DNA of 52,609 bases, the filler included, from Squatina squatina (taxonomy: Eukaryota), in the NCBI GenBank assembly GCA_031763465.1. It is 3 parts of 3 records of this genome, joined end to end, with 100 filler letters (N's around TTAATTAATTAA, not from the genome) between each part and the next. Parts side by side here need not be neighbours in the genome. Positions count along the whole stretch, not along the records: positions 1 to 16,538 come from JARFOE010000016.1; 2 more parts are not named here. The stretch is one strand, 5' to 3'. Both the position numbers and the translations under genes were made by a program. Under the pieces are notes generated by a model. That model was not told the origin of the DNA. It did no database searches and saw nothing but the letters and a program-made list of their open reading frames with translations. Below are positions 1 to 52,609 of the stretch, in pieces (the stretch's first letter is position 1; each line of letters opens with the position of its first letter).

Positions 1-462
1 ATTCTCTGATGTTATGGATCAATCTTCTGGCTCTTCTCCGAATTTCCTCCAGGGTCTCAATGTATTTTTTGGTTATGTTGTTCAGTATTCAATTTGCTAC
101 ATTGATTGCTCCTTAGCAACTGAACATGTTGAGCGTTAAGGCTACTAAAACACCCAGATCTCTTTCAAATTCATACTTAACCATTTCAACATAATTCGTG
201 AAGTACTTGCGTTGCCTATTGTCTTACATGCAGTACTTAGCCATATTAAATTTAATCTGCCATTGACCTGGCCATTGACATATTTACAGCAAGGATCAAT
301 TATTTGTATTTCTCAAGGAATGTTTCCTGACATCTTTTAAAAAGAAATTTGGCAAAAACTGGTATTTAATTTTGCAGACCATATTAAAATCTAACAGATT
401 TTCAGTAACCAAAACCTGCTCATTATGGTACCATATATTTAATAAAGTGTTTGTACAGTTAC

Positions 463-657
463 CTTGACCAATGCCTCCTTGTGCAGCACCTGCCGTATCA
501 CTGACAAAGCCTGAATAAACATCATCAGAGGATAAGGAGGACTTAATAGAGCAGGGCTGTTGTGTCTGCACAGCCTGAGATTGAGCAGATTCTGATGTAT
601 CACAACTACATGTGGCATCTTGAGCTGTAGAAACTGTGCAATTATCTGTTTGGAGAC
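463..657 (-). CDS. WNK2: Probable further WNK2 exon (low complexity)
   Basis: tttcctgttacag|GT CTC...; LQTDNCTVSTAQDATCSCDTSESAQ...SSLSSDDVYSGFVSDTAGAAQGGIGQ G|gtaact; 195 bp, phase 1-1, open frame. Confidence 0.55.
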
Positions 658-850
658 CTGTAACAGGAAAGACAACACATCCTAAGTACTTGAACAATTC
701 CACATTATTAAGAAAATGATTTTGCATGATGAATCATTCTAAATTTTGCCNNNNNNNNNNNNNNNNNNNNNNNNNNNNNNNNNNNNNNNNNNNNNNNNNN
801 NNNNNNNNNNNNNNNNNNNNNNNNNNNNNNNNNNNNNNNNNNNNNNNNNN

Positions 851-1579
851 TGCAACCCACTTCTATAGGAGCAGTTTCAGAAGACTCTACAGCAGGATAA
901 ACTGGGAGAATCGCTCCAGGTTCCTGATATAATAAAGTACGTAATTTTTCATCCAGCGTCTTTATTGTATTATCTACAAACTCAATTTTACGTGGGCCTT
1001 CACCATCTGATTCAACCACAAGTGAAAGCTGTTGCTGACTGCTAACACCAGTCATAGTAATCGACTGAGACTGTGCTTGTGCTGGGTACTGTTGGTTAAC
1101 ACCTGGAACTAGTTGTGCAGGACTTTGGGGCTGAGAACCTATTGCTGTATTACTTACTGTTCCAGAAATGCCCATGGTTGATTGCATCTGGTTTGCAAAA
1201 GGTTGCTGCATTACAACAGGTTGTGGGATAACATCAGGCACATAGGCTTGCGGAACAGGCTGGTGCTCCAAGACAAGGCTGTGAATAGAACTCGGTTCAG
1301 CTGATTGAGTAGGAAGTGAAAGTTCTGTTTGGATAGATATTGACTGGATAGGAAGAGGCTGGACAACTGGACAACATGGCATGTCGACAACTGTAGGGGG
1401 GCTAAAAACCACATCTGATTGTTCATCTACTGACTGCAGCGGACAAACAGTCTTAGATTGAAGTTCTAAATGGTCATGAATCTCAAGCTGACTTTGAAGT
1501 GAAATACTTGATCCATTAGAAACAGCAGCATGAATCTGCTGACTGTTCTGTTGTGCTTCATTTCCAGTCTTATCCTCTG
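851..1579 (-). CDS. WNK2: Internal part of the large Q/P/S-rich WNK2 exon
   Basis: Whole contig is open in one frame; contains [31 protein letters not shown], a motif conserved in WNK2/WNK3. Confidence 0.85.
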
Positions 1580-2185
1580 NNNNNNNNNNNNNNNNNNNNN
1601 NNNNNNNNNNNNNNNNNNNNNNNNNNNNNNNNNNNNNNNNNNNNNNNNNNNNNNNNNNNNNNNNNNNNNNNNNNNNNNNTTAAAATGCTTGAATGGATTT
1701 TTAAACAAATAATGTCATGTAGCTCTGAGAAGACATGAGCATACCAATGTTCCTGCTGCACAGTGCGACCACGTAGCCATGCAGTGGTTTGGAGGTCCCA
1801 CATAAGCCACTCACCAGCTTTTACACAGGAGAAAGCACAAGCAAAAATTTGAATGGGTCACACAGTCAATTAATGGGACCGCAGATGAAAAAAAAAGGAA
1901 GATTGGACATACTCAGTTCAAATGTACCTAGGTGATACTTTGGTAATACTACACTTGGAATTTTAAAATAATTATAAAAACAGCAGCATATACTAATACA
2001 GACATCATTTTCTTTCAGCAACGAGCATGTTAGAGATCAAATTTTTTTTTTTACATTTTTACTTGCTATTAATTTATCAATCACCATTTACTATCAGAGA
2101 TGGATCTTCAAAGAAGTCAAATGGTATGACTTGATTACTTAGTATAAAGTGAAATATCAAGTGTGTAACAAAATAAGTTACATAC

Positions 2186-2356
2186 CTGGCCCTCAGTCTC
2201 AGACTTGCCAGCAACGTGCTGAAATCCTGTACTGTGAGTAGCGCCTCTTTCTCCCTCTGTTTCTTCAGCGAGCATGTCCTCTGCTTTATCCATTATATCT
2301 TTCATCTGTTCTATGAAAATCTCCTTCTCAATTTCCAGTATAAAATCGTTATCTAC
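2186..2356 (-). CDS. WNK2: WNK2 exon; not in ORF track
   Basis: ttttatag|VDNDFILEIEKEIFIEQMKDIMDKAEDMLAEETEGERGATHSTGFQHVAGKSETEGQ|gtatgt; 171 bp. Confidence 0.9.
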
Positions 2357-2493
2357 CTATAAAAGAATTACAAAATATCTTTTTTAAATTGCTAGTTCCA
2401 TTTTTCATTTTGGTGAAATGTGTTTGATTATACTTCAGTAAAACAAATCCAATTGTTACATTCTCACATAGTTCTTTAAATTATAAAACTTAC

Positions 2494-2610
2494 CATGTAA
2501 TTTGCTATTTCATCTGGAGCATCACCATCCAAATCAAATTTAAAGGTTACCATTTTGTGATTATGAGTTTCCAGTTGGCATTCTACCATTTTATCTCCTA
2601 CATTCGACAC
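2494..2610 (-). CDS. WNK2: WNK2 exon, second CCT/OSR1-C-like domain; not in ORF track
   Basis: ccttacag|[39 protein letters not shown]|gtaagt; 117 bp, after a 92-bp intron. Confidence 0.93.
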
Positions 2611-2702
2611 CTGTAAGGAAGTGAATATCAGTTGTGCGTTTAAGATAATTCAATCTAATTGTCAGGTCATGCTTTTTACATAAAAGGTTTTCAAATACTC
2701 AC

Positions 2703-2868
2703 ATTAAGAATTGTCAGCTTTGGCTTATTAGCCTTTTCTTGACGTGAACGAGTGCGTGTAGACCTCCTGTGATGCTTCCTCGAACTTTTGCTCTCCTGCT
2801 TCCCACTGGTTTGAATTCCTTCGTATCCATCACTCATCTCTTTTCCTGAAGCAACATCAGAATATACA
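2703..2868 (-). CDS. WNK2: WNK2 exon preceding the second CCT-like domain
   Basis: aaacag|T GTA TAT...; VYSDVASGKEMSDGYEGIQTSGKQESKSSRKHHRRSTRTRSRQEKANKPKLTILN|gtgagt. Confidence 0.9.
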
Positions 2869-3499
2869 CTGTTTGGAGGAAAATGATCATAAAAATGTAA
2901 NNNNNNNNNNNNNNNNNNNNNNNNNNNNNNNNNNNNNNNNNNNNNNNNNNNNNNNNNNNNNNNNNNNNNNNNNNNNNNNNNNNNNNNNNNNNNNNNNNNN
3001 CCAATATTGTACTGCATGCTAATTAATTGTAAAACTGTATAATTCAGGTGATTTGTACCAATAAAATAGACTGAAGAGATTTTTAATTAAACCTTTAGTG
3101 TGACTGGCTCAGTTTGTCCAAAAAATCTAGAAACCTGTTCCCAGGACTAAAAAGAGGAAAGTCCTACAGGGGAAAGAACATCAAAGCTGAGCTTATTAGC
3201 ATTTTAACTCTCTTTCATCTCAGTGACTTTTTAAAAAAAAATGTGAATACTCTTTGCTTTGAAAGCAAGCTTAATTATTTCTTCTAAAACTGTTCTGTGG
3301 AGAAAATAGCCAAAAAGTCCTGAGGTATGACAATAATGCTAATTACTTCTGACAGGAATTGCTTCCCAACTTGTTGGGGGCAAAAACCCTTCTGATCTTC
3401 TGCCTCATTTGGGCACCGTGCCCATAATGTGAGCACCGAGCATTGCTGGAACACCTTTCAACTATCCTATCATCCGACCAGTGCCCCGCTGATCCTTAC

Positions 3500-3657
3500 T
3501 TGATGGAGAACTGCAGCTTCTCCGTGATCCCAAGCAGGCAGGTCCCGATAGCCAGAATAAAGATTCCAAGTCCGAAGTACTCATGTAGCGGTCGGTAGCA
3601 GGCTCGGAGGGAGTAGGCCGCGCCAGGAAACAGAAAGAACATCAGTCCCATAGCCCA
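3500..3657 (-). pseudogene. Isolated cytochrome b561 (CYB561-like) exon encoding about two TM helices, nested in a WNK2 intron
   Basis: ctctctttttacag|TGG...; WAMGLMFFLFPGAAYSLRACYRPLHEYFGLGIFILAIGTCLLGITEKLQFSI AA|gtaagg. FFLFPGA, YRPxH (heme-ligand His) and LLGITEKL motifs match the CYB561 family; no other b561 exon seen in the window. Confidence 0.8.
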
Positions 3658-4213
3658 CTGTAAAAAGAGAGCCAGCAAAAGTCACTTTAACCTTTAATCC
3701 AATACTAACACAGCATAACAAGCATGGTCCAAATAACACCTCAAACATGTTTCAGTGTCAAAGTGGGAGCAAACCTGGTTTCAATCAAATCTTCAGGTAT
3801 TTAAGGGTACATGAGGTATCTTGGTCTCCTTGTACCTCAGTCCCATCATCTCATCCTCCCAATCCCTTCAGTCTTCCCTCCCTCCCATTGGATGTCAACT
3901 TGAAGTACCCCAACAGATTCTGTATTCCTCCACCTATTGTCCCTCATTAAGTGCATGTATTATATTTTTGTGAATATTCAGAATACCTGGCCTTATGTAT
4001 ATACCTCCACTTTCAGAAACTCCCTCCCTAAATTACCCTCTTTCTCTTAAAAAGCCTCTGAAAACATGTCTCTTAAACCCAGACATTGGTCCCCTCTCCT
4101 GGCCCTCCTTCAATGAGACCTGTGTGTTTCTCTCTTCTCCACTATATAAATTCAAGTTAGTTTTTCCTTTTCTAACAAAGCTTTACCATGCATTAATTGT
4201 ACATGAATCTTAC

Positions 4214-4433
4214 CATTTCTTGTGCAACATCGTCAGGATTTTCTTTATTCAAGTCAAAACTGAACTCAATAGCCCCATTGTCTTTGGGCTTGCCCTTCAG
4301 CTTCTTAGGATCTTCAACCCAGAGTCTCATTGCTATCGAATTTTTTTTCCCATCATCTTCTTCAGCAAGTTCAACCCTTACCCCAGTGTCCTCCGCAAAG
4401 AATGCATGATTTAATAGAACCTTTATAGCATAT
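4214..4433 (-). CDS. WNK2: WNK2 exon: end of kinase domain and autoinhibitory/CCT-like domain
   Basis: tttgcag|A TAT GCT...; [73 protein letters not shown]|gtaaga. [13 protein letters not shown] is WNK2-type as recalled; 220 bp, ends in phase 0. Confidence 0.93.
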
Positions 4434-5055
4434 CTGCAAAACAATTCAACACTCAATTATTCAGCTTGGGGTAGAGTTTCTGCTTTGAATGCAATTGGCG
4501 ATCCTGTGCAAATTGCACCAGTCTTCAGAAGTGTTTCTCCCCACCACCCCCCACCCCCCACCCCCCAGCCCCCGCACGCCGAGTTTCTGATCAAATTCAT
4601 TTTCATAGTGCCAAATGCAAAATCTGCCATGAACCAGCGCAGTCAGGCAGCANNNNNNNNNNNNNNNNNNNNNNNNNNNNNNNNNNNNNNNNNNNNNNNN
4701 NNNNNNNNNNNNNNNNNNNNNNNNNNNNNNNNNNNNNNNNNNNNNNNNNNNNCTGTTAACCTATTTGGTGCTCAGTCAATATGCAATCTGAATTACTCAT
4801 ACTGAAATTGTATATATGAAGGCAGCACACAAAGCATGAGAATTTGAGGAAAAAAGCTTACACACGAATTTCTGGAATTATTCTATTCCCTTTTGGTATA
4901 AATGAAGTAGATTTTGAAAGTAATTGTGTTGTGCATAAAATTTCAGTGCACAAAACAAAAAGCTCACCACATGATTACGGCAAGTTTGTTTATATTTATA
5001 AGCCAGCTTGTAAACTAGCCATAAATCAGTTTGCCACATGAAAAAGCATTGATTA

Positions 5056-5253
<198 letters not shown>

Positions 5254-6013
5254 TTAAAAAGCAAATTTAACATTCTAACAACTTAACTGACAATAAAAAG
5301 TTATTTCACAGAAAATCATAGGCTGGGGGCTCGTGATTTCCAGATACGTGCTAGACATGCACTGTTAGTGAGTTTGACAGCTTATACAGTCTTCAATAAA
5401 CAAAAAATACCTCATTAAACATATATAAACAAATAGTTAAGCTTCAAAAAAAAATCATCTCCTTTTCTGCACTCAGTAGTCTGAAGCCATGCAGAACAGT
5501 GGACTCAATGAGGACGATCTACTCCAGGTGAGTGTCCTCCGACATGAAAGAGATGTGGTTAGATGATCGGCACTCAGCACAACATTCCTGTGGAACTGTC
5601 CTAGAGGGTGCCATCCTCTGGAACTATTGCATTTTAAGTAAAAGTTAGAGAGTAGTTACCATCTCTTACTTAAGTGGGCTGCAAAAGCATATATTATGCA
5701 ATGGGAAACCTGCAATTTGCCTACTGGCACTTCAAGTATAATTATTCGAGTCTTTCTGTGCTCCCAGGGTCACTTTTGAGGTATTTCTGGCTTGGTTGCC
5801 ATCTTTTCCACCTGCAGCCTTGTGTACCACTAAACTTAAGCTATAAATAATGAAGTATAACATTTATTCTATAAATTTGACCAGATTCCATAACTGACAC
5901 AAAAATCAAAGAATACTTTAGGAAAATCTTCTATCCAGTGTTCCACCTCCCAACCAAAATGACGAACAGCAGGATAGCATCATAATAAATCTGAAGGAAT
6001 GGCAGGTATTTAC

Positions 6014-6234
6014 CTATAACACTTTTGGCAAAAGAGGCACGCTTTAGAGTTGCAAGCCCCAAATCACCTATCTTCACTGATCCAGTAGGTCCAGTAATAA
6101 AAATATTATCACATTTTAAGTCCCGATGAATAATTGGCGGCGTTCTTGTGTGTAGAAAATGTAATCCTTTCAATATCTGCCGGCACCAGCTTCGCATAAC
6201 TTTTGTTTTCATGACTTTAAATCTTTTTAAATAT
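6014..6234 (-). CDS. WNK2: WNK2 kinase exon with catalytic loop
   Basis: ttgcag|A TAT TTA AAA...; [74 protein letters not shown]|gtaaat; 221 bp. Confidence 0.95.
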
Positions 6235-6689
6235 CTGCAAATAAATAAACATTTTACACAAGTTTATACTAAAAGCAGCATGCATAAGCAGATTAAATGA
6301 GCAATTCTGAATACCTCAGAAATACTCAATTCCAATCTTAAAATGAAGCTATACATGTTGAATCAAATATAACCACAGAACTAGGAGATAAATTTATTAA
6401 CTTCACGTGAAACTTTTTGAAATACCTAAAATAATTGGAACCTGTCAGACAAAATGCAAATTGATACAAAGGGTTGTTTCATTAAATGTTGCACACTGTA
6501 TCATTATGGATCCTATACATAGCCAAGTGCAAGAGGTCACAGAAACTCTTTGTCTCGAAGGAAGTTACAGCTCTGTATGGCGAGTTCTGCTGTGTCATCC
6601 TAACAGAAATACAATAAAACCACAAATGGAAAATGTTTCGAGCAGCTCGAGTCTCATTTGCACACAACTGAATCTAAATGACATTTCTT

Positions 6690-6965
6690 GCCTCTGAGTC
6701 GAAAGATCTTGGGTTTATGCCCTGCTCCATTAATGCAGCATAAAGTCTAGGCCGACACTTCAGTGCCAGGAGTGCGGCATTGCCTTTTGGTTCAGACAGT
6801 TAACTGAGATCCTCCAAGATGGACCAAAAAGATCCCAAAACATTTTTATTTTTTATGAGCGGTGAGGTCTTCCGGTAAACATTCATCCTTCAACCAATGT
6901 CACCAAAAACAGATGAACTGTTCACTCAGACTGTTATGGTTTGCGGGGCCTTTCCACGTGCATTA
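6690..6965 (+). mobile_element. Degenerate DeuSINE
   Basis: Weak match to the 34350/16043 copies (gtctaggccgacacttcagtgc; aaaagatccc; caaccaatgtcaccaaaaacaga). Confidence 0.5.
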
Positions 6966-7006
6966 ATTTTCAGAGTGACAACTAAGAAGAAACCAGCATG
7001 AAACTA

Positions 7007-7158
7007 CACTGGGACCCCGCTAAAACACAGTCCATATTGCGGGACCGTGTTATAACCGAAACCGCGTTATAGCGAGGTCCTTTTAAAGCGCCGGTTTAAC
7101 TGGGGTCCAAGTCGGACACACATTGAACCGAGTTCCGTACTATAGCGGGGTCCCAGTG
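7007..7158. mobile_element. Tc1/mariner-pogo (Tigger-like) MITE
   Basis: Perfect 16-bp TIR CACTGGGACCCCGCTA (7007-7022) / TAGCGGGGTCCCAGTG (7143-7158), flanked by TA on both sides; 152 bp. Confidence 0.85.
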
Positions 7159-7409
7159 TATCATGCCTCTCCTTTAAATTCCCTGTAGTCTACAGTCCCC
7201 CTGCAAGCCCACCCAGTGATATCCTCCCTACTTTCCTCCCCCAACCTCTGCACTGAGCAACTCTTCACCCTTCATTATTTCAATCTCCATTTCAGCTCCC
7301 CTTGCCTTCTCTCCTTTGAATTCACTGCCCTCCTGTCCTCTCTAAACCTCTCCCATGTAAATTATCGCAACCATATTCGTAACCAATCCCATGGTCTCAC
7401 TGTCTCCCG

Positions 7410-8248
7410 TGGCAGGGGAGGCAGCGGATTGGTGAGTAGGAGCAGGTGAGTATTTCCACTGCTTTTACAGTTAGTGTTTTGGGCTAAAGTAAAAACAAGG
7501 TCCTTAGATTGTATGGGGAAGTGTTGAGAGAAAATAAGGCCCTTGTGTAATTAGTAGGCTTTGATTTAATTTAAAGTAATTAAAGGGTAAGTCATGGCGG
7601 GAGAGCTCGGACACGTGACATGCTCCACCTGCATGATGTGGGAAATCAGGGACACTTCCAGTGTCCCTGCCGACCATGTGTGCAGGAAACGTATCCAGCT
7701 GCAGCTACTGGCAGACCGTATTGCGGTGCTGGAGCTGCGGATAGATTCATTGTGGAGCATCCACGATGCTGAGATGAGCGTGGATAGCACGTTTAGTGAT
7801 GTGGTCACACCAGAGATAAAGAGTGCACAGGCAGGAAGGGAATGGGTGACCGCCAGGCGCATTAGAAGGCGGCAGGTAGTGCAGGAATCCCCTGTGGCCA
7901 TCCTCCTCTGATGGCTTATCAGGGGAAGGCAGCAGCAGCCAAGTTCGTGACACTACGGGTGGCTCTGCTGCACAGGAGGGGAGGAAAGAGTGGAAGGGCT
8001 ATAGTGATAGGGGATTCAATTGTAAGGGTAACAGACAGGGGTTTCTGCGGCCACAAACGGGACTCCAGGATGGTATGTTGCCTCCCTGGTGTTAGGGCCA
8101 AGGATGTCTCGGAGCGGCTGCAGGGCATTCTGGAGGGGAAGGGTGAACAGCCAGTTATCGTGGTGCATATTGGTACCAATGATATAGGTAAAAAATGGGA
8201 TGAGGTCCTAAAAGCTGAATATAGGGAGTTAGGAAGTAAATTAAAAAA
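7410..8248 (+). mobile_element. CR1-clade LINE 5' part: ORF1 (Cys-rich/leucine zipper plus SGNH esterase), disrupted
   Basis: ORF 7594 VTCSTCMMWE...HVCRKRIQLQLL...; ORF 7911 AIVIGDSIVR...CCLPG...VVHIGTNDIG; frameshift between the two; truncated by gap. Confidence 0.85.
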
Positions 8249-8349
8249 NNNNNNNNNNNNNNNNNNNNNNNNNNNNNNNNNNNNNNNNNNNNNNNNNNNN
8301 NNNNNNNNNNNNNNNNNNNNNNNNNNNNNNNNNNNNNNNNNNNNNNNNC

Positions 8350-9089
8350 TCCAGCCATGTCTCCGTGTCCAGACCCTTGTAGACCGTCTTGAAAGAGCCT
8401 CTTCCGAGTTCAATATCAAACTTGAGAAATCTGCCGTCGGGTGAAGTGGCGACCGCTTTCATCTCGGCTTCCTCCTCGTTCTCTTCACTCTTGGACTTGG
8501 AGAGGTCTTTGGCGCTATCCGGCGGCTCTTTGGATGCGCTGTCGCCCGCTTTGCCTTCCTTCTCTTCGTCGGCGCTGACGCTCTCGGTCGCGCTGCCTTT
8601 CTTGCCAGCTTGGCTCTCGGTGCTGGACCCTTCGGCGGCAGCTTCCCCCTGCATGGTTCGCAGCAGCGCCAGGCTTTTCGCCTCTCCGGCGCTCTGCCTC
8701 TCCGGCTCGGCCCCGTTGTGCAGCAGCCGCCTCGACCTGTCACCCGGCGCCGAGAGCGGCGCCGACAGGGGCACCGAGAGCGGCACAATCCGCCGGACAA
8801 ACCTCTGGGTGACGAGCGGGCCGGGGGCAGCTCGCTGCCTCCTCCTCATCACCACTGCAGCAGAGTCCATGTTGTTGTTGCTGCTGCTGCTGCTGCTGCC
8901 GCCGGTGCCGGTGGGAGCTGCAGGCTCGTCCTCGTCCTCCTCCTCCTCCTCCTCTCCACCATCACCGCACTCGGGGCCATTGCCATTGCCAGCGCCCACC
9001 GCAGACACGCCGCCGCCGTCTCCCCCAGACCCGTCCACGCTCGCCTCCCCGGCACTGTCACTCACTGCGGCGGCGGTTATCTCCGTCAC
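8350..9089 (-). CDS. WNK2: WNK kinase first coding exon (partial, gap on both sides): low-complexity N-terminus and start of kinase domain
   Basis: Open frame ending ...[41 protein letters not shown], which includes the WNK-type catalytic Lys in the GRGSFK loop; GC-rich. Paralog assigned mainly from the 4214-4433 exon. Confidence 0.9.
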
Positions 9090-10351
9090 NNNNNNNNNNN
9101 NNNNNNNNNNNNNNNNNNNNNNNNNNNNNNNNNNNNNNNNNNNNNNNNNNNNNNNNNNNNNNNNNNNNNNNNNNNNNNNNNNNNNNNNNACTTCAAAAGG
9201 AAAATCATTGACTGTGAAGTGACTTGGGATGCCCTGAGGAGGTGAAAAGTGATATATAAATGCAAGTTTTTCTTTTTTTTCTTGGCTTGGCTTTATATTC
9301 AAGCTTCTTTATGTTTCTTTTCTTGCAATAAAACCTTTGCATCTGTTAATAAACCTACACTTGTGCTTAAGGATATGGTACATTGAACACAGCAGGGATC
9401 ATTGGCACAGTTATATACATACAAATCTATTTATTTTGTAATCATAATACCATATACATGCAAATATACACAAAGACAAACAAAAGACATACTGTAGTTA
9501 TATACATGCACATAGTATATATCCACAAACATGTGCTCAAGTGTAAAGATACACTTGTTGATTCAAATATATGCTCTATATTATATACATAGTGACATAG
9601 GAGTATAATACATAGAAAGAACGATGGTTAGAAATGCATAAACATGTGTTACCATTAATTTTTGTGGGGATAGAAAAATCTATGGCACTGAACACCTTTA
9701 CCTTTACCTTGTTTCCATCTGCAAACCCCTGAAAAAGAAAGCATTTCTTACAGCTTTTCTTTTGGCTAAATAAGGACCCCTTTACAATCAGATTGCTACA
9801 ATACTTTATAGACTGTTCCTCTATTCATAACTGTAACTCCAATCATACTAGATCTAGAAGTTCTGGGACAAAAACCACCTAACCTGCTTTATTTCTGCTA
9901 TTGTTATTCTTGTTGCTTACATTGTCTGTAAGATTCAAACCTTCACTATGTTATTTTAAGTGAGGGTTTAAAATTAGGAAATGCATACATTTGAAATAAT
10001 TCTTTCATTTGTCTACAGATGAACCAGAATTAAACTGGAATCTATCTACTGCAAGACAACAAAGAGCAGAAAAAGACAGCAAACTGTTCTGAGTAAAAGC
10101 ACATTCAGTTTGTTGACTGAACTATTTATATCCCATAGCACTTGGTATTGGCAATCAGTACATAAAGTACAATAATATGATGAAATGGGATAAACTGGCA
10201 GTACTTAGTGAGTCATGTCAGTGTTTTTGGTATCCACAGTGGTTATTTAAAATAATTGTGGGAAAAAACTGAAGGAGGAATCATCCAGTTTGAAATGTCT
10301 ATCCGCCTTTCACAGTCCATCTTCATCCCACATCGTACTTCTTTGAAGAAA

Positions 10352-10430
10352 AGAACATAGAAACATAGAAAAATAGGTGCAGGAGTAGGCCATTCGGCCC
10401 TTCGAGCCTGCACCACCATTCAATATGATC
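10352..10430 (-). mobile_element. CR1/HER1-type LINE 3' tail
   Basis: acatagaaacatagaaaataggtgcaggagtaggccattcggcccttcgagcctgc; related tail at 42548-42721(-), and + strand tails near 44495-44553 and 33262-33348. Confidence 0.75.
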
Positions 10431-10530
10431 NNNNNNNNNNNNNNNNNNNNNNNNNNNNNNNNNNNNNNNNNNNNNNNNNNNNNNNNNNNNNNNNNNNNNN
10501 NNNNNNNNNNNNNNNNNNNNNNNNNNNNNN

Positions 10531-11528
10531 CAAACCCCAAGGCTCTCTCATCTTGACTGTTCTCATCCATAGTAAAAATGATGTACTGAGTCACCCTGGC
10601 AAATGATGCACTGGTGACCTTCCTGATGCACTTGTGGACTGCAGCCTGGCAGATTCAGGAGATGTTACCCAGTAGCAGCCAGGAAGGATGCTGAGGCAAA
10701 CAAGTGAGGCAGTGATCACTTTTACAGGCACTGGCAAGGCATGGCCTCCTGGCTCGGCAGGCAGCAGGTCCTTTTGCAGAAGGATGCAAAAGGTCAGCAG
10801 CAACCTGCCTGGAGAAGCGTGACCTCCTCATGGACTGCTTCTCAGTGAGATCCAGAAAGGTCACCCTTGGCCTATCGATCCTGTTGGCTGACTGCCTTCT
10901 AGGAGCCACACACCCTCCATCTCTCCCACCGCCCCGCCCCCACCACTGCTCTCTTCTCACAATCCCACCTGGTGCTGCTCCTTGATGCTGACGTCTCTAC
11001 TGCTGTTGTTGATATTGCTGCTCTTCTTCCTCCTCCTCCTCTTCTTCCACCCAATACATTATAGCAAGAACGGTATCCATAAGAGGCTTTGATTGCTTGT
11101 AACTGAGCTGCCGAATAAGGAAAATAAAACTATCAGAGATAAGCGATATCCAGTATCAGTAATCACTGCAACTCCAAAAAGTTCACTAGCACAAAGATAG
11201 CAATGAGCTGAGTGTCTGCGGTTAAATACCTCTTTAAATACTGCATCCTGATGTCTTTGGAACCAACCCTGCCAGGTTTTACCTAGCGGGCTGGGCAAGG
11301 GCTGGGACTTAGGATGATTGATGTTAGTATTGCATCGGGTCCTCGTTCCATCATACGACCCTAATTTGCATTTATTTCAGGAGGGGGCTTGCCTCTGATG
11401 GGTGCTTTCACCGACTAGAAAGTTCACACAAGCACACTGGTGTCGAGTTACTGTAAGCGGCAACAGGGCAGTAAGTACATCTGCGCAAAATTTACCGCTC
11501 ACATGCCCGGTTTCCATCCAGCGGTGGG
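10531..11528 (-). mobile_element. Harbinger transposase N-terminal fragment with flanking element sequence, frameshifted
   Basis: RPRVTFLDLTEKQSMRRSRFSR then, in another frame, LLQKDLLPAEPGGHALPVPVKVITA, typical of HARBI-like N-termini. Confidence 0.65.
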
Positions 11529-14500
11529 NNNNNNNNNNNNNNNNNNNNNNNNNNNNNNNNNNNNNNNNNNNNNNNNNNNNNNNNNNNNNNNNNNNNNNNN
11601 NNNNNNNNNNNNNNNNNNNNNNNNNNNNATAAATGGTTTAAAAAACAAAATAATCCTGACTAAACACTGCCTATTATAACTACTGCCACTTTTGAACAGG
11701 TTGCTGTATCATTATGTGATAAGTTGGTTGCCATTTCACTGGAATAACAGGTTCTATTTGTGGCTATACTGGGCATATTCCTGAAGTTAAATTTCAATAA
11801 ACAACTTGTGTAAACTTCTGTGTTTGGCCTGTGGCCGGGTAAGGTAACCTCAGTCACCAATGGGGACTTCTCACTTGAGCCAATCTTTCCAGGGCTAGGT
11901 TTCAACACAAACACAGACAAATCGTTTAGTCACTGTCATGAAAGAAACAGTCATTCAGAATAGTTTGCACTTTGATCAAAGTTCTTTTGGTTAATTTACA
12001 TTTTGAATACTTTGTACATTGGGGTGAGGGGTGGGGTTGGTTAAGAGGCCATATTTGTATTTCTTCTCTCACTCCTATTTATCCTCCTCCCCGCGTGTTT
12101 TTTATGCTACTTTACCAACACTTAGTAATATTTTTTCTTTCCTTTTCACATCTATCTTATTCTCTTCATTTAGGAAAGTCAGACTGTTGAGACCAAATTA
12201 ACAGTCCATGATATGACCGGGTCCCCACTTTCTCAGGCCAAGACATGAAAGTTCATCCTCAGTGATTGACGTGGAATTTTAACTCAGAATTCCTTCCAAT
12301 GACCTGGCATTTTATTGTCAATCTAATATTGTCTGACTGGAATTTATTTGTATCGACANNNNNNNNNNCTGGATTCTTGGCAGTTTCTACAGTGTGTTTG
12401 TTTGTGTGGTGGGGTTATTTTTGGCCTACAAGTGAGATGTGTGGGTAGGGGCTTGTATGGGAACTTTGAAGAGGCCTAAGTCTTGGTGGAATTTCTGTTT
12501 GGCTATTTGACACATCTGCAGCTCAAGACGAAGTCGAGAGTATTATTGGATGTCACTGACAGAGTTAAAGGTGCAGTAGAATAAAAAATATTTTGTATAC
12601 CCTCAGTGTATCAGATGAATGTATCTTTATACAAGTTGGAATAGGGCACCCTCAGGGTCTTCTTTTGCACAGGGTTTAAAACAAGGAACTGCTGTGTAAA
12701 TGCAGTAACCTCTGTGCTACATTTGACATTCACCACATACTGTTGGGGGAAAAAAGCTCAGTAAGAGGGGTGAACAGTCGTGCATTTCTACTTTTGTTGC
12801 GGATTCACAGTTGGAAGCCGAGTGAAGAAGATGTGACAAAACAGGAACATTTCTGCCTTTATTTTATAGTGATTTAAAATGACTAGAGTTAAAATGGAAG
12901 ATGTGTTCCCTTACCAAATTTCAAAATGGAGGCCAGAAAGTACAATGTATATGGAATATTCCGAATTGATAGATCTGGAAATTAGTCAGGATTGAAGGGC
13001 TTTGTTTTTAGGTGACATTTTGTTGTGAGCACCAGACAAAAGTGTTGGCAGAAAACCTGAACCATAAAACAAGGTTTGCAATATTGTTATGACTATTTCA
13101 ACAAAAATGCATTGGCATGTGTGTGTGTATCTGAAAGGTTCACACTATATCAATTTCAATGGTGAAAAACATCCAGTAAGCCATTATATACTTTGGGCAG
13201 CCAATTCGTGGTCAAACTTCAAGTGTNNNNNNNNNNNNNNNNNNNNNNNNNNNNNNNNNNNNNNNNNNNNNNNNNNNNNNNNNNNNNNNNNNNNNNNNNN
13301 NNNNNNNNNNNNNNNNNNNNNNNNNNGACGTGAACCACAACCTTCTGATTCAGAGGTGAGGGTGCTACCCACTGATCCAGGGCTGATAAAAGTCAGCCAG
13401 TTTCTATTATGAGCAGGTGATCCACTCTGCCAGTTTAAGTGCCCAACAACGAAGGTGAAAGTTACCCGCTACACGTGTCGATTCTCAGTTCAGTTTGGAA
13501 ATTCCTACTTTCAGTGCTCTTTCATGATCAGCAGCCAAAACTTCAATGGAAATGGAAATCGGGTAAAGCATATAACGGGCGGCGGATCCACAGCCATCAA
13601 CTTTGTGTCCCCACTGAAGTTGAATTTTATCCCCGGTGTACTTATCTGGAAGTGACGCAGGTTACACCCTGCCCACCCCCATACAAACTCAAGTGTTGCT
13701 AAAGTATGGTGTGCCATCAGTGGCTCAGCCAAGAACTCAAGAAAGTCTAGAGTGACGGATTTGGGCATCAGGTGGTTGTGAGGGAGGCCACTGACCATCT
13801 CTTACCTTATGCGAACTCTGTCTGATGTGATTAAACTCAGTGAATTGGTTTTAAAATATTTTCCCACCCTCAGGGCATATTCCACAATGTGTGGACAAAT
13901 CCTATTCATTGAACAATGCTGACAGAATTAGAATGGATGTTGCTGGCCGTGTTATTTAAAGCATTTTGTCAGCATAAGAGCCAGGCCCATTAAGAGACTT
14001 TTTAATTAAATTCATTAGCAGATAAAACTAGATGCTATTCAGGGCAATCTAACCTGCAGGGTATTATTTTTGGTGAAGTCTACAAACTGAAAGTAGATTC
14101 TCAAGAAGCAAGTTAATCTATACATATCAGGCCAGTAATAAAATTACTGTAAACTTATAAACAGAACACACTGTTGTGAATGAAAATGATCTTATTTCCT
14201 TTCAAAATGCTTGTTTTGAGGAAAAGATTGTCTTTTCTGAAGGAATTTCATTCATTCTGTTGCTCATAATGCCACATGCCATCTCTGGGCAAAGGATCAC
14301 ACGAGGGTCTAGCTTCTGTGCATCTTCCAATGTTGCTTTGAACACCAGCAGCTANNNNNNNNNNNNNNNNNNNNNNNNNNNNNNNNNNNNNNNNNNNNNN
14401 NNNNNNNNNNNNNNNNNNNNNNNNNNNNNNNNNNNNNNNNNNNNNNNNNNNNNNTAATAGAACCAAAACAAATTTACCATTTACATATGGAATACATTTA

Positions 14501-15047
14501 GGATCTCCTGCTCCACTTGTTACTGACTGTCAGAATTGAAAACAGTTTCAAAATATACAATAAAAATGAATGATATTTATTTGAATGTATTCGGTCTGAA
14601 TGTTGGAACAGTATTTTTGTGCTTCAATCCACTGTGGCATAGAGCAGTACAATGCATGTTCACTCTAATCTTCTTTGTACAACGAGTTACTAACCTCAAC
14701 AGTTCTATTGAGAAGGGACACTAACATCTCCAAGAGAGGCAAGAACAGGCCATTACAGGCACTCTCAAACTAGAGGCTATCTTACTACTTACCTAAAACC
14801 TTAAAAAGGATGGAGGTGCAAACTTACTTTATTTAACATAATGAATTCATGTTGCTGAAGTTTATGCTCTCAAAAATGATTTTTGTGAGCTTTCCCTGCA
14901 TTACTTCTTGTGAAATATCCATTTTGACACAACACTAATATACAAATTAAATAGTAATTATATAAAACAGGAGTTCAGAGTGTTCTTACACATTTCTGTA
15001 TCAACTGCTCATTTAGCTCCAAAAAATGTATTTTAAAAATGAACTAC

Positions 15048-15116
15048 CCCTCTCATTGAGTATGTATTTCTCCCTGTTGTAGGTATCCATGTTAACTTCC
15101 AGTGATCCTGTTGTTT
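15048..15116 (-). CDS. CARD19: CARD19 linker exon before the TM segment
   Basis: ttcttccacag|AA ACA...; KTTGSLEVNMDTYNREKYILNER G|gtagtt; phase 1-1, matches the previous exon; ends like human ...LSNRG. Confidence 0.6.
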
Positions 15117-15775
15117 CTGTGGAAGAATTTAACGCAGTTACTATTTAGCTTCACTTTTCTGCACTGTGTAAATACACACAATCAGAACAGGTTAACAGGT
15201 CATGCACTTCAAAAGATTACTTATATTGATCTTTGGAGCAATCACACATGCAAGACTTTAAAGGAGCATGGTCATCACAATAACATTATTTGGCAAACTT
15301 GTTTTTTGTTCTGGAGAGGGAAGTAACCAGATGTGCATCACTTTCGCCATGACAAAGACACACACAAATGAAATACATTCTCTTCATCACTTGGCCCAGT
15401 AGATCATGTACTCCTTTTATGGAGCCCACCCATTTTCATTCCATTGAAATCAGCCAAACCCAATAATGTGCCCAACCAATGTTCATACATCCTCACTAAA
15501 TAGTGATTAAAACTAAATGCAGACTTCCAACTGTATTCAGGATGAGATTATTTACTGTAGCGCAACAGCTTTAAGTCACCAGATAATGACTGTGGTTAGC
15601 ACATTCTTGTTTACATCAAATTTAATTCTGATGTGGTCCATGGTGTTTCTGTGTTATACAGATAATATTACCTTGTACAATTAACTTGTATTAACTGTTA
15701 GAGCTTGCATAAAATCCAGTATTACAAGTGAAATGAGCCACTTTACCTAATATTATCATATAGTCGAAAACTTAC

Positions 15776-15929
15776 TGGCCAGATATTTGCTTGGCAGGTT
15801 TCTGTATATCTGTACATCATTTATCTCCAAAGCATTGTAAAATTCCTTACAGGCTCTGTTGTTCTTGTTCTGCAGATGAAGGAGGAGCTCAGATATTCTA
15901 GCGCACACTGGAGTGTTTACATTCCTGAA
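15776..15929 (-). CDS. CARD19: CARD19 (BinCARD) exon, C-terminal half of CARD; not in ORF track
   Basis: ccaacag|FRNVNTPVCARISELLLHLQNKNNRACKEFYNALEINDVQIYRNLPSKYLA A|gtaagt; aligns by eye to human FRNPKASLRVRLCDLLSHLQRSGERDCQEFYRALYIHAQPLHSRLPSR. CARD19 neighbours WNK2 in human. Confidence 0.85.
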
Positions 15930-16042
15930 CTGTTGGACCAGAATTCAAGGTTCAGTATGATTATCACCAGACGGACAACACAGCAGGACAAATCTTAATT
16001 TATCTTCATCTGGTAACTGGACCACTTATCTTAACAATATCA

Positions 16043-16538
16043 GCCTTGGCCCTGTGGGTAGGACTGTCGCCTTGAGTCAGAAGGTTCAAATCCAACTCCA
16101 AAGTCTTGAGCACAAAATCTAGGCTGACACTCCAGTGCAGTACTGAGGGAGTACTGCGCTGTCAGAGATGCTGTCTTTCAGATGTGGCATTAAACAGAGA
16201 CCCCGTCTTCTCTCTCAGCTGGATGTAAAAGATCCCATGGCACTGAAGGAAAAAAAATTGCAGGGCTACAGGGGAAGGGACTATCTGAAGTGCTCTTGCA
16301 GAGAGCTGGCAAAGGCTTAACGGGCCAAATAGCCTCCTTCTGTGCTGTAACCATTCTATGATTTTATTCAAAGAGCAGGAGAGTTCTCCCTGGCATTCTG
16401 GCCAATATTTAACCCTGAACTGACACCTAAAAAAACAATTATCTGGTCATTGCCATACTGCTGTTAGTGGGACCTTGCTGTGCGCAAATTGGCTGCCATG
16501 TATACTACAGCAACAGCACTTCAAAAGTGCTTCATTGG
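16043..16538 (+). mobile_element. DeuSINE copy interrupted by a CR1 3' tail (about 16245-16365)
   Basis: Colinear with the 34350 copy except for an insert after gatcccatggcact that ends in gggccaaatagcctccttctgtgctgtaaccattctatgatt. Confidence 0.8.
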
Positions 16539-16582
16539 NNNNNNNNNNNNNNNNNNNNNNNNNNNNNNNNNNNNNNNNNNNN

Positions 16583-16594
16583 TTAATTAATTAA
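16583..16594. other. Artificial six-frame-stop linker in assembly gap
   Basis: N44-TTAATTAATTAA-N44 (16539-16638, total 100). Confidence 0.95.
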
Positions 16595-18480
16595 NNNNNN
16601 NNNNNNNNNNNNNNNNNNNNNNNNNNNNNNNNNNNNNNCATCTCCTTTGCAATTGGAATAATTCTTATTGAACTTCTCTCTACCCTCTCCAATGTTTGTA
16701 AATCACTTTTGTGGTGTTACTTTTTTGAGGGGTGGATCAGGGTGGAGAAAAAACACTGACCAGATATTCTTCCCCTGCTGCCAAAATAAGTAACACAAAA
16801 CACAGAATTGGGCGAATTGATAGATCACCTGCACTGAACAGTTGGCCAAATATCATAACGCACGTACACAATAAGACACTTTTCTTAATGAGATGTACAG
16901 CCAAATGGGGCAAAATTCCAGATTTTTAAAAAACATTTGCTTCAGTCCATTTCGAACAGAGTTCAGTTTTTTGTTTTGTTTCAACCCCATTCATAAGAAA
17001 TCTTCACACTACAACACACAAGTGCTCATACAGCTAACTCACAGGTCAAACCAGCTACCTTTTCTTTTTCACAATGTCAGAAGGGGGACCATCTTTGCCA
17101 GACAACAGTAGAGAAATAAAGAACATCATAATATCATTTCTGTGCAATATATTTACACCCGCTTGTGTAATTTTGCCCCAATCACCAAGATACTTATGAT
17201 AATCAACTGAGCATTATCCAAAATCATATCCCAATATGCCCTCCCCAAATCTTTCTTCATAAGTGAAAATTTAGCTATCCTGAAATTAGACCAATGAACC
17301 GGAAGTAGTTGCACGTGCACAGTTCCAGTGGTTTTTTCGTTTGCTGTCGGCGGACTTCACAAAATGAGGAATAAAGAAGTGGATAAAAAACAAAATCTTG
17401 TTCAGTTGTAGTTTATTCTAATAATTGTGAATTATAGAATTTATTCAAGTATGAGCCACTTGTTTGTGCACTAAATTGTGGTTGGTCAGAGTCGGCAGTT
17501 TTCAGGTGGGGGATAGTTTGGCCCCAGCACTGTCTATTTTGCCTGCGGGTAGTTGGAGTTGTTCATATTTTGCAAATTACTGTTCTGAGACTAGAAGCAT
17601 TCGAAGATTCCTGTAACAGTGGTAGGGACGGTAGATTGGGAATCTCTAACATTAATGAAACTTTATTAGTGATGTGCTTCAGCATTTCCTAGATCCTCCG
17701 TCTGTTGTGGTGAGCATTATTTTTAAAATTTGGACATGACAGTTACGCGCAGAATGCTTCTGCACAGCTTCCCGTTTGTTGGCAGCAGTCACTGTCGCCT
17801 CAGCAGTTGAAATGTAACAATACACTAATGTTACATTATTGCAGTCCCCCACATATAAATCAGCTATCATCTCCATCTCACTAGTAAGTATTAAATGTTA
17901 TCATTTGTTCTCTCTGTTACATGTAGAGTAAGAAAACATTCATTAACAGCATCAGCAAATAACTCCATCTTACCTTCCTCTGCACTTGCTGGCTGATTTA
18001 CCAAATAATTATGGAACTAATGACCATTTTACTCAGTTGATTATCATAAATATCTTGGTGTTAGTTCATACTGTGTTGCATCATGGGCAACCACCTTCTC
18101 TTGGAGCTGGCTTGATTGCCTTCGGGAGCAGGAGAGGAATCTCTCAGTTTTTCTTGAATTATTACTGTCTCTGCCCCCACGCACCCCACCACCACCCGCC
18201 CTCTTTTTGCCTCTTCCAGGAGACAGCATTACTACGGGGTGGTTGGTCGGTGTGCAAGTTACACAGGTTGACAGGGCAACTTTGATGGCCACTAATGATC
18301 TTTTCTGACTCTTCATTTTGGACGTTCAATCGCGGTTTAATTTGAGAACTGTATTCAGTTTAAATGTCAATTTAATTATAGGGTTGGTTCTGTAAAGAAA
18401 ACAAAATTACTTCACCTCAAAGTCATAATTTCAGCAATTGTACACAACTTAATATGAACAGATTTGACAAGCATTGGTTA

Positions 18481-18618
<138 letters not shown>

Positions 18619-18892
18619 NNNNNNNNNNNNNNNNNNNNNNNNNNNNNNNNNNNNNNNNNNNNNNNNNNNNNNNNNNNNNNNNNNNNNNNNNNNNNNNNNN
18701 NNNNNNNNNNNNNNNNNNGGTATGCAAAGAGTCAGCACACTGCAAGGGTTGTCAACTTATTCCAAAGAATAAGTTCAGAGTTATTCTCTGGGGGGTTATT
18801 TTGGCCAAAGGGTCTAAATGAGCATGCCAATAAGAAACAGTTGTTTGAAAATGTGGATTTAGCACGCAATTTTTGGGCTAATTGATGACTAT

Positions 18893-20828
18893 CTTGATTT
18901 AAATGTGCCTGTAGGCATTGAAATCAACAACTGCATGATTGGCACTCAAGCGCTGATTAGACTCGAGTTTCCTGGAGCTGCATACATAGCCTGCACTCAC
19001 CCACTTCCATTTCCACTGAAGGTGTGGAGTGCACAGGCTGGGCGAGAAGCCAACGTGGAAGGGTTTCTCAAGGAGCTCAAGATAGGGTGCCCAGGTTCTC
19101 CAATGCGGCACTGTATGTCCTGGTGGAGGAGGTAGAGAGGAGGAGGAGGAGGGATGTCCAATACCCAGAGGGGGGAAAGAGACCACAGAGGCAGCTAATG
19201 TGGCGGATATGGGAGAAGATCGCTCGGGAGGTGACAGCAGGAGCCCTGGCCCCAGGACATGGCTTCAGTGTCACAAGAAATTTAATGGCGACACGAGTGG
19301 TGTCACAAACACACTTCTCAATAACTGCACCACCACCACCAGCATCGCTACCTCAACATACTTCATCCACCATCTAACTATATACTGATATTCACACACC
19401 CTTCACATGCACTACTCACACCTCAGAAACATTGCCCAGCTCTTCAGCCATGTGAGGCAGCACACACACACACACACACACCTGTCAATACTCTCATTCA
19501 CAATCACCACTCTTTCTCTTCCAGGACAAGATAACAGGCAGCAGCAGCACCTGACCGGGAGAGGCCAACCACATCTGCATGCGATCACTCACCTTGAGGA
19601 GGCAGTGCTGGNNNNNNNNNNNNNNNNNNNNNNNNNNNNNNNNNNNNNNNNNNNNNNNNNNNNNNNNNNNNNNNNNNNNNNNNNNNNNNNNNNNNNNNNN
19701 NNNNNNNNNNNNNNNNNNNNNNNNNNNNNNNNNNNNNNNNNNNNNNNNNNNNNNNNNNNNNNNNNNNNNNNNNNNNNNNNNNNNNNNNNNNNNNNNNNNN
19801 NNNNNNNNNNNNNNNNNNNNNNNNNNNNNNNNNNNNNNNNNNNNNNNNNNNNNNNNNNNNNNNNNNNNNNNNNNNNNNNNNNNNNNNNNNNNNNNNNNNN
19901 NNNNNNNNNNNNNNNNNNNNNNNNNNNNNNNNNNNNNNNNNNNNNNNNNNNNNNNNNCCAGCAATTGCTGCTCGCCCCCACCCCCGTCGCTCAAATATTG
20001 TCCTTGCCATTGCCTGTTAGCCAGGCAGCCCAGACTGTTGAAGCCCATGCTGAGATGGTGCAGTCTGAGGCGAGGCCATCATGGCTACAGCCTCTCGAGG
20101 GCGTCTCAGGAGGGCATCTGAACTGCCCTCTTCAGATTCTCAGCAGCCATCCACATCGGCTGCTGCTGGCGCTGGGGTTGCACTTCATAGAAGCACTATT
20201 TTACGCAAGAGAACTTATAGATGGCCACTAAGGGTAAGCAGCAGGGTGAAGAGTTTAATGTTTTTAACTGATGTTGGTTCTGTCATATTTTGTTTCTGAT
20301 GTATATACACAGTGATAATGGTAACTGGGTAATGGTGCAATCAGTGGTCTTTTTTATTGTGATCTTCATGGGGAAGGGGTTGAAAGGATTGACTGCCTGA
20401 TGGATCCTAAGTCATGGAAGGTACATCATGTGGCCACANNNNNNNNNNACGTCTCTCAAAATTACTGTTCAATTAGATGGCGGTGAGTGCCCCACTCAGG
20501 TGTGGCCCATTTACCTGGAAGCCTCTGGTGCTCTCCCTGGTTCGCCTCCTCCTTCCGCTCCTGTTGTCGCTCCTGAACTTGATCCTCTGGCACAATTGCT
20601 GGTGGTAATGGCTGATCTCTCATAATTGCCAGAATGTGGAGCATGCAGCAAATCACCACAAGTGTGGACACCTTCTCAGACAAGTACTGCATGGCACCTC
20701 CTGACTGGTCAAGGCATCTAAACCTCTGCTTGAGGAGCCCAATGGTCTGCTCAATGATATTCTTGGGGGCAGAGTGGCACTCATTGTATGAGTGCTCAAT
20801 GGTTGTTTGGGGCTTTCTCAGGGGACTC
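18893..20828. mobile_element. PIF/Harbinger transposon remnant: Myb/SANT-like gene (+) and DDE transposase (-), convergent
   Basis: +19024 RVPRFSNAALYVLVEEVERRR...WEKIAREV; -20462..20828 PLRKPQT..E.SYNECH...IIEQTIGLLKQRFRCLDQSGG..QY..EKV...VVICCMLH (HARBI1-like C-terminus). Spans two gaps. Confidence 0.8.
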
Positions 20829-20928
20829 NNNNNNNNNNNNNNNNNNNNNNNNNNNNNNNNNNNNNNNNNNNNNNNNNNNNNNNNNNNNNNNNNNNNNNNN
20901 NNNNNNNNNNNNNNNNNNNNNNNNNNNN

Positions 20929-22240
20929 ATGGCACTGTTTGGAACTTCTGGGAAAACAAAGAGTGACAAAACTAGAATGGGACCACTACGGAGATAGAAA
21001 GCATGTTATGTGTTTGCTGTGGGATGTTCACAAAGAAGACAGCAAGATAACAACAGATGGAGAAGGTTAAAAAAAGTTGTGTTTAGACAGCAAGTTCCAG
21101 GAACTTACAAGGGCAGAGAGTGAATGGATTGTATTAGATTCAAACAAGTTACATCAGGCAAGTGATATACCCAGGCTAGCATCAGACCATGACAGTGAAC
21201 TTTCAAGGACTGCAGTTAGAGACCAGCACAGTCAGGAACAGTATTGTCACGACAGAGCTACAAGTGATGAAGGAAGCTCAAGAAATAGGTGAATTAAGAT
21301 GTGTAAATGAAGCAAGTTAGAAAAGCCCGTGAAGCTATATTAGCAAACAGATACCAAGCATTGTCCATCATTGCTGAAGGTATTAAGATCCTTGGAGGAA
21401 AGGTAGTTAGAAAACTAGAGAGGGCAGCTTGGGCAAAGATGCAGCTTGCAGGGCAGTCATAGGTGATTCTTTGCTCAGGAAAGTGGATAGCCACATATAT
21501 CATAAGGACAACACCTACACAATTGTGAGCTGTCTATTGGAGCTAGAGCGATAGATATTGAGGAAAGGTTAGAAAGGATACCAAAAGGAACAAGCAGGGT
21601 TCCAGTGCTGCAGGTCCACATAGGGGTAAATAATATATAGGCCATAAAAGCCACATATAATTGGTTGAAGTCTCAGAGGATGCAAAGTAATGTTCTCCGG
21701 TATACTTCCAGTATTTGGGAAATTATATTTTGGATTTCACCAAAAAAGTGGAGAGGTTAAACAAGTGACTGGCACCATGGCAAGAGAAAATGCTACCTTC
21801 ATAAACTGGGAACCCTTTCACAATAAAAAAGACTGGTACAGGGGAGCCAAGCTACACATAAACCAAATAAGGACAAAAATCTAAGGCAGTAATAGAAAAA
21901 ACAGATTGGACAGAAAAAAGAAAGGGTGTAACATGGAAAGTAAAATAAGTTGATTCTGTCAGAGATAGAAAGCTACAAAATTAACTTCTCTAGTTAGACA
22001 TCTCCAATGCAAAAAAGAAATGCAAGTTACCACTAGGGGTGTGCTACAGATCACTAGGTCAGCATTAGGACAAGGACAGTTTGCTCTTCTGCTGAGATAG
22101 CAAGGGTATGCTAGATCCTGAAAGCTAATTTAATGGTAGACTTCAGTCAAACAAATATAAACTGGGAAAACCAAGCTGTAGATTTCTTGACCAACTGTGA
22201 ATTCGTAGACCTTTACTGAACAGGGCAGATGCAGTTGTCT
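20929..22240 (+). mobile_element. Old, degraded LINE ORF1/endonuclease remnant
   Basis: A-rich coding-like sequence with VLQVHIGVNNI (about 21605), FSGILPV and KLHINQ resembling SGNH blocks; many stops. Confidence 0.45.
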
Positions 22241-23704
22241 GGATCCAGGATACTGCATTCCAGTGGATTCAACAGAATATCTTTACATAAGCCTACACTT
22301 TATTTATGTTTATTTATTTATCCATACAGTCAGCAATTTCACATGAACATAAAAGGAATGTCACTTAAAATTTATAAACTGACAAGTTAAAAAAATAAAG
22401 CCAGTAAAAAGTTTAGCAGTGTACACGTTTAACTTACAGCAGCAGTTTCAGCAAGTACCCTGAAACGGATGCTCTATACAGTTATACATTGTCAGCAACT
22501 GGTGGTTACACAAACAGTTAATGTGCTACACTTGAAAAGTTTATGATTTTTTAAATCTACTTTGTAACTAAGTAGGTGTAAATATATACAGCTGTTCAAT
22601 GGCTTGTGTATCCTATTGGACAATATTATTTGAACAGGAAGCTGCTGAGATGGTATGCTCCATGACCCAACAATGCAAAGCAGTATAATTAGATCTAAAT
22701 TGATGGCATTTAATAGATTTGCATCAGTATTTAGCTTGTACATTGCTTTCTTTTGACATATACAGGATAAAGGTTATTTAACAGCTGTCAGACTTAGCTT
22801 CCCCTTTAAACAGTGTTTTACCCTACCTCTTTTTTTTTTAACTGGGCCTAAAGAACCATCTGTGATGCAAGTTTTCAGCCACAGTATATAACACAATTTT
22901 CAATATTTAGAACTTGACATACGTTTATCACATAGACAGCTCGCGTAATGGAAATGTAGTTATGAACAAGCAATGAACCAGACATTTACATGTATGTACT
23001 GCTGTTCCCCAGAAGTGTTATTCAAAGTTAAATAGTAAAACAGATGGTATTAAAATCAGATGATAACATGCATATGATCATAACCAAAAATAAAATATTT
23101 ACCTATCACCATTGTTGGAGAACTGAATACTGTCTACTTTGTCCTGAAGGGGTGAAAATAAATGTGAATGTTTAAGAAAATCCTGTTACAGTATGCAAAT
23201 TAAGTAGTGGATTTTATTTTAAATTGCACATGTCACGTAAACCAATTAACTTCTTACACAGTGCAGATCATTCACTGTTGCATGTAATCAGTATACACAG
23301 GCCTGCCCCAAATAAAAACAAAGATTTAAAAAATACATGGATCCTGAAAAAATAAAGAAAAAACAGAAAATGTTGGAAACATGAGTTCGTCAGCATCTGA
23401 CAAAGGGTTTGTTAATCTGTTTTTCTCTTTCAGGTGTTGGATAATTTACTTTCTACTTCCAGTATTTTGTACTGGTTGAGTAAGCCTTGGCTCAGTGGTA
23501 GTATTTGCACGTCTAAGTCAAATTATTATGGGTTTGAGCCACACCCCAGACATCCCTGATGAGCGGAGAAAAGAGTTCNNNNNNNNNNNNNNNNNNNNNN
23601 NNNNNNNNNNNNNNNNNNNNNNNNNNNNNNNNNNNNNNNNNNNNNNNNNNNNNNNNNNNNNNNNNNNNNNNNNNNNNNGGACCACATCAGAAATGATTCA
23701 TGCT

Positions 23705-23851
23705 TCATGCTTCAGATATTTCAGATTTACTGAGTGCTATAGCCAGTTCCAAATCCTCTTGTTCTTGCTGGTTTAGTCTCGCTAGTCGTTCCTTCTCTGC
23801 TTGTTCGCTTTCCCTTTTGGCCCACTCTATCTGGTCTTCCTCACTGGGGTA
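23705..23851 (-). CDS. EPS15: EPS15 last coding exon (two UIM motifs)
   Basis: tttcag|YPSEEDQIEWAKRESEQAEKERLARLNQQEQEDLELAIALSKSEISEA*; essentially the EPS15 C-terminus. Confidence 0.95.
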   Translation of the reverse strand, partial: YPSEEDQIEWAKRESEQAEKERLARLNQQEQEDLELAIALSKSEISEA

Positions 23852-25026
23852 CTGAAACATTCAAAACAGGACTGAACAGGAAAACTGCAGAGTATTTCTT
23901 ACAGACAGCAGATCGAATACAATGAATTGTCAATGTATTTTACACTAACAGTGGCAGTACTGATATATTAATAAGGTAATGCTGTTGTCTCCAAAGGTGT
24001 TGAAAATCAAAGTCAGTTTACCTTTACACCTATGTAGATTTTGGTGAGTTGGCAACAAATACAGGTGCTGCCTCCGCTGACACCAGTTCATAACCTAGCC
24101 TAACACCAGATCTGAAAACTATTGGCTACAAGCTGGCAATTCTGCATTGCTAACCAACAGTTTCTCAGGGTTAAATAGTTCCCGATCAAGTTTATGCCAT
24201 ACCAAAGTTATAGACTTAATTGTTTCTGATAGAGTCAGTTTGAGGTACACAGGGATACACACAGCAACGCAACAGGGAAGGACACTTAACTCGAGTCTCC
24301 ATGCAGCTTAGAAAATTGACCATCTTTTCCAAAGCATCAATATTTTCATTGGTNNNNNNNNNNNNNNNNNNNNNNNNNNNNNNNNNNNNNNNNNNNNNNN
24401 NNNNNNNNNNNNNNNNNNNNNNNNNNNNNNNNNNNNNNNNNNNNNNNNNNNNNTTCTCTATAAACAGGAAAATACTTAGGACAAAAAGTACTCCTTTTAG
24501 ACTCGAGTTGTCCTCTTGGGTCAAACTATTTACCTTTTTTTCTGTTGCCAGATTTATAACAAGTTATGTTATGCAGTTGTACATTGAAATGCACAATCTG
24601 TTCACTTTCCCTATTTTTCTAATTTACTGTCAGCCTCCCCCAAAGTTTCTTCAGGCCAAGAGGCATCCCCAACCCCAGGGACAGGCAGAAACCTTGCTCC
24701 CAGGCGCCTGAAAATGCTGTTGGCAGGCTGGCCAAAAAGAACATTTTCGAGAGTGGCTTCAGCTGATCGGCCCTCCAATTTCTTCCCTTTCCTATCTAAA
24801 AAGACAGAAACCTCTTTTCTGACAGCACTGACAAGATGGACAACATGCACCCTGTCCAACTGTGGGCAAGAATGCATATTCTACCACTCCTCGACATAGC
24901 ACACAAATTCCCAATCTGACAGGACCTCCATTCTGCCATATGTACAAAAACAAAATCTGTTAACCACACATGATTTTTGTACTTTAGAACAAATTATCAA
25001 ACACACAAACAAACAAACAAACTTAC

Positions 25027-25202
25027 AGCATTGAAGTTTGCAAAATTTGTGTTGTCTCCAACACTTTTATTTGGAGAAGTAGGAGCAAATGGATCAAGCT
25101 GATTTTCTTTATGGAATGAATCCCCTGAATTAAACGGATGGAAAGGATCATTCAATTTGAAAGAGTCAGAAGATTCTGACTTTATAAGGGAAGGTCTTTT
25201 AC
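25027..25202 (-). CDS. EPS15: EPS15 penultimate exon (DPF motifs)
   Basis: aatgtag|GT KRPSLIKSESSDSFKLNDPFHPFNSGDSFHKENQLDPFAPTSPNKSVGDNTNFANFNA|gtaagt. Confidence 0.9.
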
Positions 25203-25570
25203 CTACATTTAAAAGAAAAACACACAAATATTAAACATGATTGCCATTAAAACAACATTCCTTGATGTGAGAGTTGAAATGGTTAAATGTCAAATGAGTT
25301 ACAATTTGATGAGAGGGAAAGTGAATGTCATTGTAAATTGGGAAAAAAGGCAAATTCCCCACAGTGAGCAAAGGACACTTGATTAACTTTGTCTGAATAA
25401 TCAGAAGAAATAGAATTAGCATTTGAAACAAAACGATACAATTTTTGAAGTCCTCCCAGTCACTTACCAGNNNNNNNNNNNNNNNNNNNNNNNNNNNNNN
25501 NNNNNNNNNNNNNNNNNNNNNNNNNNNNNNNNNNNNNNNNNNNNNNNNNNNNNNNNNNNNNNNNNNNNNN

Positions 25571-26460
25571 AGGTGTAGTTGATGGTGAGGCACAACGGTA
25601 CCCCGCCCCACCATAGTGGTAAGTGTGAAAGGAATGGCTTGTGTTTTGTAGGGATGCTTTATGGTGTTGGTGTGGGATGGTGCCAGCCTGGTGCATCATG
25701 TGGCAGCCAGGGTGTACAACGTCAAGTGAATTAAATTTGGCCATTGTGAAGCCATCCCTGGCATCCCGGGCAGCAATGTGGTTGGGTGCTGATGCCCTCT
25801 GTCCTATGTAGCATCAGTTGATTGCGGAGAAGGTTGGTGTTGTTGTTGTTGGTGCTGCTGGTATGCCTGGTGCTGCTAATTGTGGTGAGATTCTGAGGAG
25901 CAATGTGAGACAGTATAAACCATACCTGTTCTGATGTAATAGATGGCAGCTGAAGTTGAAATGATAGAAGCAATCGGTCAATGGTGAGAGAGGTTGTTCC
26001 AATGAGGTGACACTGGATAGAGAGCTTGTTCCTAACACTTACAACCTGCACAAAGCTCAGTCTATCTTCCAACTGCAGTAAGCAGCAGCTTCTGAGCTTG
26101 GAAAGTGAACAGCTGTGAGATGGAGCTTTTATAGCACATTTGCAGCTGTCAAGTAATGAGATGATTCCATGGTCATTCAATTCCCCCCCTGCTTACCTGA
26201 TGTGATCCCCGGGCAACGTGGACCCCGTCGCCCACTTGGTAAACCCTGAAGGCGAGCTGAAAATAGTTTTTAATCTTCTGTTGACAAGGTCATAAAAACC
26301 TAAATTGCCTCCCCCGCCACTATGTTTCAGGTCTGCTCAGTGCTGACAGACCCGACATTTGGGAAAGGCGCATGGTGGTGGGTTGACAGTGGGGTCCCGA
26401 CCCACTGTCAAAAAAACACTGTCCCACCTGACCTGCCTGCTGACCCTCAGAAAATTCCCC
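25571..26460 (-). mobile_element. Degraded Harbinger-like element with GC-rich terminal region
   Basis: Resembles Harbinger-type internal sequence; GC-rich end with internal inverted repeat tgacagtggg/cccactgtca and terminus gaaaattcccc. No clean ORF. Confidence 0.4.
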
Positions 26461-29194
26461 CATTCTCTTTACTGTTGTGAATCCATCAAACTCCCGTATT
26501 ATATGTGGCAGCAACTGTTTCCAAAGTATTTGAGTCTGTCAATATCTCATTAACAAATATACTCACGATCTACACTATTAAAAACAAACAAATGGAAAAG
26601 AAAGCAAGTATGGTCAATTCTGTTGACTTTTACATTGTTTTATAAGAAGAAGAGTTTATATTTGCTACCTATGTAGCAATGACAATTTATTCAAAGTTCA
26701 TCTGAGCTGTGTCCCAACATTACCTCACCTTTATAAAATGGACATTGTTTGCATAATTGAACTGAACAGTTAATTTTTTTAATAACTTTGCAGTTCAGTA
26801 CTGGTGCATTTTGCACTTGGCATTTAGAATTTAGTTTTTGCTTGTACCTTTTATCATTTTTGCAAAAACCTTTGACTTGCATCCAAAACTTTCCTACAGT
26901 CTTTTTTACTTGCTCCATGTTGTAAGTTGTAGCTAACGAAATCCTGCGAATACGTATTGCGTGTTCCCAATATGCTGCATGATTTAGTTTTAAGAGGGAC
27001 ATCACATGCAGGGGTATGAATAAACCTTGAGATATTTGTGTGCACCCAAGGTTATCCCTTTGTGATGTTTCTTATTTGACTTTTTGTTGAGGCACAGTGA
27101 TCATGGAAAATACAGCTTCTAGCATATTTCAACAGTAAATATATTAAGCAGATATACTATAGAGACAAGAGGCAGTTTAGGTATTTTCCTTCATTATTCT
27201 GACAGTATACCTCAACCTCAGTCTTTTTTATACTAGTTTTATTCACCATAATTGTCCTATTGCATAATATTAAAAAATAAGACTGAAGTCAATTTATATT
27301 AGTATATGATATTCCTAATTCATCACCTCAACTTGGCTCAGTTGGTAGCAATCTTACCACAGGGTCAGGCGATTCTGCCTTTGAACCCACCCCAGGCCTT
27401 CAGTACATATTCTAGATTGGCAGTCCAGTGCAATACTGAGGAAGTGCTGTATTGTTGAAGTGCTGCTACATTTTGGCGCCTTTTTGCCTTCTTACTCTAG
27501 ATTTTTTGACCCCCATAGCTTAGGTTACTCTCATAAGAAGTATCAACTCTGTGCCTTTGAGAGTGTCTTCACTAGCCTTGGTATCTAAGTAAGCTTTTGG
27601 TAACATGCTAAAAATAATGAACAGAGCAACGCATCCATTAATTATCTTAGTTCTTATAATTATCCTATGCCTCCTTAATGTCACATTTTCAATAAGCAGT
27701 AGAGCATCAAACCTCAACTGCTCCAACTACAATCACCACTCATGACAAACCTGTAACCACTAATACTTCACCCTATTGTTATACAATCCCAAGACATTTT
27801 TTCAGACACAAAACATTTGGAACGATAACATTTATAATTGTTCTCCTAGGTGGTTTTCACAGTTCAAGTGGACATAGTTTGAAAATTTCACTCACTCACT
27901 TGACTGAATTCTAGTGAATCAATGCCAGCCTCACAAAAAATAAAATGAGCCCAGTGGTTGAATGAGCATCTTCTGCAAGCATCTTTCTGTTCCTGGGAAC
28001 TGCTTTCCATTGTGATGAATTAATTCAGTGAGGGGAGATTATAGGTCCCCTTAACTGATCCATGAGAGAGAGTAATGTTCTAATCTACAGCATCAACTCA
28101 TTTCCCCAAACCAATTTGAACTTGAAAAGTACCTAAAATGCAGCATGGACAAAACATAGTTAAGCATCTTTTAGTGCACAGAATAGAGACATATATCGTT
28201 AGGAAATACCAATATTATTTAAATCATAATGGAAACTGTGTACAGTTCTTCAAGCGAGTCATCTAGATTTTTTACAATTTACAGAAAAGTATGGATATCA
28301 TTCCCAGCTGATTTTGAACAAGAGTCACCAAAAAAATTAAATGGTGTACATAAAATAAAACTGTCCATTCTCTGATCAGCAAGCAGCCTTTACACAGAAT
28401 AAAGCAGATAAGTACATACAAACCCATAAGATAATTTAAGCTGCAAAGGAATCCTTTTGTGGGGAGCTTTATATATAAACTTTCTTTCAATTTAGCTGCA
28501 CAAATTGTTGTACAGAGTCGAGTCACCAGAAAAAGGAAACAGGTTTTCATACAAACAGCTGGTTTTCAAAACTGCAAAGCCAGAAACAACATGGTTTTAA
28601 GTAACAGCTAAATTGAAATTTGAATTTCAATGGGAATAAAAGGTAATTCAAATTCATGTCAGCTGCTTCTGTAGCAAAGTGTACACACCAGACTGAGGAT
28701 TTTGAAGAATGGGTTATCTATCATTTACTGAATATGAAATGTAAGAATTAAAATATAGTATTCATCTCTTCCATATAAACTGGGCCTGTTTTTGCAATTT
28801 TATCAGCAGCAGCACATAAATAAACTATATAACTCACCCACAATGAATTGGCCTTTATGAAGGGACACACAATAGTACTCAAGGTGTCAGTGTTGAGCTT
28901 ATCCAAAGAAAGAGATGATGACCCAGGTTAGAACTGCATGCATCTGTACAGTATTATTTATCATAGGGGTTTGTCAACATCACAGATGACTGTNNNNNNN
29001 NNNNNNNNNNNNNNNNNNNNNNNNNNNNNNNNNNNNNNNNNNNNNNNNNNNNNNNNNNNNNNNNNNNNNNNNNNNNNNNNNNNNNNNNNNNNNCAGCTCC
29101 TGAAAAATAGCCAGAAAAATACAGCAAGGGCAACATGACTTTGCAGATGCTGATCGTTTAATTTAAAAATAAAACTGGTGCAACTAACACTTAC

Positions 29195-29267
29195 CTGGAC
29201 CTCACTCGTTCGCTGCTTGATGGCCTCCTCTTTTTCTTTAATTTCCACTTCCACACTGCTTTTCTCC
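29195..29267 (-). CDS. EPS15: EPS15 coiled-coil exon
   Basis: ttccag|G EKSSVEVEIKEKEEAIKQRTSEVQ|gtaagt; 73 bp. Confidence 0.9.
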
Positions 29268-31951
29268 CTGGAAGACCAGCAGACAAGGCAGGTATATTTA
29301 AGGACATCAGCGACAACAGGAACAGCCAACCAGCTCCCAAACCCTGACTCGCTCTTCAAATGCATCTTCAGGCAGTGATCTAGTGCTTGAGATGGGGCCT
29401 GGGTTGGATCTCTGTATACCTTGTACGGATAGGTTTTTAAACTATGGATGAAAAGACCAATTTCACCGAGGAATGAAAATGTCTGATCTCAGAAGTGGGT
29501 TTTGTGAAAGAGAGGCGCGAAAATCAATGAGACGTTTTCTCACCACAAATGTCACTGTTGCTATGGAGCTGTCAGCTAATCGAAACTAGAGTTTAGAGGA
29601 AGAGGAGGAGCTAAAAAGATCATCCCACCATTAAACAATATTATTCAGTGTTAAAACACTAAATTTTAAACTACCATTACACACACTCTTTTGCTGATGC
29701 CAATAAACTGGTAAGTTTTACAATAACTTTGTTTTTACAATAAACCTATGTTTTAAAAAACACAATGTCCATCAGAATTTGACAATATGAATAATGCCTG
29801 TATTTTTTCTTTTTAATAATGGATTTTGACTGCACAAAATCAGCACTTTAATGTTGGAATACTATTAAACTATACAACATACATGAATTATGGGCACTGT
29901 GGCTTTCTTACACTATATTCATTCCTCCATCTATGTGCATGATGTGAGAATTTCACAATATCACATCAATAGCAAACAGGAATATGCTTGCATGATTTCA
30001 TCTAGAAATAAGTCCTCATTAAAACGCATCTGGCAGTGCACAGACATTGCTGAAGAATTATTTTTTGACCTGTCAGTTATCTTTTCTACCCTGCAACACA
30101 TTTTCCCTCTCTTTCTCAACCCCCGCCTCCCTCCTGGATAATTTTCAGACTCACCGTTCATTAGGTGGAGAGCGGTGCCGTGGAGATTTTAAACAATCTC
30201 TTACCACTCGCATCATCTTTGCAGCACATTCTGCTTCATTCTAACTTGGTACTGAGCTTAGCATTACAAGTGTGAGGTTCAAAATCAAATGCAGATCAAC
30301 TGAATGTCAAGAGTGAATCCTACGACTGCAGACCTGCATGATATAATCAGCAAAGACTGACGTTCNNNNNNNNNNTGCAAGCCTGCCCTCTCTCACCGTA
30401 TACGCAGACAAGGGCTTCAGATTCTACAGAATCATTTCAGATACCAGGAAATAGCAGTCACGTGGAAAATACCCCAGCCCGAGAGACTCTCCACAGTAGA
30501 TTTAATCTTTCGTTTCATTTACTATTGATGGGGTGGGGTGGAAAGCAGGAGGAGATGTTGGGGGATGGTTCCCTTGATCTTCCCACGAAATGCCTGATTG
30601 GGCTTTTAAATTGAAAACGACAATTCTCTGGTGTGAATCCCTGTTTAATTACACTACAACTGCTGCTTGCCGTGAAAACTGAACATATAAATAGCATGAG
30701 GCTACACTGTGTGACTGTGTATGAGGGTGACTTGCACTGGCCAAGGCAGCAGCAGCAGAAGAGTGATGAAACAAACAGGTCAACTGAAGGAGGCTATGGG
30801 TCAATAAGAATAAATTAAAGGCTGTTTATTAAGAACAGGAAGTGAAATCTAAGTACAGGTAGGTAACGTAAGGTCTCAGGCTCATTTTTAGGCACAATTA
30901 AATCAATGCATCAGCATTCACTAACAACCTTGTAGGGTAAGAAAGACATGCAAATTATAGCTATGACTATCTTAAAGCCTCTGGTTTACAGGCTTCAGAC
31001 AGCCACTGATCTTTAGTTTCGAGCCTCTGATGCGCACTCGATAAAGCCCTTTGGAATTTCTCCAAGTTGTAAACATGATCTGATGGGTTAAGCTTCAACT
31101 GATGTTCTAAGCATTATTGATTATTGTAATCGAAGCTTTTAATGGGCAATTCACCCATCAGTTGTCAAGTCAAAATGATGAAGATATTTATTACATAGGT
31201 GCCTCACAATTTAAATGCAATTTATTAGTGATTCAATAAAACAACCAGGACCTATAGAGTTGACTTTAGATGAACCTTCGGACGTATGTTAAGAACAGTA
31301 CATTTTAATTTATTTTTTTTAAATGCAATAAAAGAATATCACCAACTTAAGTACTTTAGGTAGACCATAAGTCACAATATGCAACAGGAACTTTTTACTT
31401 GAATTTGCAGGAATCAATTCAGCAAAACAGATAAATACTGCTAAGACTACGTGTCAGATAGGTTCCTATCATACTCTTGCTTCANNNNNNNNNNNNNNNN
31501 NNNNNNNNNNNNNNNNNNNNNNNNNNNNNNNNNNNNNNNNNNNNNNNNNNNNNNNNNNNNNNNNNNNNNNNNNNNNNNNNNNNNCTCAATATGTCCTTTT
31601 TTTTTTCCGTAAAGAGTGGGACAAGGAAGAAAGCAGTGAATGTGGTGTTTTGTAGGCCTACAAAGATATCCTGCACTGATCCAGTCACCTCTTCACGACA
31701 TTCTGCTTCAGTCACACAATTAGAAGGTGAATATTTCTAAAAACACAATAATGTGCACATGCATGTAATTACCGATAATTGTAATATCAAGCCTAAGCTA
31801 TTCAGTACAATAATTGCCATCTCTTTTAGAGTTATTTTATGGTACAGCAAACAAGTACAAATGTTAAAGTATCAGATGGTTTGACATAACTTTGCCCAGT
31901 TGGAGGTATTTTTGCACAGAGCAGAGCAGTATACAGTGACAAACATTTTAC

Positions 31952-32037
31952 CTGTGAAGATCAGCAATTTCATTGTGTATCGAATCAAGTTCTTTGATGG
32001 CTGAAAAGTCAGCTGTAGTGTTCAGAGACGCTCCATT
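31952..32037 (-). CDS. EPS15: EPS15 exon at start of coiled coil; not in ORF track
   Basis: tttccacag|NGASLNTTADFSAIKELDSIHNEIADLH AG|gtaaaa; 86 bp; phase 2 joins the 29195-29267 exon. Confidence 0.9.
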
Positions 32038-32596
32038 CTGTGGAAAGCATGTTGTGTGTTATTTAAGCATCCAACACTTACAATCATGTGAATTCAAAAT
32101 CAGTTTAAAGTTCACCAGCTTACTCTATTTCGTGGCTTAAATATAATTTTGTAGTTTAAAAAGAACATGTGTGATGTCAACTTTGAGGCGTAATTCTGGA
32201 CCTGAACTTGCCCATCAAACATTCTGCTGCTCCAACATGTTATTGCAACACAACTAAACAAAACTGACTATTCCACACTAAACAGGTTTCAACTTCAAAG
32301 GCATGACCTACCAAATGGCACATAAAAGTTTAATTCTGAGCACCAGATTAAGGTGCAGCACAACAACTGGATGTTAAAGGAGACAACTGTGACAAGGTTA
32401 GATGTCCCACAACCTGACCCTAATGCTAACAGGGAGCAGAAAAACTGGTCAAAATATAGATATGAACAGTTCTCCCCCAACCCCTCCACATTGCTTCAAT
32501 CTTCTGCTAGTTCATTTGTTAACTCAAAAGAACAGATTATTTAGTTTAGTATNNNNNNNNNNNNNNNNNNNNNNNNNNNNNNNNNNNNNNNNNNNN

Positions 32597-32608
32597 TTAA
32601 TTAATTAA
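32597..32608. other. Artificial six-frame-stop linker in assembly gap
   Basis: N44-TTAATTAATTAA-N44 (32553-32652, total 100). Confidence 0.95.
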
Positions 32609-32652
32609 NNNNNNNNNNNNNNNNNNNNNNNNNNNNNNNNNNNNNNNNNNNN

Positions 32653-33161
32653 AACTGATTCTACATCTTGATCTTCCAAGCCAGGATCCTGTCTCACTAT
32701 TGTATTGACCTCATCCTTTACTAACAACGCTACTCCACCTCCTTTTCCTTTTTGCCTGTCCTTCCTAAATGTCGAATTCCCTTGAATGTTCAGTTTCCAG
32801 CCTTGGTCACCCTGCAGCCACATCTCCGTAATGGCAACTAGATCATATCCACTTCTGTTTTGTGCTGTCAATTCATCTACCTTGTTGCGAATGTTTCGTG
32901 CATTCAGATTTAATTTTGCCTTTTTGACATTTTTCTGTTTTTTTTACCTTATTTGCTGCTGGCCTTTTTCCCGCTGCCTTCCAATTTCACTTGCTACGTT
33001 TCTGCCTTCTACTTTCAGCTATGTTTCCCTCCTTCTGAATCCACTCTCAGGTTCCCATTCCCTTGCCAAATTAACTTAAACCCGCCCCAACAGCATTAGC
33101 AAATCCCCCTGCAAGGATATTGGCCCCGGTCCTGCTGAGGTGCAACCCGTCCGGCTTGTAC
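32653..33161 (-). mobile_element. CR1 LINE fragment: ORF1 esterase C-terminus and start of ORF2 endonuclease
   Basis: YKPDGLHLSRTGANILAGGF, then YDLVAITEMWLQGDQGWKLNIQG...FRKDRQKGKGGGVALLVK. Confidence 0.85.
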
Positions 33162-33917
33162 NNNNNNNNNNNNNNNNNNNNNNNNNNNNNNNNNNNNNNN
33201 NNNNNNNNNNNNNNNNNNNNNNNNNNNNNNNNNNNNNNNNNNNNNNNNNNNNNNNNNNNNNGATGCACAAGGCATCGCGGTTGTGTGGGACAGGATGAAT
33301 GGGCCAGAGGGTCTTTCCCTGTCCATGCGTTTGTGTGTATGTATTGATAGGTTACCAGCACGCAACTCCCAGTCCCTATTTCCCCTCGCAGAGTGATCAA
33401 TAACCAGGGGGTGTAGATCAAAAGTAATTGGTGGAAAGATTTGAGGAGAACTATTTCCACCCAGAGGGTTGTGGGGGTCTGGAACTCGCTGCCTGAGAGG
33501 GTGGGAGAGGCTCCCACAGCTACACGTTGCTACTCCCAATAGGTTCCAAATAGCAACACAAAAATCATCAGGCATTTTCACTACTTACACCGAGGCAAGT
33601 CTGCAAGCAAAACCGGCTTAAACATGCAAGTTAATCTTAGTGCAGGTTACACAGTGACGCACATAGGTGGGTTGCAGCAGCGGAGCAAAAAGCCAAGGAC
33701 AGGACACTGCCACGGTACATTGTTAAATCAGTAACATTACACAGTATCGTAAAATAGAAAAGTGAACACTCACAAAAATAGCCCATGAAGAGAGCGTTGA
33801 TAGAGAAGGTTGTGGAANNNNNNNNNNNNNNNNNNNNNNNNNNNNNNNNNNNNNNNNNNNNNNNNNNNNNNNNNNNNNNNNNNNNNNNNNNNNNNNNNNN
33901 NNNNNNNNNNNNNNNNN

Positions 33918-34190
33918 CACTCAAATCTCCTCTTACCAAGGCCTAACTAGTGATTCATAAAGGTTCATCATAGCTTCCTTGCTTTCTGTACTCTATGCCT
34001 CTATTAATAAAGCCACATGCTTTTTTAACAGCCTTCTCCTCTTGTCCAGTCACCTTCAAAGATTTTATACGTACACCCCCAGGTCTCTCTCTTCCTGCAC
34101 CGTCTTTAAAATTGTGCCATTTAATTTATATTGCCTCTCCTCAGTCTTCCTACCAAAATGTACCATTTCCCAAGCAAACCTCCTCCAANN
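33918..34190 (-). mobile_element. CR1 RT fragment
   Basis: Reverse strand resembles the CR1 RT C-terminus (tataaattaaatggcacaattttaaagacggtgcaggaagagagagacctgggggtgtac); a more degraded piece at 1-290. Confidence 0.6.
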
Positions 34191-34349
34191 NNNNNNNNAT
34201 TTTGCATCATGTCCCTTCTCAGTGTTTTTACTTTGTGATTTTCTCCTTGCTCTCCCCTGAAAAGGATATCATTTCGGAAATTGAGTTCATCTCTACAATA
34301 AACGCAGATGAAATCTCTTCCTTGCTCTGCAGCTGACCGTTCAGGATAA

Positions 34350-34782
34350 GGCTCAATGGGTGGCTCGCTCGCCTCTTTAGTCAGAAGGCTGCGGGTTCAA
34401 GCCTCACTCCAAAATCCAGGCTGATACTCCTAGTGCAGTGCTGAGGGAGTGTCGCACTGTCGGAGGTGCCGTCTTTCAGATGAGACGTTAAACCGAGGCC
34501 CTATCTGCCCCCTCAGGTGCACGTAAAAGATCCCATGGCACTATATCGAAGAAGAGCAGGGGTGATCCAAGCCTGGCCAATGTTTTTCCCTCAACCAACA
34601 TCATTAAAACAGATTTTCTGCTCTTTATCACTTTGCTGTTTGTGGGAGCTTGCTGTGTACAAATTAGCTGCTACATTTCCAACAATAGTGACTACACTTC
34701 AAAAGTACTTAATTGGCAGTAATGTGCTTTGGGACATCCTAAGGTTGTTTAAGGCACTATATACATGCACGTCTTTCTTTTT
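34350..34782 (+). mobile_element. tRNA-headed DeuSINE (SacSINE1-like), near full length
   Basis: Head with A-like box and B box ggttcaagcc; Deu core gtgcagtgctgagggagtgtcgcactgtcggaggtgccgtctttcagatgagacgttaaaccgagg...aaagatcccatggcacta; T-rich tail. Confidence 0.85.
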
Positions 34783-34922
34783 ATAAGTTTCTTCAGATTC
34801 TGATTCTTTTCATCTTTTACGGNNNNNNNNNNNNNNNNNNNNNNNNNNNNNNNNNNNNNNNNNNNNNNNNNNNNNNNNNNNNNNNNNNNNNNNNNNNNNN
34901 NNNNNNNNNNNNNNNNNNNNNN

Positions 34923-35078
34923 GGTCATTATCACATTGCTGTTTGTGGGAGCTTGCTGTGCGCAAATTGGCTGCCGCGTTTCCCACATTACAACAGTGAC
35001 TACCCAAAAGTACTTCATTGGCTGTAAAGCGCTTTGAGACGTAAAAGGCGCTACAGGAATGCAAATCTTTCTTTCTAT
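34923..35078 (+). mobile_element. DeuSINE 3' end
   Basis: tgctgtttgtgggagcttgctgtgcgcaaattggctgccgcgtttccc...caaaagtacttcattggctgtaaagcgcttt; matches tail of the 34350 copy. Related fragments at about 9190-9280, 13327-13390(-), 27333-27470, 41338-41520(-). Confidence 0.75.
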
Positions 35079-36592
35079 TTTGCTCTGTGGGTTTTCTGTT
35101 ACCCGACCAGGTCGGAAATGTCCCAGACACTTTCAACAGCAATGGTATCTCTTTGACGTCACCTGCCGAACCTTGGGATGTGCCCAGAAGCCCGTGTAGT
35201 GACAGGTGAAGCTCGCTGAAGAATCCAGACTGACAACGTCTAATTTCCAACAGGCAGCACTGCGACATTATCTGTGGCCTTCGATCATCAACATACTGTC
35301 ACACTTGTATTTCAGGCTGCTTTTCCTCATCGACCCTATTTAATAAATCACTGATCATTGCTTGTACTTTTATTTTTCTCGACATGTTCTTTGTGTATTA
35401 TAAGGGATGTGGAACACAGTGTTGTCTATCTATCTCCAGTCCACTGAGCGCATCCACCAACCCCCTCCTCCCCCTCAGCCACATTCCAGATCAATTTGTT
35501 CCTCACTTTTCTTTTGCCATAGGAGATGCGCCAGGTCACGTCAGGCTGCTCGCCTGGCTGCACTCTCCGTAACATCAACAAACCACGCAGCAGCACAAAG
35601 GCACAGAAAGGGTTGCCGAGAGGACAGACTGTCTGTGACTTGGCCACCGGGTCCTCCCGAGAAGCTCGTCGTGTTTAACCCTTTGGGCCGGTGGGCGCCG
35701 CCAGCTCGCTGAAAGCAAAATACCGAGAATGACAGCCTGCGCTCCTGCACAGGGACAGAGCGACTGTGAAAGCCAGACACACTTCAAGTGTGCGAGTATT
35801 CCTGCTCTCCACACCGGCAGCAAACCGCACTGCAAATCCTCTAAAGAGTGGGGTCCAGACTACACCGTTCATTAAACAGAAATTACCTAAAGCAGAGGTA
35901 ATGCATTATTTAGATGAATGCATTCGACAATATTCTGGAACATGCTAATCTGAGGTATCACTACACACCTATATCTTTAAAATGACAGTCTCTGATTTCC
36001 CCCAGAGTTCATAAATATCATAAGCAAACACAAAGAATAAAAACAAATCCGTGCACATGGGAAATCTGGCCAGGGACACACAGCACAGGCAACTTACCTT
36101 GCTGTCTGTCAGCTCGTTTTTTCCCTGTTTATAGAGACCAGCTTTTGTTGAGAAAGCTCCCACACACGAGCAAAACTGCGTTGGAGAAAGATCAGGTCAA
36201 TGCCATTATTTCAAAGGCTAAATAAATAGCCGGTCTCGCATTGCTCCACAGCCTCAATTAAACCGAAACCATCATTCAATTGCCAAGCTGCTGCCCAGTC
36301 CAGCCCCAAGAGCAATGTTCGGAGTTTCTGCTNNNNNNNNNNNNNNNNNNNNNNNNNNNNNNNNNNNNNNNNNNNNNNNNNNNNNNNNNNNNNNNNNNNN
36401 NNNNNNNNNNNNNNNNNNNNNNNNNNNNNNNNATGAAGGCGGCTCACCACCACCTTCTCGAGGGCAATTCAGGATGGGCAATAAATGCTGGCCTCGCCAA
36501 TGAAGCCCAAATCCCATGAATGAATTTTAAAAAAAGCAAGTTCTTTCTTATTATGCTGAATCATTTTTAACTTTAGTTAAGTTAGACTTTGT

Positions 36593-36960
36593 TCATGTGA
36601 TGTGGGAGTTGCTGGCAGGGCCAGCATTTATCACCCATCCTGATTTGCCCTTCAGAAGATGGCAGTGAGCTGCCTTGTTGAAGCACAGAGGGCAACCACA
36701 TTGCTGTGGGTCTGGAGTCAAATATAGACCAGGTAAGGATGGCAGATTCCCTTCCCTAAAGGACATTAATGAACCAGATGAGTTTTTGTCACAATCTGAT
36801 AGTTTCATGGTCACCATTACTGACACTAACTTTTTATTCCAGATTTATTTAATTAACTGAATTTAAATTCCCAGCTGCCGTGGTGGGATTTGTCCCTGGA
36901 TCATCAGTCCAGGACTCTGGATTACTAGTCCAGTAACATAACCACTATGCTACCATTCCC
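36593..36960 (-). mobile_element. Second tRNA-derived SINE family, near full length
   Basis: Reverse strand begins ggtagcatagtggttatgttactggactagtaatccag (tRNA-like A box) and ends gggcaaatcaggatgggtgataaatgctggcc...cacatcacatgaa; same tail in + orientation at 36433-36527. Confidence 0.7.
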
Positions 36961-37539
36961 CTGGGGCAGGTGAGTAAACTGTATGGATAAGTGAATCCGG
37001 GATTCAAAAACAGGCACTATTTCACCAATTTTCCTCCTCCTTATTCTGACGCAGCATATTCCTTTCTGTGAGAGCAAATAAAGAGATTTAGCTGTCGGGC
37101 ACGCCATCACATTCAAGAGCAATGAACCAGCATCTTAAAGGGAAAGGACAGGGGCTGTGCCAACATTGATTACACAGGTCGTGTGCATTGTAACACTTGT
37201 TCACAGAATCAGTGATCAAAACCGCTTGGTTTCACAGAGGTCACCTGCCTCTTTGTTATCTGTCAGTAAAGCATTTAAATGAGCTCGTCTGCAAGTGCTA
37301 TAAAGCTGAATTCCTCATAAATTAATGGATTCTGTCAAGCAAGCGCAGAGATGTTTAGACGTGGAATTCTGCTCGGCCCCTTTGATACGATGCTGCCTGT
37401 GTTCGGCAATATAGATGCATGTGAATCAATTACAACCGGGCTCTCCTTAACATACCCTTGGCTAACTTCCCTTCATCTAATTGCAAAACCATATCCACAT
37501 CTTACTCTTGATCCCACTGACCTTAGTTTGTAAAGATGT

Positions 37540-38534
37540 CTCTTGTGTGAACATACAAGCAATGACAGACGGATAAAATCCCCTGGTCCATCATACTTGT
37601 CCCACACGATTGCGATACTTTGTGTATCACAATATATACCCTCCACCAACCCGAAACTACGGAGCCTCCTGGGAGAGGCAACAAAATAGATTAAACAAAA
37701 CCCAGGCCAATTTGTGGGGGCGAAAAAAATCTGGGAAATTCCTCTCTGACCCATCTAGGCGATCGAAACTAGTCCAGGAGATCACTCTGGCCATAATAAT
37801 CCCTGCAGTACCTACCTTCTGGTGATCTCCGCCGCAGCCAGAAACAAATCCAGCACTCGCTTGAGTGAATTCAGCAAGTCCGCATCCACCATACGAAATG
37901 GCAGCTTGTTCCAGAGATCTACTATTCCCTGGGAAAAGAACCACTTCCTGACGTCTAACCTAGATCTAGCCTTATACAACTTAAATTTTTGACCTCTGGT
38001 CCTGCCAAACCTATTTAATTGGAATAAACTGTCAGCTGGAACACCGTCTATTCCCTTCATTATCTCATAAACCTCTATCAGATCCCCCCTAAGTCTACGC
38101 TGCTCTAAGCTATAGAGCCCCAACTCTTTTAGCCTATCTTGATAACTAAGATGCTTTAGACTTTCCAGAGCCTCATTATCACCCACCATGTGAGGAGACC
38201 AAAACTGGACACAGTATTCCAAGTGCGGCCTGACTAAAATCTGGTACAAGGACAAAACAGTGCACCCCGTCTTATTGTCAATTGTCCTGTTGATATACCC
38301 CAACACCCTATTTGCCCTAACTATCACTGCAAGGCATTGCTCATGTGCTTTTAAGGACGTATGCACTAGAATGCCCAAATTTCTTTCTATCTCCGCTGTC
38401 TTTAATGCCTTTCCCTGGAGGGTGTATGAATGTTGAGCATTTGCTCTGCCCACATGCATAACACTGCACTTATCTAAGTTATACATAATTTTCCAGTCTT
38501 GAGCCCGATCTCCCAACACATTAAGATCTGCCTG
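37540..38534 (-). mobile_element. CR1 LINE 3' end: RT C-terminus and 3' UTR
   Basis: WKIMYNLDKCSVMHVG...ERNLGILV...LYQILVRPHLEYCVQFWSP...SLEQRRLRGDLIEVYEIMKG...RKWFFSQGIVDLWNKLP. Confidence 0.9.
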
Positions 38535-38634
38535 NNNNNNNNNNNNNNNNNNNNNNNNNNNNNNNNNNNNNNNNNNNNNNNNNNNNNNNNNNNNNNNNNN
38601 NNNNNNNNNNNNNNNNNNNNNNNNNNNNNNNNNN

Positions 38635-38857
38635 ACTGACACTGTGCAATTCTGGACGGGCGTCGCGCACACTTATGACATCACAGCGCCGCAATAACCC
38701 TAAAGCCAACGCCTCAAGCCTTTTGGGCCTTGCGCCCGTTTTGCACCGGCGCAAACGGGAGCCGAATTTTGCACCCGCGTTTCCGCGCCTAAAGTGCCTT
38801 TACACCAGTTTTGCGCCGATTTCGCGCTAGAAGTTTTACCTCGAATTGGCCGCCCTA
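38635..38857. mobile_element. CpG-rich non-autonomous DNA element fragment
   Basis: CpG-rich island in AT-rich DNA with repeated tttgcgcc/tttgcacc motifs. Similar islands at 4468-4652, about 13415-13634 and 51588-51865 have gggg-ARA-tt-type ends. Confidence 0.4.
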
Positions 38858-41800
38858 AGTCTTTCTCGTCTTCCAGCCTTCAGAAATGAAAAACTCCGTA
38901 GCGCAGATTAAGCAAGAATTAGAAGGAAGGTCAGAGCCCCTCTAGGTTTAAAATAATGTTTTGTTACAATCAATGGAAATGTACAGAAAAGGAAGTAAAT
39001 TGGCATCTCTGACTCTATTATCTCCTCATGGATAGGTGAGAGAGGGATAGTGAGAACTGTGAACTGTGAAATTGGCTTCACTAGCCGAATCCAGAATCAC
39101 TTCATTCCCTTTCAGTTCCATGTTGCTCGTTTACAAGCATTTGGAACACACTGGTCACATTTGGTCGAGATGACAGGACTTCCGCTTTAGGCACACTTTG
39201 CCTCTCACATAACCCGGAACTGACAAAACTCAGAAAAACTGATTAACCATTTCAAAAAGGCTGGCATGGTCCCAAAATAACCCCCAAAAAAACAATATAC
39301 AACTGAACAATAGTCCTGAACAAAAGCCTGTGGCCAAGTTCACTGCATCAAGTTCCTTTTTGGATTTTATTATTATTTCAGGGTCACATCCCACATTTCA
39401 GTTTGCCTTTCAGTAAACACTGAGACCCATGCATGACGTAGGAGAAGCAGTTACAATGGGAGTCCAATAGAACATGAACTTGTCATGATTAAAGCCGCAG
39501 CTATATCCTCAGACATAATCTTGTATAATAGGGGAAAAAATGAAAGTACATCGAAGCGCAATTTGTACAATTTGAACTTCGACATTTTTATGGGGATGGT
39601 GAAAAAAAAATTATTCACTTGATGTTCTGAAGGCAACCCCCAAAGTTATTTGGGTACACTTGTGGTGTATTATTTAGCATTTTGAAACGTACTGTCATTC
39701 CACATTTGAAGGCAAAATAACCTATTCTGGAATAGCTATATATTTATCTGCAATACAACAAAAAGCTTTCATCTGCATGTGTTTCCTGCCAAAAAAACAT
39801 TACTCCCTATTGTCATGCTCTTAATCACTTTGTCAAATATCTTCCATGGCAAATTCCGATGTCCCCATTCAGAATGGAAACCATTGATATAAACTTGTCA
39901 TGCTCGATGTGCACCTTCCCACTATTGATGGCACTGTAACACCAGAGAAGGCACTATGCTCCCAACTAACTCCACTTCGCTGCTTCCCAAGCTGTTAAAA
40001 ATGTTGTCTTGTTTCAGATCGTGAAACAAAGCATGAATTAACCCCCAATGAGCCAGCGGTCTGATTTTATTATCACTTTAACAGAAAGGCAGCCCTTTAT
40101 GTAAAAGCGTCAAAGAATAATTGGTCGAGAAACAGCCTCGCGATTCCCCCCACCGGCCCTGTTCCGATCATAAATAGACACATTGTTCGGCAGTAATGAA
40201 CTCAAAAACAAGGTCTTTTCAACAGTTTGCGAGTCTGTTTTGGCAGCAAATAATAGGCCGCTGGAGGTCATGCGGGATCTTTTGTTCATTTACACAAATA
40301 TGTCACGAGCAAGTAATTATGCTGTCACACAGATTCTATTTCCACGATCATTACATTTTAATATACCGTGCTCGATTTGGAGAAATGCAGGCATTTAAAC
40401 TGAGAGCGCCAGGAGCAATGAACTCCCCTTCCAGCTGCTAGTCTTTCAGATTTCTGAAAGCAGCCATGTGTTGCCATTTAAAAGGAAATAGGGCTAGGAA
40501 TTTAACATTGTTGTGGACGTTTTACAGGCGTAAAGGGATCGCTCACTAGAGGCCGCGGAGGAAGCTTCTTTTAAGCTTACCCGAACGTGGNNNNNNNNNN
40601 NNNNNNNNNNNNNNNNNNNNNNNNNNNNNNNNNNNNNNNNNNNNNNNNNNNNNNNNNNNNNNNNNNNNNNNNNNNNNNNNNNNNNNNNNNGGACTGACAC
40701 ATATATTTGGTTGCCTGCCAACTCTCAGATTGTTTCATTAGTTTTTTTTTAAAAACTTTACTTTCAGAGCGGTCCAAACCCTGGACTATAGCGCTGGGTC
40801 ATGGGAAAGGACATGATTAAGCACCAAAATGAAATGCTGGCAATTTACTTTTTTTAATTACTGAAGATTTAGCAAATTCTTGGCAGAATACAGAGCCTAA
40901 ACCATCGCTGTGCTGATATTATTGACGTGCCCAAGGTTTTGTCTGAATATTAACCGAGAAAAAAGCAACTGTCTCTGCCAGTGTAATTTCCTCGATCTTC
41001 TGTTTGTGAAAACGGCCATTCACTGAGCGTTTGTGCGTTGTAAACAAACTGGCATTGTCAGTGCACACAGCAGTTACTGTTCTGTAAAATAAGCGTGGAT
41101 ATTTTATTAATGACCAAACTTGAAACTGCATCAGTTTTCACAGCAGAATGACTTGAAGCACATTTACACAATCAGATAAAACATCAAACTGTAATTCTCT
41201 GAATATACAGGAGGTTGATGGTGTTCGACTCTTTATTNNNNNNNNNNNNNNNNNNNNNNNNNNNNNNNNNNNNNNNNNNNNNNNNNNNNNNNNNNNNNNN
41301 NNNNNNNNNNNNNNNNNNNNNNNNNNNNNNNNNNNNNCATCAGGATGTTTAATATCCACCTGGACGAGCAGAGCTCTCTGCCAAAGGTTGGCACCTTTCT
41401 CAGTGCATCCATGGTGTACTGGAGAGCTGGCTGAGTCTGTGTGGAGCCTGGAACCAGGCTTGAACCTACAACCGTTATGACTGCAGAAGCCAGGCTTCTC
41501 CGATTGAACCAAGCTCACAGTTGGAGACAGACGCTGTTGTAAAATGGAGACCATTGACCCTTTCATGTTTCACATGATAGTTTAAACCTGATACAATTTA
41601 TTATTGTAATCAGTGAAGTTAGCCATGAAAGAATTATAGTCCAAAGTTCATTTTGATTAACCATTAATTCTGGATTATAGGATTAAGCACATTACTGCTA
41701 ACATCTGTAAGACGATAATCCTATTCAAACAAGAATAAGTAAACACAGGGGCGATTGCTCCAGATTTTCTCAACTCAGCTCTTTTCATTAAATTTCTCCC

Positions 41801-44800
41801 TCCCCTCAGTCCGATCAAACTCTTGTTTTTGTAAAGAAACTTTTGTAAAGATATTTTGTATATGTGCGTTTCACGGGGCCCCCGATACTGCAGGAAGCTC
41901 TGCACTGCAAAGTAGATGATGCCAGTTCTTGGGTATGTGTGCAGTCACGAGTTTTGTTTTTCCTTGTAACAATGAAAAAAATATCATGTTACAATGTCGT
42001 CATCTGGAATGCAGTAGCTGGGTTTGGCAGGCTGCGGACTCAGAGTGTTTTTTGGCCTCAAAAGCCAGCGACAGACTGTCCGGAGCCATAAATGGCCGTA
42101 GAGTGGACGAGGAGAGGTTTGAGTCATAAACATTACAGCACAGCAGGACATCACTTGGCCTGCCCACTGTACCTGTGTCACTTGGTCTTTAACAGGCACC
42201 GTCCACTGTCGGCACATTTCTCTCAGCTTTCCCCCGTATCATTTTATTATTCTCCTTTACAACCACATCTCCAATTTCCTCTTAAATCATGTTACAGTCT
42301 CTGCCTCAATAGCCACTCGCGATAAAGCACTCCATGCTGTAACAACACTCGGTGTGAAAATCCATCTTCTGCCACCTCTCTCTATTCCTGGAGAGGCTAT
42401 AAGAAAAAGCTGGTTGTCCAATTTCTCACCTGTAGCCTTTCTCCATCATAAACTTTTTCTTCCTTTACTACCGATACTATGGCCAGTGCTCCACTGATCT
42501 TTCTTCTCTTATTCTTTCTAAACTCCAAATATGTCATTCTACATAATATAAGAACATAAGAATCAGGAGCTGGATTAGTCCATTCGGCCCCTCGAGCCTG
42601 TTCCGCCATTCAATAAGATCATGTCTGATCTTCTACCTCAACTCCACTTTCCCGCCTGATCCCGAAATCCCTTAATCCCCTTAGTTCCCAGAAATCTATC
42701 GACCTCTGTCTTGAATGTACTNNNNNNNNNNNNNNNNNNNNNNNNNNNNNNNNNNNNNNNNNNNNNNNNNNNNNNNNNNNNNNNNNNNNNNNNNNNNNNN
42801 NNNNNNNNNNNNNNNNNNNNNACTTGAAATATGCATTGTTTGAAAGATGAAGGGTTCATTTCAGTATTTAAAATGATTTTAATCATTTCCGGCGTTAATT
42901 TATTTTTCTTACCTTGAGCAAGCAGGGATGAGACAGCAATGATAAGGGTGATATCGAGGGGAAGTGTGGTGGCTAAGTCATGTGAAAGGAATAATAAAGG
43001 TTAAGTGCTTTCAGGGATCTGTTGCTGTAGCAACCATGAATATCATAAATTCTTAATCAGCAACATCCAACTAGACCAGAAAAAAAACCTTCACTCAACC
43101 AAAATAACTCGGGTGAGGCATTTATTATAAGGGCACATTACCAATAAAACAATGAGACCTATTTCCTGATTAACATCCTGTAATACCAATTAAATATATA
43201 TGGATTCTTCATTTCATACACAAGGACTGGGGACATGGTGCCCTTTGGTTTGGTCGGTTCTGTGCTGTGTGTTGTGTTCAGTTAGATTCAGTAAGCTGGA
43301 GCAAAATAAGGTGCTCCTGTGCTACTGAGCTTTTCACAATGGATATTTATATACGGTTTGCTTACATTTAAAAAAATTAAATACCGCAATAAGAGAAAAA
43401 TGTGACGTTTTTAAATGGATCCACCTCGATCTAGTTTCCAAATACACCATAAATCTATAATCCAAATCAAACATTAAGAATCAATAATTGTATATCCCCA
43501 AAACTAGTTGTAAGCCAACAGGATTTAAAGGATTTGTGTTGGTTCATGTAAAGTTACACAGATATGTACATACACTGTGTTAAATTGCAAAGAGATTTGA
43601 GAATAGTAAAGTACGAACAATGACAGAGGGAACAGAAAAGACAAACCTGAAACTAAATATAAAAGTGTATAATAACTTACCTGGAAGGTAGTTGTGGAGT
43701 GGCAGCAGAGGAGCTGGAGAAATGTACGCNNNNNNNNNNNNNNNNNNNNNNNNNNNNNNNNNNNNNNNNNNNNNNNNNNNNNNNNNNNNNNNNNNNNNNN
43801 NNNNNNNNNNNNNNNNNNNNNNNNNNNNNAGGTTTAACGGGGAGCTGGGTCAGAGCAGCCGAATAGGAGCCTATGGGACTAGCAAGTGCCCACACTACTG
43901 ACAAAATACATAACGACTGGCCTGTCGGTTGTGTAGGAAGCGACTGTTTACTGGTGCACTTCTCCATTTGTGCAAAATGCTGTGGTCAGAAATTAAATCT
44001 AACTTTTTTGCATATCTTATGGTTTTGACTGACGTAATTATCAATTTAATGTTTCAAAGCTTTCCATGTATAGAGTTAAATATTTATATGTCGAATATGT
44101 TTATAGTGTTTATAGTACAATAAATTATAGAGCTAAAATTAATGTAAATATAATGAGCTACATTCATGATATTATGTACAAACGTCATAGAATATGCTCT
44201 AGTTGTGTAGGAACAGTTATTTTTTGTACAGCACGTATTGTAGAAAGCTACTTCAGGTTCACCAGGTCTGCCCTTAATATATATATATATAAAAAAATGT
44301 TTGCCATAAATGGAGAGCATTTCAAATTGCCTGGAAATTCCTGTGGGAGATATTAGCGGATGCATGCTTAGTACATTTTTGCAACATTCCTCTGAGCGTT
44401 ATTTTAGCACAGCTGTTAACCAACTTAGAATAAACAGTTTATTGCTGACATTAAAGTATCAGACTGAGGAACCTTATCCAAACAAGTTAAGTACTTGCAC
44501 GGGCTCGACGGGCCGAATGGCTTCCTTCTGTGCTGTAACTGTGCTATGATTCTAATATTGGCCAGCAGCCATTTCCTACACAATAAATCCACTGTTGCCT
44601 AGTAGTACATAATTTATTAGTAACTTTTTAAAAAACACTTAAAATAAATAATGTGTGTGCTGGAAAGGGTGAGTTGTGGGAGGGTTGTAGTTATTTGCCG
44701 ATGTGCCAAGGACTGCTGTTGCAGGCAGTTCAATGCGAGTGTCTGGTGAATTAAACAGTAAAAGCTCGCAGGGACTTTAGTGATGTTGTTGTGTAGGTTT

Positions 44801-45824
44801 GTGAAAGATGATTGGTGTTTGCAGCTACCGAACCACCCCCCCCAACCCACCTCCGACTCTTTTGACAGTCAACTGCCAAAATTCTGCAGTTGGCAAAACA
44901 AATGATTTTGTTTTCGTCCTAAAAGTACCTTCTACAAGGTCCCATTTTCAAACTAAGGTATTACTTCCGTCAAACATGACCTCAGAATATTTGTTTGTAA
45001 AATGTAACGTGTTGAGCAGACAGCCTCACCTTCAGCCTTGTGCCAATTCCGAGCTTGTCCAAATATTGGTCGGTTGATCTGCAGGACATGTCCTTGCCCA
45101 GTGTGCTTTCATTTTCAATTTTTACCCACTTTTCGTAATCAATTGCAAGATTTTAAGATGATTTCCCCCAAAGTTAACAGACTTGCTCGCTGCATGATTT
45201 CTGGAAATCTTCGATTTTCACCAGTCTGTTGAAACGCCTTTTACCAGAAGCACACAGACTGGGCTGCTCTGAGTTCCACTCCATACAGAGACCTCGCACT
45301 AGTGCTAATTGTCTCTCTGCAGCTTTCTTGGTCTCTCATTCAAATTCCCAATCTGTTGATGGTCTTTATCCCCCTCCAGTGTCTCCTGGGACCTCTCTCA
45401 TGCCCAAGCTGTACAGTCTCCACTGTCGGGAGGTGGTGCTGAGTACTCGACGACTGTAACTCAGAGCCAGACCGCCTGAGGTCGATCTGGAATCTGTGCC
45501 ATCGTGTGAAACAGTTGAGAGTGAGTCGGCAGCCCGTTTGACATCTTATTATCTCTCCATTTGGAAATAAAGTTAGGGAGGGATGTGATACAGGCTACCA
45601 AAGCATTTTCACCTGTTTTACACGATCGCACGCAGTCCAGATCTACCCCCTGGGCTTGAATCCCCTGCCAATGGTTGGAAGCTTTCTTATAAAAGAAAAG
45701 AAAACATATAAAACAATCTATTCANNNNNNNNNNNNNNNNNNNNNNNNNNNNNNNNNNNNNNNNNNNNNNNNNNNNNNNNNNNNNNNNNNNNNNNNNNNN
45801 NNNNNNNNNNNNNNNNNNNNNNNN

Positions 45825-47242
45825 GGGGAACACCACTGCAAATCACCTCCCATTCGAAAAACCATTCATCCACCACCACCCTTTGCTTCCAGTCACTGAG
45901 CTAATTTTGTATCCATCCCGCTTTGAAGGCTCTACCGTTTCCCTTCAAAAGAATATGCCTAATTTGTACCTGAAGTATCTGTTTCCAGAATGCCGTCCAT
46001 TGCTCCGTTACTGCTTTTCCCTGCAACGCCTCTTCCAATTTACCTGTGCTAGGTCCCTTCCTAAGTTACTGAAATTGGTTCCTCCCCAGTTGAGTATTTT
46101 TACCATCGATATTTTCTGGTCTTTTTTCATAATTACTTTAAACCTAATTATGTTGTGGTCACTATTCGCTAGATGACCTCCAACTGTCGCACACACCACT
46201 TGCCCTACTTCATTTCCCAGAACCAGATCCAATACTATTTTCTTCCTTGTTGAACTGGAGACATATTGATCGAAAAAATTCTCCTGCACACATATTAGAA
46301 ACTCCTCTCCTTCGCTACCTATGATTTTTCCAGTCTATATTAGGGTAATTAAAGTCTCCTAAAATTACTACTCTATTTTTGTTACACATCTTTGAAATTT
46401 GCCGACAAGTTTGCTCATCTGTCTGCTTCTCGCTGTTTGGAGCTCTATTTAAAAACAACTTCCAAAAATGTAACAGCTCCCTCTCTGTTCCTCAACTGAA
46501 GCTAACTAAATTGAGTCCAAGAACCATCAAGTATATTCTTTCCATTTTGAACTGTAACATCATTCTTAATACCAACTCACACCTTGCCCCCCACCTTTTA
46601 CCTTCTCCATTAATCCTTGATACTCGATAAACCAGGAATATTAAGAACCCATTCTTAATCTTGTTTGAGCCATGTCTCTGTTAATGGAGCCATGTCATCA
46701 GCTCATGTAGCAATTTGTGCATGCAGCTCACCAACCTTATTAGTTACACTACGGACATTGACGTACATACAATTTAATGTCTCTCTTGTCACTTTTGCTA
46801 TTTTTCTTAATCTGACCCTAGAAGTTTTGGGGATATTTCTAATTTTACTGCTGTTTATATCTCTGTCCTCAAATCTCATTTCTGCTCTTCGCTGCTATTT
46901 TCTGGTTTCCCTCCCCCTGTTAAACTTGTTTAAACCGTCCCCAATAGTGCAAGTTAATCTCTCAGTGAGAACATTGGTCCCGGCTTTGTTTAGGTGTAAC
47001 CTGTCCATTCTGTACAGGTGCCCCTTCCCCCAGAACAGATATCAATGTCCGAGAATCTGAAACCATCCCTCCTGCACTACTTCTTCAGCCATGCATTTAC
47101 CTGCACTATTTTCTTGTTTCTATATTCAATAGATTACAAACTTTGAGGTCCTGTTTTATAATCTTTTTCCTAGCTCCTGAAACTCTGCCTAAAGGACCTT
47201 AATACTTTTTCTATCAATGTCATTGGTTCCAACATGGATCCC
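45825..47242 (-). mobile_element. Degraded CR1 LINE: ORF1 esterase and ORF2 endonuclease
   Basis: IHVGTNDID (about 47235), RMDRLHLNKAG (about 47010), FFDQYV...LDLVLGNE...LANSDHNII (46008 ORF). Confidence 0.8.
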
Positions 47243-48753
47243 NNNNNNNNNNNNNNNNNNNNNNNNNNNNNNNNNNNNNNNNNNNNNNNNNNNNNNNNNN
47301 NNNNNNNNNNNNNNNNNNNNNNNNNNNNNNNNNNNNNNNNNNCCTGATTCTTACACTATGTTTCTATGTTTCTAACTCTAACACCACGGGGGCCTGGTGC
47401 GGTGAGTGCGAAAGGAAGAGGTCAGTCTCTTTATTTGCTCTTTATTAGGCACCACAGAGCTTGCTTTGTTACATAAATGTTCTTTGCCTGAGCCGAGTAG
47501 CTGCTGGGAAATAGCAGGCCCGGTGCTTGAAACATTTTTGAACAAAAGATCCAGAATGTAAATGAATAGCAAAAAGCCTTGCATTATCTGCCTGCCTCAG
47601 TGTTGGAGAGCACATACTTTTGCAACTCTTGTTCATTATCGCTGCTTCAACGGCAGTGTGCTTTTGAAATGAAGGATTATTATAGCTGTCATAATTGGAG
47701 TGTGTGGGCGGGGTACTGCAGAGGCAAATCGGACATTATACAGTGATTGCAACTGATGAGCCTGTGCTCGTTTCTCATCTAATGTAAAAAGTGATCTTTG
47801 CCACATTTTCTGTGGAAACCATTTTGCCACTTACCATTTTATATAATCATTTGCCTGACAATGAAGTCTTCACATTTTCTGATTAAAATTCTTGGTACTT
47901 TTTTGTCGAAGTTATTGCTGCCATACTTTTTCGGAACTATTGTTTCAATTCATTAAAAAACGTAACTAATGGGCAAGAAGGGTAATTTCTCCCCGNNNNN
48001 NNNNNNNNNNNNNNNNNNNNNNNNNNNNNNNNNNNNNNNNNNNNNNNNNNNNNNNNNNNNNNNNNNNNNNNNNNNNNNNNNNNNNNNNNNNNNNNCCCCA
48101 CTATTTCCCCTCGGTTAGACTGTATGGTGCATGTCTTCTACTTCCCAACTATGTGCTTCTTCTAACTGGAAGGAAGAAATGAAGTGCATGGCTGCTGTAT
48201 GTCAGTTTTTGCGCCAGAGATTAAGGTATTCCAGCACCTCCTTGTACTGGATCAGCAGATCGCCCTGTAACTGCAGGTGTCATGAATTTTGATGCAGTGG
48301 TTGCTCTTTAATACATCTGTTGTTATTTGAGCAAGATGACTGGCTGTTATTGATGTAGCATTGCTCTGAGAGACACCTCTGTCATCCACGCGAACTCCTG
48401 CCCTTTCCTTACGACTGAGCAGTCCTTCAACATAGTCAGAAATCTGTGTAGATGCAAACCTCCAGGCAATATTAAGGTTATTCCAGCTCTGCTTTAGCTG
48501 GTTCCTCAATGTGGTGAATCCAGACAAGACAAATTGATGTAGCTTGAAGCTTTAGATATCCAAAGAGCCAGGTAGAGTATTTGATATGGCAGCTGAGTCT
48601 AAGTTTAAGACCCTGGCCAAGGGGTGCTCTTGCTGCAGAGGACACCGAAATGGATATGAACTCACCACGGTGGTCTGTAGTTCAGTCAGGCTGTTGTGAA
48701 GTACTGTATTGATGCAGGTTGTTGTTGTCATAATCAAATCCTTTGTCCCGTAG

Positions 48754-48883
48754 CTTTCGAGGGGGTCTTGATGTTGCACATGGCCAAACAGGGACAGAGT
48801 CTATTTATTACAACTTCAGAGGCAAGGAGATAATGTTCCATGTTTCCACCAAACTCCCGTACACAGAAGGGGACGCACAGCAA
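48754..48883 (+). CDS. RAP1GAP: RAP1GAP catalytic-domain exon
   Basis: gtcccgtag|[44 protein letters not shown]|gtaagt; 130 bp. Confidence 0.95.
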
Positions 48884-50439
48884 GTAAGTCTGTATCTCCA
48901 GCACTTGGAATGTTGCACTGGGGAAATGGTATGTGGTCATTCTTAGAGCTCACAGTTCAGGACCTGTTCTTTGGAAAATACTGAGCAGCCGTTTTGTTTC
49001 AATCCAGAGAAATATGTCAGTGTTCCCTCCCTCGCCCATCTCTTTAAAAAAAACTCTGCTGGCTCAATGGGTGAATGCACTGCTTGGTGTATCCTGCACC
49101 ATCCAGCAAGGACTCTCCACTGCTGTCCCTGTCTCCACCATCTGCTCTTGCTCACATGTGCTCTGTGAGACACCAGGTGACAACACTACTCTGGCTCTTA
49201 NNNNNNNNNNNNNNNNNNNNNNNNNNNNNNNNNNNNNNNNNNNNNNNNNNNNNNNNNNNNNNNNNNNNNNNNNNNNNNNNNNNNNNNNNNNNNNNNNNNN
49301 AATTCATTATTTGGCCTCGAGTGGCTGCGGGCTCATTTTATTCTGTGAACATCTCCATCAGTGGTTTTGCTCATCATTGGTTTAAAATTATATCGGCCAT
49401 AATTTCAATGGCCTGAAAATAGTTATTTTTTCTGAAGAATATTCGACTGTCAGAGAGAGAGTTTAAAATCTCAGTGCTGGTTTTCAAGGGTCAGTCAGCT
49501 TTTTCAGTCTTTCCTGTTTCACTCGGTGAAGACGGCAAGGGTGGCGGAGAATAGGAGAGGAGACCAGAACAATTTGGAGGAAGTGTTCGGAGATCCGAAG
49601 GGAAGTGAAGTCTGCCTCAAGAAGGCTCTTTTATTCCATTCAGTGCACCTGAGCGAGGTAGGAACTAGTGCATAAAGACAGCTGGTCCTGCCCGACCTTG
49701 AGACACAAGAACCGGCAACATTAAGGACAATGGGTCAAAGTTTTCAAACAAAGAACTCGGGATCGCTTGATCTGCTGTGAGTGCTATAGGAAACCGCAGT
49801 GACAGGGCACGTGTCAGGAACCATCTCTGCTTCACTGTGGCTGGGATATGCGGGGTGCAAAGGGAAGCCTGATGAAATGGTGATGCTCATCACTCAGCTT
49901 CAGGTAATTGGTAATGAACTTCACTTCGTTTTAAGTGCCACTGTCTGGAATTCCGGAGAAAAAGCGAGAGACTGAATTACAGCTGCTTATAGGGCCCATA
50001 AATTATAGTTTGGGTTCATTAAAATGTCCTGAGCACCTTTGAATAAATATTTGACTCTGCTTTGGCTGCGATTGAATCTGATTGATGGGATAGAATAGGA
50101 TGGAGATAATGGATAGTCTCCTTTCGATAATTCATGGCCACATTTTGACAACAGAAAAATAATATATTTTAGCAGGAAAGAAATCTTGACCATTGTAATG
50201 CAATTATACAATAGTCCCAGAATCTAACTACCTGGACTTAGAGTAAAGACTTGGCGACATTCTACATGGAGGCAGCTTGGGTTCTCAAAGACAGGCTGTT
50301 AACCGAATGTAGGCCTGATGTGTCACATTCTTAGAGTAATTGGACTCACGTTTTTCTCCAACTGCTGATGCCCACAGTAATTTAATTCGGAACATTCCAT
50401 AAGCCGTGACATATGACTGATTAACCCTTTCTTATTCAG

Positions 50440-50571
50440 CGGGTGATTAGAAGTCGAAGCCAGTCGATGGATGCCATGGGTCTCAGCAATAAGAAACCGA
50501 ACACTGTCTCTACGAGTCACAGTGGCAGTTTCACCCACAGCACAGGAGAAACCATCAAACCCCCCGTCATT
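50440..50571 (+). CDS. RAP1GAP: RAP1GAP exon; not in ORF track
   Basis: cttattcag|[44 protein letters not shown]|gtaagt; 132 bp. Confidence 0.92.
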
Positions 50572-51376
50572 GTAAGTACCTGCCCCCTTCAGAGCTCCGC
50601 GCACAATGAAATCTAAAGGCATGAGTGCAAAGACCAGCAGCATAACTTCAACCAGNNNNNNNNNNNNNNNNNNNNNNNNNNNNNNNNNNNNNNNNNNNNN
50701 NNNNNNNNNNNNNNNNNNNNNNNNNNNNNNNNNNNNNNNNNNNNNNNNNNNNNNNGTTGGAACTAGAAATGTAAAATAAATATAACCAGCTGAGGGAGTA
50801 ATACTAAAAAAAGTAAAATGAATAATTAAGATTTCCAGCAAAATCCCAAAGTATTGAAAGATGAGTCACTTAAGAATTAAACATTGTAGGCAATTTAAGT
50901 AGATTTTCCCATTCATTTTAACCTAGTGTTAGAAACCTAAGGTTAAGCAATGAGTCCAGAAACTAACAAACGAACACTTCATGTGTTTGTGTATTTTAAA
51001 TAGTTTAAAGTCGCCACTAAAATGGCAAGGAAAGGAACGTCAGACAAATGCCTTAATTACTCATTCATTCACATGGACCTCAGTAATTCCCAGACGATGG
51101 TCCTGTCGCACCTCTATTGGCCTGTGTGAGCTGGCTGCTGTCTCTGCACTGATTAGAGACCAGTGCTGGTAAAGGCTCCACCTATAATTTTGAACCAAGC
51201 AATGTTCCTGGGTAATCTTTGTGCACAGGAGATTTGCATAAGTAAATGTGACTTTTATAAACTATTGACTTTGAAAGATGATTGCGTGCAAACAACCATT
51301 ATATAAAATGACAATATAAAACAGCCAGTTATGTGGATCTTCCGGTGGGTGTGTGACACTAAGTATATTTTCACAG

Positions 51377-51486
51377 TCCTTGATTATTCCTGGAAAAAGT
51401 CCAACGAGGAAGAAATCCGGACCTTTCAGCTCCCGTCGGAGTAGTGCCATCGGAATAGAAAACATTCAGGAGGTGGCGGAGAGAAG
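51377..51486 (+). CDS. RAP1GAP: RAP1GAP exon
   Basis: ttttcacag|[38 protein letters not shown]|g, then gap. Confidence 0.9.
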
Positions 51487-52084
51487 GNNNNNNNNNNNNN
51501 NNNNNNNNNNNNNNNNNNNNNNNNNNNNNNNNNNNNNNNNNNNNNNNNNNNNNNNNNNNNNNNNNNNNNNNNNNNNNNNNNNNNNNNGCTGAGAGCTACC
51601 AGAACTCCCAGGGCGGCGGGATAAACTTTTAAAATGAATGAATGGGACCATTCGAATAAATTTGTAACAAAAAACTGGGAAAAGCTGAGCGGAGCTGGTA
51701 AACAAAGGGATAATGGGATGAAAGGCTTGCGATGCACTACCTCACATGGACAATGAGCTCACCTCACAAAATGGCGGGCCTGGTGCATGTGATTTTCTGC
51801 CCATCGATGGGCGTCGCATCAGACGGGTTACCGCAACATGTGGGCAGTCGGAACATTCACCCTCATTTGTGAAAAGGAAAGATGCAATTAAGTAGGGCAG
51901 GATGGCAGCGTAGATAATGAGCGTTCAGCAGTTTTAACGAGTCATTTGGTTTTGTGCTTTTAATCACGTTGCACCAGGCAGCAAGCAAAATCACATCAGA
52001 ATCAAAGAATATTAAGGTAAACCCAAGCAAAATAATGAGGCAAAGGCACTCCTATGAGGGGCAGCAAATGCATGACATTGCTAT

Positions 52085-52110
52085 ACACACACACACACAC
52101 ACACACACAC
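52085..52110. repeat. (CA)n microsatellite
   Basis: About 13 AC units; a shorter tract at 19461-19481. Confidence 0.9.
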
Positions 52111-52477
52111 TACATAAAGCACCAACTGTGCATCAATAACTATTCAAATCATTTTAAAATAAAGAATGATAGTTTGCAATCCCATCCACTGAAGTCATTG
52201 GCTTGGAGACACAAAAGTCACGTCGTGTTGCTGTTTTCAATCTATTTTACCTTTCTTTTTCAACCTGTTGTTAGTGATCCCTGCTGCTGTTCAAATGCAT
52301 TTTCTGATGTGTAACAATTTTAAGATTTATCTGCATGCCGGATGATGCTTTGCAGCACATATTTAGCACTTGTACACCTACGTCATGCAAATGTTTGATC
52401 AATTTTAATAATCTTAGGAATGATAGGCTTGTCCTTTAGACTAAAATTAGATGTATTTTAATGTAACTTTTTTGCAG

Positions 52478-52519
52478 CAAAATCTGGAGAAATAAATGTT
52501 GAAGCAGTTTAACAAGAAG
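52478..52519 (+). CDS. Candidate short stop-codon exon of RAP1GAP (QNLEK* if phase 0)
   Basis: ttttttgcag|CAAAATCTGGAGAAATAA...AAGAAG|gtaagt; 42 bp, strong splice sites, stops in all three frames. Confidence 0.45.
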
Positions 52520-52609
52520 GTAAGTTTGGAACTGGAATAAATTTAGTTTTTAACATTCTGCAGCTCTATGAACTACCATCTAAATCAGTTTGTATTTATG
52601 TATTTGCTT

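Follow-up and report, generated by a model that had tools for sequence, protein, structure and literature searches.

In the sections of PMC10691727 that deal with its architecture, cytochrome b561 is described as a protein of six helices with four heme histidines. The junctions of natural insertions appear, in the sections of PMC5120786 devoted to them, as blunt, as carrying small or templated insertions, or as showing 1 to 6 bp of microhomology, and the sole 18-bp junction in that set is an Alu-Alu join. On the technical side, the pertinent sections of PMC3861042 describe how the clipping of dead ends at low coverage removes true k-mers. The locus presented here lies in a window of 52,609 nucleotides from Squatina squatina (the whole stretch analyzed, filler included) and places 763 bp of CYB561 sequence (3397-4159) beside an exon of WNK2 on contig 3001-4652. 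This piece is a single exon flanked by intron sequence, 502 bp on the upstream side and 103 bp on the downstream side. As judged from the assembled sequence rather than from the source reads, the contig is probably a library or assembly chimera.

The window consists of 40 N-free pieces with a median length of 1,020 bp and an N50 of 1,384 bp, and it contains 32 gaps of exactly 100 N. The WNK2 exons follow each other in order, yet from one side of the 100-N gap at 2901-3000 to the other about 215 residues are skipped (approximately 403 to 617 in the epaulette-shark protein), which indicates that the gaps are placeholders. Twelve-base linkers at 16583-16594 and 32597-32608, each between two 44-N runs, reveal that the window is made of three separate records, and gene order across the records is therefore meaningless. 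The second record carries a TTC39-family exon (18481-18618, minus strand) and an EPS15 exon (25027-25200, minus strand; 93% to Pristiophorus), and a stretch at about 29230-29300 on the same strand is presumably a second EPS15 exon. The third record carries a single Rap-GAP exon (48756-48883, plus strand) with a PF02145 match and normal splice sites. The TTC39, EPS15, and Rap-GAP exons were considered as further chimeras and rejected, as they sit on other joined records; a second chimeric contig was not demonstrated elsewhere in the window. An 89-codon open reading frame behind the EPS15 exon (24614-24880, minus strand), considered as an alien exon, had no match in Pfam, among solved structures, or in the atlas and is probably due to chance. 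A fragment of a DDE_Tnp_4 (Harbinger-type) transposase was also observed at 20465-20827 on the minus strand.

The CYB561 exon, read from 3657 to 3500, is open, starts in phase 0, and ends in phase 2. Its splice signals are a polypyrimidine tract, an AG at 3659-3658, and a GTAAGG donor from 3499, so that the open 158-bp exon described in the earlier note is present with the acceptor and donor reported there. The translated exon matches PF03188 with an E value of 2e-13 (51.2 bits against a Pfam cut-off of 23), and the six matches that passed among 17 candidates are all shark CYB561 or cytochrome b561 proteins, with 81 to 87% identity, which bears out the cytochrome b561 identity proposed earlier. 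Structures of Dcytb and of plant b561 are matched as well, and the histidine of the exon aligns to His159 of 5zle. The exon shares E163 with Heptranchias and Pristiophorus, a residue absent in 11 other shark orthologues, and this points to a squalomorph source. Under human numbering we take it to be exon 5. The RNA-like run X15, from a relative, splices at the boundaries of this exon (record 3501-3661) and, by manual reading of its loose ends, joins it to CYB561 sequence on both sides. The splice sites are simply the native sites of CYB561, and the exon capture that had been argued from their retention is unsupported.

The exon covers only profile positions 86 to 136 of the 137 in PF03188 and contains a single histidine, and a tblastn search of the window with five orthologues as queries retrieved no further CYB561 exon; the stretch is therefore a fragment and not a gene, falling short of the six helices and four heme histidines of the family. 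When metagenomes were scanned for the CYB561 locus of a shark, nine loci with 40 to 64% identity turned up, none of them shark-like, and a self-BLAST of contig 3001-4652 against the window gave nothing above matches of 14 to 17 bp. The GC content of the exon (54%) exceeds that of most of the contig, as had been noticed, but not that of the adjoining CYB561 intron at 3414-3499, which is equally rich (54%), and the supposed excess over the flanks is not confirmed.

The best match of the exon read from 4433 to 4214 is a whale-shark WNK2-like protein (97%), and X15 leaves the window at 4214 straight into the next WNK2 exon. The CYB561 exon sits 556 bp behind this exon, on the same strand and within the N-free contig 3001-4652, exactly as first reported. 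Linkage was compared by the lengths of chromosome-scale records in the two shark species in which both genes lie on such records. In Rhincodon (whale shark), WNK2 is on a record of 62.4 Mb and CYB561 on one of 38.3 Mb, and in Hemiscyllium (epaulette shark), the corresponding records measure 90.0 and 52.2 Mb. WNK2 and CYB561 are on different chromosomes in both sharks, in agreement with the earlier statement that CYB561 is no neighbor of WNK2. The upstream WNK2 intron contains the end of a very high-copy repeat at 4466-4504 (summed depth of 581 to 2,588 in three DNA-type runs); this repeat is an old resident of the intron, since the WNK2 contigs of relatives extend to 4486-4488, inside the repeat. 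Upstream of WNK2 and on the same strand, a CARD-domain exon was observed at 15759-15944 (minus strand; PF00619, E value of 9e-5, just below the cut-off). This exon probably belongs to CARD19, a neighbor of WNK2 in human.

The make-up of contig 3001-4652 was examined by comparison, at 80% likeness, with the DNA-type runs X1, X6, and X12 (three organisms) and with X15. The relatives are about 10 to 12% diverged, and what is said of the four runs refers to their listed alignments, differences, and loose ends; they are four of 21 listed sequencing runs, in which the best share of the sequence words of the stretch was 0.10. No RNA run containing the stretch was among those listed, which says nothing about expression. 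The features recognized are collected in Table 1. The WNK2 piece aligns over 4140-4488 in X1 and X12 and over 4145-4486 in X6, and the contigs of the relatives then continue into 282 to 297 bp that do not resemble the window. The CYB561 piece is spanned from 3397 to 4159 by a single contig in X1 and in X12 and is covered by four short records in X6; the X1 and X12 contigs continue, again unlike the window, for 309 and 301 bp at one end and for 259 and 249 bp at the other. The extent of 3350 to 3700 given in the earlier note is therefore too short for the foreign piece. For the left flank (up to 3413 from 3169, 3234, or 3310), all three DNA-type runs have separate contigs, which continue for 302 to 325 bp beyond 3413. 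No joint between 3413 and 4140, as an empty site would present, was found among those listed in any of the four runs. The segments of the contig thus match separate loci in the relatives, as in a chimera.

Table 1. Features of contig 3001-4652 and its WNK2 and CYB561 segments (positions in the window)
Feature	Position	Strand	Remarks
Left-flank piece	3169..3413		Own contigs in relatives; begins in high-copy repeat 3169-3260
Left junction, 17-bp word common to CYB561 and left-flank loci	3397..3413		Identical edges in all three DNA-type runs
CYB561 downstream intron, first 103 bp with GTAAGG donor	3397..3499	-	X1, X12, and X6 records
CYB561 exon, 158 bp	3500..3657	-	Residues 138-190, including heme ligand His162
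CYB561 upstream intron, last 502 bp with acceptor	3658..4159	-	X1 and X12, one contig with the exon, colinear with indels
Right junction, 20-bp word common to WNK2 and CYB561 loci	4140..4159		16 bp in X6
Genuine WNK2 intron behind WNK2 exon, 74 bp in all	4140..4213	-	X1, X12, and X6 contigs
WNK2 exon, 220 bp	4214..4433	-	End of kinase domain and first 40 of 63 PF12202 positions; donor phase 0

The summed depth at 3169-3224 reaches 133 to 549 in the three DNA-type runs. The X1 contig of the left flank stops aligning at 3169, in this high-copy repeat, and continues for about 299 bp unlike the window; a third junction at 3169 is possible. Positions 3001-3168 are without cover in all four runs, which proves nothing by itself. 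The contig depths in X1 and X12 (11 to 14 for CYB561, about 6 for WNK2) were given no meaning in terms of copy number.

The junction overlaps of 17 and 20 bp are read from the edges of alignments to relatives that are 10 to 12% diverged. Simulated blunt joins reach an overlap of at least 17 bp in 0.009 to 1.2% of cases, depending on the scoring scheme, and the rarity of such overlaps indicates that the shared words are real. In an assumed genome of 4.5 Gb, the number of exact partners expected by chance per kilobase is about 1,560 for words of 17 bp, 30 for 20 bp, 8 for 21 bp, and 1e-6 for 33 bp, whereas the probability that two given 1-kb loci have a word in common is 3e-4 for 17 bp and 7e-6 for 20 bp. 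The contrast between many partners genome wide and few between given loci points to a genome-wide word match, and the observed overlaps are about as long as the words that occur by chance genome wide, as in a chimera. Because two such long overlaps call for two independent genome-wide matches, the left flank at 3169-3413 is likely a third locus, with the WNK2 intron as the alternative. Extra repeat-like cover was found in the bin 4121-4176, which holds the right junction, and is lacking at the left junction, where the depth in X1 is 12 versus 11.4 for the CYB561 contig. Microhomology is present at both junctions and is longer than at all of those given in the junction sections of PMC5120786 except the one Alu-Alu case.

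Both hairpins reported earlier (3365-3378 and 3410-3424) exist, as does the 10-bp inverted repeat, and the earlier note had already allowed that they may be due to chance. Four hairpins were counted against 1.4 expected (P = 0.07, 300 shuffles), which is borderline, and two perfect 10-bp inverted repeats against 1.4 expected (P = 0.44, 300 shuffles). The reported inverted repeat lies away from the junctions, with one arm within native CYB561 intron, and is a chance occurrence. The second hairpin overlaps the end of the left junction and suits a polymerase switch in the cell or in the library equally.

Between the exon and X15 there are 17 differences, apportioned as 9.5 synonymous over 42 sites and 7.5 nonsynonymous over 114 sites. 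The resulting dN/dS of about 0.26 (Fisher P of 0.003 to 0.018) shows purifying selection on the exon, as measured against a relative, although a very young real copy would look alike. There are no stop codons or frameshifts in the exon, and its two private residues (A139 and Q186) compare with 0 to 5 in 13 orthologues; the decay proposed in the earlier note is therefore unsupported. Of the polar residues that had been taken as hints of decay, those in HEYFG are native, as Heptranchias has HEYFG, Pristiophorus has HEYLG, and the codon is without a listed difference in all four runs. In KLQF, the polar Q186 is the one odd residue; it is private and stands where all 13 orthologues have L, I, or F, yet the private count remains within the range of the orthologues. 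A species change, an error at low coverage, or early decay may account for Q186. At the site of A139, all 13 orthologues have V. The unequal numbers of exon differences from X15 (3 of 173 for WNK2, 17 of 161 for CYB561) were considered as a sign of decay and set aside, as squalomorph CYB561 orthologues differ from each other at 7 to 8 of 53 residues. Relative to X1, divergence is about 12% in the introns of the CYB561 piece and 10 to 11% in the left flank; these similar values argue against both an old paralogue and foreign DNA as the source of the piece.

The three-piece make-up, the 17- and 20-bp overlaps, the unlinked genes, the purifying selection, and the fragmentary assembly together favor a chimera. 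The 763-bp piece would then likely be the native CYB561 exon of the animal, misplaced together with its flanking introns, with the 20-bp shared word joining it to the WNK2 intron and the 17-bp word joining its other end to another locus. Along an assembly route, true continuations would have been missing or clipped at low coverage, and an assembler working with short words would have taken a chance partner; along a library route, single strands would have misannealed. The sequencing or library route and the assembly route are indistinguishable here. In either case, WNK2 and CYB561 would be ordinary separate genes, and the join would have no effect in the animal. Several points speak against a chimera: with relatives that are 10 to 12% diverged, a recent insertion confined to this lineage would give the same picture and would still show purifying selection, early decay of a real copy could account for Q186 and A139, the left junction is overlapped by a hairpin, and an overlap of 17 bp is below what a 21-mer assembler needs, unless mismatches at the edges in the relatives trimmed it.

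A real and recent germline insertion by template switching (MMBIR/FoSTeS or class 2 templated), in which the 763 bp of CYB561 were copied into the WNK2 intron, probably along with part of a third locus, is unlikely, though it deserves more weight than any other rival. Microhomology at both ends and patches from several loci are typical of such events in the relevant sections of PMC5120786 and PMC5110952, the two private substitutions fall at conserved sites, hairpins surround the left junction, and absence in the relatives fits a young event. Against these stand the overlaps, whose 17 and 20 bp are more than natural junctions without a repeat pair usually show in the cases that PMC5120786 sets out, and the left junction, which has no extra repeat cover. 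The probability that two given loci match at both ends is about 3e-4 times 7e-6, an empty site is missing among the joints listed in 4 of 4 runs, and the count of private residues lies inside the range of the orthologues. The claim of an exon capture is accordingly left with its descriptive part: the CYB561 exon is real, comes from a gene unlinked to WNK2, and is accompanied by parts of its introns, whereas biological capture is unsupported, the overlaps of 17 to 20 bp fitting a chimeric contig, which the earlier note named as its own refuting case, better. The capture reading is weak, and the join is probably not a genomic feature.

Far less probable is capture by a mobile element, whether a Helitron, a Pack-type DNA transposon, or LINE retroposition of unspliced RNA (class 1 templated). 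The introns kept on both sides and the high-copy repeats at 3169-3260 and 4466-4504 would suit it, but the latter repeat is the old resident described above, and the 10-bp inverted repeat is a chance one. No A-run that would represent a poly(A) was present in the contexts examined at either junction, no direct repeat flanks the junctions among 15 families of at least 10 nt, no terminal repeats mark them, and Helitron ends were not seen by eye; the only tandem repeat in the contig is a C-rich run at 4539-4577. The junction with 20 bp of homology is, moreover, not a blunt target. The earlier conclusion that the exon is not a processed pseudogene is upheld by the native intron sequence kept beside it, 502 bp on one side and 103 bp on the other. 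Least probable of all, and scarcely credible, is that a functional CYB561 is nested in or adjacent to WNK2 or that the piece is contamination from a foreign species. The exon does look functional and other exons could hide in gaps, but the two exons are separated by no more than 74 bp of WNK2 intron and 502 bp of CYB561 intron, an upstream CYB561 exon is lacking, and the genes are unlinked in two sharks; contamination is countered by the divergence of the piece from the relatives, which is about that of the left flank. A chimeric contig thus remains the preferred explanation.

If the insertion were real, the WNK2 donor and the CYB561 acceptor, both of phase 0, would permit the in-frame addition of 52 codons behind the initial part of PF12202, the autoinhibitory region. 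With its 158 bp, the exon would shift the frame of the next WNK2 exon, and reading through its donor would stop at once, so that it would be a poison exon if used; an inert insertion would be more probable. That a young template switch created a poison exon through which nonsense-mediated decay tunes WNK2, or gave rise to a truncated, membrane-tethered kinase, is very improbable. Such a truncated form would be a WNK2 kinase lacking most of its regulatory tail and held at membranes by cytochrome b561 helices, and a real insertion would amount to recent exon shuffling, a rare event, into the gene of a kinase within a genome that evolves slowly. A WNK2-CYB561 fusion is not indicated in the titles and abstract openings of seven papers found to name both genes, and the literature search returned no relevant report of gene-fragment capture by Helitrons in sharks. 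If the contig is a chimera, freedom from gaps does not by itself establish contiguity in this fragmentary shark assembly, and orphan exons with intact splice sites need to be checked for end overlaps of 15 to 21 bp before capture is called.

In comparison with known systems, the exon resembles shark CYB561, such as XP_067825217.1 of Heptranchias perlo, in its 81 to 87% identity, in keeping His162 and E163, and in splice positions that match the transcript of a relative, whereas it differs in being a single exon with one of four heme histidines, in the private A139 and Q186, and in its place beside the unlinked WNK2. With processed pseudogenes and class 1 LINE-mediated insertions, it has in common a coding fragment at a new site, but not the loss of introns, a poly(A), or a target-site duplication (none among repeats of at least 10 nt). 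The FoSTeS/MMBIR events and class 2 insertions in the relevant sections of PMC5120786 and PMC5110952 offer a patch from another chromosome, microhomology at the junctions, and possibly several donors; unlike the FoSTeS/MMBIR cases outlined in PMC5120786, the junctions here share 17 and 20 bp instead of mostly 0 to 6 bp, and a return to the recipient locus is not seen. Chimeric reads induced by microhomology, as presented in the corresponding part of PMC8674242, likewise join distant regions through short homology, with the difference that those come from formalin-fixed human samples and the present join was observed in a contig. As in the chimeric contigs from short reads treated in the corresponding sections of PMC3861042, different genomic regions are joined in one contig.
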